Positions 1-54,720 are shown, numbered from the stretch's first letter. The stretch is DNA of 54,720 bases from Cryptobacterium sp. CAG:338 (GCA_000435475.1 FR896039.1:3637-58356), one strand, 5' to 3'. Notes: a model not told the origin generated them from the sequence alone. Made by a program: numbers and translations.

Positions 1-44
1 CAGCGATACCATCGCCGCCGTTTGCTTTGACAAAGGGATGTTTT

Positions 45-761
45 CTACAGGCCAAGCGCTTTCTTTAAAGAAGAAACGCGACGACGTGATACCGGAATCT
101 TTTCCTCTACCCCATCAAGAGTAAGAAGAAGGGTTCCGCCCGACTGTGGTTCAACCTCTTTAACCAAGGCAAGATTAACCAAATAACCACGATGCACACG
201 GAAGAAACCATGACCATCGAGAGTTTTCTCCAGATGAGCCAGACTTACCGTAGAGAAGAAACGATCAGTACCTGTCTGGAGGTAGGCATAGTCATCACGG
301 GCCATAACGTAACGAATATCATCAATATTGATGAGAATCTTTTTTCCGCCTTTTTCTACCGGAATTCGTTCGGCTTTTTGAGCCTTTGCATGCAATACCA
401 CATGTTCACGAACGCGAGCTAGCGCTTGCGCAAGACGTTCTGTTTCAACAGGCTTTACCAAATAGTCAATAGCATTAACCTTGAAGGCATCGAGCGCAAA
501 TTCGCTATAAGCGGTAACAAATACAACTGCAGGAGGATATTTCAAATGCTGAAGCGCTTCAGCTAACTGAATACCCGTTGCTTCGGGCATGTTAATGTCG
601 AGGAACATCACATCGCAAGGATATTCCTTTAACTTCTCAATAGCCTCACGGACACTGGCAGCTTCTGCTACTACTTCAGTTTGATTTAGTTCGCCCAGCA
701 AAAAACGCAGTTCGGAACGCGCAGGTGCTTCGTCGTCGACAATGATCGCCTTCAGCAACAT
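45..761 (-). CDS. LytTR-family two-component response regulator
   Basis: Receiver domain (IIVDDE, FLDINMP, FVTAY, YLVKP) plus LytTR domain (FFRVHRGYLVN, IPVSRRR); GAGGAGG SD upstream. Confidence 0.95.
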   Translation of the reverse strand: MLLKAIIVDDEAPARSELRFLLGELNQTEVVAEAASVREAIEKLKEYPCDVMFLDINMPEATGIQLAEALQHLKYPPAVVFVTAYSEFALDAFKVNAIDYLVKPVETERLAQALARVREHVVLHAKAQKAERIPVEKGGKKILINIDDIRYVMARDDYAYLQTGTDRFFSTVSLAHLEKTLDGHGFFRVHRGYLVNLALVKEVEPQSGGTLLLTLDGVEEKIPVSRRRVSSLKKALGL

Positions 762-916
762 AGCCTCCTCGTCTCATAATTAGGAATCAGACGTTATTAT
801 AGACTACTTCTTATAGGTAAGACCATTTTTGTTATATTCGAATATGATTGCTGTTCGCTATCATTTATAAAAAGTCCAAATCCTCTTAGGACTCGCCTTA
901 AAGCGTTCAGACTCGC

Positions 917-2203
917 TTATACGTGTGCGCAATCATAAAGATAAAGGGTAACGCTGGTGCCTACCCCCAGTTCACTTTCGATTTTCATATATGCTTCTTC
1001 GCCGTAGTAACCACGCAGACGATCGTTGACGTTTTTGACCGCAATTCCTAAGCCAGTTTGCGACTGAGGATTCATGATGGTTCGAACTGCCTCTTCGCTC
1101 ATACCAATACCGTCATCAGAAACATGCAGATAGACATCATCGCCATCCATTTCACCTGCAATACGAATGGTCAGCTTCCCTTCAGCCGGCATTGCATGCT
1201 TGACTGAGTTTTCTACGAGTGGCTGCACCATAAAAGCAGGAACCAACATCGCACGAACGTCTTCGTCAACGTCTACCTCTACTGCCAGGCGATCTTCTCC
1301 GAATCGAGCCTGCTCCAAAGACAGATAGCGAACCGTTTGTTCAATTTCACGAGAAAGTGGAATAAGGTCAGAACTGTTCTCAAGCGTCTGACGATAAAAG
1401 ACCGCAAATTCCCTCAGCATAATACGCGCTTTATCGGGATCAGTGCGCACTAAAGATGCCATGGTGTTAATAATGTTGAATAGGAAGTGAGGGTTAATTT
1501 GACTCTGCAGAGCCTTTAGCTCCATGCTCGTTGCAAGCTTCTTCTGTTCCTCAAGTTCCATCGCGGCAATCTGCGTTGATAAAAGTTGACCGAATCCTTC
1601 AGCGATAGAAATTTGAGTTTCAGTGATTCGAGACGGTTTCGGGTAGTAGAACTTCAACGTACCCTGAATGGTTTTTCCCACTTTAAGAGGAACAATGATA
1701 CCCGCTTGTATGTTGCGGATATGAACAGGGAATCCCGCTTCTGCCTGTGTTTTGAAGACACGCGTTTTTCCGTCCTGAATAGTACGTTTGGTTCCTTCAG
1801 TGTGGATGTTTCCTCCTGCGCGGCCCAATTCTTCTGATCCAGCACCATGGTAGCCAAGAACCACTTCTCTATCGGTAATCGCAACCGCCGAAGCTGAAAT
1901 GGCAGGCAAAAGAACCTCGCACACACGCTGCGCACTTTCTTCATTAAAGCCACCCTGCATTGCTGCCAGAGTATCACTTGCTAAATGAAGCACTGAGTCG
2001 GACTGACTTGCGCGAATACGATCAGGATCTAGCATGAGTGCAATAGTGATGAGCAAAAAGATAGTAAAAAGCGCGCCTGAGACAACTAAAACCGTATAGT
2101 TGTTTGCGCCGCTAAACATTGCCCAACCCAAAACGCAACCGCAGATCAAAGCAAGGCACAAAAAAAGAATCTCTAGGAAAATATATAAGTTATGACGAAA
2201 CAT
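917..2203 (-). CDS. LytS/YehU-family sensor histidine kinase
   Basis: Two N-terminal TM helices, GAF-like region, ALQSQINPHFLFN H-box, QPLVENSVKH N-box, DDGIG and GLGIAVKNVNDRL. Confidence 0.95.
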   Translation of the reverse strand: MFRHNLYIFLEILFLCLALICGCVLGWAMFSGANNYTVLVVSGALFTIFLLITIALMLDPDRIRASQSDSVLHLASDTLAAMQGGFNEESAQRVCEVLLPAISASAVAITDREVVLGYHGAGSEELGRAGGNIHTEGTKRTIQDGKTRVFKTQAEAGFPVHIRNIQAGIIVPLKVGKTIQGTLKFYYPKPSRITETQISIAEGFGQLLSTQIAAMELEEQKKLATSMELKALQSQINPHFLFNIINTMASLVRTDPDKARIMLREFAVFYRQTLENSSDLIPLSREIEQTVRYLSLEQARFGEDRLAVEVDVDEDVRAMLVPAFMVQPLVENSVKHAMPAEGKLTIRIAGEMDGDDVYLHVSDDGIGMSEEAVRTIMNPQSQTGLGIAVKNVNDRLRGYYGEEAYMKIESELGVGTSVTLYLYDCAHV

Positions 2204-2217
2204 AGCGGTTTCCTTTT

Positions 2218-3180
2218 TTATACAAACAGTGGTAACAGTTCATTGAACAGCAAAACCACTGCGGAAATCAAGAGAAATGCACCAAAAACGAAACGTAGTT
2301 TGCGTTCTGGCACTTTTCGAATCAAACTTGCACCAATTACTGCACCAGGAATGCTTCCTACCGCCATAGCAATACCAGCTATATAGTCAATATGTCCCAA
2401 TAATCCCTGCTCAACAACACCAGGAATTGCAAGAATGGTTACTGCAACAAGCGAAGTTCCTGAAGCTTGGCGCATCATGATACCTAAAAGCGAAATGAAA
2501 AGCGGCACCATAATAAAGCCGCCACCGACTCCTACATACCCAGATGCAAGACCCGCAATCAGTCCAATCAGTAAACAGAGTGCTACTTTTTTTACCGAAA
2601 GCTTGAAGGTTTCTTCCTTAGGAGCAGATGCAGTCTTTGTTGTGTTGGCTGCAGCTTTGGTGGTGCCTGTCTGTCCCTCGTCTTGTACAGCCGCAGCTTG
2701 TGCCGCCTGTGCTGCCTGAGCTTGTGCAGCTTGAGCTGCTCGCGCCGCTTTTTCTGCCTCTTTTTCTAAATCTTTGCCCGTTACTGCCGATTCACCCTGA
2801 GGTGCAATTTTCGGCATGCGAATTGCCTTGCGGAACATGGAATACGATGAATACCCGATGATGGCAGCTGCGGCAAACATAATCGCCCACGAAGGAGAAA
2901 TGGAGGCAAGATACACACCGAGAGGACTCGTGCAAGCTCCCCCTAAACCGCATAAAACACCCACTTTGGGAATGCACGTTTTATTTTTAACGTGCGTAAT
3001 TAAACCCGCCAGAGAAGTGGGAATGATAGTAAAAAGAGATGTCGCTGTAGAGGAAATGGCACTCATACCAAATCCTAAGCGAAAAATAGGGACCATCAAG
3101 GTACCGCCACCGATACCCAACAGTCCCGAAAAGATGCCAATAATCACACCAATGATTGCGGCTATGATAAATGTTTCCAT
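2218..3180 (-). CDS. TauE/SafE (TSUP) family membrane exporter
   Basis: Duplicated SG-x-x-G-(I/V)-GGG-x-x-MVP motif, about 8 TM helices, Ala/Gln-rich central linker. Confidence 0.9.
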   Translation of the reverse strand: METFIIAAIIGVIIGIFSGLLGIGGGTLMVPIFRLGFGMSAISSTATSLFTIIPTSLAGLITHVKNKTCIPKVGVLCGLGGACTSPLGVYLASISPSWAIMFAAAAIIGYSSYSMFRKAIRMPKIAPQGESAVTGKDLEKEAEKAARAAQAAQAQAAQAAQAAAVQDEGQTGTTKAAANTTKTASAPKEETFKLSVKKVALCLLIGLIAGLASGYVGVGGGFIMVPLFISLLGIMMRQASGTSLVAVTILAIPGVVEQGLLGHIDYIAGIAMAVGSIPGAVIGASLIRKVPERKLRFVFGAFLLISAVVLLFNELLPLFV

Positions 3181-3195
3181 GTACTGTGCGCCACG

Positions 3196-4530
3196 CTATT
3201 CTTCGTCACTCAAATTCAGATGAATTTCGCTTGTCATACCTGGATCGAGATTTGCTTTTGCGACCTCTGCTTCAACTTCTTCGACAGGATCATTAGCCAT
3301 TGAAGTTGCTTCAGCAACCACAATATCCTCGCCCGCTTGACGCGCCATTGCGGCATGAACCAAGGCTTGGCGAAGACCCGCATCACTTTCCATGCGCAAC
3401 ATGATATCGCCCCAAGTGTATTGGAACTCAAAATATTTCATACAATTAACTTGTGCGTAGTCAGTTGCTTCTCTTGTCGCCGCTCGCGCACCTTCTCGAT
3501 ACGCTTTTTTGTCGGGGCGAACAAGAGATCGCAAGAAAGCAGTGCGCTTTATTCGCTTAGTGATACCTGGTTCAAGGAATGGCCCCGGATAAGGCATGAG
3601 CGAAGAAGGCTTTATTTGCAGCAAGTCAATCTGCGCACGACTAAATTCGATTTTGTAATACTCATAAATCCAACGGAATATATCGCGATAGAAACGATGA
3701 CCTTCATTTCTGTCCTTGGGAGGCAGATGGGTCAAAGACCATTGATTATCAAACCAAATATCTGAACCATACATACGCAAGCTCAAAAGATAGTCCATGT
3801 CTTCGCCACGCATAATCCAAGGATCGAAACTCAAGCGACGATAGGTTTCGCGATGAAGCGCCAAACATCCTCCACAAACATGATTTGAACGAGAAAGTCG
3901 CGGACCTGCCATAGCTTTTGTTATCCAGTTATTAAACGCACGCCCCTGCTGCCAGAAATGGTTGTACCAGCGATTTTGGCTTTTTGAATAATACGTGCCT
4001 TCATCATTGAAATAGAAGCCTGATTTGGCCAAGATTGGAATGCCTTTCTTAGTAAGCTTTCCTAAGCCATACATCGCTTTCTCAAGAAACTCTTCATCCT
4101 CAACCACTTCATCGTCATCGAGAAATACAACTGAATCAAAGCCTAAAATCTGGGCAACTACCAGCCCAAGATTTCGAATAGCAGAATACCCCGTCAAGCC
4201 AATGCAATCGCTCTGGTTGCCAAATCCTAGCTGCTCAAATCGTTGCTGAATAATGCTCTCTTCTTCCTGGGCAATGATGAGCGTGTGCATCTGGGGAAAT
4301 TTATCGGTGATAGCTTTAACTTTAGCTGCCGCTTCTTTCTCTACACCACCCTCGACAGCAACCAGAATAATAACCTGACCAAGTCCTCTTACTTTTTGCA
4401 GCGAAGCAAGGCAGCGCTCAAGCGTACCTTTAGAGTTGAGCGGTGTAGGATGATCATACAAACTCGAAGGCGCCCCACGTCTCTTCATGGGTGACGTATA
4501 GAAAGCAGGAATAATAACTGCTGGATTCAT
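3196..4530 (-). CDS. GT2-like (GT-A fold) glycosyltransferase
   Basis: AVIIP start, IRNLG, VFLDDDE (DxD), GGCLAL and RGEDMDY motifs. Confidence 0.8.
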   Translation of the reverse strand: MNPAVIIPAFYTSPMKRRGAPSSLYDHPTPLNSKGTLERCLASLQKVRGLGQVIILVAVEGGVEKEAAAKVKAITDKFPQMHTLIIAQEEESIIQQRFEQLGFGNQSDCIGLTGYSAIRNLGLVVAQILGFDSVVFLDDDEVVEDEEFLEKAMYGLGKLTKKGIPILAKSGFYFNDEGTYYSKSQNRWYNHFWQQGRAFNNWITKAMAGPRLSRSNHVCGGCLALHRETYRRLSFDPWIMRGEDMDYLLSLRMYGSDIWFDNQWSLTHLPPKDRNEGHRFYRDIFRWIYEYYKIEFSRAQIDLLQIKPSSLMPYPGPFLEPGITKRIKRTAFLRSLVRPDKKAYREGARAATREATDYAQVNCMKYFEFQYTWGDIMLRMESDAGLRQALVHAAMARQAGEDIVVAEATSMANDPVEEVEAEVAKANLDPGMTSEIHLNLSDEE

Positions 4531-4694
4531 GGTATCCCCTTAGTTGTTGTCTAGGAATCAAACGGTCTCAAAAAATGTAACCTAAAGACCCCTGTGCTTT
4601 TCATGTCTCATTGTACCCCAAGCAGAACTTACCGCTAAAAGAGCCCACACGTTTGAGTGTTAAATTGCCAAAGAAGCATAAACGTTTCACGCTT

Positions 4695-5684
4695 TTAGCG
4701 TCGATGCCTTGGATGACCTCGTCTTGTCTTGATACGTTGAGCTTCTTCGCGACGGACTTTTACCTGTTCGCTTTCTTCCCTCAAACGCACATACGATTCA
4801 AGACGATCGGAAGAAAGTTCCCCTTCCTTAACCGCCCGCTTTACCGCACAGCCTGGTTCATTGGTATGCGTACAATCGCGAAAACGACACTTCTGAGCCA
4901 GATCTTCAATATCGGAAAACGTTGCTCCTATGCCTTCATCAGCATCCCACAGTCCCAGACCGCGCACTCCCGGCATATCAATCACACTTCCTCCTTGAGG
5001 AAGCTCTATGATTTCACGTGAAACAGTAGTATGGCGACCTTTTCCATCTTGCCGTACCGGCGTGGTAGATTGGATGTTCTCACCAACCAGCATATTGACC
5101 AAGCTTGATTTACCCACTCCCGAACGCCCCAACAGAACTGCCATTTTATTGTCTTTGGCAATTAGGTCCGCTAAAGCTTCGATGCTTTCGGGGTCTTTTT
5201 CAGAGACGACAAGCACGCGATCGTTTCCGATAAATCCATCAATACGTGCACGCACTGCTTCTACCTCTTCAGGGTTTGCTACCAGATCTGCCTTTGTAAG
5301 AACAACGACGACTTCCACCCCTGTTTCATGCGCCAACACCAATTCTCTCTCAAGACGACGCACGTTTACTTCTTCTAGAGGTTGAGCCACAAGCACCAAA
5401 TCAAAATTTGCAGCCAAAGTTTGAGGGAGAGCTCGTTCGGTAGGATCTTTACGCACAAAGCGAGAAGTGCGCGGAAGCGTTTCTTCTATGATGCCTTTAT
5501 CGTGACCATCGGGAAAAAGAACTACTACAAAGTCTCCGATTACCGCACGCTGATCGCTTCCTTTTACTAGAGCAATAGCATGCTCACAACGTACCTCTTC
5601 ACCCGACTCAAGACGAACTAAGGGAAACCCCCTATCGAGTTTGACCACTCTACCCACTTGTTTTTGCGTGGAGTCCTTTGTCAC
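4695..5684 (-). CDS. rsgA: Ribosome small subunit-dependent GTPase A
   Basis: Circularly permuted GTPase TKAD...GRSGVGKSS...GRHTT...DMPG plus CRFRDCTHTNEPGC Zn finger. Confidence 0.96.
   Translation of the reverse strand: MTKDSTQKQVGRVVKLDRGFPLVRLESGEEVRCEHAIALVKGSDQRAVIGDFVVVLFPDGHDKGIIEETLPRTSRFVRKDPTERALPQTLAANFDLVLVAQPLEEVNVRRLERELVLAHETGVEVVVVLTKADLVANPEEVEAVRARIDGFIGNDRVLVVSEKDPESIEALADLIAKDNKMAVLLGRSGVGKSSLVNMLVGENIQSTTPVRQDGKGRHTTVSREIIELPQGGSVIDMPGVRGLGLWDADEGIGATFSDIEDLAQKCRFRDCTHTNEPGCAVKRAVKEGELSSDRLESYVRLREESEQVKVRREEAQRIKTRRGHPRHRR
5010..5025. promoter_or_regulatory. parS-like site inside rsgA
   Basis: GATTTCACGTGAAACA, 14/16 match to TGTTTCACGTGAAACA; coding constraint could also explain it. 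Confidence 0.4.
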
Positions 5685-5686
5685 GG

Positions 5687-6478
5687 CTATAGCATCCTTT
5701 CACGCTTAATGTAGTACGCAGCCATAAGTGCTACACCGATCACGCAAGCAACTATCGCAAGACCAAAGGTGCGCATATTGGGAGCAGGATTTTGCTCGTA
5801 TCCTTCTTGGAGAGCGGATACCTCTTCAGCGTGAATATCCGACATACCCTGATGCTCGCTACACTCCAAATGATACGTCCCACGAACCTGCAACTGCGTA
5901 CCAACTTTGCCATATTGGCCATACGTATCAATAACCGAAGATTGATCTTTTGTCATAAAAACTGCAACTACACTTGGGTTTTCTTCGTCATCCTGCAAGG
6001 TAATCCAGCAGGTATCTTCACGAAATTCATCGTTTACTCGATCGCCTACCACTTCGCCTTTTACCAAGACGGTCAATCCTTCGTAGTAGGAGTCGGCTTC
6101 CGCTAAATCAGCAATAGCAGTTTCGTATAAAAATGAACTGTCAGAAAGCTGATTGACATACACCTTATTATTAGGATCTTCTGTTTCACTTTGATCCTGT
6201 GAAGATGCCTGGCTATTGTCCTGGTTCTCATTACCCTCAGCCTGCGAGGTTTCTTGCGCATCTTGAGATTCATCGCCCCATGCAACAAAGGGTGCTCCTT
6301 GCAAACACAAAACAAGCGAAATACTTAGCAAAACGCAAAGAAGAAACTTCGAACAGAAGGGCGGAAAGGCTTTATCTTGAGAAACTTCACAGGTGTTTGT
6401 TTTTGCGCTCTTCTTAGACAAAGCTGTTCGAGCACCTTTGTTTTGATTTTTTCGGAAAGAGGGAAGGGATAATCGCAT
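5687..6478 (-). CDS. Exported, C-terminally anchored protein with putative OB-fold; start uncertain
   Basis: Hydrophobic signal ending AWG, acidic linker, VLVKGEVVGD...LQVRGTYH OB-like strands, C-terminal TM with basic tail. Confidence 0.7.
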   Translation of the reverse strand: MRLSLPSFRKNQNKGARTALSKKSAKTNTCEVSQDKAFPPFCSKFLLCVLLSISLVLCLQGAPFVAWGDESQDAQETSQAEGNENQDNSQASSQDQSETEDPNNKVYVNQLSDSSFLYETAIADLAEADSYYEGLTVLVKGEVVGDRVNDEFREDTCWITLQDDEENPSVVAVFMTKDQSSVIDTYGQYGKVGTQLQVRGTYHLECSEHQGMSDIHAEEVSALQEGYEQNPAPNMRTFGLAIVACVIGVALMAAYYIKRERML

Positions 6479-6480
6479 GT

Positions 6481-8001
6481 CTAATCCCTCAACTTTCTTT
6501 TCGCGAGAGCGCTCAAGGAAACCACTACCTTAACGATAAGCGCAATCAAGGTAATAAACTCGAGACGTCCTGCCCACATTTCCAGAATATAAACGCCCTC
6601 TAATACGGGAGGCATACCATGTGCAATAATTCCTGAACTCAATCCGCCATTGGAAGCCATAGAGACCGATTCAAAAATTGCATCAAGCGCATCATAGCCG
6701 TGAGCAATACCGACAAGCGATCCCGCTAAATAGGTAAATACAAACAGCGCAGAAACCGTTAGAGCAGCTTTGGCGACTTCAGTGGTAAGCACCTTTTTCC
6801 CAAGATGGTAATACCGCACCGAAACACGTGCCGTTCCAGGAGAAAGAGTTTCTTTAATGGTTGAAACCATTGACTTTGCAATTAAGCCTAGACGAGAGAG
6901 CTTCATACCACCTGAGGTACTTCCGCTTGAGCCACCAACTGCCATCAAAATTGCAACGACCAAAAATGCTCCGGAAGAAAAAACGGTAGTCATTTGATTA
7001 TTGGTAACCGTCTGAAAGCCAGTTGTTGTTGACGCTGATACCACCATAAACACACCGCGACGTAAAAGCGCCATAATATCTGAAAAGCCACCCGAGGCAC
7101 AGAGGGAAAGCATCAATACTACGGTACCGATCGTCATCCATAAAACGCCAGTACGGATTTCATAATCTTTGAAAAAAGATATCGTCTCTCCTTGGCGAAT
7201 TTTTACAAACAGAGCAAAGTTGACGGCACCTAAAAGCATGAGCAAGATACAGACCACCTCAAAAGCAAAGGAATGGTAATACATTACCGATTGAGAGGTG
7301 GGAGAAAATCCAGCAGTCGTAAAGCCAGAAACAGCCATCCATAAAGCGTTCAAAAAACCACGCAGAGGATCAAAGCCGCCCAGCATACAGAAAACAAAAA
7401 GCACTATGGTGGCAACTCCAATAACCCCGAGGGAGATTTGACTGATTAGACGTACGGTATTAACGATATTGGGGAGTACATGTTCACTTCTCCCCTCAGA
7501 AGAATACAAGCCCGAAGTTGCCTTACCAAAAATTCCCAAAGTCAAAGCGATAACAATAAGACCCAAACCGCCAATAAGATGCATGGTAAAACGCCACATA
7601 TTATCAGCATAGGAAATATGCTCAAGATCGATAACGAGCGATGCACCAGTGGTAGTCAGTCCCGAAGTAGCCTCAAACAAGGCATCCAGATAAGAACCGT
7701 AATGGCCCGACATCGCAAGGGGAACTGCCGCCACAAAGGCCAACACGATCCATGACAAACCGGTGACCGCAAGTGCTTGTTGATGAGTAAGGCGACCAGG
7801 CTGAATGCGCATAAAGCGCAGAGCAGATCCAACAATAAGTGAAACGCCAATAGCAAGCAAATACCGACAGGCAGGTTCCCATTCCTGGCAAACCACCGCA
7901 ACCACAAGGGGTACCGCTAAAGCAATAGAAAAAAACGAAATAAGAACGCCTAAATAATGTCCAATTACTCGTACATCGTACCAGGTAAACCGCTGCCACA
8001 T
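6481..8001 (-). CDS. trkH: Trk-type K+ uptake membrane subunit
   Basis: Four pore-loop motifs (SGLTTTG, SGFTTAG, SASTTTG, SMASNGG), GSTSGGMK, MWAGRLE. Confidence 0.93.
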   Translation of the reverse strand: MWQRFTWYDVRVIGHYLGVLISFFSIALAVPLVVAVVCQEWEPACRYLLAIGVSLIVGSALRFMRIQPGRLTHQQALAVTGLSWIVLAFVAAVPLAMSGHYGSYLDALFEATSGLTTTGASLVIDLEHISYADNMWRFTMHLIGGLGLIVIALTLGIFGKATSGLYSSEGRSEHVLPNIVNTVRLISQISLGVIGVATIVLFVFCMLGGFDPLRGFLNALWMAVSGFTTAGFSPTSQSVMYYHSFAFEVVCILLMLLGAVNFALFVKIRQGETISFFKDYEIRTGVLWMTIGTVVLMLSLCASGGFSDIMALLRRGVFMVVSASTTTGFQTVTNNQMTTVFSSGAFLVVAILMAVGGSSGSTSGGMKLSRLGLIAKSMVSTIKETLSPGTARVSVRYYHLGKKVLTTEVAKAALTVSALFVFTYLAGSLVGIAHGYDALDAIFESVSMASNGGLSSGIIAHGMPPVLEGVYILEMWAGRLEFITLIALIVKVVVSLSALAKRKLRD

Positions 8002-8012
8002 ACGTTTGACAC

Positions 8013-8171
8013 CTACCCGAATACGAACAGAAAACGAATGGCTATAGTGATCAAATACAATACGACAAGAAAAGCGAGCAAGCTTACCAAAACCGCACTA
8101 AAACCTAATACGGGAACAAGTAAGCGTTCCTTCTTCTCAACTTTTATCATATTTCGTTCGATCTTTTTCAT
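8013..8171 (-). CDS. Putative 52-aa single-pass membrane protein, possibly leaderless
   Basis: MKKIERNMIKVEKKERLLVPVLGFSAVLVSLLAFLVVLYLITIAIRFLFVFG; TAGAAT 7 nt before the ATG; stop 11 nt before trkH. Confidence 0.5.
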   Translation of the reverse strand: MKKIERNMIKVEKKERLLVPVLGFSAVLVSLLAFLVVLYLITIAIRFLFVFG

Positions 8172-8431
8172 GGAGGCTATTCTAATACAACAACGAAAAA
8201 GAGGGCTATTTACACAAAAGCGGCGGCACAGCATGGACATTCGCCCACGCTATACCACCGCTCATCATGTAATTTATCTGACGCATCGAAATCAATTCGT
8301 CTGACTTCTTGATTGTCAATTCGCAAGACCTGTCGACTACTACATCGCTTTTACAGCCCCTACTTACGTCTGGGTACAAGACACCCTCGCAAGCAGGCCT
8401 CTCTTTAGAAGAAGAGAATGAAGCGCTGCTT

Positions 8432-11233
8432 TTAGTCACCAAAATCCATTCCTCGCAGAACATCATTTGCCTGCTTCAGTACATCATCGGTATCTGATGA
8501 AGGATCTTCGTATTCACCCCCTTCAAGGGCAGCAGTTTGTCCGCTTCCTTCTAAGTGAGAACGATTCTCTACGATTGCGCAGTAGTTCCCGTCAGAATCC
8601 AGATCAATAGTCACTTTGGCGCCATCGCCAATATGACCATCGATAATTTCTGTTGCTACACGATCGGTAACTTCCCGCTGAATCAAACGACGCAGAGGGC
8701 GAGCACCGTACACGGGATCGTAGCCATCAATAGCAAGACGCTCTCGAGCAGCAGGGGTTACTACCAACTCTATGCGACGATCTGCCAAACGATCACGCAC
8801 TCCATTCAACTGCAAATCCACGATAGGCTCCATAGCAGCGATCGATAATGTATTAAAGGTAATAACTTCATCGATACGATTCAGGAATTCTGGACGGAAC
8901 GTAGTGCTAAGCGCCTCGTTGATTTTCATCTGCATTTCAGCCAGACGTTTTGCAGCCGTTGCAACATCAGCCTTCATCATGTCTTCCATCATGCTGCCCA
9001 TGGAATTGCCTTCGTTTTCGTTTGCGTATTCACGAATCGACTGCGAGCCCACATTAGAAGTCATGATAATAATGGCATTCTTGAAGCTAACAACACGGCC
9101 TTGTCCGTCAGTCAGACGACCATCGTCAAGAACCTGCAGCAAAATGTTGAACACATCCTGATGGGCCTTTTCAATCTCGTCCAACAAAACGACGCAATAA
9201 GGTCGACGGCGAACTGCTTCGGTCAATTGTCCACCTTCGTCGTAACCAACGTATCCCGGAGGTGCACCAACCAGACGTGAAACCGAATGCTTTTCCATGT
9301 ACTCTGACATGTCGATACGAACCATGGCCTTTTCGCTATCGAAAAGATACTCCGCAAGCGCTTTTGCCAGCTCCGTCTTACCAACACCTGTTGGACCTAG
9401 GAACAGGAAACTTCCGATAGGACGATTTGGATCCGAAAGCCCTGCACGGTTACGACGGATAGCACCAGCCACTGCAGAAACCGCCTGATCCTGACCAATT
9501 ACACGCTCATGGAGCTTTGATTCCAGATCGGCAAGTTTTGCCATTTCGCCCTGCATCATCTTGGTGACAGGAATACCCGTCCATGCAGAAACTACTTCCG
9601 CAATTTCCTCTTCGCCTACTTCCTCTTTCAGAATCGCGCCATCCTGCTGACGATTCTCCAACATGGCTTCAGCGTCTGCCAATTGAGCCTGCAAGGAAGG
9701 AATAGTGCCGTAGCGCAGCTCAGAAGCACGTGCTAAGTCGCCTTCTCGAGTTGCACGCTCTTCGTCCAATTGGGCTGCTTCAATATCCGCCTTTAAGTTT
9801 TGGACGCCAACGATGACATCTTTTTCGTTCTTCCACATAGCTTTCTGCTTATCAAGGGCTTCCTGAGCAGCAGAAATTTCCTTGCGAAGAGCCTCGAGGC
9901 GCTCACGGCTCGGTTCGTCTGTCTCCTTCATAAGCGCCTGCTCTTCGATCTGCATCTGAGTAAGCTTGCGCTCAGCTATGTCGACCTCTTCAGGCATACT
10001 GTCAATTTCGATACGCAAACGACTTGCTGCTTCATCCATCAGGTCGATTGCCTTGTCAGGCAAAAAACGATCAGAAATATAACGATTCGAAAGCTCTGCT
10101 GCTGCAACCAACGCCGAATCCTTGATACGAACGCCATGGTGAATCTCGTACTTTTCCTTCAAGCCACGCAGAATCGCAATGGTGTCCTCAACCGTTGGCT
10201 CACTTACTAAAACGGGCTGGAAACGACGCTCAAGAGCAGCATCTTTTTCGATGTATTTGCGGTATTCATCCAGCGTTGTTGCGCCAATTGCGTGCAATTC
10301 ACCACGAGCCAAAGCTGGCTTCAGCATATTGCCTGCGTCCATTGAACTATCGCCTGTCGAACCCGCTCCCACGATGGTATGCAACTCATCGATGAACAAA
10401 ATAATTTGTCCATCGGACTGCTTAACTTCACGCAATACAGCCTTCAGTCGATCTTCGAATTCGCCTCGATACTTAGCACCTGCCAACATTGCAGGTAAAT
10501 CAAGAGCGATCAGCTCGCGATCCTTTAAGCTCGAAGGAACATCTCCTGCAACAATTCGCTGGGCAAGGCCTTCAACAATTGCCGTTTTACCTGTACCAGG
10601 CTCGCCGATAAGTACTGGGTTATTCTTGGTACGGCGAGACAAAACCTGGACGGTACGACGAATCTCTTCTGAACGACCAATTACTGGGTCTAACTTTCCT
10701 TCACGTGCTGCCTGAGTAAGATTGTTGCCGTACTGTTCAAGCACCTCAAACTCTGGCTTGCTTGTTGCATCGGTTACGCGCGTATCTCCGCGAAGTTCCT
10801 CATAGGCCTCTTCGATATTTTTACGTGTAATACCTTGGTCGTTAAGAATACGACCCGCACTACCCTTATCTTCAGCAAGCGCAATAAGCAAATGCTCGGT
10901 TGTCGCATAAGAGTCACCTAATTTTTCAGCGATCTTTACTGCCTTATCAATAAGTGACACAAATTGCGGAGAAGGAGCAGTAATGCCCATGCCCATAAAA
11001 CCGTTGCCACTTACTTTTGGCATGCGATCTTCTTCTTCTTTTACCCGCGCCTGAAGTACTGCAGGATCAGCACCAATGCGCGTAATAATTGCATTCATGT
11101 TATGCTCACCAGCAGACAAGATGGCGTCAAGCAAATGAATTGGCTCAACGGCACTGGCTTCTCTCTCGCCTGCAATACTCATTGCCGACTGAAAAGCCTC
11201 TTGCGCGGTAAGCGCCAACTTATCTAGTCTCAT
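8432..11233 (-). CDS. clpB: ATP-dependent disaggregase ClpB
   Basis: Clp N-domain, two AAA+ modules ([16 protein letters not shown]), coiled-coil M-domain, GAPPGYVGY. Confidence 0.98.
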
Positions 11234-11292
11234 CTATACTCCCTTCGCTTTTGCCGTTTGCAAAAGTTCAAGTAATTCCCTTAGCAATTCCC

Positions 11293-11673
11293 CTACAAAA
11301 GACGACGCAAAACGATTGCATTGCTTTCGTTAACGAGAGAATTAACGCTCTCTCGCGTTTCTAATTCATGTACCCTATCTGCCAGACGACGCACTCGTTT
11401 ATGAAGCGCATCAAGCTCTTCATCACGCTCATCAAGACGGCCCTTCAAATCCAGGATGCGAATTACCCCCGCCAGATTAATACCTTCATCAGTCAAGGCA
11501 TTGATGAGCTGAAGGCGCTCGATATCTGCCTGCGAATACATACGCGTATTTCCGCTGGTACGCTGCGGGGAAACCAAGCCTTTCTGCTCGTAAATACGCA
11601 GGGTCTGGGGATGGACTCCCGCAAGTTCTGCTGCAACACTGATCATGTACAGCGGTCTGTTTTTGTCCTCCAT
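11293..11673 (-). CDS. hspR: MerR-family heat-shock repressor HspR
   Basis: YMISVAAELAGVHPQTLRIYE...GINLAGV; ATG overlaps the dnaJ stop (TAATG). Confidence 0.95.
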   Translation of the reverse strand: MEDKNRPLYMISVAAELAGVHPQTLRIYEQKGLVSPQRTSGNTRMYSQADIERLQLINALTDEGINLAGVIRILDLKGRLDERDEELDALHKRVRRLADRVHELETRESVNSLVNESNAIVLRRLL

Positions 11674-12626
11674 TACCAAGCCCTCACTTTATCTGTCGTT
11701 GCTGCCTGGAATGCCTCCAAGGCCTCTTTTTGTTTTTCATTTAAGGTTTGAGGAACTTCCACCGCAATATTGAGTAGCAAATCTCCAAACCCACTCGCGT
11801 CCTTACCTAAACGAGGAGCACCCTTACCTTTTACCTTAAGGACCGTACCGCTTTGACATCCAGCAGGAACCTTAATGCTTACCTTCGTACCATCAGGAGC
11901 GGGTACAACTACCTTAGTTCCCAATGCTGCTTCCGCAAAAGTTATAGGCACCTTCATCAAAACGTCTGCTTTTTCACGGGTATAGAGCGGATGATCGGCA
12001 ATATGAATAGTTACCAACAGATCGCCCGCAGCGCCTCCCTGTACACCAGGAGCGCCCTTACCCCGCAAACGTACACGGCCTCCTTCTACTGCACCAGCAG
12101 GAATCTTGATAGTAAGCGTCTCTTTTTCAGTGCTTCCCGCTTTACCAATACGGACCTTTTTCTCACAGCCTTTGAATGCTTCCTCGAAAGAAACAGTCAT
12201 ATTTACTTTTTTGTCCGCACCTTTTTGGGGACGTGGCTGAGCCTGGTAAGCATGAGGTTTGCCACCGAAATTCCATTCAGTACCAAATGCTCCTTCGCCA
12301 TTACGGATGCTCTCCAAAATGTCCGCCCAGCTACCGAAGCCAGCAAAGCCAGAACCTCCAAAAGGATTTCCTCCTTGGCCCTGCCAACCGCCTCCACCAA
12401 AAGGAATTTGATGTTCATTGGCGGTGCCGTACTGATCGTACAGCTTGCGTTTTTTATCATCGGAAAGAACTTCGTAAGCTTCGTTTATTTCCTTAAACTT
12501 AGCTTCGTCGCCGCCTGCATCGGGATGATACTTGCGTGCCAATTTACGAAATGCTTTCTTAATTGTGTCTGCGTCTGCGTCGCGTGGAACGCCTAGCGTC
12601 TTGTAGTAGTCAGGAGTTTGAGCCAT
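11673..12626 (-). CDS. dnaJ: DnaJ co-chaperone, class B (no Zn finger)
   Basis: J-domain with HPD, G/F region, C-terminal domains, no CxxCxGxG repeats; SD GAGAGGTG before ATG 12626. Confidence 0.93.
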
Positions 12627-12654
12627 TCGTCCCACCTCTCATTATCTCTACAAC

Positions 12655-12683
12655 AAGGGCGGACCATATACTCGCCCGCCCTT
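12655..12683 (-). terminator. grpE-dnaJ intergenic hairpin (attenuator or mRNA stabiliser)
   Basis: AAGGGCGG...CCGCCCTT 8-bp stem with weak U tail. Confidence 0.45.
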
Positions 12684-12742
12684 ACTCTTACTTCTACTTA
12701 ATTACTTGTGGTAAGCCATCGCGTGTAACCACTTCACAGGGT

Positions 12743-13381
12743 TTATTCGGAAGAAGAATCGTCAGACTCTTCTTCAACTTCCCGCTTAGGGCCACCCTGG
12801 GTAACCGTTACCATAGCGGAACGAATTACCTTGTTGCCCATGCGATAACCCTTCTGATAAACCTCTGCTACGGTTTCATCTGGAACCGAAGGGTCATCTA
12901 CGGTAGCCACTGCAAGTGCTTCAAGGGCGTTGAAAGCTTCGCCTTTAGGATCGATCATCTCAACCCCATGCTTTGTCAGTACTTCCAACATTTTGGTATG
13001 TACTGCTTGTACGCCCCCGAGCAAACCGGTTTCACCATTTTTTTCGGCATAATCAATGCTTCTCTCGAAGTCATCAATTACGGGAATAAGGCCCTCAACA
13101 AGCTTTTCTGCAGCGCGTGCTTTTTCTTCTTCGCGCTGCTCATTCATGCGACGACGATACGTATCCCATTCCGCATGAAGGCGAAGATACTTATCTTGCC
13201 AAGCTGCAGCCTCTTTCTTTGCAGCTTCGATGGGATCTTCCGCTTCGTTTTCTGAATCGTTCCCTTCAGGTGCCTGCTCTGCTGCTTGAGTATCTTCTGC
13301 TTCAGAGGCAGCAGTTTCAGCTGCCTCTGTTTCTTCTACAACCTGGTCTTCACGTACCTCGTCTTTTTCAGGCGCGGTCAT
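12743..13381 (-). CDS. grpE: Nucleotide exchange factor GrpE
   Basis: YLRLHAEWDTYRRR, LIPVIDDFER, VYQKGYRMGNKVIRSAMVTV. Confidence 0.97.
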   Translation of the reverse strand: MTAPEKDEVREDQVVEETEAAETAASEAEDTQAAEQAPEGNDSENEAEDPIEAAKKEAAAWQDKYLRLHAEWDTYRRRMNEQREEEKARAAEKLVEGLIPVIDDFERSIDYAEKNGETGLLGGVQAVHTKMLEVLTKHGVEMIDPKGEAFNALEALAVATVDDPSVPDETVAEVYQKGYRMGNKVIRSAMVTVTQGGPKREVEEESDDSSSE

Positions 13382-13383
13382 GA

Positions 13384-15306
13384 TTACTTATCCTTCTTCT
13401 CGTCGTCGTCAACTACCTCAAAGTCAGCTTCGATGGTGTCATCGTTGTTTGGCTGCTGGGCACCAGCTGCTCCCGCTGCACCAGCTGCACCAGGCTGCTG
13501 AGCTGCATTCTGGCTATAGGCAACCTCAGCCAGCTTATAGCTTGCCTGCTGCAAAGCTTCCATTGCAGACTTGATTGCTTCAAGATCAGTTCCTTCCAGT
13601 GCGGTACGCGCTTGAGCAACAGCATCTTCTGCCTGCTTCTTCGAATCTGCAGGAACCTTATCGCCAAGTTCATTTAAGGTAGTTTCGGTTGCATTGATCA
13701 AGGAGTCGCAATTGTTGCGAGTTTCAACCTCTTCCTTGCGCAGCTTATCTTCCTCTGCGTGAGCCTCAGCATCCTTTACCATACGATCAACTTCGTCGTC
13801 GGTCAGTGCAGTAGAACCAGAAATGGTGATCTGCTGCTGTTTGCCGGTGCCCAGATCCTTAGCGGAAACATTTACGATGCCGTTTGCGTCAATGTCGAAG
13901 GTAACTTCAATTTGAGGAACGCCACGACGAGCAGCAGGAATACCAGTTAACTGGAACTTACCGAGTGTCTTGTTGTCCTGTGCCATTTCACGTTCACCCT
14001 GAAGAACATGAATCTCTACCGAGGTCTGATTATCAGCTGCCGTAGAGTAGATTTCAGTCTTACGGGTAGGGATAGTGGTGTTGCGTTCGATCATCTTGGT
14101 CATTACGCCACCCATGGTTTCTACACCCAGGGAAAGAGGCGTTACGTCAAGAAGGAGAATGCCCTCAACATCGCCAGCCAAAACGCCACCCTGAACAGCA
14201 GCGCCCATAGCTACAACCTCATCAGGATTTACTGACATGTTAGGCTGCTTGCCAGTCATATTCTTAACCAATTCCTGAACTGCTGGCATACGAGTAGAAC
14301 CACCAACCAGGATAACTTCGTTAACATCACCCGTAGAAAGGCCAGCATCGCTTAATGCTTGCTGTACAGGAGCCTTACAACGATCAAGCAAATCCTTAGT
14401 AATACGCTCAAACTCAGCACGAGTTAAGGTGTAATCCAAATGGAGAGGACCCGCTGCGCCTGCAGAAATGAAAGGCAAGTTGATATTGGTTTGAGAAGTG
14501 GAAGAAAGTTCCATCTTTGCCTTTTCAGCTGCGTCCTTCAAACGCTGCAATGCCATCTTGTCCTGGCGAAGATCGATGCCATTGTCTGCCTGGAACTTAT
14601 CTGCCAACCAATCAATAACACGCTGATCCCAGTCGTCACCACCAAGGTGGTTATCGCCTGCAGTAGAGCAAACCTCAAATACGCCATCGCCCAACTCAAG
14701 AACAGAAACGTCGAAGGTACCACCACCGAGGTCGAATACCAAAACCTTTTCGTCCTTATTAGTGCGATCAAGACCATAAGCAAGTGCCGCTGCGGTAGGC
14801 TCGTTAATAATACGAAGAACCTCAAGACCAGCAATCTTGCCTGCGTCCTTGGTTGCCTGACGCTGAGCATCGTTAAAGTAGGCAGGAACGGTAATTACTG
14901 CCTGATTAATTGGTTCACCAACGCGCTTTTCAGCATCAGCCTTAAGCTTCTGAAGAACCATTGCAGAAATCTCTTCAGGCATGTAATCTTTGCCCTCGAT
15001 ATCAACAACTGCACGACCGCCGTTGCCATTCTTTACGGTATAAGCAACCGTCTTCTGCTCTTCAGCAGTTTCTGCGTAAGAACGACCAATAAAACGCTTT
15101 ACGGAAGCGATGGTGTTTTCAGGATTGGTAACTGCCTTGTTTTTAGCAGCTTTACCAACGGTGCGTTCACCATCTTTACCAAAGCCGACAACAGAAGGAG
15201 TGGTGCGATCGCCTTCTGCATTAACTAGAATTTCAGGCTCTGAACCCTCCATAACTGCCATTGCCGAATTGGTAGTACCCAAGTCGATGCCGATAATTTT
15301 TGCCAT
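13384..15306 (-). CDS. dnaK: Chaperone DnaK (Hsp70)
   Basis: [28 protein letters not shown]. Confidence 0.99.
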
Positions 15307-15460
15307 CTTGACTATTCCTTTCAGTTGCGGCTGCTTTTCAGACCCCCTGCCAATCTGAAAAGCACACCCTCTGCTTTTACCCTTAATAATTCATGAACCC
15401 TCAAAGCTTTATGCTCCATATGAGGAAGCCCACCTTCTGGTGGACCTCATGACAGTGACC

Positions 15461-15489
15461 ATAATAAAATCTAAGTGAGGCATTGTCAA
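15461..15489 (-). promoter_or_regulatory. Sigma70-type promoter of the dnaK operon
   Basis: Minus strand TTGACA-17 nt-TATTAT. Confidence 0.8.
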
Positions 15490-15513
15490 GAATCTAAGTG
15501 CCCTATTGTTAGG
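15470..15513. promoter_or_regulatory. Two tandem HAIR-like HspR operators
   Basis: Minus strand CTTGACA-N7-ACTTAGA (15470-15490) and CCTAACA-N7-ACTTAGA (15493-15513) versus consensus CTTGAGT-N7-ACTCAAG; hspR is in the operon. Confidence 0.75.
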
Positions 15514-15566
15514 TTTTGTTACCTTCCTGTTGAAGATTATTGTGGTGCGATTCATGTAGGCTTATA

Positions 15567-15596
15567 AAAAGAAAAAGTCCCGCATTGAGCGGGACT
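15567..15596 (-). terminator. Intrinsic terminator downstream of the Cys4 small gene
   Basis: AGTCCCGC-5 nt-GCGGGACT followed by TTTTCTTTTT on the minus strand. Confidence 0.75.
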
Positions 15597-15679
15597 AATG
15601 AAACACATAAGGTATATGCAAGAAAAATAGGTAGGAGCGATTCTTGCAGAGTTGCGTTTCTAATAATGCGCTTGAAAAG

Positions 15680-15835
15680 CTATTTCTTTGCTACACCGCC
15701 GATGAGAGACATCTTAGTGCCACAATCAGGACAGGTTCCCTTGGTGATTACGCGACCATTCTTGGTAACGCCTTCCTGTGGGTCTACCATTTCCTTCTTA
15801 GCTTTGCATTTAACGCAATAAGCAACAACTGCCAT
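15680..15835 (-). CDS. 51-aa Cys4 zinc-ribbon protein (DUF5679-like), absent from the ORF track
   Basis: Manual translation MAVVAYCVKCKAKKEMVDPQEGVTKNGRVITKGTCPDCGTKMSLIGGVAKK; SD AAGAGG 5 nt upstream; own terminator. Confidence 0.88.
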   Translation of the reverse strand: MAVVAYCVKCKAKKEMVDPQEGVTKNGRVITKGTCPDCGTKMSLIGGVAKK

Positions 15836-15990
15836 TGTAACCTCTTTTCATATTACTTCGGTATAAAAGCCGTTAGCGCATAACGCTCGACCTATTGTAG
15901 CCATGCTTATAGCATTTGACCAGCTAAAGTCGGTAATTTTTTATGCTCTTAACAAAAAAGAAGAAACAAGCGACAGAAATTGAAAGAAAA

Positions 15991-16179
15991 CTAATCCTCG
16001 ATAATCTCTTCAATGGCACCCATTGGGCACTCTTCAACGCAATCGCCACAAGCAATGCAAGATTCTTCGTTTACTACCGTGCAAACGCCATCTACTACCT
16101 CAATGGTTCCCTGAGGACAAGCGTCAATGCAAATACCACAACCGATGCATTCGTCAGCCAAAATCACTGGATGGGACAT
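15991..16179 (-). CDS. 2[4Fe-4S] ferredoxin
   Basis: CIGCGICIDACP and CIACGDCVEECP; SD AGAGG. Confidence 0.95.
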   Translation of the reverse strand: MSHPVILADECIGCGICIDACPQGTIEVVDGVCTVVNEESCIACGDCVEECPMGAIEEIIED

Positions 16180-16444
16180 GAGTACCTCTTCTCTCGTTTG
16201 TTTGGTTTAAGGGATGCTCGGGGAATCCCCTCAATTCAAAGCTATGACGGGAAAATACCATAGCAGCGCTAAGTTGCAAGCAACTAATCTCTTTTTTTCC
16301 GTTAATAGCAAAATTTACAACGTTTTTTCGACAAATTTACTTGGTTTATCTCATATGTTTGCCGTCCACCGCATATTTGAAACAGACCGATTTAACACTC
16401 AATTCTTGAATAGCGCTTCGAATCGCTTTTCAATTGTGTCAGCA

Positions 16445-17467
16445 CTAGCAAATACGCGGAAGCTGTTCGCCAACCAACATGTCCATAATGCGAAGCGCTC
16501 CGAAACCGGTACGAATAGATACGCGCGATGAGCGATCTTCAGGTTTTTCTACCACTTCGCCAATAATGGCAGCATCGACACCATATTTATTTGAACGCAT
16601 AGCAGCAAGGGCAGCTTCGGCTTGCTCTGCCGAAACAACACAAACCATCTTTCCCTCATTTGCTACCTGATATACGTCATATCCCAGCATTTCGCAAGCG
16701 CCCCGAACTGCATCCTTAACAGGCACTGCATCTTCTTCAATGACAAAGTCAACGCCTGATTGAGCAGCAAGTTCGTTCAAGGTCGAAGCTAATCCTCCGC
16801 GCGTGGGATCGCGGAAACAGCGCGTTTCGGGAGCTGCCGCTAACACTTCTGCAATGAGATGGTTAAGAGGTGCCGCATCCGATTGAATATCTGCATTAAA
16901 AGAAAGTTCTTCACGGCATGCCATAACCGTAATGCCATGATCGCCCAAGGTACCAGATACCAAAATTTTATCGCCAGGCTTACAGAATGCACCCGAAAGC
17001 GCCACGCCTGCAGGAATAAAACCAACACCACTTGTGTTGATAAAAACGCCATCACCGTGGCCTCTATTAACTACCTTGGTATCACCCGTCACAATATGGA
17101 CGCCTGCCTCCTTGGCAACTTGTGCCATGCTGGCACAAATACGTTTCAGATCAGCAACAGGAAAACCCTCTTCTAAGATAAATCCGCAAGAAAGGTACTT
17201 CGGGACAGCGCCGCTCGTAGCAACATCATTTACTGTGCCGCATACCGCAAGTTTCCCGATATCACCACCAGGGAAAAAATGAGGAGTCACTACAAAGCTG
17301 TCCGTAGAATAGGCCAATTGCTCTCCAGCCTGAGGAGCTTCAAGACAAGCAGCATCGTTTCCTTCGAGCAGCTCGGTACTGCCGTATGCTTCATAAAACA
17401 CTTCATCGATTATGCGTTTCATCATGGTTCCGCCGCTACCATGGCCAAGCAGAACTGTTTCATCCAT
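16445..17467 (-). CDS. hypE: [NiFe]-hydrogenase maturation protein HypE
   Basis: HGSGG, STDSFVV, GDTKVV, RDPTRGG, ANEGK, C-terminal PRIC. Confidence 0.97.
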   Translation of the reverse strand: MDETVLLGHGSGGTMMKRIIDEVFYEAYGSTELLEGNDAACLEAPQAGEQLAYSTDSFVVTPHFFPGGDIGKLAVCGTVNDVATSGAVPKYLSCGFILEEGFPVADLKRICASMAQVAKEAGVHIVTGDTKVVNRGHGDGVFINTSGVGFIPAGVALSGAFCKPGDKILVSGTLGDHGITVMACREELSFNADIQSDAAPLNHLIAEVLAAAPETRCFRDPTRGGLASTLNELAAQSGVDFVIEEDAVPVKDAVRGACEMLGYDVYQVANEGKMVCVVSAEQAEAALAAMRSNKYGVDAAIIGEVVEKPEDRSSRVSIRTGFGALRIMDMLVGEQLPRIC

Positions 17468-17535
17468 AGTTGTCTCCTTGTGATATCAAGAGCACTCATA
17501 CTTTAACTTGCATTAATAGAAAGAGGTGCAGCAGA

Positions 17536-17958
17536 CTATATATATGCTCCTGTTGTGGTCATATGCAGACGTCCTGTTTTAACGCCTTTCGTACCAATAA
17601 TCAGATTGGCAATGTCCTGGACCAATCCTGTTTCTCCCTTGAGGACTATTACCTCAAGACAATTTTCTTCATCAACATGCACATGCATTGATGCCACAAT
17701 GGTTTCTAGATAATTGTGCTGAATTTGATGAAGTTTCTCCTGCAAGTCATTGGCGTGATGGCTATACACAATCGTTAGCGTTCCCATGACAATTCGTCCA
17801 GGCATAGAGCATTCGTCTTCGACTAAGGCATCGCGGACCAAATCGCGCACTACCTCACTTCGATTCTTCGCTAATCCTCGGCGAGCTACCAAATGATCAA
17901 ACTTAACGAGCAAGTCTTCAGGCATCGCCACCGAAAAACGCATGAGATCATTACTCAT
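17536..17958 (-). CDS. nikR: Nickel-responsive regulator NikR
   Basis: RHH N-terminus (RFSVAM...NRSEVVRDL) and ACT Ni-site QH...MHVHVDEENCLEVI. Confidence 0.96.
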   Translation of the reverse strand: MSNDLMRFSVAMPEDLLVKFDHLVARRGLAKNRSEVVRDLVRDALVEDECSMPGRIVMGTLTIVYSHHANDLQEKLHQIQHNYLETIVASMHVHVDEENCLEVIVLKGETGLVQDIANLIIGTKGVKTGRLHMTTTGAYI

Positions 17959-17990
17959 TTTATCCTCGTCTTCTCGAATGACAGCAATCG

Positions 17991-18245
17991 CTAAACAAGG
18001 CTTACCGTAACGCCACTTGCATTTTGGGCATCATCTTCAAGAGCGTCTTTTGCATCGTCAAGCGTTGCGCGTACCTCATCCAAGAGGGCCTGTACCTGAT
18101 GAAGTTTTTCTCCTACCGTTTCAAATCCCGCATCGGAAGCATTGTGGGCAAGCGTATGAGCCCAGCGACGCTCAAGCTTAATGTGATCGTCAATCTGATC
18201 TATCATTTGCTCAAACTGACCCGTGTTGATCCCGTTCGTGCACAT
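17991..18245 (-). CDS. 84-aa helical His/Cys-containing protein upstream of nikR
   Basis: AGGAGG SD before ATG 18245; MCTNGINTGQFEQMIDQIDDHIKLERRWAHTLAH...EKLH; amphipathic helical pattern. Confidence 0.8.
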   Translation of the reverse strand: MCTNGINTGQFEQMIDQIDDHIKLERRWAHTLAHNASDAGFETVGEKLHQVQALLDEVRATLDDAKDALEDDAQNASGVTVSLV

Positions 18246-18317
18246 AAAAAACCTCCTATAGTATTTCAACAGATGCCTGCTGATTTTGCTGTATTTGACT
18301 TATTACCTTGTCGTTTT

Positions 18318-18346
18318 TATTACTAATATTTGCTATACCTGTAATA
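18318..18346. promoter_or_regulatory. Possible NikR operator
   Basis: TATTAC-N17-GTAATA inverted repeat upstream of the nikR cluster; spacing resembles E. coli GTATGA-N16-TCATAC, but the region is AT-rich. Confidence 0.3.
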
Positions 18347-18468
18347 TCATGCTTATACCGTATCAGTGTGAAGAATTTCGTAATTGGTATTATTTTTTAT
18401 AATTTCATCTGACCTTTAGACGGTCTATTCTTTTAGGCAAATTTGCAAAGAAAGAAGGTGGCGAAACG

Positions 18469-18942
18469 ATGACCGATTCCCCTTATAGCGCTATCCGTCA
18501 CCAACAAATATCAGCTTTCCCTGGAGAATTTTCCGGAAGCGAAGAAGCTCTCTTTTGCGTGGTAAGTTCCAAACCCCTATCCTCTCAAGCCCACGATGCC
18601 CTCGTCGCATCAGCTCAGTCATTGGGCTACCATTCCCGCCAGCTTGCTTTCATCATTCTTGCAACCCAAGCAGATACTGCACCCGCACTAAGCACTCAAC
18701 CTAAAGACCTCTTTCTCGTTCTTGAAGCGGTGGATCCCTTCGCCATAGTACTAACCGATCATCATGCTGTTGAAGTTGCTTCTTCGGCTTACAATGTTCC
18801 CCTTACCTTAGAGCAGCGAGAGTTATTACTCGGACACGGATGCTGTTGTTTTGAATCCTTTGAGGAACTCTTAAAAACCACTGAAGGCAAACAGAAAGCA
18901 TGGAAGTGCTTAAAGACGTTACCTCTGCTTTCGGTTTTGTAA
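18469..18942 (+). CDS. Hypothetical protein
   Basis: 157-aa ORF with AAGGTG SD; no family recognised. Confidence 0.65.
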   Translation: MTDSPYSAIRHQQISAFPGEFSGSEEALFCVVSSKPLSSQAHDALVASAQSLGYHSRQLAFIILATQADTAPALSTQPKDLFLVLEAVDPFAIVLTDHHAVEVASSAYNVPLTLEQRELLLGHGCCCFESFEELLKTTEGKQKAWKCLKTLPLLSVL

Positions 18943-19177
18943 CCTTAATCTCTTAGAAACCATCCAACTCATCAAATCTTTGTGACATTCAAGCAGTGGC
19001 TCTTGAGAAATGGTATTCTTGCCTGAAAAGCTACATTTTCACACGAGAGTCTTTAAGCTGAGTAGTTCTCCTCTCTAGAGAAAACATCGCTACGTTTCTT
19101 TAGCAAAGGTTCTGGACGGGCGCTTGAAGTTCTCTTGCTTGCTTTGATTTGCGTTTGTTTCCTTGGAAGGTGTTTCT

Positions 19178-20305
19178 ATGTCAAATAAAAGCTTAGCCGC
19201 TCCTCATGAGTCTCAGACTATTTTAGTAACAGGCGGGGCAGGATTTATTGGTAGCCACACAAGCGTTGAGTTACTTGAACAGGGATATCGCATTGTTATC
19301 TTTGATGACCTCTCCAATTCAAGCAGCGTTGCAGTTGATCGTATTCGTGAGTTGACAGGCGCTACTGAAGAATCTTGTTCTTTCGTGCAGGCTTCCATTC
19401 TCGACCGCGAAGCACTCGAGAAGGTATTTAACGACCACGATATTGCGGCCATTATTCATTTTGCAGGATTTAAGGCTGTTGGTGAATCCACTCAAAAGCC
19501 CCTCGAATACTACTGGAACAATGTAGCGGGATCCCTGGTGTTGTTCGATGTTGCCCGTTCCCATGGAGTTAAAAATGTAATCTTTTCTTCCTCGGCAACG
19601 GTATACGGGGAGCCTGAGATGATTCCTATTACCGAAGAATGCCCCAAACATGAATCCACTAATCCTTACGGCGAAACCAAATCTATGCTCGAGCGCATTT
19701 TGACCGACTTCTATCGCGCTGATGATGAATGGAACGTAGTACTTCTTCGCTACTTCAACCCTATTGGTGCTCACGTTTCTGGGCGTATTGGTGAAGACCC
19801 AAAAGGCATTCCAAACAATCTGCTTCCCTATGTCGCACAAGTAGCAACTGGCAAGCTGGAGTGCATTCAGGTATTCGGCGATGACTACCCCACACCTGAT
19901 GGAACAGGAGTTCGCGACTATATTCATGTAGTAGATTTAGCGCGCGGCCATGTAAAGGCACTTGATTATATGGCTGGAAAGGTAGGCACAGGAAAAGCTA
20001 TCGGACTGGGATCTATCGAAGGAAAAGCTGCAGCAGACGGAACCCGTAGCGGAGTAGCCATCTTTAATCTTGGAACTGGTACAGGTTCAAGCGTTTTAGA
20101 TGTTATCCATGCGTTCGAAAAAGCATGTGGTAAAGAACTTCCTTACAAGATTTGTCCTCGTCGACCTGGCGATATCGCCACCAATTATGCTGCTTGCGAC
20201 AAAGCTCGCGACGAATTAGGCTGGGTTGCTGAATACGATTTAGCTCGCATGTGCGAAGATGCCTGGCGTTGGCAGAGCAATAATCCTAATGGGTATAACA
20301 GCTAA
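19178..20305 (+). CDS. galE: UDP-glucose 4-epimerase
   Basis: TGGAGFIGSH, FAGFKAVGES, SSSATVYG, YGETK, LRYFNP, RDYIHVVDLA. Confidence 0.96.
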   Translation: MSNKSLAAPHESQTILVTGGAGFIGSHTSVELLEQGYRIVIFDDLSNSSSVAVDRIRELTGATEESCSFVQASILDREALEKVFNDHDIAAIIHFAGFKAVGESTQKPLEYYWNNVAGSLVLFDVARSHGVKNVIFSSSATVYGEPEMIPITEECPKHESTNPYGETKSMLERILTDFYRADDEWNVVLLRYFNPIGAHVSGRIGEDPKGIPNNLLPYVAQVATGKLECIQVFGDDYPTPDGTGVRDYIHVVDLARGHVKALDYMAGKVGTGKAIGLGSIEGKAAADGTRSGVAIFNLGTGTGSSVLDVIHAFEKACGKELPYKICPRRPGDIATNYAACDKARDELGWVAEYDLARMCEDAWRWQSNNPNGYNS

Positions 20306-20354
20306 ACGGGTGAACAGAAGCTTGATTACGTAGAGCTTCATAGATTCTTATAAA

Positions 20355-20552
20355 AGACCTCTGCAAAACTTTTTTCAAGCTCAGCAAATCTTTATTCAGA
20401 TTTCTTTAAAGGCGACAGGACGTAGCGAACAAAACGCACGCACTTTCGCCTTTTCCTTTCATATCTTTCTTGCTAATCGGAGGCTACGTCTTAAATAACC
20501 TTTAAAGAAATCTGCGATTTGAATGAGCTTTCGAATAATTTTGCAGAGGTCT
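20355..20552. mobile_element. 198-bp palindromic MITE/REP-like element
   Basis: 14-bp perfect terminal inverted repeat AGACCTCTGCAAAA/TTTTGCAGAGGTCT plus nested 7, 6, 16 and 8 bp inner arms; lies between convergent genes. Confidence 0.6.
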
Positions 20553-20631
20553 AGTCTAACAACTTGCAACTTTCATAGTAGAACCTGCTTGCTACGCTAT
20601 GAAATTCGAATCAACTACGTAAATAACTTTC

Positions 20632-21288
20632 TTACGCAAAATTCAAGATGTCCTTAGGGCTATCAATAAGCTCAGCGGGATTGCCCTGCTTAATCTTTTC
20701 AACAGGTTGGTAACCCCACGTAACTCCTACGGTATACATTCCTGCATTATTACCCGCCAACATATCACCATGAGAATCGCCAAAATAAACGCATTCATCA
20801 GGAGTAAGACCCATTTCCTTTGCACATACCAAAAGACCGGTAGGATCAGGCTTTCGGGGAATATTTGCTGCCTCGCCATGCGATACATCAAACAAACCCG
20901 GGAAATAGCGCTGCTCAACTTCGCGCACCCCTGCTTCAAATTTATTTGACATAATACCCAACTTGATACCTTGTGCTTTGAGGGTACGGAGCGTCTCTTC
21001 CATACTATCGAATGGCTTGGTCAATTTAATACCGTACTCGTCATACAGGTCACAAAACATCTTGAAAGCATGTTGGGCTTTTTCTTCTGAAATCTCTTGG
21101 GGTACCGCCTGCAAAATGAGCGATAAAACACCGTTTCCTACGAAGGTACGAACTTCGTCTTCGGTTCGCGTTGGATACCCTTCACGCTCAAGCACAATGT
21201 TAGTGAGTGCAGCTAAATCAGGCAGCGTGTGTAGAAGCGTACCATCCATGTCAAAAATAAAGCCCTTAAATCCAGAACGAATCATCAC
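20632..21288 (-). CDS. HAD-superfamily phosphatase (Gph-like)
   Basis: IFDMDGTL, MSNK, RKPDP, GDSHGD, GVTWGY. Confidence 0.9.
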   Translation of the reverse strand: MMIRSGFKGFIFDMDGTLLHTLPDLAALTNIVLEREGYPTRTEDEVRTFVGNGVLSLILQAVPQEISEEKAQHAFKMFCDLYDEYGIKLTKPFDSMEETLRTLKAQGIKLGIMSNKFEAGVREVEQRYFPGLFDVSHGEAANIPRKPDPTGLLVCAKEMGLTPDECVYFGDSHGDMLAGNNAGMYTVGVTWGYQPVEKIKQGNPAELIDSPKDILNFA

Positions 21289-21372
21289 CCAAATACCCCT
21301 AAATCATCAAAAGGAATGCCATACAAACGTATGGCATTAAGCATAAATCTATTATGTGTTCACGAAAAGTTT

Positions 21373-22146
21373 TTAGGCGATCTGCTTTAAAAGCAACGGC
21401 AGCTCTCCCATGGAGCGAATAACCGCATCGGCTCCCGCTTCACGGAAGATTTCTTCAACACGCGCACATTCCTTTTCTTTTTGTTCATCGCTTAAGGCTT
21501 CATACTCTTCCTGCGTCAATGCCATTTCCGAGCTGCCTTCAATAACACCTATCGTAAATGCGCCCGCATTTTTACCTTCCTTGATATCCGAAACAGTATC
21601 GCCCACTTTGGCAATCTCGCTAACAGACGAAATACCAAGTGCCTCCATGTTGCGAAATACCATATAGGGATACGGACGACCTTTGCCCTCAGTTGCATCA
21701 GGAGTGATCATGAAATCAGGCTCATAACCCTGTTCCTTAGCGGCAGGTGCAACAATTGCCATCATTTTGTCGTTATAGCCCGTAGTTGAACCAATTTTGA
21801 TTCCAGCCTCTCGCAAAGCAGCAATAGTACTAAGTACTTCAGGTTTTGGTTCAGCGAAGTTATGCAAAATGGACAGCAAGCGTTCTTCATAGGGTTCGTA
21901 AAGCTTATGAACATCATCTTCGGTAGGCTTTACTCCATGGACACGTTCCCACTCTGCTTCGATTCGCTCCATGTGAAGCATGGTGCGAATATGGTCAATT
22001 TTCAGCATACCCATTGGTTTACGTGTCTCTTCCATCGTGGGTTCTACTCCTGCAGCTTTAAAAGTTTCCATAAATGCCTGCACAGGAGCAAAGCAACCAT
22101 AATCTACCGTGGTGCCCGCCCAGTCAAAAATTACCGCTTTAATCAT
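21373..22146 (-). CDS. phnX: Phosphonoacetaldehyde hydrolase
   Basis: DWAGTTVDYG, RKPMGMLKIDHI (Schiff-base Lys), GSTTGY, GRPYPYM, KVGDTVSDI. Confidence 0.95.
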   Translation of the reverse strand: MIKAVIFDWAGTTVDYGCFAPVQAFMETFKAAGVEPTMEETRKPMGMLKIDHIRTMLHMERIEAEWERVHGVKPTEDDVHKLYEPYEERLLSILHNFAEPKPEVLSTIAALREAGIKIGSTTGYNDKMMAIVAPAAKEQGYEPDFMITPDATEGKGRPYPYMVFRNMEALGISSVSEIAKVGDTVSDIKEGKNAGAFTIGVIEGSSEMALTQEEYEALSDEQKEKECARVEEIFREAGADAVIRSMGELPLLLKQIA

Positions 22147-22482
22147 GCGAGGTTTCCTTCCTTGATAAACGCATAGGCGCTCTTAATCTTGATTTAAGCT
22201 CTACGTACGAATTGACGTTACTTCTGTTTCCGACAAAGCAGTTACTACTAGAAAAGCAGGTATCTACTTCCTAAGTTTTCAAACGGAACGATTGTATCGA
22301 GCGGTATCTTTTTCTTGAGTTAGCGAAATGTTAGCTTTCGACTGAAGATGTGAGTAATTCGTAACACAGGATAATTTCTTTATGCAGATTCACCCTACAA
22401 ATTGGAATATCCACTTTTTAGCGTCAGATCTACGGAATTCCACCTCATCGGTTCGATTCCGTCGCTTAAGTTTCAACCCGAC

Positions 22483-22518
22483 AAAAGAAAAACGGCAATG
22501 GCGATTAACCATTGCCGT
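22483..22518 (-). terminator. Intrinsic terminator after tRNA-Gly
   Basis: ACGGCAATGG-7 nt-CCATTGCCGT 10-bp stem followed by TTTTCTTTT on the minus strand. Confidence 0.8.
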
Positions 22519-22529
22519 ACGTTTTTTTT

Positions 22530-22604
22530 TGGAGCGGGCGACGGGAATCGAACCCGCGTCACAAGCTTGGGAAGCTTGGGTAATAACCATTATACGACGC
22601 CCGC
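22530..22604 (-). tRNA. tRNA-Gly(CCC)
   Basis: GCGGGCG acceptor stem, anticodon arm CAAGC-TTCCCAA-GCTTG, T-arm GGTTCGATTCC, encoded CCA. Confidence 0.97.
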
Positions 22605-22824
22605 ATTTCAGCGAAAAAAGTATACCGCATGTGACCCTGGGTTTGATAAAAATCCTCCCTGTTTTCAATAATCCTTTCGAGAAGGCTTTCTCTTTGATGT
22701 TTTCATTGCACCATTTAGAGAGCAGAGTATCTTAGGATGCATCTTAAACTTTCATTTATCGTTAATTTGTTCAGTACTAATTCAACGTTTCTTGCGCTAA
22801 TTTACTATTCCGTCTCTTAGCACC

Positions 22825-23880
22825 TCAATCTTCTTCCCAAGGCGTTATTACAATTTTCAGACAATCACCTTCACGTTTTTCGAAGGCTTCATATGCCTCC
22901 AGGATATTGTTAAGACTAAACCGTTTCGAAATAAGACATGAAGTATCGAGTTTCCCTTGCTCAATTAAGGCCATCACCTCATCAAGACCACTCGCATCAA
23001 CACCACCCGTTTTAAAGGTTAAATTTTTCCCATACATAAACGGCAGAGGCAAAACTTGAGGTGCTTCATACATAGCTGAAACGACGACGGTAGCATTTGG
23101 GCGTGCGATTCGCCATGCCATCTCAAAAGTATTCTTCCCTCCCGCAGCTTCGATAACCACATCAGCACCACGACCATGAGTAAGAAGGCGAACTACCGCT
23201 TCTATAGTTTCGAGCGACTCATGTGACGGATTGATAGTTTTGTCCGCCAATCCCTGCTCCGAAGCAATACGAAGACGTCTATCGTCGATATCAAGAGCAA
23301 TAATTTTTTCGGGATTTTTGAGCCGAGCGCACATCATAGTTGTAAGACCTACAGGGCCTGCTCCAATCACCGCAACAGTAGATCCTTCATCAATCTCAGC
23401 AATTCGAGCACCCCACCAACCTGTTGCTAATATATCTCCCAGGAACAAAGCATCTTCATCTTTTAGCGAACGAGGAATGACGGTGCACGCATTATCCGCA
23501 AAAGGAACACGCACATATTCCGCCTGGCAACCATCTATTCGGCACCCTAATTCCCAGCCTCCTTGCTCGCAATTATTTACCCATCCATGTTTGCAGTAAT
23601 AACATTCCCCACAAAAGGTTTCGCAGTTTACCGCTACGCGATCGCCTGGTTTGAGTTTTGAAATTGACGAGCCCACCGATTCAACAAGTCCCACAAACTC
23701 ATGCCCAAGCACCACATCAGGAAGCGCACGCGGTACCGCCCCTTTTAAAATATGCAAATCACTGGTACAGATAGTAGATCGAGTAACCTTGATAATCGCA
23801 TCAGTCGAAAGCATTAATTCTGGCTTTGGTCTGTCTACTAACGAAAGGGAACCTGCCCCATCATGAATTAATGCTTTCAT
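22825..23880 (-). CDS. Zinc-dependent alcohol dehydrogenase (MDR family)
   Basis: ICTSDLH, GHE, CGECYYC...C structural Zn site, GAGPVG; SD before ATG 23880. Confidence 0.93.
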   Translation of the reverse strand: MKALIHDGAGSLSLVDRPKPELMLSTDAIIKVTRSTICTSDLHILKGAVPRALPDVVLGHEFVGLVESVGSSISKLKPGDRVAVNCETFCGECYYCKHGWVNNCEQGGWELGCRIDGCQAEYVRVPFADNACTVIPRSLKDEDALFLGDILATGWWGARIAEIDEGSTVAVIGAGPVGLTTMMCARLKNPEKIIALDIDDRRLRIASEQGLADKTINPSHESLETIEAVVRLLTHGRGADVVIEAAGGKNTFEMAWRIARPNATVVVSAMYEAPQVLPLPFMYGKNLTFKTGGVDASGLDEVMALIEQGKLDTSCLISKRFSLNNILEAYEAFEKREGDCLKIVITPWEED

Positions 23881-24124
23881 ACCTACCTCTTTCCCGTTGT
23901 TTAATCTTTTCAACTTTTAAGTGTTCCTGTATTTGGTTCCATGTATACCTTGATCTTAGTACGTTAATAGTACCTTCTCTTTTTCTTCAAGTTTCGAATC
24001 GCTCTACACCTTTTTAACTAAAGAGCTAATCTCTCAAAGAGTCGTTTGCTCTTAACCAAACGTGGTACCATACTTGCTTCAATACATCACATTCTTGTAA
24101 GACTGCATACGAGGGGGTTTCTTC

Positions 24125-25081
24125 ATGAATAACACTATCTACAACAGAAAAGTTGCAGTAATTGGATGCGGCTTTGTGGGGTCTACTTGCGCTTTTAGTC
24201 TTATGCAATCCAGTTTGTTTTCAGAAATGGTTCTTATTGACGTAAACACCGAACGAGCCGAAGGGGAAGCGCTTGATATCGCTCATGGAGTCCCCTACTA
24301 CAGTCCTATGAATATTTACGCGGGTACTTATAAGGATTTAGCTGATGCATCTATTGTGGTAATCGCTGCAGGTGCGAATCAAAAACCCGGCGAAACTCGC
24401 CTCGACTTACTTCAAACTAATGTCACTATCCTAAAAGAGGTAGTTTCCTCAATCATGGAGCAGAATTTTAACGGCATTATTGTCGTTGTTTCAAACCCTG
24501 TTGATATTCTTACTCAAGTTGTCATGAAGCTCTCAGGTCTCCCAAAAGAGCGGGTAATGGGATCCGGAACTGTTTTGGATAGCGCACGCTTGAAGTACAT
24601 TTTGGGACATACCCTTGACGTAGATCCCCGCCATGTTCATGCCCGCATTATCGGAGAACATGGAGATAGCGAATTAGCTGTGTGGAGTTTGGCAAATATC
24701 TCTGGTATACATATTGATGATTTCTTCCGTCTTCGTGGTTTCGACAATCCTCAGGCGATGAGAAAAGAGATCGAAAACGAAGTTCGTAATAGTGCATATG
24801 AAATCATTAAAAAGAAGCGTGCTACGTATTTCGGTATTGCTCCCTCTGTCACCCGCATCTGCGAAGCGATAATTCGAGATGAGAAGTCAATTATGACCGT
24901 ATCGAACTTTTGGACCGAACTTCAGGGAATACATGATGTGGTTATGAGTATGCCAGCGATCATCGGCAGCTCTGGTGTTGAATATCAAATCCCCTTAAAT
25001 CTCAATGATGAAGAGGCTCTTCATTTAAGAGAATCGGCTCAGACCTTAAGAAATATGATAGATCAAATTTCTTTCGAGTAA
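24125..25081 (+). CDS. ldh: L-lactate dehydrogenase
   Basis: GCGFVG, GANQKPGETRLDL (Gln specificity loop), SNPVD, GTVLDSAR, GEHGDS. Confidence 0.95.
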   Translation: MNNTIYNRKVAVIGCGFVGSTCAFSLMQSSLFSEMVLIDVNTERAEGEALDIAHGVPYYSPMNIYAGTYKDLADASIVVIAAGANQKPGETRLDLLQTNVTILKEVVSSIMEQNFNGIIVVVSNPVDILTQVVMKLSGLPKERVMGSGTVLDSARLKYILGHTLDVDPRHVHARIIGEHGDSELAVWSLANISGIHIDDFFRLRGFDNPQAMRKEIENEVRNSAYEIIKKKRATYFGIAPSVTRICEAIIRDEKSIMTVSNFWTELQGIHDVVMSMPAIIGSSGVEYQIPLNLNDEEALHLRESAQTLRNMIDQISFE

Positions 25082-25288
25082 CTACCCCTACAAAACGAGC
25101 ACCTCAACAAAAAGGTCTGTGAAACACAAAAGATACGGCGGGCCAGAATTCTATTCTCTTACCTGGTATTAGGTGTCGGAATTGGCAACACTTCTTGACC
25201 GCCAAACCGAAATAAATTCCACTTTCTGGCAGCTAACACTTTTTTAGCGCTAACCTGGAATTATCTGCACTTTTTGGTTATTAACTTT

Positions 25289-25322
25289 AAATAGGCTAGA
25301 AGCAAAAGCTTCTAGCCTATTT
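25289..25322. terminator. Bidirectional terminator between ldh and the M28-like gene
   Basis: 15-bp perfect stem AAATAGGCTAGAAGC-AAAA-GCTTCTAGCCTATTT. Confidence 0.8.
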
Positions 25323-25387
25323 TCGTAATTCGAATTCCTATGTCATGTCTCTTCAGTGAATAAGAGAACTCGGTGCAAAATTTTGCA

Positions 25388-28300
25388 CTATATAGATTTC
25401 AAAATTGCCATGACAAATTTCGAAGCATCTTTCATTGCTTCTGGGTCGATATTCTCAACAATATCGTTTTCCGCTGAATAAAGCGCAGTATTACCATCGC
25501 CCATACCTGCTACCGTAAACGCCTGAATTCCTCGCGCCATCGCAACAGTCGCAGGAGTATCACGTCGTCCCAAAGGAGAAGTTCGATACGTTACCCCTGA
25601 GCGTTCACTTGCTTGACGAACAAAACGCTTAATACGCGAAGAAGGACGATAGGTTTTAAATGTCGAGCTTTCCTGCTCGATAATTGACAAGGTTCCAGCG
25701 CCAAGAGCCTCCAAATTTATGATCACGGCGCCTTTCATTTCATCTGCATGCTCATCCAAAAATGCAGTGATGCCCGAATGTGAATACTGCTCAGAACCAA
25801 GAGCAACGAACCAAACTTCTGTATCGATGTCAGGATGACGGAAGTTTTGCAGTTTGCGTAATTCGCGATTTATTTGCTCAGCAGTATCTCTGTCTCCATC
25901 CATGCGAACCGCAGGATTAACCTCAACCAAGTTGTCTTCACCCTCGGAGTATCCTTGATCCTCATACACATCCATAGATTCTTGAGAGTCGGATAAATCC
26001 ATTTCGGAACCGCGGCTCTTCTTTAAGCGGCTAAGCGAGAAAGCACCACCATTCCATCCTCGACGATTATCAAAATCTGTATCGTGATAATCAATATCAA
26101 CAAAACCATCGTTGTTTACTCGAGGAACCTGCGTAGTAGCTTGAGCATTGTCGGTTTCCTCCTGACGGAAACTTGACCAATCGCCTCGTGCCTTTCCTAC
26201 ACTGCGTGCATCATAGGAATCGTCTACGTCTACCCAGTCATTAACTGAAACTTCGTCTTGCTTATTCTTCTTTTTCTTTCGGAATTTACCAAACAGACGC
26301 CCCGCACGTGACTTAGGCATATCTACATAACCACGCCCTGCATAAGCACCCGTTTCGGTGTAGTCTTCGTCATAGGCAGAATCATCAGCATCGTCGATAT
26401 AGCGTTCTTCCGGATCAATATCCGCAACCAATTCATCTCCCACAGGAGCAAATGAGCCCGTAGCACCAACGGTGGAAAAAGAGCCTGTTGCTGAAACTGC
26501 AGAATTCTTGTTTGTTTCCTCACCCAGTGAAGGCAGATTCAAGCCAAAGGAATCCTTTTTATCTCCCTCGGTAGCAGTTGATTCAGCTCCATCAATTCGC
26601 GGCAACATATTTGAGAGAAGTGCCTTTGAACCTGCTTTGGTGCTTTCATTTGTTTCCGCCATAGGTGCGCGTTGCTTAGAACCTTCTGCTGCATTAGCGT
26701 GAGGCGCCATTACATCGGGCAAAACAATAACTTGCCGTTTTGGAGCATCTTTTTCTTCCTGCTGAGCATCCAAAGGTATTTGAGGAATCATAGATTCCAT
26801 ACCAACAATCGGAGAAGCAACTGGCGCCTCTTTATTTTCAGGAGCTGGTTCTATAACTGGCTCATGAGAGCTTGCTTCCTGAATTGCCTCTTGGATTCTC
26901 TCCGAAGATACCTTTTGTGTTTCTGCAGCATCTACACGCTGGTCAATAAAGTCTTGAGGCTCATATCCTGATACTCCATAGAAGGAAGATTCATCAAAAG
27001 CTTCCTCTTCAGAATATGCTTCTTCTTTCTCTTTTTCTTTATCCATGAACCGCGATACATCAATAGGAGATATAGCAGCTGTTTTGTTAGGTGCAGGAAC
27101 CTCAGGGACAGGAACCTCTTCTTGTACCGATGGTGTCTGTTTAAGAGGTTGTTCCTTTTCTAGCTGTTCGGTAGCACCTCCAGAAACAACGTCTCTCTGA
27201 CGAACGGGGCTCTCTAAATTGTCATCGAAAGAACCATCATATTCTGTAGAGGATACAGACTCCTCTTGTTTATGGTTAGCGATAGATTTCAAACGTGAAG
27301 TAAAAGAACGAGAAAGACCAGCTGCTTTACGCAAAGGCTGAGAACCGCCACGTCCTAATCCTGTGCGGCTCGAAGAAGGAATACTATTCTCTTCAGACTC
27401 GCCACCACTCTTCGTGTTTTCATCAGAGATATCGGAAGGAATAATTTCCTCGGAAGAAACAGTGATTCTTGATTCTTCTTTTTCTTCAACAGGAAGAACC
27501 ACGTTGTTTTTAGCTACTTCCTGTTTAGGAACATTCTCTTCAAAAGAGTCTTCTTGTTGTTCTGCTGGCAAATCTTTTACAGGCTGCGCAGAAACGACTG
27601 TTTCTTGCTGCTGCGCTGCTTGAATAGGGGTCTGTTCCTCCGCAGTAACTTCCATACTATTAAGCGCTGCCTGCGTTGAAGCAGAAATATGAGGCGCTTC
27701 AGTTAACTCAATTTCAGAACGAAGAGCTGCTAAACGAGAAGCTAACTCTGGGTTATCGCTCAAAGGTTGCTGTTCTTGAGCCTGCGCTTCTTTATATACT
27801 CTTTCAGCTTCCGCTTGACGCTGTCGTTCGTTTTGATTCTCCATCAAGTGTGCAGCGACAGTGTCAGCATAGCGAGAACGGGCAACTCTATGAGGCTGAC
27901 TTTCTTCAGGCTTGTTTTTCCTTGCTTTCGCCTGTGCAGCTTTCGCCCAAGCAGGCGTCTTATCCACCGACCCACTAAATGCTGTACTTGCTACTGCTGC
28001 ACCGTTATTAAGAGTCGATAAAGGCGCGGGACGCTCGAATGAAGAAGCAGGTATTTCTTCTGAACTTTCAGAAAGATTCTGTTCTCTTATTTCCATTCGC
28101 TGAGCATCTGCAGCTTGATTTTCTTCAAGTTCTCTATGTTCCACACGATCGCGAGGAGAAAGTTGCTCATCCGCTCTTGTGTCTGAATCGAAATTTTCCT
28201 CTTCCATGGAAACCATAGTGCGAAAACGACCTGGTTTTTCGGTTCTTACTTGAGGAGTTTCACTTACTTCAAAATGAACACTTGAAATAGCTTCTTCATC

Positions 28301-29284
28301 AACAGGTTCTAATCCTCCACCTTTGACCAAGCGCGAGGAAATATCAGTAACGGGAACCTTATCAGCAACAGGCTTTCCCGTTAATGCAGCAATGGCAGCC
28401 TTTGCAGCTGCAAGCGACTCCTGAGGATTCACCTGAGAATCATATTCAAGGGAAGCCCCTTCAGGCACGAGTCCCGCTTCACGAGCTGCCGATTCACCAT
28501 GAACATACGTACCTTCTTGCTTCGCACGCTCCATGGCTTCTTCGTTGCTTACCAATCCATTTCCTACCTGTCGCGCAACATCCAACAACACTGATACGCC
28601 TGCAGCATTATTATTAGCTGACTGACTATAAGGTGCAGCAAGATGAAGCGCTGCGCGAATTAAAGGGATAACAAAGAGTATTGCGCACACTACAAGCAGC
28701 ATGGTAATAATTGAAGACAAAGCCCCTGTATCGGTAGCAAACAGGGTCATGCGTAAAAATAAAAGCAATGTTGCAAGTGCTAAAGCAATTGCTGAAGCTT
28801 TTTGAATATAAGGTAAGATGCCCGCAAACGGTAATTCTTCTTCTTTAAGCACTTTTCCGGTGTCGTAATTCGCCACCAAAATAACTTTACGACGACGAGC
28901 TACTCCCCCTAGTGGAGTTGGCTGATATTTTGCCACTACATTTTGGCTAGCACCCGTACGTAAGAAACGAGACAAAACAGGCTTTTGAAATAATTCGCAG
29001 GCGAACAATGCCGTTGCTAACGCTACCGCAATAAAACACGGAATAACAGCAATAGGCAGAACAATGGATACGATAACAGCAACGAGCGCTACACCAAAAC
29101 AAACTAAACTAGGTATCAGATAGTTGGTAACACACTGAAAATCTTCGATCACTGCAGGAAATCCTGATTCCTTTTGGATTTCTTCCGCTAAATACAGTGC
29201 CGCTTGTTGTTCTTCTTCCGTTCCTGCTGGATGAGGACCGATCTCTTGAGATAGATGAACAATATCATCCATTATTTCAGCCAT
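25388..29284 (-). CDS. Membrane M28-family peptidase-like protein with about 900-aa acidic insertion; likely inactive
   Basis: M28 motifs split between N-part (IGPHPAGTEEE, SQNVVA, ANYDT, SANNNAAG) and C-part (EVWFVALGSEQ, IINLEALG, D-x-x-ENID); 4 TM helices. Confidence 0.8.
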   Translation of the reverse strand: MAEIMDDIVHLSQEIGPHPAGTEEEQQAALYLAEEIQKESGFPAVIEDFQCVTNYLIPSLVCFGVALVAVIVSIVLPIAVIPCFIAVALATALFACELFQKPVLSRFLRTGASQNVVAKYQPTPLGGVARRRKVILVANYDTGKVLKEEELPFAGILPYIQKASAIALALATLLLFLRMTLFATDTGALSSIITMLLVVCAILFVIPLIRAALHLAAPYSQSANNNAAGVSVLLDVARQVGNGLVSNEEAMERAKQEGTYVHGESAAREAGLVPEGASLEYDSQVNPQESLAAAKAAIAALTGKPVADKVPVTDISSRLVKGGGLEPVDEEAISSVHFEVSETPQVRTEKPGRFRTMVSMEEENFDSDTRADEQLSPRDRVEHRELEENQAADAQRMEIREQNLSESSEEIPASSFERPAPLSTLNNGAAVASTAFSGSVDKTPAWAKAAQAKARKNKPEESQPHRVARSRYADTVAAHLMENQNERQRQAEAERVYKEAQAQEQQPLSDNPELASRLAALRSEIELTEAPHISASTQAALNSMEVTAEEQTPIQAAQQQETVVSAQPVKDLPAEQQEDSFEENVPKQEVAKNNVVLPVEEKEESRITVSSEEIIPSDISDENTKSGGESEENSIPSSSRTGLGRGGSQPLRKAAGLSRSFTSRLKSIANHKQEESVSSTEYDGSFDDNLESPVRQRDVVSGGATEQLEKEQPLKQTPSVQEEVPVPEVPAPNKTAAISPIDVSRFMDKEKEKEEAYSEEEAFDESSFYGVSGYEPQDFIDQRVDAAETQKVSSERIQEAIQEASSHEPVIEPAPENKEAPVASPIVGMESMIPQIPLDAQQEEKDAPKRQVIVLPDVMAPHANAAEGSKQRAPMAETNESTKAGSKALLSNMLPRIDGAESTATEGDKKDSFGLNLPSLGEETNKNSAVSATGSFSTVGATGSFAPVGDELVADIDPEERYIDDADDSAYDEDYTETGAYAGRGYVDMPKSRAGRLFGKFRKKKKNKQDEVSVNDWVDVDDSYDARSVGKARGDWSSFRQEETDNAQATTQVPRVNNDGFVDIDYHDTDFDNRRGWNGGAFSLSRLKKSRGSEMDLSDSQESMDVYEDQGYSEGEDNLVEVNPAVRMDGDRDTAEQINRELRKLQNFRHPDIDTEVWFVALGSEQYSHSGITAFLDEHADEMKGAVIINLEALGAGTLSIIEQESSTFKTYRPSSRIKRFVRQASERSGVTYRTSPLGRRDTPATVAMARGIQAFTVAGMGDGNTALYSAENDIVENIDPEAMKDASKFVMAILKSI

Positions 29285-29474
29285 GAGAGCCCCTTTAATT
29301 ATGTTATGTGCGCTTACACGCTTCAAAGCTAATCAGTATACAGACCTTATAAGTATACGCCATTTATATACTTCGTCTTACAACACAGGTTATATATAAG
29401 CATCTTGGTTGAACCTGTTCGTCTATTTTTCACAATTTCGCTACACGAATCACTTTTTTACTTCATCAATACTT

Positions 29475-30785
29475 CTAAGATTGTTCGGTTCCCAGATACT
29501 CTCTTAAAAATGCATCGTGCGTTGCTGCGTCAGAGCGTGCATTTTCATACTCTTTAATAAGAGCATCTTGATTGGTGGCATAACTATCAACTACTAATTG
29601 CGTGAGATCAGAAGGAAGTTTTTCTGCCAGCGTAGTAGCTTCAGCATCAGCTTGGTTATAGGCATCGTTATGGGACTCTGCCGTTGACTTATCTTGAATT
29701 AAAATTGCTGCGTTTGAAGCAAGAGCTTCACCTGCTGCTTGACTTTTTAGGTCGAGGTACGCCAATAGATCATCAAAATTCGCTGAACTGTAATAATTCT
29801 GTGCGTCCTCAATATGTGATCGGGCTTCTTCAAACTGAGCTTTCGCAGCAGTAGTATATTCAGTCGATTGTGCAACGTTTTCTTCAGTGGTGTCTGAAAT
29901 TACTTGTGCTGACTGAACTAACAAAGCATTCCCTTCATCAATACAGCCCTGTGCTTGAGTAAGCGCATCAATTGCTTGTTTTGCTGCGATGTCATCATTG
30001 AGACGTTTTTCTGCGCAATCAAGCATTGTTTCACGGGAAACAATTGTAGCTAACACGTGATCAGCTGCCTCTTTATCATACTGAGAACCTTCTAATTCAT
30101 TACGCGCCTTCTGAGCATAGACTCGCGCAGAATCTAAATCCTCTCTAACTGAAGGCAGCTCGTTAAGGAGATTATTTGCCGTATTTACGGTTTCATCGTT
30201 GAAGCTTGTTTGGAAATAGTTATCAATCGAAACAGTTACCTCATCGCTTGCAGCAATAATTTCGCATGACTGATGCAACACACCAACACTGGTGCTGAGT
30301 TTAACCTGCTCCTGATAAAACCAGTATCCTCCTACCCCCAAAAAGGAAAGGCAGATAACTATTACTAAAGCAAGACTAAAACGACGGTATCGTTTACGAC
30401 GTCTCTGTCGATTTTTAATTTCCGCTTGAGATTCCGCCCCAAGAAAAGTTGAAGTTGAATTAGCAGCATTCTTCTTTGAGGTTGATTGAGATTTCTCTTG
30501 AAGAGCATGCGAAGCGGTAGAGGCATGAGAACTACCGTTGTTTCCTTTTTGCTTATGAAGTGATGCATAAAAAGGTGACTCATTCGATTCATTTCTTCTT
30601 GAGCGCCAGAGTTTAAATCTGCTTGGTTGCTCCTCTAAATTCGCTGCTTTTTGCTCCAACACATTAAGTGATAGCTCATTTGGCTTTCCTTGAGAGAATT
30701 CCTTTACGTGAAGAAATTTTTTCTCTTTCTGACCCAAGCCTCTTCCTGGCTGCTTTTTTCCTTTATGTTTCTTCTCTCTTACCAC
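29475..30785 (-). CDS. Single-pass membrane protein with helical extracytoplasmic domain
   Basis: Basic N-terminus, RRRKRYRR then TM helix, Ala/Asp/Glu-rich helical C-domain. Confidence 0.75.
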   Translation of the reverse strand: MVREKKHKGKKQPGRGLGQKEKKFLHVKEFSQGKPNELSLNVLEQKAANLEEQPSRFKLWRSRRNESNESPFYASLHKQKGNNGSSHASTASHALQEKSQSTSKKNAANSTSTFLGAESQAEIKNRQRRRKRYRRFSLALVIVICLSFLGVGGYWFYQEQVKLSTSVGVLHQSCEIIAASDEVTVSIDNYFQTSFNDETVNTANNLLNELPSVREDLDSARVYAQKARNELEGSQYDKEAADHVLATIVSRETMLDCAEKRLNDDIAAKQAIDALTQAQGCIDEGNALLVQSAQVISDTTEENVAQSTEYTTAAKAQFEEARSHIEDAQNYYSSANFDDLLAYLDLKSQAAGEALASNAAILIQDKSTAESHNDAYNQADAEATTLAEKLPSDLTQLVVDSYATNQDALIKEYENARSDAATHDAFLREYLGTEQS

Positions 30786-30846
30786 GTAAATGCTCTCAGT
30801 TTCCCCTTAAAGAATTGCGCACTGCCTCTTACTTCTCTTTATCTAA

Positions 30847-33800
30847 CTAATTACCGTGATTCAAAAATACATCTTCAATAATTTCATCGCAGGTGAGATA
30901 AGAGATATTTTTACTTGGCAAAGAATTCAAGAATTTCTTACCGTAATACTTTGTTATCAGCCTTCGATCAGCAAGTACCACAATTCCTTTATCTGTTGCT
31001 GTTCGAATCAATCTTCCAACCGCCTGTTTTACCTCGATAACTGCTGAAGGCAGAGAATAATGAGCCCACGCTCGATCATCACGTTGCTGACGCTCACAGG
31101 AAAGTGGATCAGTCGGTAATCCAAAAGGAAGTTTAGGAATTACGACTCCTTTCAAGGTTGAACCGGGAGCATCGAAGCCCTCCCAAAAACTCTTAAGCGC
31201 AAAAAGACTTAAGTGTTCATCCTTAAGGAAATCATCCTTTAAACCTTTAACTGATACACCCCATTTTTGACACACAAGGCGCAAGTCATCTTCCTTGAGC
31301 GCTGGTTGAACTTTTCCGAAACACTGCTCCATTTCGCGTCTATTAGTAAAGAGAGTCAACAATGATCCCTTTTGCGCACGATGAAGCTTAATTAAGAAGG
31401 ACTCTAAAGCCTCTAAATAATGCGGATCCTGCGGTTCAGGAATATCGGTAGGAACGTAAATATGCATATTAGTATCGAAATCGAAACTGGATTCAACTTT
31501 CAATACTTCAGCACGTGATTCATCAGCTTCATTAAATCCTACCGCACGATTAAATGCGTCAAATTGCCCGTCTATCGATAGGGTTGCCGATGCATATACC
31601 ACACTTCGTGTTTCAGGATACAAAAACTCGTTAAGTGATTTACCGATATCAAGAGGCTGAACAGTAAATACCTCATCAAGCACACCCTTTGCTCTATTCA
31701 GACGCACCGAATACACGTTATTGTCGCTCTCATGGAAGAATATGATGTCAAACGTTTCGTATAGCTCTCTTAGTTCCAACGCAACAAGGGCAAGCTCACG
31801 CTGAGCACTAGAGGTATCATCCATCTGTTCGGCATACGCGACAAGATCACGAGTTGCTTTAATGAGTTTTTCTAACGTGTTATACAAAGAGCGAGCACAT
31901 TCTCTTACTCCTTGATATGTTTCACTCGTGCGAATTTCGCTGTTTAGCCATAAATCAAACCATTCATACCCTCGTGAACGCGATTTCTGATCAAACACAA
32001 GAAGATCTTTAGCGCTCAAACAGAATTCTTCCGCAGCGATCGAAAATGCCCCTGCAGTAGTTTCTGCTTTTGCGATCAAAGCGTCATAGAGCGCTTGTCC
32101 TTCCTCGGGAGCTTGAGCACTTCTTTTTACTCGGGTAAGTACGTTAACTGAAGCGGAATCAGCAGTTACACGCTTCACTAACGTCATAATTTCATTGCTC
32201 GAAGTAGACAACGAAAAGGCACGCCGAGCTTCTGCTTCAGCGCCATGAGCCTCGTCTACTACCCAATAGCGAATAGGAGGTAAAAGTCCTCCTTCAAATC
32301 GAGTATCCCAGAAAAGTAAGCTATGGTTAGTGACTACCACGTCGCAACGTTGGGCTTGTTCTCGTGCGCCATGAACAAAGCAAGATCGCCCAAAGAACGG
32401 ACATTTCCTTCTTAAACACTCAGCGCTTGATGTAGTGATGCGTTTTCGAGGAATTGCCCGATAATCTATTTTCAACGCATCGATATCATCGTAGTCACTC
32501 TGCACAATAAAAGAGAGAAGTGCTGCCAGAGATGGTGTTTGGTTAAGGGGCTGCTTTTTGTAAATGATTGTTTTTGGACCCTGGTTTATAAGGGTTTCAA
32601 CTTTCCTTAAACAGGGATAATGGTTAAAGCCTTTTAAAGGTGCATAGGTGATTCCTAAGGCACTTGACAGCAAGGGGAGTTCTTTGTGGACCAACTGATC
32701 TAACAGCGCATTTGTTTTAGTTGCAACTCCAACCGTTATTCCGTTTTCCTTTGCGGCATACACTAAGGGCACGAGATACGCCATAGATTTACCAACACCG
32801 GTTCCAGCCTCAACAGCTAGATTGCACGACTGAGAAATTGCCTTATGGACAGCTAATGCCATCTCCCGTTGTTCTTCACGCGTTTCATAGTCCTCATACA
32901 ATGTTCCAAGGAGGCCTTCTGGACTAAAGGCATGCGCAATTACTTCTTTATCTACAAAAGACAGTACGCGCGGCGCATTTATATTTTCCTGGTTACTATC
33001 TAAATCGTTTTCGGGATTCTGCTGGCTTTCCGCACTTTCCGCAGTTAAAGGAATAGTAGAAACAGCTATTTCTTGATTCTTATCTGCATATTCGGTATCT
33101 CCATTAACGACAGCTTCTCCAAATACCCCGCTAGCAGGACTATTTGCGTCGGGACGTACAGGGTTGAGATCTTCAGTTAATGTTTCTTTTCGATACTTAC
33201 GAAGATTATATGCGGATACTTCGGTTTGTTCCCATACTTCATGATCTGCTAAAGAACGGAAAACATACGCAGTGTTCCACTCCTCCACTTCGCTCATTTT
33301 TCCAATCGCGCAAATCAAAGACTGAGGAAGTGTTACTACCGCCGCCAACAATACGCGATACACCATACAAGTAGCAGCAACATCGTCATCGGCACGATGG
33401 GTTGATTCGGGACCCCCGAAAGCACGTACGAGATCCAATAATCGATGAGAAGTAAAGCGAGGAAGAGCAATTCGAGCTAAATCAAGAGAGTCGATCCATC
33501 TATTTTGCTTTAAGGGCTCGCCTGCAGGATTCTTAGTCACAAAAGTACGATCGAAATTTGCATTATGAGCAACTAGATCAGAATCTCCAACAAATTCGAC
33601 AAGTTTCTGAAGTGCCTCGTCAGGACTAGGGGCATCTTTCACGTCCTCGTCACTGATATTAGTGAGATGAGCAACATCCTCAGGAATTTGTTTACCAGGG
33701 TTAACAAATGTAATATACCATTCCGTAATTTCACCTTTAACCATACGAGCTGCCGCTATCTGAATCAACTCATCATGATTAAAAGAAAAACCCGTTGTTT

Positions 33801-33957
33801 CAGTATCAATTACTACTACATCTTCATCGAGAACACCGAAATCATGAGTTTTAGCATACTCAGCTAATCCATGATAACGATCAAGGGTTCTTTGGGGAGT
33901 ATTCTCTAAGATATAGGTATCTAGCGTTATTTGCTGTTGTGAGTTTTGTTTTTCCAT
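30847..33957 (-). CDS. dinG: DnaQ-type exonuclease fused to DinG-family helicase
   Basis: DTETTG, HNANFD, HRADDD exonuclease motifs; EAGTGVGKS, DEAH, QAVGRLIR helicase motifs; four Cys for an Fe-S cluster. Confidence 0.92.
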   Translation of the reverse strand: MEKQNSQQQITLDTYILENTPQRTLDRYHGLAEYAKTHDFGVLDEDVVVIDTETTGFSFNHDELIQIAAARMVKGEITEWYITFVNPGKQIPEDVAHLTNISDEDVKDAPSPDEALQKLVEFVGDSDLVAHNANFDRTFVTKNPAGEPLKQNRWIDSLDLARIALPRFTSHRLLDLVRAFGGPESTHRADDDVAATCMVYRVLLAAVVTLPQSLICAIGKMSEVEEWNTAYVFRSLADHEVWEQTEVSAYNLRKYRKETLTEDLNPVRPDANSPASGVFGEAVVNGDTEYADKNQEIAVSTIPLTAESAESQQNPENDLDSNQENINAPRVLSFVDKEVIAHAFSPEGLLGTLYEDYETREEQREMALAVHKAISQSCNLAVEAGTGVGKSMAYLVPLVYAAKENGITVGVATKTNALLDQLVHKELPLLSSALGITYAPLKGFNHYPCLRKVETLINQGPKTIIYKKQPLNQTPSLAALLSFIVQSDYDDIDALKIDYRAIPRKRITTSSAECLRRKCPFFGRSCFVHGAREQAQRCDVVVTNHSLLFWDTRFEGGLLPPIRYWVVDEAHGAEAEARRAFSLSTSSNEIMTLVKRVTADSASVNVLTRVKRSAQAPEEGQALYDALIAKAETTAGAFSIAAEEFCLSAKDLLVFDQKSRSRGYEWFDLWLNSEIRTSETYQGVRECARSLYNTLEKLIKATRDLVAYAEQMDDTSSAQRELALVALELRELYETFDIIFFHESDNNVYSVRLNRAKGVLDEVFTVQPLDIGKSLNEFLYPETRSVVYASATLSIDGQFDAFNRAVGFNEADESRAEVLKVESSFDFDTNMHIYVPTDIPEPQDPHYLEALESFLIKLHRAQKGSLLTLFTNRREMEQCFGKVQPALKEDDLRLVCQKWGVSVKGLKDDFLKDEHLSLFALKSFWEGFDAPGSTLKGVVIPKLPFGLPTDPLSCERQQRDDRAWAHYSLPSAVIEVKQAVGRLIRTATDKGIVVLADRRLITKYYGKKFLNSLPSKNISYLTCDEIIEDVFLNHGN

Positions 33958-34021
33958 GGCAGTAAGATTATCATTTATAAAATTCAGTACGATCTTAATA
34001 TTTATATTTATAGGAGAAACT

Positions 34022-34666
34022 ATGGCAAAGATTGGCTACTTCGCAACTTATGCGCGATTCGATACAGTCGACAAAGAAGCAGCTGCCGCGTTTTTAGGAG
34101 CCGATAATATCGTAGGTGACACCTTTACGGTTGATCACGAAATTACTCCTGATTCAAATAAAGCATGGATTGTTAATCCTTTCGGTAAAAAAATGGGCTA
34201 TTTAAGTCCAAAGGTTGCTGAACAAGTTGATCTTTGTAAAGCAAAAGGTTGGAACACTGTTGCTATCTTAGCGCTCGTTGCTTTTTCTGAACAACCTGAA
34301 CCTGGATTATATTGGGGTGAGGTTGTAATCATTTCCTACGATCCTGCATATGAATCTGCTTTTTCTACTTTCGTGGAAGGAATTAGAAAACAAATTAGTA
34401 AAGGGGTTAGACCTAAGGTTAAACTTGGTCCAGATTCACTGCAGAAAATTATTGACACTCAGGGCGTTTGGCTTCCTAGCGATCGTGTTGCTTTACCTAA
34501 AAAAGAAAAAGGGACCGCTTGGGTTAAAACTGAACGTTCCGGCACTGAAGCACTTGTTGAGCAAGCAAGAAAAGGTAATATAGGGTGCACTATTGCGAGC
34601 TGGATTTTCCTTTTAGCACTTGTTGCTCTTTTGGTTTTCGGCCTCCACTCTTGTGGGTTATTCTAA
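34022..34666 (+). CDS. Hypothetical protein with HIRAN-like domain and C-terminal TM helix
   Basis: AGGAG SD before ATG 34022; VGDTFTV...AWIVNPFGKKMGYLSPKVA resembles HIRAN; hydrophobic C-terminus. Confidence 0.65.
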   Translation: MAKIGYFATYARFDTVDKEAAAAFLGADNIVGDTFTVDHEITPDSNKAWIVNPFGKKMGYLSPKVAEQVDLCKAKGWNTVAILALVAFSEQPEPGLYWGEVVIISYDPAYESAFSTFVEGIRKQISKGVRPKVKLGPDSLQKIIDTQGVWLPSDRVALPKKEKGTAWVKTERSGTEALVEQARKGNIGCTIASWIFLLALVALLVFGLHSCGLF

Positions 34667-34744
34667 GAATTAGCTTTATCGTTACATCACCCTCGTGTCT
34701 GCTTACTTTAGATATTCTCTTTTCAAATATTTTCTACCTTAATT

Positions 34745-34780
34745 TCAGGCACCTTATCCTAATGAAGGTGCCTGATTTTT
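34745..34780 (+). terminator. Hairpin terminator overlapping the ddl stop
   Basis: TCAGGCACCTT-9 nt-AAGGTGCCTGA followed by TTTTT. Confidence 0.6.
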
Positions 34781-35716
34781 ATCTAACGCCTCAAATACCA
34801 TATTGGTACATAACTGCTCAAAAGTTATTCCGCTTACTTTAGCTGCATCTGGCAATAACGAAGTAGGAGTCATTCCTGGTAACGTATTAGTTTCCAGAAC
34901 CCAAAACTTACCCGTTTCATCCTGAATTAAATCTGTTCTTGAAACACCCTGACATCCCAAAACTTGATGCGCTTTTAGGGCAAGCTCTTGAGCCTCTTTT
35001 GTTTCCTTATCGCTTAAAGGTGCAGGACAAATATGCTGAGATCCTCCTTCAGCATATTTTGATTCGTAGTCATAAAATTCATTGACGGGAATAATTTTTA
35101 TCACAGGAAGCGCCTGTGGGTTATCGCTTCCTAAAACGCCCACGGTAAATTCGCTTCCACTAATAAATGTTTCTACAAAAGCTGACGAATCAACAGTGAA
35201 TACCTTCTCCACCGCTTGAGTAACATCCTCTTCAGTATTACAGATATACACCCCAAGAGCACTACCTTCGGTTGCCGCTTTAACAACACAAGGAAGTCCT
35301 ACCTGAGAGATTATTTCCTCGCTTGAAGTGTGAGGGGTATTTAATTTCATAGACCCAGGAGTTGGAATTTGAGCTTCACGATAGAAGAATTTTGAAGTGA
35401 TTTTATTCACGGCAGTTGCACTCGCCCAAACTCCTGAACCGGTATAAGGAATTCCCACCGTTTCAAGGAATCCTTGAATAGTGCCGTCTTCTCCCCCTTT
35501 ACCGTGTAAAGCCAAAAACGCCACATCGAAAGTATTCGTAACTAAGGTTTTGAGATCCTCTTTATTTGATGGATCAAGCAATGTTACTTGAAACCCTACG
35601 GCTTTTAATGCTTGTTCAACACTTTTACCCGAAGATAAAGAAACAGCTCTTTCGCCACTTTTTCCACCAGCTAGTAAAGCAACTTTGATCGAATCAGGCT
35701 TACGTTGAGAGGACAT
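34754..35716 (-). CDS. ddl: D-alanine--D-alanine ligase
   Basis: GGKSGERAVSLSSG, LHGKGGEDG, EGSALG, FYDYESKY, ETNTLPGMT. Confidence 0.95.
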   Translation of the reverse strand: MSSQRKPDSIKVALLAGGKSGERAVSLSSGKSVEQALKAVGFQVTLLDPSNKEDLKTLVTNTFDVAFLALHGKGGEDGTIQGFLETVGIPYTGSGVWASATAVNKITSKFFYREAQIPTPGSMKLNTPHTSSEEIISQVGLPCVVKAATEGSALGVYICNTEEDVTQAVEKVFTVDSSAFVETFISGSEFTVGVLGSDNPQALPVIKIIPVNEFYDYESKYAEGGSQHICPAPLSDKETKEAQELALKAHQVLGCQGVSRTDLIQDETGKFWVLETNTLPGMTPTSLLPDAAKVSGITFEQLCTNMVFEALDKNQAPSLG

Positions 35717-35903
35717 AATTCTCGCTTTCAAACGTGATAAATAATTTAACCAACACCAGTAGCTTTTTTCAGAACTAACATTCAATATTATTTTGATATT
35801 AGATACTGAGCTATCTTGCGCTCTTCGTGAGTATAGCAAAGGACATATAGAGACTTACTATTTCCTTTTAATCTGTATCGTTTTCCTTGCGTATAATGTC
35901 GGT

Positions 35904-36956
35904 ATGAATAAATCAATCTATACATACAACATTTCAGAACTACCTGAACTTCTTAATAATTTTAATCAACCGAGCTTTCGAGCAAAACAGCTTGCTACTT
36001 GGCTTTACCGAGATTTTGCACAGTCCTATGAAGAGATGACTAATCTTCCGGCATCTTTGCGTAAAGAACTTTCTTCACAATGTCCGCTTAACCCTCTGGT
36101 AATTCTCGACAAACAAATCTCTCGTGACGGCACGAGAAAATATGTGTTTGTTTTCGACAACAATACTCAAGTTGAAGCGGTTGGAATACCTTCATTTTCT
36201 AAGAAGAATTCAAAAGATGAACCCAAACATCTAACGGTTTGTTTTTCAACACAAGCAGGATGCGCTATGCAATGTGCTTTCTGCGCCACGGGGGAAGAGG
36301 GTCTCACTCGGAATTTATCTTCTGGAGAAATGGTTGCGCAGATTCTTGCTGTTCAGAATGATTTCGGGTATCGAGTGACCAATGTTGTCTCTATGGGACA
36401 AGGTGAACCGTTTCATAATTACGATTCAGTCATCGATGCCCTACGTTATCTAAATAGCAAAGATGGTCTCCAAATTGGCGCTCGTCACATAACTCTTTCT
36501 ACCTGTGGAATTCTTCCCGGAATAAGAAAACTTAGCACAGAACCAGAGCAGTTTACTTTAGCGATATCTCTGCATTCTGCTATTCAATCTACACGTGATT
36601 ATTTAATGCCTCGCTGTAGCCAGATGCCCTTAACGCATCTTAAAGATGAATTGGTTACCTACACTCAAAAAACTGGTCGTCGCGTAAGTCTTGAATACCT
36701 TATGATTGATTCAATCAACGATACTCCCCAACATCTTGAAGCTTTAGTTTCTTTTTGCGATAACCTTCTCTGCCATATCAACCTTATCCCTCTTAATCAT
36801 ATCGAGAGAAGTAAATTTGTCCCGAGCGATAAGAAGACACTTGACTCTTGGGTCTCAACTCTTCAATCTCATGGAAAAGAATGCACTATTAGGAATTCAC
36901 GAGGATCCGACATCGACGGAGCCTGTGGACAATTAAAGAACAAATTAAAACTTTAA
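35904..36956 (+). CDS. rlmN: 23S rRNA m2A2503 radical SAM methyltransferase
   Basis: DGTRKY, STQAGCAMQCAFC, MGQGEP, ISLHS, DIDGACGQL; TATAAT 6 nt before the ATG suggests a leaderless mRNA. Confidence 0.95.
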   Translation: MNKSIYTYNISELPELLNNFNQPSFRAKQLATWLYRDFAQSYEEMTNLPASLRKELSSQCPLNPLVILDKQISRDGTRKYVFVFDNNTQVEAVGIPSFSKKNSKDEPKHLTVCFSTQAGCAMQCAFCATGEEGLTRNLSSGEMVAQILAVQNDFGYRVTNVVSMGQGEPFHNYDSVIDALRYLNSKDGLQIGARHITLSTCGILPGIRKLSTEPEQFTLAISLHSAIQSTRDYLMPRCSQMPLTHLKDELVTYTQKTGRRVSLEYLMIDSINDTPQHLEALVSFCDNLLCHINLIPLNHIERSKFVPSDKKTLDSWVSTLQSHGKECTIRNSRGSDIDGACGQLKNKLKL

Positions 36957-37028
36957 GCTACTTACTTGTATGCGGCTTCTGGCTAAGTAGTAACTTACTT
37001 TATCTGAATTACTCGTAATGATTAAAAA

Positions 37029-37061
37029 ATCGGGGCCACAGAATCCTCTGTGAGCCCCGAT
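37029..37061. terminator. Terminator between convergent rlmN and parB
   Basis: ATCGGGGC-CACAGA/TCTGTG-A-GCCCCGAT hairpin with A-tract before and T-rich tract after. Confidence 0.75.
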
Positions 37062-37092
37062 CTTGTTCTTTAAGGTATAAAAGTTCGAATTA

Positions 37093-38442
37093 TTAAGCTT
37101 CTGCCTTTTCAGCGCCTTTAGATTCAGAATTTTCTGCAATTAAGCTTAGAATTCTCTCTAATTCAGCTTCGTCTTTAAATTGAATCTCAATTTTATTTTT
37201 CCCTTGTACCGTCTTTACACGTACGGGTACTGATAAGAATCGAGTCAAGCCTCTTGCGGCTTTTTTGAAACTTGCTGGAGCTGGAACTCGTTTATTTTTA
37301 CCAGTTTCTTTTGCTTGAGCTCTTCCAGATAAAAGTCGTGCAATCGCTTCGGTTTCGCGCACACTTAATTTTTCATCTATTAATTTCTGCGTTAAGGTTT
37401 TACGACCCTCAACGTCAGGGATTGATAATATTGCACGAGCATGACCTGCTGTAATCTTCTCTTCAAACAATAACTGCTGCGCTTCTTCAGGAAGGTCAAG
37501 CAGTCTTAAAGCATTAGCAATTGTTGAGCGGCCTTTAGATACTGTTTGAGCGACTTCGGACTGAGTCATCCCACGACGCTCCATTAATCGCTTATAACCA
37601 TAAGCTTCTTCAATGGGATTAAGATCAGTACGCTGAATATTTTCAATTAACGCAAGTTCTAAGGCCTTATCGTTATCTGCTGCCCAAAAACGAACTGGAA
37701 TTTCCTTCATATTAAGGCTCTTACAGGCTTGCCAACGTCGTTCTCCTGCAATTATTTGATAATTTTCTCCAACTTTTCGTACTAAAATCGGCTGCAACAA
37801 TCCCTCTTTTTTAATTGAATTAGCAAGTTCTTCAATTTCTTCAGGTTTAAAGTTCGTGCGCGGTTGATCAGGGTTTGGTTGAACCTTATCAAGTGCAACC
37901 ACTCCCGTAGATCCTTTTTCTTCCTTAGGCTTTACCGTGTGAAGAACTTTATCCACCACTGGAGAAGCTGCTACTGTTGTTTTTTGTGGTTGGTTCTTGG
38001 TATTAGGTGAATTTACTCCAGCTCCATTTTGAACATCCGATACTACTCCAGTGTGATTTGTGTACCCAGCTGAATTAATTCGATTAGAGATTTCTCTCGT
38101 ACTTTTATGTTGGAAAATACTTCTAGGTCTATTTTGAGAAATAGGTTCTCTTACAGAATTTTTTGGACGAGCATCCCTCGAAACTACTTTTGCGTTCTCA
38201 ATGGCATCTTCTGAAATATAAATATCAGAAGATGTTTTAGGCGCAGCATCAGAAGGAGTTCCAGCTTTATTTAAACTATCCTGATTTTCTTGCTTAGTAG
38301 AAATATCTGCTGATTTAGTTTCAGAAGAAATATCTTTCTTCTGTTCTTTCTTTTCTGACGTGGCTGATTGTGAATGATTCAGTGAGCTATCGTCAAATAG
38401 CGCATTCAGACCTCTTCCAAGACCACTTTTTTGTTTAGCCAC
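37093..38442 (-). CDS. parB: Chromosome partitioning protein ParB
   Basis: GLGRGLNAL N-peptide, PNPDQPR, GLLQPI, IAGERRW, ENIQRTDL, HTH; GTG start after GAGGTG. Confidence 0.97.
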   Translation of the reverse strand: MAKQKSGLGRGLNALFDDSSLNHSQSATSEKKEQKKDISSETKSADISTKQENQDSLNKAGTPSDAAPKTSSDIYISEDAIENAKVVSRDARPKNSVREPISQNRPRSIFQHKSTREISNRINSAGYTNHTGVVSDVQNGAGVNSPNTKNQPQKTTVAASPVVDKVLHTVKPKEEKGSTGVVALDKVQPNPDQPRTNFKPEEIEELANSIKKEGLLQPILVRKVGENYQIIAGERRWQACKSLNMKEIPVRFWAADNDKALELALIENIQRTDLNPIEEAYGYKRLMERRGMTQSEVAQTVSKGRSTIANALRLLDLPEEAQQLLFEEKITAGHARAILSIPDVEGRKTLTQKLIDEKLSVRETEAIARLLSGRAQAKETGKNKRVPAPASFKKAARGLTRFLSVPVRVKTVQGKNKIEIQFKDEAELERILSLIAENSESKGAEKAEA

Positions 38443-39502
38443 GGGCAATCACCTCTCGGGCAAGTTCGTTGTAAGCTTCTGTACCTTTATTATCTGGAGC
38501 ATATTCAATAATAGGTTGTCCATAGCTTGGAGCTTCAGACAACTTTACTGTACGGGGAATCATTGTTTCAAATACCGTTTTACCAAAGAAAGATCGCACT
38601 TCATTTACTACTTGATTAGATAAATTGGTGCGCGAATCATACATAGTCATCACAATGCCAAAAATATCCAAGCTAGGATTAAGCATCTTTTTGACACGAT
38701 TCATCGAATCAAGAAGTTTTGTCACACCTTCCAAAGCATAGAACTCGCATTGAATAGGAACAAGTAGTTTATCCGCCGCAACTAAAGCATTTATCGTCAA
38801 CAATCCAAGAGAAGGAGGACAATCAATGAGAATATAATCGTAGCGACCTCGTAAGCTTCCTAAAGCACTTTTTAAACGATTTTCTCGAGCCATTTCATTA
38901 ACAAGCTCTACTTCCGCACCAGCAAGATTAATAGTTGATGGTAAAACATCTACTCCTTTACCAACACACGCTAAGATAACTTCTTCTACTGGTGTTTCTC
39001 CTAGAAGTGCATCATACACGCAGCCATCAAGCTCGCGTTTATCTATTCCATAACCACTTGTTGCATTACCTTGCGGATCTAAATCAACAAGAAGTACTTC
39101 TTTATTCATAGCACCTAACGCAGCAGCAAGATTTACCGCAGTGGTTGACTTTCCTACGCCACCTTTTTGATTAATAATTGCCAAAATTTTAGTCTGACCA
39201 ATACTGTGGGTAACTGGTGGCTTTTGAGTGAAAGGAACATATTGAGCTGTTACGACATCGTCTTCAGAAACTTCTTCACTTTTTGTCGTTTCTTCAGTAT
39301 TCTCAGCTATCTGATTTTCGTTACTAGATTCCGAAATATCGGCTTCTGTAGTGTCTACTTCTCGTTCGATAACTTCTGCATGCTCATTAATCTCATCAAA
39401 AGTTGTTTGCTTTTCTTCTTTTGACAATACCTGAGATTTTGATTCGTTAACGGGAGCCACTGGGTTATTTTTAAATTTCTTTCGACTACCGAATAATCCC
39501 AC
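38435..39502 (-). CDS. parA: Chromosome partitioning ATPase ParA/Soj with N-terminal extension
   Basis: NQKGGVGKST, DLDPQGNATS, DCPPSLG, QCEFYALEG, LSEAPSYG; start set at GTG 39502 after AAAGGA. Confidence 0.96.
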   Translation of the reverse strand: MGLFGSRKKFKNNPVAPVNESKSQVLSKEEKQTTFDEINEHAEVIEREVDTTEADISESSNENQIAENTEETTKSEEVSEDDVVTAQYVPFTQKPPVTHSIGQTKILAIINQKGGVGKSTTAVNLAAALGAMNKEVLLVDLDPQGNATSGYGIDKRELDGCVYDALLGETPVEEVILACVGKGVDVLPSTINLAGAEVELVNEMARENRLKSALGSLRGRYDYILIDCPPSLGLLTINALVAADKLLVPIQCEFYALEGVTKLLDSMNRVKKMLNPSLDIFGIVMTMYDSRTNLSNQVVNEVRSFFGKTVFETMIPRTVKLSEAPSYGQPIIEYAPDNKGTEAYNELAREVIARG

Positions 39503-39545
39503 GAATATTCCTTTCCTCGATATCGAACTGATTATATCTAATATA

Positions 39546-39561
39546 TGTTTCACGTGAAACA
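39546..39561. promoter_or_regulatory. parS site 1
   Basis: Perfect TGTTTCACGTGAAACA. Confidence 0.95.
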
Positions 39562-39615
39562 TATATTAGATTCCTTTATCCAAAACAGACTTATCTCATT
39601 AATTACTTACCTTAC

Positions 39616-39631
39616 TGTTTCACGTGAAACA
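39616..39631. promoter_or_regulatory. parS site 2
   Basis: Perfect TGTTTCACGTGAAACA. Confidence 0.95.
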
Positions 39632-39745
39632 GTAAGGTAAAAAAGAAAAGTCAATTACTGAATCAAGTAGTAAACGATACTTTATTTAACGCATGAGTAG
39701 TTACTCACAAGAAATAATCGGAAAGTTGGTTTTATAAAAAAGAGA

Positions 39746-39761
39746 TGTTTCACGTGAAACA
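39746..39761. promoter_or_regulatory. parS site 3
   Basis: Perfect TGTTTCACGTGAAACA. Confidence 0.95.
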
Positions 39762-39876
39762 TCTCTTTCGATATAGCTAGGAAGTTTAATAATAAATTTC
39801 ACTTGAAAATACTATCATCTCTTCACTCTTAGTTAAATAGAAAAGACCAAGGAATTAGCTTGAAACTATCTTTTTA

Positions 39877-40557
39877 CTAGAAAGGTTTTTTCTGAGCCAT
39901 GCCAACTCTTCTAGGTAAAGAAATACTTGGTTTAGAAATTTTTTCAAATACCACAATACTGCGATGAGTTGCTCCATCACTGAGAGTGAAATTTTGTACC
40001 TCTTTAAATTTCATACCGAATTTATTACAAACAGTTTTTGCATGCATTAATTCAACATCTATATCTTGAGATTTATAGCAAATCAAATGTCCATTCATTA
40101 TAAGAAGCGGCGATGCAAGTTCAAGTAAAGACGAAAGCGAAGATAAAGCACGTGCTGTAATAACACTAAAGTATTCAGGTTGATCTTTTGCAAGATCTTC
40201 AATTCTTCCCTGGAAGGTAGAAACTATTTCTTCAAGAGAAAGTTTAGTGATCATTCGATTTAAGGCAGCAACCTTTTTACCAACCGAATCCGCAAGGAGT
40301 GTCTTTCTTTCAGTTGTAATAGCAATAGGAATACCAGGAAATCCTGCCCCTGTTCCCATATCTAAATAATCACCCTGTGGTGCCTTCTCAATAAAGGGAA
40401 CTCCAACTAAGGAGTCTTCAACATGCAATATTTTCGCAGTTTCCCAATCAGTGATTCTTGTTAAATTTGTTGTTTTATTTTCTTCTATTACGTAGCGTAA
40501 ATGCAAATCGAGCAGCTCACGCTGCTCGATTGAAAGAGTTGAATTAATCTTATCCAT
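39877..40557 (-). CDS. rsmG: 16S rRNA m7G527 methyltransferase
   Basis: NLTRIT, HVEDSL, DMGTGAGFPGIP, ITARAL; position next to parA. Confidence 0.95.
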   Translation of the reverse strand: MDKINSTLSIEQRELLDLHLRYVIEENKTTNLTRITDWETAKILHVEDSLVGVPFIEKAPQGDYLDMGTGAGFPGIPIAITTERKTLLADSVGKKVAALNRMITKLSLEEIVSTFQGRIEDLAKDQPEYFSVITARALSSLSSLLELASPLLIMNGHLICYKSQDIDVELMHAKTVCNKFGMKFKEVQNFTLSDGATHRSIVVFEKISKPSISLPRRVGMAQKKPF

Positions 40558-40572
40558 TCTGAAGCCTTAGCA

Positions 40573-40588
40573 TGTTTCACGTGAAACA
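40573..40588. promoter_or_regulatory. parS site 4 (jag-rsmG gap)
   Basis: Perfect TGTTTCACGTGAAACA. Confidence 0.95.
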
Positions 40589-41143
40589 TTATCGAGGGAT
40601 AACAACAACACGACGGGCTCGTCCTTCACCCTCAGAAACAGTCTCAACACGGCTATCATCTCGAAGAGCAATGTGAACAAGTCGACGTTCGTATGGAGTC
40701 ATAGGACGAAGTTTTATGCTGCGATCCTGATTAAAAGCCCTATCGGCAGCTTTACGAGCAATATCTTCAAGCTTCTGACGTTGACGCCCTTTATACCCCT
40801 CAACATCAATAACGATAGGATAACGATAACCAACAGTACGTGAAGTAATAGAAGAAATTAAGAATTGCAACGCGTCAAGGGTCTTACCATGACGACCAAT
40901 TAAGACTGCAAGATCATCTCCAGTGATATCAAGAATTAATTCCCCTTCATCACCTTCATATTCATCAATAGTAACTTCCCCAACATTGAAGTACTTCAAT
41001 ATATCCTGAATTGCCGCAATCGCAGTATCAGCAATATGATCTACTTCTTCATCGGTATAGATATGAACTTCAGATTCTTCTGAATCAAGATCATCATCGT
41101 AATCTTCTTCAATAATATTGTCTTCAAACGTTTCTTCAGTCAT
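40589..41143 (-). CDS. jag: Jag/EloR RNA-binding protein (KH plus R3H)
   Basis: LIGRHGKTLDALQ, PMTPYERRLVH, SEGEG. Confidence 0.93.
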   Translation of the reverse strand: MTEETFEDNIIEEDYDDDLDSEESEVHIYTDEEVDHIADTAIAAIQDILKYFNVGEVTIDEYEGDEGELILDITGDDLAVLIGRHGKTLDALQFLISSITSRTVGYRYPIVIDVEGYKGRQRQKLEDIARKAADRAFNQDRSIKLRPMTPYERRLVHIALRDDSRVETVSEGEGRARRVVVIPR

Positions 41144-41215
41144 AAAAACCCCTTACATTCAAATCTCCCCTTCACAAAGGAAGGGGAGGAGACGGTAAAA
41201 ATATTTAGAAATGTT

Positions 41216-41989
41216 TTATTTGCTTTTCTTAGTAGGACGCTTCTTTTTTGTTTTGCGAACAACATCAACCTCAACAGGTTTTGGGGTAGTGTCTTCAGCT
41301 ACTACAAGTTCATCCTGACGCTTAAATACTCGCGTTGAAATGACCTGCTGAAGAACGCCGAAAACTGAAGAAGTAGCCCAGAATAGTAATACACCAGTAG
41401 GAGATGTCCAACCAAGCCAAAGCATAAAGAGGGACATAATACCCATCATGATTAGCATTTGGTTCTTCTGCGGATTATTTGTTCCTCGTTGCTGAAGCAC
41501 CGAAGGAAGGAAGGTGCAGAAGGCGAACAGTAAAAGAAGAATGCCATAGGGGATAAATTGCATGAACCCTTGACTAAATACTACACTTGGCGAGTCAATA
41601 AGAGTAGGAAGAATGCTATAGAAGGAATAAATCATACCCTCTGTTCTTCCGCCCATTTCCTGTAAAACTTGGAAAAGTGCAACAAAGATAGGCATCTGAA
41701 TCAATAAAGGAAGGCAGCCTGTAATGGGGTTAAATCCAATCTCTGCATATACCTTCTGAAGTTCCTCAGCCTGTCGCTGCTGGTCGTTTGCATACTTTTC
41801 TTGTATCTCCCGCATGCGTGGCTGAAATTGTTGCATCTTATATGATGACTTAATCTGCTTTTGCATGAAAGGGAACATGATCAAGCGAAGAATCAAAGTA
41901 ACGATGATAATCGCAAGACCCCAGTCACTTACAAAGTTATAGAAGAACTGAATACAAAAGAAGATGGCGTCTTTAAATGCCTCCCACAT
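41216..41989 (-). CDS. yidC: Membrane protein insertase YidC
   Basis: WGLAIIIVTLILR, GCLPLLIQMPIF, LFWATSS. Confidence 0.95.
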   Translation of the reverse strand: MWEAFKDAIFFCIQFFYNFVSDWGLAIIIVTLILRLIMFPFMQKQIKSSYKMQQFQPRMREIQEKYANDQQRQAEELQKVYAEIGFNPITGCLPLLIQMPIFVALFQVLQEMGGRTEGMIYSFYSILPTLIDSPSVVFSQGFMQFIPYGILLLLFAFCTFLPSVLQQRGTNNPQKNQMLIMMGIMSLFMLWLGWTSPTGVLLFWATSSVFGVLQQVISTRVFKRQDELVVAEDTTPKPVEVDVVRKTKKKRPTKKSK

Positions 41990-42014
41990 TTATACTGAAA
42001 TCCTCTCACTCGAT

Positions 42015-42299
42015 TTATTTATAATTTTTCATCCGAAAGTGAAATTCTTCCGGAACTGGATCATATCCTCTGCCGCCACCAGGCCTGCACCTAAGAATCC
42101 TTCTGATCGTAAGGTACAAACCCTTAAGAAAGCCAAATCTTTTTACTGCTGTTAACCCATATTGCGAACAAGTAGGGATAAACCGACAGGTTGCAGGTAA
42201 TAAAGGAGAAATTCCTAATCGATAAAACTTAATCAATAGAATTAGAAGCTGCTGGGGGATAGCCTTTACAAAAACGATTAATTTCTTCATAGCTATCAT
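42015..42299 (-). CDS. yidD: Membrane protein insertion efficiency factor
   Basis: [18 protein letters not shown]...RILRC...GYDPVP. Confidence 0.95.
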
Positions 42300-42631
42300 G
42301 CCTTAACTTCGTATGAATCTATAACCTTTCTACATGCTGAAAGCAGTTTAGTATATTCAGCCTTTGTCGTCTTGCGGTTCGCAATAAAAAGAATAGTTAA
42401 ATTCTGCCAAGGACCACCAAGATCATGACATACTGCTCTCATCCTTCGTTTAGCGGTATTCCGCCAAACAGCATTTCCGTTTTTCTTACCTGCAATAAAA
42501 GCAACACGGCCACTAGGGCCGTGTTGGGTATCCCCTTGATAGACGATCATTGTCATATAAGGAGTTGCATGTCGTTTTCCGTGCGAGAACAAGTAGGAGA
42601 TCTCAGTGCTAGATTTAATAGTTCCTAACAC
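42296..42631 (-). CDS. rnpA: Ribonuclease P protein component
   Basis: [24 protein letters not shown]; position after rpmH. Confidence 0.92.
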
Positions 42632-42649
42632 GGTATCTCACAAGAAAAA

Positions 42650-42784
42650 CTAAACGGCAAGACGCTTACGGCCCTTAGCACGACGAGCAGAAAGAACAGC
42701 ACGACCACTCTTAGTAGCCATGCGTGCACGGAAGCCATGGGTCTTGGCGCGCTTATGGGTGTTTGGTTGATAGGTGCGCTTCAT
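42650..42784 (-). CDS. rpmH: 50S ribosomal protein L34
   Basis: [22 protein letters not shown]...[17 protein letters not shown]. Confidence 0.98.
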
Positions 42785-43189
42785 GTACGTTTTCCTTTCA
42801 GATTTACAGTAACTTTGAAATTGTACGATATGGAAATATACAGTCAAGAATAGAATTCCGAAAAGCGGTAATTATATCCATGTCACCACATAACATCCAC
42901 GTAATACACTACAAACGACGCTCTGGGTTTTTTCATGAAACTATAAAGCTATTATCTCGTCAGCTCAAATTGCCTTGTCGGCTCAAATCACCTCATTTTC
43001 TTTAGCTGCCTCGCTGTCATAAAAAAAATCAACAGGTCTTAATACTTGAACCCTTAAATAAGTCCAGGAATCCTAAATTTTTATCTGAAACCACATTCAT
43101 CCTCATTCTAGGAAAGAATAAATAAATTTGCCTTAGTTACACCTATTAATAAGCATAGGTTACCTACGTTTTTCCCTATCTTGGTTTAG

Positions 43190-43233
43190 TTATCCACATT
43201 TTTAAGGTATATCAATGTGGATAATGTGGATAA
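43190..43233. promoter_or_regulatory. Cluster of three perfect DnaA boxes
   Basis: TTATCCACA 43190-43198; TGTGGATAA 43216-43224 and 43225-43233. Confidence 0.9.
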
Positions 43234-43424
43234 CTTACCTGGTGTTTTTGTAAAACTAAATAACAAATCAACATTCCAATTTCGTTCAGGAAATTCACTT
43301 AAGAAGGAATCTATAAAAAACTATTACTCAAATCATTTAAAAAGTGGAAATATGCGTTTTAACTGGTGTTTTACTTTAAAGCATAGAGTGGATAGAAATG
43401 CAATACTTGAATTTACAAAACAAG

Positions 43425-43440
43425 GGTTTCACGTGAATCA
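43425..43440. promoter_or_regulatory. parS variant
   Basis: GGTTTCACGTGAATCA, 14/16 match. Confidence 0.65.
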
Positions 43441-43740
43441 CTATTGCTGAAGTGATATTTCTCCGTCCGATTTAACATCAGTTAACAAAAGAAAGGGAAA
43501 GGTTTTCCATATTCCTATTCCAGTTTTTCAATCTTTTTCACTTTCATTTTCAACGTTTTCCACATTTTCTTGAAAGAATATTGAAAACTCCGAAAACATA
43601 TAGGAAAAACTGAGTGAATAATTGAAAAAAACTGACTCGCTGACTAAAATATGAACGAAAAGATGCTCGGTTTGTTCATTTCGAGATATGAATAACTGAG
43701 CTATTTTCATCTTTCCTGGAAAACGAACCGAAAAAGTAGC

Positions 43741-44961
43741 ATGGCACCAGAAAACACTCCACATACTCATTCAGACCTTCAGGCAGAAGATCCAGAGATC
43801 TTAATTAATAATGCTCAAGTGGAGGAATCTTCACCTCAACTGCCACCTTATGCCTATACCGTTAATGGGGGAGTGCCGCCATTCCAAAATCAAAGTCCAT
43901 ACTATTCCCCACAAGCTTATATGAGCCCTTCAGTTCAACAAGCTTATTATCCCCCGCAAGGCATACCGCAGAACCCTGGATATCCTGCATATTACATAGG
44001 GAATCCAGGTGTTGAAATGAATGCCATGCCTACAGGAACTAACGGAATAAATACACCTAATACAACTGAGGTAAATCACCTCAACAATCAAACCCCAGGA
44101 AACAACACACCCCCTGCAGGTAAAGTGGATCAATCAGCTATTGCAACATCAGCAGCACAGTTTACTCAGACACCTCATACGGCCCCTATATCTCATGCCG
44201 CCTATTTACCTAATATCGCCCTAGACAATCAAACTCAAAACGAAGCGTTTGATTACTCTTATATTGCAACTCCAGCCCGTATAGCAATCTATGACGACTT
44301 AAAATCCGCTCCACGCGTAATCGAGATACAAGGTACTGCCACCCACGAATATATCGAGCGCATTGCGTCACTTACCTACAAGAACGCAAAAGAAGAAGGA
44401 GGGATTATTCCCTATACAGTCATCCGTGAAGTATCAGAAAATTTCATCCACGCACAATTTCAAGAAATTGTCGTATCGATCATGGATAAAGGAAATACTA
44501 TACGCTTCGCTGATCAGGGCCCAGGTATCGCTCATAAAGACTTAGTACAAGAACCAGGTTTCTCATCGGCTACTGAACCCATGAAAAGGTATATTCGTGG
44601 AGTTGGATCCGGCTTACCAATTGTTAAGGACTATCTCGAAACAACCCATGGATATATAGAAATCGAAGACAACATTAATAAAGGATCAGTTGTAACTATA
44701 AGTTTAGTAGCATCTCGAAGTATTCACGACGAGCAACCGCAGCTTGATATACCTGAATTAACCGAAAACGAACAACGTATACTCCAGGCTCTTCTTCCTG
44801 ATAAAGCCCTAGGAATTACCGAAATAAATAAAGTTACCGGTATTGCAGTAGCAAGTATCCATACCGCTTTATCTAAAATGGAAGAACAAAAGCTTGTAGA
44901 AAAGAACAATAAGAAAAGAAAACTGACTGTTTTTGGAGAACGAGTAGCACTTTCTCTCTAA
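43741..44961 (+). CDS. GHKL (HATPase_c) ATPase with C-terminal winged HTH; start uncertain
   Basis: N-box IREVSENFIHA, DQGPGI, GFSS, GVGSGLPIV, GSVVTI; wHTH LTENEQRILQAL...GITEINKVTGIAVASIHTALSKMEEQKLV. Confidence 0.85.
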   Translation: MAPENTPHTHSDLQAEDPEILINNAQVEESSPQLPPYAYTVNGGVPPFQNQSPYYSPQAYMSPSVQQAYYPPQGIPQNPGYPAYYIGNPGVEMNAMPTGTNGINTPNTTEVNHLNNQTPGNNTPPAGKVDQSAIATSAAQFTQTPHTAPISHAAYLPNIALDNQTQNEAFDYSYIATPARIAIYDDLKSAPRVIEIQGTATHEYIERIASLTYKNAKEEGGIIPYTVIREVSENFIHAQFQEIVVSIMDKGNTIRFADQGPGIAHKDLVQEPGFSSATEPMKRYIRGVGSGLPIVKDYLETTHGYIEIEDNINKGSVVTISLVASRSIHDEQPQLDIPELTENEQRILQALLPDKALGITEINKVTGIAVASIHTALSKMEEQKLVEKNNKKRKLTVFGERVALSL

Positions 44962-45042
44962 AGACCAAAGAACTCTATATAATTATTTCTTAAAGCACAG
45001 CAATGCTAATCGTAATGAGAGAACCCAAGGTATAACTAAACA

Positions 45043-46659
45043 ATGGATTTAACAGAACTCTGGACAAACCTTATACGTCAAATTAAGTCGTATCCCAATG
45101 TGAATGCATCACAAATAGATGCATTCTTCTCTCGTGTGCAACTTCAAGCAGCAAGCCAGGGTTTTGTAATGTTTACCTCGGATAATAGTTTTATTAAAGA
45201 CTGGATAGAAAAGCACTACATTAAAGATATCCAACAAGCCTTGCATGATATGTATGGAATGGATTTTATTGTTCAAATTGAAGTAGATCCAACCTCTACC
45301 CCAATTGCGCCACTTCCCGAAAGTGCCCCAACAGTAAGCCAGGAAGCTCCAGTCCACCATCAACCAACACCAGCACAACCAACGCCAACCCCTACACCAA
45401 GTGTCCAAAGGGAGGCACCCTTTATTAATCAAGGCGGATATAGTACTCCAGAAAAAGAGGTACTAAATTCCCTTCACGTACCAACGCGAGAGGACTCATC
45501 TTTTTACAGGGACAATAACCTCACCACCTACTCTTCCCCTAAAAACGAAGAATTGGATATCCGGCATAACTCATCAGATAAAACTGAACAAAGGGGAGTA
45601 GAAGGCCTCAATAGTCTCACCTTTGAGACTTTTGTTATGGGTGATTCTAATCGGATGGCTTATTCAATGGCTGTTGAAGTTGCCGAAAAACCAGGCTCTT
45701 CAGCACTTAATCCTTTATTTATTTACGGACGAAGTGGTGTGGGTAAAACCCATTTACTTTGCGCAATCAAAAACTACATCAATGAGCAATACGAAGACTT
45801 TAAAGTGATTTATATCGACTCAATGGAGTTAGTAAATCGCTATTCAGATGCTGCAATAGAGAAAAATGTTGATAAGCAAAGTTTTAAGAATTTTGAAAAT
45901 TTCTTCCAGCAAGCTGACGTATTACTTATCGATGATATCCAGGGATTACAAGGAAAGCCAGGAACTCTTGATACCTTATTTCGTATTTTCAACAAGATGA
46001 TCCCTAAAGGAAAACAGTTTGTTTTCTCTGCTGACCGTGCCCCAAAAAATATTGACTTAGATGAACGATATGTTTCCCGTTTTAACTCTGGCGCTACGAT
46101 CGATATCCAACCACCAGACGACGAAACCAAACGAAACATTATTAAAAGTTTCATTGCGGAATACAAAAATGAAGAAGAACTGCCATTCACTATTTCAGAT
46201 AGCATTCTCGACTATATCGTAGACAATTCAAGCTCAAACATCCGAGAATTAAAGAGCGCTATTACCAATGTTATCTTTGCGCTTAAAATGGACAAAGAGC
46301 ATGAACTATCAGAAAGTCGTGTCAAGGAACTTCTAGGAAATCATTTTATTGGTGGCGGAAAAAAGCGTATTACCATCGAGATGATTCAAGGTGCCGTAGA
46401 AGACTTCTATGGTGTTGCGCATAAGGATTTAATAGGAAAAAAGAAAGAACGCCGAATAGTACACCCAAGACAGGTTGCAATATTCCTTTGTCGAGAGCTT
46501 TCTGAAACTACCCTAAAAAACATTGGTAATGCATTTAACCGTGACCACACAACAGTTATGCATTCATGCGATTTAATTTCCAACCAACTCCAAGAAGACC
46601 GTAATCTTCGCGAAGAACTCGAGGCTATTCGGGAAAAGATTCGTATCCAACAGTACTAA
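45043..46659 (+). CDS. dnaA: Chromosomal replication initiator DnaA
   Basis: TFETFVMGDSN, NPLFIYGRSGVGKTHLL, LLIDDIQ, SNIREL, RDHTTV. Confidence 0.97.
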   Translation: MDLTELWTNLIRQIKSYPNVNASQIDAFFSRVQLQAASQGFVMFTSDNSFIKDWIEKHYIKDIQQALHDMYGMDFIVQIEVDPTSTPIAPLPESAPTVSQEAPVHHQPTPAQPTPTPTPSVQREAPFINQGGYSTPEKEVLNSLHVPTREDSSFYRDNNLTTYSSPKNEELDIRHNSSDKTEQRGVEGLNSLTFETFVMGDSNRMAYSMAVEVAEKPGSSALNPLFIYGRSGVGKTHLLCAIKNYINEQYEDFKVIYIDSMELVNRYSDAAIEKNVDKQSFKNFENFFQQADVLLIDDIQGLQGKPGTLDTLFRIFNKMIPKGKQFVFSADRAPKNIDLDERYVSRFNSGATIDIQPPDDETKRNIIKSFIAEYKNEEELPFTISDSILDYIVDNSSSNIRELKSAITNVIFALKMDKEHELSESRVKELLGNHFIGGGKKRITIEMIQGAVEDFYGVAHKDLIGKKKERRIVHPRQVAIFLCRELSETTLKNIGNAFNRDHTTVMHSCDLISNQLQEDRNLREELEAIREKIRIQQY

Positions 46660-46719
46660 ATGCAGGAATTTATACCAAGTAAGAACTACTAGTAATCCTT
46701 GTTTTAACCCTTATAAAGA

Positions 46720-46920
46720 CGTGCATAAATACCGTAAAGTACTGGGGATAACTAGCAATTAATGTTAATAAGGTTTTCCCCACCTTTTCCACGGGGAAAA
46801 CAAGAGGGATAATCCACATGATTTATACCCCATCTTTTATTAATACTGACCAGGTAAAAAAGAAGTTATCAACAAATCAACGCTGCTTATTACTTCTATG
46901 ATTAGTATTTAATTAAGAAG
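46720..46920. other. oriC: DnaA boxes and DNA unwinding element
   Basis: TGGGGATAA 46743, TAATCCACA 46810, TTATCAACA 46866 plus AAATCAACG, CTGCT spacer, trios TAT TAC TTC TAT GAT TAG TAT (46888-46908), then AT-rich tract. Confidence 0.85.
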
Positions 46921-47045
46921 AGTAAGAAGAAAAAATAAAGGGGAAATCCAAAAGAGTAAATCCTGAATTGATGGAAGGTTAAAACATCAAGAACGGGTAT
47001 CATAAATTAACGCAACAGTTCTAAAGAGGTATCAGAGGAGCTTTA

Positions 47046-48143
47046 ATGAAATTCAGTATCAATCAATCAGAACTTCAAAATGCCCTATCAGTATGCGTAA
47101 AAGGTTCTTCTACTCGCTCAACGCTTTCAATCCTTGCTGGAGTTTATCTCAAAGCAGAAGAAGGAAGCTTGACACTGCAAACAACCAACTTAGAACTATC
47201 TATTAAAGTAACCTGTCCCGCCTTGGTGGAAGAGCAAGGTGAATCAGTTGTACCTGCAAAGCTCTTTTTGGATATCGTGAAAAACTTGCCAGATATGGCT
47301 GTAAGAATCGAATCAGACGATGCAACAGCTTCAGTCTTCTGTGATACAATCACTTTTTCACTTAAAGCGCTTAATCCTCTTGATTTTCCTGCATTTCCAG
47401 AGGTAGAAGCTGAACAGGAAGCACAATTTCCTTTCTCGGCATTTTCAACCATGGTAAAGAGGACCGCAAAAGTAGTTTCTCATGATGAAACTCGTGCGGT
47501 GCTAACAGGCGTGTTGGTTTCCTGTGTAGGAAATGAACTCAAAATGGTTGCAACTGACTCGTATCGTTTAGCGGTGAGTGAAACTCAACTTAGTCAACCT
47601 TGTCCAGAAGAATTTGAAGCAGTAATTGCAGGTTCATTTTTGAACGATATTGCCTCATTACCTCAGTCAGATCAGCCTATTACTTTAGCTTTAAGCGAGA
47701 ATCAGATAATTGTCTCCTATCAAGACACGACTTTTATTAATCGTCGAATTGAAGGTGCTTTCCCTAATTACAAACAATTAATCGCAGATGGATTCTCTAC
47801 CCGAGTTACTTTATCTACTCATGCGCTTACCGATGCGGTTCGTCGAGTCTCTCTTTTAAGTAACAAAGTTTCTCCTGTGCAGATAAAAGTTGATGCCGAA
47901 TCCGGTGTTATGACTTTAGTTACAAATTCTCAAGATATTGGTAATGCACAGGAGAATTTGATTTGTGAAATTGAGGGAGAATCAGTAGATATAGCCTTTA
48001 ATTACTCTTTCTTGTTGGATGGCTTGAATTCTATAACTACTGATGCAGTTCATTTGGATCTTTTTGGCTCTATGAAACCAGGAATTCTTCGCGCTACAGA
48101 AGGAGAAAATTTCCTTTACTTGATTATGCCTGTGCGTGTATAG
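47046..48143 (+). CDS. dnaN: DNA polymerase III beta clamp
   Basis: MKFSINQSEL, VATDSYRL, GAFPNYKQLI, LIMPVR. Confidence 0.97.
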   Translation: MKFSINQSELQNALSVCVKGSSTRSTLSILAGVYLKAEEGSLTLQTTNLELSIKVTCPALVEEQGESVVPAKLFLDIVKNLPDMAVRIESDDATASVFCDTITFSLKALNPLDFPAFPEVEAEQEAQFPFSAFSTMVKRTAKVVSHDETRAVLTGVLVSCVGNELKMVATDSYRLAVSETQLSQPCPEEFEAVIAGSFLNDIASLPQSDQPITLALSENQIIVSYQDTTFINRRIEGAFPNYKQLIADGFSTRVTLSTHALTDAVRRVSLLSNKVSPVQIKVDAESGVMTLVTNSQDIGNAQENLICEIEGESVDIAFNYSFLLDGLNSITTDAVHLDLFGSMKPGILRATEGENFLYLIMPVRV

Positions 48144-48171
48144 AGCAAGACTAAGTGTTGGATGATCTTTT

Positions 48172-49308
48172 ATGGGGCTTATCTTAAGCGCGATAGATTG
48201 CAATAATTTTCGTTCGTATCATCAGTTAAAGCTTGATGAAATTGGAATGCTTACGTTAATTATTGGTCCTAATGCTACAGGTAAAACAAATCTCTTAGAA
48301 GGAATTCAGTACACTACAGCAGCTGCTTCATTCCGTCATCCAACTCTTTTACATCTGATTCATAGTGGAGAGAAAAATAGCTGGTTTAAAAGTGTGTTTG
48401 AGGGAGACGGCCGTCATTTAGAGGTCGAGCTTCGCTGTAGCTTAGACCATAAAGATTTTTATCTTAATGGGAAAAAGAAGCAGGCTCATAAAATTCGTGG
48501 TATTTTGCCCTCAGTTTTGTTTTGTCCTGATGATTTAAATCTTATTAAGGGCTCGCAAAGTGTTAAACGTACACAGCTTGATCTACTTGGATCGCAGATT
48601 TCATCTGGTTATAACGCGGTTCGGAAAGACTACGAAAAGATATTACGTCAAAAGAATAGCTGCCTTAAGCAGGAGATGCCGCACGAATACCTTTCAAGTA
48701 TTAACGAGGTACTAGCATCAATTGGCGCACAGCTTTACCATTTACGTTCCCAGTTGGTAACATCGTTAATTCCTTATATCCAAGACTACTATTATGAATT
48801 ATCACTTGGTCGTGAGGAGGTTTCGATAAGGTATATACCTTCCTGGGAACGAGCGGAAGCTAATCCGGAAGAGTACCAAGAAAACGCCTGGGTAGATCGT
48901 CATACTGCTCAAGAATTACTTTTACAGAAAATGGAAAACGATTATCCGAAAGAGCATGAGCGCCATATGTCGCTCTATGGTCCGCAAATAGATAGGATAG
49001 AGTTTTATTTAGATAAGAGAAACGCCTCATCTTTCGCTTCCCAAGGACAGCAACGTTCACTGGTTTTGAGTTATAAAATGGCTGAAGTAGCTTTAATTAA
49101 GGAGAAATTAGGACAAAATCCTCTTCTCCTTCTTGATGATGTTATGAGTGAACTCGATAATGATCGCAGATCGGCACTTTTTTCACTTTTATCGGAGGGA
49201 ATTCAGACTTTTATTACAGCTACAAATTCCGAAATGTTTGACGAGAGTTTAAAAAAACAGGCGCGGATTGTGGAACTTGGATTTGATGGAGTGGTTTCTT
49301 ATGGTTGA
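48172..49308 (+). CDS. recF: DNA replication and repair protein RecF
   Basis: NFRSY, GPNATGKTN, ASQGQQRS, LLLDDVMSELD. Confidence 0.96.
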   Translation: MGLILSAIDCNNFRSYHQLKLDEIGMLTLIIGPNATGKTNLLEGIQYTTAAASFRHPTLLHLIHSGEKNSWFKSVFEGDGRHLEVELRCSLDHKDFYLNGKKKQAHKIRGILPSVLFCPDDLNLIKGSQSVKRTQLDLLGSQISSGYNAVRKDYEKILRQKNSCLKQEMPHEYLSSINEVLASIGAQLYHLRSQLVTSLIPYIQDYYYELSLGREEVSIRYIPSWERAEANPEEYQENAWVDRHTAQELLLQKMENDYPKEHERHMSLYGPQIDRIEFYLDKRNASSFASQGQQRSLVLSYKMAEVALIKEKLGQNPLLLLDDVMSELDNDRRSALFSLLSEGIQTFITATNSEMFDESLKKQARIVELGFDGVVSYG

Positions 49309-50056
49309 TCATCCTGAATGGGCTTCTTCTCGTGATCCGCGTCATTTAGCTGATATTTACAACGAACGAACTAATTCATTAAAACCGGTTTCGAATTCTT
49401 TCAATGCGTTTTATCATTCCTTGCCTGAAAAGGTTAGGGAGAAAGTTTTAGTAAACCGAAGAATACAAAAAATTCATCAGCAATTTTCTCAAGTTGTTGA
49501 TCCTTATATTTTGGATCACACGAATTCAGTTTATCTACTTCGTCACAAGGATCCTTTAGGGCAATCTAATAAGAACGGCAAAGAAAAAAATACCTATTCA
49601 GATCAAAATTCAACTGATTCATCAAGTTCGACAACCGTTTCGAATAGCGGAATATATAACGCTGATAAGAAAGTGCTCGGCAATCCCAACAAGTCACTTT
49701 CTAATAAGCCGCCTTATGGAGTTCAAGAGATATTTGATCTTGTAGTGTATGTTGATAATTCATTGGTAGCGGCGGAGCTCAATGCTCGGAGAGAATTGAT
49801 TCGTCTAAAATATCGCGAGCAATTTAAAGTGGTAATCGATATATTTGAAATACGTATTTCTCGCGGTGTCTATAAAGATAAATATCCTTTTAGGGAACTG
49901 AGAGATCATAATAAGGAATACAGAACAGCTCACGCACTCACTCAAGAAGAATTAAATGAAATAGACGAACTTTTAAAAGATATTCCTGAGGGAAAATTGC
50001 GAGCGTCGTTTAAAAAAGCAATTAAGGCCCAAAAACAAAATAGTGATAAAAAATAA
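49301..50056 (+). CDS. DciA/DUF721-like protein with low-complexity insertion
   Basis: recF-gyrB position typical of actinobacterial dciA; LVVYVDNSLVAAEL...IRLKY...FEIRIS resembles the DUF721 core. Confidence 0.6.
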   Translation: MVDHPEWASSRDPRHLADIYNERTNSLKPVSNSFNAFYHSLPEKVREKVLVNRRIQKIHQQFSQVVDPYILDHTNSVYLLRHKDPLGQSNKNGKEKNTYSDQNSTDSSSSTTVSNSGIYNADKKVLGNPNKSLSNKPPYGVQEIFDLVVYVDNSLVAAELNARRELIRLKYREQFKVVIDIFEIRISRGVYKDKYPFRELRDHNKEYRTAHALTQEELNEIDELLKDIPEGKLRASFKKAIKAQKQNSDKK

Positions 50057-50130
50057 TAAAAAACATCACAGGAATGTGTTTTCTCCCGTCAGAAACGCTT
50101 AGAAACGCTGTAAACGCTAGAAATTTATAA

Positions 50131-52164
<2,034 letters not shown>

Positions 52165-52178
52165 AAAGGATTTATTTC

Positions 52179-54686
52179 GTGGCTGAAAAGAAAGATGAAG
52201 GAATGGATCTTACGGGATCTACTATCCTTCCTGCTGAACTCAGTAAGGAAATGAGAACTTCCTTTCTTGAGTATTCGATGAGTGTTATTGTCTCTCGTGC
52301 GCTTCCTGATGTACGAGATGGCTTAAAACCAGTTCATCGTCGTATTCTTTACGCGATGAATGAAAGTGGTATTACCCCTAAGCGCCCCCATGCGAAGTCT
52401 GCTCGTACTGTTGGTGACGTAATTGGTAAGTATCACCCTCATGGTGATAGTGCGGTATACGGCACTATGGTTCGTTTAGCGCAGCCATTCTCCATGCGCG
52501 TGACGTTAGTAGATGGTCACGGTAACTTTGGTTCTATCGACGGTGACTCGGCAGCTGCTATGCGTTATACCGAAGCACGTCTCGATAAACCTGCCATGGA
52601 GCTTTTGCGAGATCTCGACAAAGAGACGGTTGATTTCCAGCCTAACTATGACGAGAGTTTGCAGGAGCCTGTAGTTTTACCTGCTCGCTTTCCTAACCTT
52701 CTCGTAAATGGTTCTTCGGGTATTGCGGTAGGCATGGCAACCAATATCCCTCCCCATAACCTTGGTGAGGCAATTGATGCTACTTGCCTCATGTTGGATA
52801 ACCCTGATTGCACAGTTGATGACCTTTTAAAGGTAATGCCCGGTCCAGATTTCCCTACTGGTGGCATCATTATGGGTCGCAAGGGGATTCGTGAGGCCTA
52901 TGAAACAGGTCGTGGTAGTTTAACGATTCGTTCAACCTGCCGTATTGAAGAAGGGAAGAATGGAAAGAAATCCATCGTAGTTTCTGAAATTCCCTATCAG
53001 GTAAATCGTACCAAGCTTCTCGAAAAAATAGCTGACTTAATTAGGGATAAAAAACTTCCTGAAATTTCCAATGTTCATGACGGCGCCGATCGCCATGGTA
53101 TCGATATCATTATCGACCTGAAACAAAATGCGATTCCTCAGGTAGTACTCAATAAGCTCTATAAGCATACTCAGCTCCAAGTGGGCTTTGGATGCAATAT
53201 GGTTGCTTTGGTAAATGGCGTTCCTCGCACTCTTTCTCTGAAAGAAATGCTTCATTACTACATTCTCCATCAAGAGGAAGTAGTAGAGCGCCGTACTCGT
53301 TATGATCTCGCCAAGGCTGAAGCACGCGCTCATATTTTAGAGGGCTTTGTTATCGCACTTGATAATATTGATGAAGTAATCCGCATTATTCGTGCTTCAA
53401 AAACTGACGCTGAAGCTAAAACTTCCTTGATGGAATCGTTCTCGCTTTCCGAAAAGCAAAGCGAAGCAATTCTCGAAATGAAATTGCGCCGTTTAACTGG
53501 ATTGGAGCGCGAAAAGATTGAACAAGAATTAGCTGAACTTCGTGAAAAGATTGAGTACTTTAAACGTGTGCTTTCTGATAAAGAATTGCTTAAGCAAATT
53601 ATTAAAGATGAATTGCTTGAAATTAAAGAAAAATACAATTCAAAGCGTTTAACAAAAATCACCGATGAGGTAAAAGAGCTGGATGTGGAAGACCTTATTG
53701 CAGAAGAGGAAGTTGCGGTAACGGTTACTAAAGCTGGTTACGTTAAACGTCTTCCTGTAGCTACTTATCGCCAGCAGAAACGTGGCGGAAAAGGTATGCA
53801 GGGAGTGAACTTGAAAGAAAGTGACTTTGTTGAGCACCTCTTTATTTCCTCCACCCATGCCTACATGTTGTTCTTCTCTTCGTTCGGTAAGGTTTATCGT
53901 CTTAAAGCGTACGAAATCCCTGAAGCATCTCGTCATGCACGAGGCATCGCGATCGTAAACTTACTGCCTTTGGAAAAGGGAGAAACGATTGCTGCGGTTA
54001 TCGCAACGAAAGATTTCCCCGAAGATGAATACCTCATGTTTGCGACTGCTTCAGGTATGGTTAAGAAGACCTCTATGAAGCTCTATGATCGCACGCGCCG
54101 TGATGGCTTAATTGCTATTAACTTGAAAGAAAATGACAAGCTAATTTCCGTTAAGCGTGTGGCTGAAGGTGAAAAGGTTGTCATGGTTTCATCAGCGGGC
54201 AAAGCAATCATGTGGGATGAATCAGAAGTACGCGCTATGGGACGTGACACAATGGGTGTTCGCGGAATGACGGTTAATGCGGATGCACGTGTTCTTGGTA
54301 TGGAGATCGCCCACGAAGGTAGCGATTTGTTCGTTATTACTGAACTGGGGTATGGAAAGCGCACCCCAATTTCCGAGTATCCAGAACATCATCGAGGTGG
54401 TCAGGGTGTTTACACTATCACTATGACACCTAAGAAAGGCCTTCTGGCAGCAATGAAGATTGTGGATCCTGAAGATGAGATCATGATTATCACTGAAGAG
54501 GGTGTTGTGGTTCGTACCGCGGTATCGGGCGTTTCAGAACTTGGACGTTCTACTCAAGGTGTTCATGTAATGAATGTAGCGGATAAAGATAGAGTAACGG
54601 CTGTTGCAATTGCTACTTCGAATGATAAGAAGGCAAGTAAAACTCATGCATCGAAAGATCAGATGAATTTACTTGATCAGGAATAA
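52179..54686 (+). CDS. gyrA: DNA gyrase subunit A
   Basis: [29 protein letters not shown], GyrA-box QKRGGKG, beta-pinwheel repeats. Confidence 0.98.
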
Positions 54687-54703
54687 ACGCTGATAAAACT
54701 ATA

Positions 54704-54719
54704 TGTTTCCCGTGAAACA
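54704..54719. promoter_or_regulatory. parS variant downstream of gyrA
   Basis: TGTTTCCCGTGAAACA, 15/16 match. Confidence 0.75.
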
Positions 54720-54720
54720 G

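Follow-up and report, generated by a model that had tools for sequence, protein, structure and literature searches.

A GHKL–winged-helix gene preceding dnaA, a strong candidate for a new replication-initiation factor in Coriobacteriia

What is the function of the protein encoded between rpmH and dnaA in Cryptobacterium sp. CAG:338? Beyond the model Proteobacteria and Firmicutes, little is known of what sets the timing of replication initiation, and each lineage studied in depth has proved to use its own regulators of DnaA. The window analysed here is a stretch of 54,720 nt, and the features discussed are collected in Table 1. The gene product is a strong candidate for a hitherto undescribed factor in the initiation of chromosome replication.

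Table 1. Positions of genes, protein regions and sequence elements around dnaA, numbered from the first nucleotide of the window
Feature	Position	Strand	Basis or remark
rpmH (ribosomal protein L34)	42650–42784	−	ORF list; divergent from GHKL gene; left border of origin-side intergenic region
rpmH–GHKL intergenic region, about 890 nt	42848–43740		DnaA-box cluster, conserved blocks, promoter-like site
Three perfect DnaA boxes, TTATCCACA	43190–43198; 43216–43224; 43225–43233	+; −; −	Last two abutting
Conserved 12-mer ACCTGGTGTTTT, copy 1	43237–43248	+	Directly after DnaA boxes; candidate protein-binding site
Conserved 12-mer, copy 2, AACTGGTGTTTT	43361–43372	+	124 nt downstream of copy 1
parS-like palindrome GGTTTCACGTGAATCA	43425–43440	+	2 mismatches to consensus
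Array of TTTTC(C/A)A-type units	43503–43573	+	~11-nt phasing; ends in one-mismatch DnaA box TTTTCCACA (43556–43564)
Promoter-like TTGAAA-17-TAAAAT	43622–43650	+	10/12 consensus match only; ~90 nt before start codon
GHKL–wHTH gene	43741–44961	+	ORF, 406 aa
Low-complexity N-terminal extension, P/N/Q/Y/T-rich, codons 1–169	43741–44247	+	Composition; length varies among relatives
Family-specific β-hairpin (ARIAIYDD...APR) and GHKL/Bergerat ATP-binding domain, codons 170–324	44248–44712	+	
MarR/TrmB-like winged helix-turn-helix, codons 336–406 and stop	44746–44961	+	K/R-rich wing (NKKRKLT)
GHKL–dnaA spacer	44962–45042	+	81 nt
dnaA	45043–46659	+	ORF, 538 aa; domains DnaA_N, Bac_DnaA, Bac_DnaA_C
dnaA–dnaN intergenic region	46660–47045		One-mismatch DnaA boxes at 46743 (−), 46810 (+) and 46866 (+)
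dnaN	47046–48143	+	ORF list

The gene and its linkage to dnaA

The preliminary description placed a 406-aa reading frame on the same strand as dnaA, stopping 81 nt before it, and named conservation of this position as its own first test. The ORF coordinates agree, and the position is strongly conserved. Within a linkage set of 100 loci (the best 80 from Coriobacteriia and 20 from other classes) the gene lies immediately in front of dnaA and on its strand in 95; three are arranged otherwise and two end before dnaA. The same arrangement is present in 32 of the 33 relatives' genomes that have a strong match. At 16 loci dnaN (−) is the upstream neighbour and rpmH (+) follows dnaA; the gene–dnaA block has thus been inverted whole, with the pair kept intact.

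The spacer between the two genes has a median length of 81 nt (range 0–305, n = 73), and four spacers are of 0–4 nt. That of the window contains neither a terminator-like hairpin nor a promoter-like site on the + strand, and no DnaA box with up to one mismatch. We infer that the two genes are co-transcribed, though not obligatorily, because the gene is divergent from dnaA in two loci (L043 and L061) and in the genome G022, and dnaA alone is inverted in L093. No sequencing run recorded as RNA contains the window. Contigs of a strain that is 90–99% alike (run X2) span the whole window. Another run (X1), for which the label 'RNA' is a guess, provided two contigs of 151 nt (43592–43743 and 43809–43959) that are uninformative on transcripts.

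The gene is present as a single copy in 137 of the 142 class genomes of high quality and, with other classes included, in 72 of 192 genomes of the phylum, the one phylum to which all the genomes searched belong. The term lineage-specific used beforehand is too narrow, as the gene is class-wide and extends into several of the phylum's other classes. The identity of the core exceeds that of DnaA in 81 of 97 loci in a rough best-HSP comparison, and by this measure its conservation is at least equal to that of DnaA. No copy was found in 5 of the 16 genomes from other families of the order, nor in 8 of the 10 genomes of family f16, many of them incomplete, and in G027 (98% complete) no gene separates dnaA from rnpA/rpmH, which face it. 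The gene is therefore dispensable in some lineages.

Domain structure and the ATP-binding site

The protein begins with an extension previously described as rich in Pro, Gln, Tyr and Asn, in keeping with the composition of residues 1–169 (P 14.8%, N 11.2%, Q 9.5% and Y 6.5%, with only 7.7% charged residues). In most relatives this extension is merely 3–60 residues long. Pfam HATPase_c (PF02518) matches residues 225–322 (E = 5.9e-10, 40 bits against a cut-off of 26.4 bits), and it is matched by 40 of 40 family members. Residues 339–394 match a TrmB-type wHTH with E = 6.7e-5 and 23.1 bits, slightly under the cut-off of 25.6 bits; among the 40 members the wHTH matches are to HTH_IclR (24/40), TrmB (19/40), MarR_2 (16/40) and MarR (12/40).

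The residues of the Bergerat fold are invariant or nearly so in the alignment of 40 members, where the residue number is the alignment position + 169. They comprise E230, E233, N234, H237 and A238 of the N box, D258-x-G260-P-G262 of the G1 box, G287-x-G289-x-G291 of the G2 box, and G315 and T319 of the G3 region. N234, D258, G260, G262, G287, G289 and G291 are fully invariant and E230 is nearly so. The ATP-site residues are also visibly retained in 20 proteins from distant classes.

The structure model (pLDDT 92) contains the GHKL domain and a MarR-like wHTH, with a low-confidence linker after residue ~324. Ahead of the N-box helix the model has a β-hairpin and one helix but no helical hairpin, preceded by low-complexity sequence, and there is no Pfam match to the HisKA/DHp family at E ≤ 1. 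Pfam, the alignment and the model thus uphold the earlier view of an intact Bergerat fold with no visible His-phosphoacceptor domain and with a C-terminal wHTH. Fused forms were not found at E ≤ 1e-10 among longer proteins (712–2030 aa) in what was a weak search.

Domain, structure and literature searches likewise bear out the claim that there is no characterised equivalent. Seventeen cluster representatives are named only 'putative uncharacterized protein' or 'hypothetical protein', and the automatic annotation in the ESM Atlas uses names such as 'ATP-binding protein', Actinomycetota being the commonest phylum. The literature search found no paper on the GHKL–wHTH family, which goes unmentioned in passages of PMC4255298 that deal with dnaA and oriC.

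The region upstream of the gene

Three perfect DnaA boxes had been placed upstream of the GHKL gene, with none directly before dnaA. A scan of the whole window finds these three perfect boxes only, and all lie upstream of the gene. With up to one mismatch there are 21 matches in the window, compared with 12.2 ± 3.2 in shuffles. The three-box block is identical in the window, L019, L020 and L021 save for one base, and blocks in the rpmH–GHKL intergenic region are kept in four species of the genus. Among 77 loci, perfect TT[AG]TCCACA occurs upstream of the gene in 26 and within the gene–dnaA spacer in none. The cumulative GC skew has its minimum at 46–48 kb of the window. The rpmH–GHKL intergenic region probably serves both as the left part of a bipartite origin and as a control region for the operon, with the dnaA–dnaN intergenic region as the probable right part of the origin.

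The parS variant and the phased array noted beforehand are both real. The parS-like palindrome is kept in L019, and not in L020 or L021. In the array T-tract units recur about every 11 nt, and repeat analysis finds a 20-nt unit recurring at 22 nt. Among 40 divergent relatives, no words upstream of the gene are more widely shared than the 8-mers of the array; TTTTCCAC is present there in 30 of the 40 divergent representatives, against at most 12 for any 8-mer in 200 shuffles. TTTTC[CA]AC has a density of 5.44 per kb upstream of the gene, compared with 0.41 per kb within coding sequence and 1.76 per kb beyond dnaA on its downstream side.

Two motifs were considered as targets of the protein. The TTTTCCACA-type motif was rejected as a target of the wHTH. 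It fits the relaxed DnaA-box consensus TTWTNCACA and often occurs as abutting 9-mers (9-nt spacing, 11 cases), so that DnaA is the simpler reader, and its enrichment therefore identifies no site for the GHKL protein. The conserved 12-mer, taken as a possible operator, has 20 sites genome-wide at up to one mismatch compared with 7 for the reversed control, and is treated as a lead only. Both promoter-like hexamers are retained in L019 and L020, with a different spacer between them in L020. An Rfam search of 42500–47200 returned two matches only, both at chance level (E = 0.54 and 1), and the long leader thus contains no known RNA element.

Proposed function and comparison with known systems

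We infer that the protein functions as an ATP-gated DNA-binding factor, co-expressed with DnaA, whose site of action is the origin or the promoter of dnaA. The chances appear evenly balanced that it cooperates with DnaA in the origin region, as an ATP-binding (GHKL) and DNA-binding (wHTH) protein encoded by the first cistron of a module of DnaA-box cluster, GHKL–wHTH and dnaA. A transcript starting at the promoter downstream of the DnaA-box cluster would place the expression of both proteins together under the control of DnaA. The wHTH would anchor the protein to sites in the rpmH–GHKL upstream region, and ATP binding to the GHKL domain would, as elsewhere among GHKL proteins, alter the conformation of the protein or its self-association. 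This change may tune the assembly of DnaA on the box cluster or operon transcription, or the two together, and by such tuning initiation would be linked to nucleotide status.

The linkage to dnaA, the movement of the pair as a unit, the short spacer, the upstream boxes, selection and the fold all count in favour of this explanation. Against it, gene order near an origin can persist for reasons besides shared function, and the perfect boxes are ~400 nt upstream of the promoter-like site of the window, and are thus far away for simple autorepression. Complex prediction from alignments of DnaA and the GHKL–wHTH core resulted in a score of 0.00 (mark 0.32) and no call, which weighs neither way. 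More tentatively, the protein could belong to the core machinery of replication initiation, so far unnoticed as such, in Coriobacteriia and in further classes of Actinomycetota outside the Actinomycetes. In this form a GHKL ATP switch carried on the message of DnaA would dock through its wHTH on the box cluster before its own gene, and would load, restrain or remodel the DnaA oligomer by ATP-driven dimerisation.

With its DnaA-like conservation, linkage to dnaA across several classes, intact ATP site and DNA-binding domain, the protein is a directly testable candidate for initiation control based on GHKL rather than on an AAA+ or ParA-type ATPase. The lineages spanned by the linkage include the Eggerthellaceae, abundant in the human gut, and in these lineages the gene marks the origin module for genome annotation. 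Cultured relatives with the gene include Eggerthella lenta, Gordonibacter, Slackia and Adlercreutzia (loci L039, L049, L053, L076, L078 and L079). If the ATP switch is real, the origin would have a second nucleotide switch in addition to DnaA-ATP, and initiation would be coupled through it to energy state. If the protein were only a transcription factor for the dnaA operon, its role would still define how DnaA supply is controlled throughout a class.

The N box, I-R-E230-V-S-E-N234-F-I-H-A, conforms to motif I (E-x-x-x-N-x-x-x-A) of the GHL ATPases MutL, GyrB, Hsp90 and MORC, and there are matches to the N-terminal region of MutL with E = 4.5e-4. GHKL ATPases commonly dimerise upon ATP binding, and parS sites and parAB are located nearby in the gene neighbourhood. 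These features would suit an origin-proximal factor of chromosome organisation or segregation, an ATP-dependent dimerising DNA clamp or bridge like the N-gates of MutL, MORC and GyrB, that structures the origin region and does not control initiation. This is nevertheless unlikely. Unlike the GHL ATPases, the protein has no transducer (ribosomal S5 domain-2 fold) after the GHKL domain in either the model or Pfam, and a clamp leaves unexplained why the linkage is specifically to dnaA, and not to parAB, and withstands inversion.

The N, G1, F-like and G2 boxes are common to the protein and the CA domains of histidine kinases (KinB 3d36, EnvZ chimera 4kp4, CpxA 4biw and HK853 3dge). KinB is the best PDB sequence match (E = 7.8e-7), and the top Foldseek matches to these domains have E = 7e-7 to 1e-5. 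Unlike two-component histidine kinases, the protein is without a DHp/HisKA domain or phospho-acceptor His helix and without a sensor domain, and a wHTH is fused instead. Neither does a response regulator adjoin the gene, which is flanked by rpmH and dnaA in the window as in 95 of the 100 loci. A histidine kinase-like G1/F/G2 lid with no DHp, in a stand-alone GHKL domain of ~150 residues, is reminiscent of SpoIIAB/RsbW, and a protein kinase or partner-switching factor of this kind might phosphorylate or sequester DnaA or another initiation protein, with the wHTH serving only to localise it. The tight linkage to dnaA fits such a protein–protein relationship. However, the profile similarity to SpoIIAB (1l0o and 1til) is marginal, with E = 0.067–0.083, and histidine-kinase CA domains, MutL and DIP2311 (below) are all better matches. 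HATPase_c_2, the RsbW/SpoIIAB family, is not matched at E ≤ 1, no conserved acceptor residue was identified, and no STAS or sigma-factor partner is found near the gene among the window ORFs and the neighbourhoods of relatives. The known anti-sigma kinases are, to our knowledge, devoid of a DNA-binding domain. A kinase of this type is rather improbable, and the analogy with RsbW/RsbT drawn in the preliminary description finds no specific support, a wHTH being present rather than a partner-switching context.

The closest structure is that of DIP2311 from Corynebacterium diphtheriae (PDB 3lmm), a structural-genomics protein of unknown function. We take it to be of the COG2865 type, with an AlbA_2/Schlafen-like domain, HATPase_c_4 and a wHTH, and its group is annotated as predicted transcriptional regulators. 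It matches the GHKL part including the N-terminal β-hairpin (Z = 14.0, rmsd 3.0 over 150 residues, model 1–155 on chain 226–409; Z = 12.4 in an unbiased structure search). The Foldseek alignments of 256–290 columns extend into the wHTH, and the order of a GHKL-like domain followed by a wHTH is therefore common to both proteins. The identity is 13%, Pfam finds no AlbA_2 domain in the GHKL–wHTH protein, and HATPase_c_4 is matched by 0 of 40 members at E ≤ 0.01. Since the function of DIP2311 is also unknown, the structural match explains little. The C-terminal 67–74 residues superpose on MarR/TrmB regulators such as BpsR (6pco), MarR (3vod) and HpaR (7el2) with Z = 12–13.6 and rmsd 1.2–3.7. Alignments to MarR structures comprise the wHTH core only (65–82 residues), nothing follows the wHTH in the GHKL protein, and the helices of the MarR dimer interface seem to be missing. 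Unlike in these regulators, a linker of variable length or sequence joins the wHTH to an ATPase domain. An ordinary ligand- or ATP-sensing transcription factor, whose regulon has nothing to do with replication and which is kept by dnaA through operon history or the gene-dosage advantage of the origin, would be in accord with this wHTH, the annotation of the group of DIP2311 and the loss of the gene in some lineages, but is the least probable of the alternatives given a position and orientation held across several classes and through inversions, and a single copy conserved at least as well as DnaA, which is unusual for a hitch-hiking regulator.

A factor working with DnaA at the origin region has its counterparts in the known regulators of the origin or DnaA, which are YabA, SirA, Soj, Hda, DiaA, HobA, Spo0A, CtrA, MtrA and AdpA. 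We know of none among these that is a GHKL protein or that is encoded as the leading gene of a dnaA operon. The protein matches none of their Pfam families, and the families of described DnaA regulators (YabA, SirA, Hda, DiaA, HobA and Soj/ParA) are absent from the Pfam/NCBIfam matches. By analogy, the place of action is likely to be shared with these regulators. The layout of the locus resembles the bipartite oriC of the Bacillus type, with a box cluster upstream of the dnaA operon and further boxes between dnaA and dnaN.

Gene order around dnaA

The GHKL gene, which encodes a GHKL ATP-binding domain and a winged helix (wHTH), is separated from dnaA by a gap of 81 nt in the ORF list of the window. 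On the left flank parB, parA, rsmG, jag, yidC, yidD, rnpA and rpmH all lie on the minus strand, and on the right dnaN, recF, an ORF of 262 aa, gyrB and gyrA follow on the plus strand. This is a classical origin neighbourhood, and the minimum of the cumulative GC skew falls at 46-48 kb. The ORF in the recF-gyrB slot (49268-50056, +) has a long low-complexity N-terminal part preceding a weak, sub-threshold match to DciA (PF05258, E 0.0011, residues 158-191), and is probably a divergent form of this helicase loader. In addition to four perfect parS sites (table), there are copies with one mismatch at 30027 and 54704, one with two mismatches at 5010 and another with two mismatches in the leader (the rpmH-GHKL gene intergenic region), giving eight matches in the window against 0.25 expected.

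Features of the dnaA region, with islands taken from the leader alignment of four species
Feature	Position	Strand	Source or setting
GHKL gene, frame of 406 codons	43741..44961	+	ORF list
dnaA, 538 aa	45043..46659	+	ORF list
Perfect parS TGTTTCACGTGAAACA, four copies	39546-39561, 39616-39631, 39746-39761, 40573-40588		between parA 5′ end and rsmG/jag
Island: DnaA-box triplet	leader		four-species alignment
Island: 12-mer ACCTGGTGTTTT, two copies 124 nt apart	43237-43248, 43361-43372		four-species alignment
Island: conserved block	around 43397-43413		four-species alignment
Island: T-tract/TTTTCCACA array	leader		four-species alignment
Island: promoter-like TTGAAA-17-TAAAAT	leader		four-species alignment; also promoter search

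The preliminary description placed the gene upstream of dnaA and proposed a test of whether this position is conserved; it is conserved in a set of 100 loci (the best 80 from Coriobacteriia and 20 from other classes) probed with the window's own proteins. dnaA is directly downstream in the same orientation in 95, other classes included. The locus ends short of dnaA in two, and in the three exceptions the genes are still adjacent, being divergent in L043 and L061, with dnaA inverted relative to the GHKL gene in L093. rpmH adjoins the GHKL gene in all 20 other-class loci, and dnaA-dnaN then follows in all 19 that reach that far. In 16 loci the upstream neighbour is dnaN(-) and dnaA is followed by rpmH(+); the GHKL gene-dnaA segment has therefore been inverted as one piece. 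The spacer between the two genes has a median of 81 nt (range 0-305, n=73; 0-4 nt in four), and by a rough best-HSP comparison the identity of the core exceeds that of DnaA in 81/97 loci. In complete genomes the gene lies at one extremity of the chromosome record, beside the conventional dnaA start.

With the conserved 237-residue part as query, 2159 proteins were matched at E<=0.001; the best 120 of these, with lengths of 252-508 aa, cover 99-100% of the query region at 67-100% identity. When 1.84 billion cluster representatives were searched exhaustively, 260 passed E<=1e-30. Of 24 further genomes of the genus 22 have a strong match, as do 11 of 16 from other families of the order; the other five of these 16 have weak matches to unrelated HATPase proteins only. 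Across the class the gene is matched in 139/151 genomes (137/142 of high quality), with one strong match per genome save a single genome in which two matches overlap; family f16 is atypical (2/10). Across the phylum the figure is 72/201 (72/192 of high quality), and presence is sharply family-wise, with 14/14, 13/13, 7/8 and 4/4 in some families and 0/14, 0/13, 0/14 and 0/10 in others. The gene is thus not universal, and several families are without it. One genome of the same order that lacks it (G027, 98% complete) has rnpA/rpmH facing dnaA directly, with about 750 nt between dnaA and the rpmH/rnpA side (L119, contig G027:C77, 5292-6045), and provides a natural 'knock-out' lineage for comparison. 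Carriers in culture include Slackia, Gordonibacter, Eggerthella, Adlercreutzia, Raoultibacter and Rubneribacter, and one close homologue carries the label Eggerthella sp. CAG:1427. A Coriobacteriia-type locus also occurs in seven public bins (L024, L025, L035, L041, L080, L088 and L097) with labels among Oscillibacter, Alloprevotella, Bacteroidaceae, Methanomethylophilaceae and Agathobacter; these bins are likely mislabelled or chimeric. No publication on the GHKL-wHTH family was found among the main texts of openly accessible papers.

DnaA boxes and conserved blocks ahead of the gene

The three perfect DnaA boxes ahead of the GHKL gene are the sole perfect ones in the window. When the leaders of four species of the genus (the window, L019, L020 and L021) are aligned, conserved islands stand amid otherwise diverged sequence (table); the 12-mer is not confined to the origin in a genome-wide search. 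Among 77 loci perfect boxes are found upstream of the GHKL gene in 26, downstream of dnaA in 12 and within the spacer in none. Four loci of one family from another class of the phylum (L100, L101, L102 and L104) each have 15-18 perfect boxes between dnaA and dnaN, and a further 3-4 ahead of the GHKL gene. Box-like motifs lie chiefly upstream of the GHKL gene in most Coriobacteriia loci, and the main cluster seems to have changed sides between classes.

The 8-mers most widely shared upstream of the gene in 40 divergent representatives are TTTTCCAC (30/40), GTTTTCCA (26) and TTTTCAAC (25), where the maximum on shuffling is 12. Per kb, TTTTC[CA]AC occurs 5.44 times upstream of the gene, compared with 1.76 downstream of dnaA and 0.41 within coding sequence, and its same-strand neighbours are most commonly spaced by 9 nt. 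We read these motifs as the putative DnaA boxes of the lineage; on that reading the main box cluster would thus lie ahead of the GHKL gene, moving along with it in inverted loci.

Architecture of the GHKL protein

HATPase_c spans residues 225-322, above the Pfam cut-off, and a TrmB-like winged helix spans residues 339-394, slightly under its own cut-off. Residues 170-406 are modelled confidently by AlphaFold (pLDDT 92.0, pTM 0.69) as a β-hairpin and the GHKL α/β sandwich, joined through a linker of low confidence to a wHTH of three helices and a wing. The Bergerat ATP-site residues E230, N234, D258-x-G-x-G262, G287-x-G-x-G291 and T319 are invariant or nearly so in 40 aligned members, where a family-specific N-terminal hairpin, A-R-I-A-x-Y-D-D...A-P-R, is conserved as strongly; both are retained in 20 proteins of other classes.

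Family members are usually 240-290 aa in length. The long N-terminal extension is particular to the window's genus, and in other genera the linker is enlarged instead. Residues 1-169 are of low complexity (P 14.8%, N 11.2%, Q 9.5%, Y 6.5%; charged only 7.7%). Within this otherwise variable region P-P-Y-A-x-T-V/M/I-N-G-G recurs in several genus relatives (alignment of 40 members; codons about 44-54, window 43870-43900), and could be a short linear motif mediating interaction. The N-terminus resembles in composition the long domain-II linker of the window DnaA (residues about 85-190, 45300-45610), which is rich in Pro, Thr and Gln. A weak search among longer proteins (712-2030 aa) found no fused forms at E<=1e-10.

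Proposed role and relation to known proteins

The module would run in the order box cluster, promoter, ATP-binding DNA-binding protein, short spacer and dnaA. Because it resists rearrangement, we argue that the GHKL protein would be made along with DnaA and would act at DnaA's place of action. We propose with moderate confidence that it is an ATP-gated DNA-binding factor modulating the assembly of DnaA on the box cluster upstream, transcription of the operon, or both. What is observed is the gene with its domains and conserved ATP site, its linkage to dnaA and the box cluster ahead of it; we infer co-transcription with dnaA, binding to DNA, dependence on nucleotide and whatever influence the protein may have on initiation. 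Counting against an initiation factor are the incomplete distribution (G027 and several families) and the three loci that break co-orientation. An origin-organising clamp is an unlikely alternative to modulation of DnaA assembly, and a kinase or partner-switching factor is slightly less probable still. A regulator that merely hitch-hikes beside dnaA is the least probable.

Sequence and fold comparisons indicate that the protein is not a histidine kinase (no HisKA/DHp family is matched in Pfam), nor, probably, an RsbW-type kinase (SpoIIAB is a distant match), nor a transducer-bearing GHL ATPase, since in the model the GHKL domain is followed by the linker and wHTH. Solved structures matched by sequence are all distant (KinB CA domain, E 7.8e-7; MutL, 4.5e-4; SpoIIAB, 0.07). 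MarR-type wHTHs align with the C-terminus with Z of 12-13.6. The Foldseek list is topped by histidine-kinase CA domains and by DIP2311 (PDB 3lmm), a structural-genomics protein of Corynebacterium diphtheriae, whose alignments cover 256-290 columns. DIP2311 ranks first against the GHKL part in an unbiased VIA-align search (Z 12.4), and a second look gave Z 14.0 with rmsd 3.0 over 150 residues. None of 40 family members matches Pfam HATPase_c_4, and the GHKL protein, which has no AlbA_2 domain, is at most distantly related to the uncharacterised DIP2311 group.
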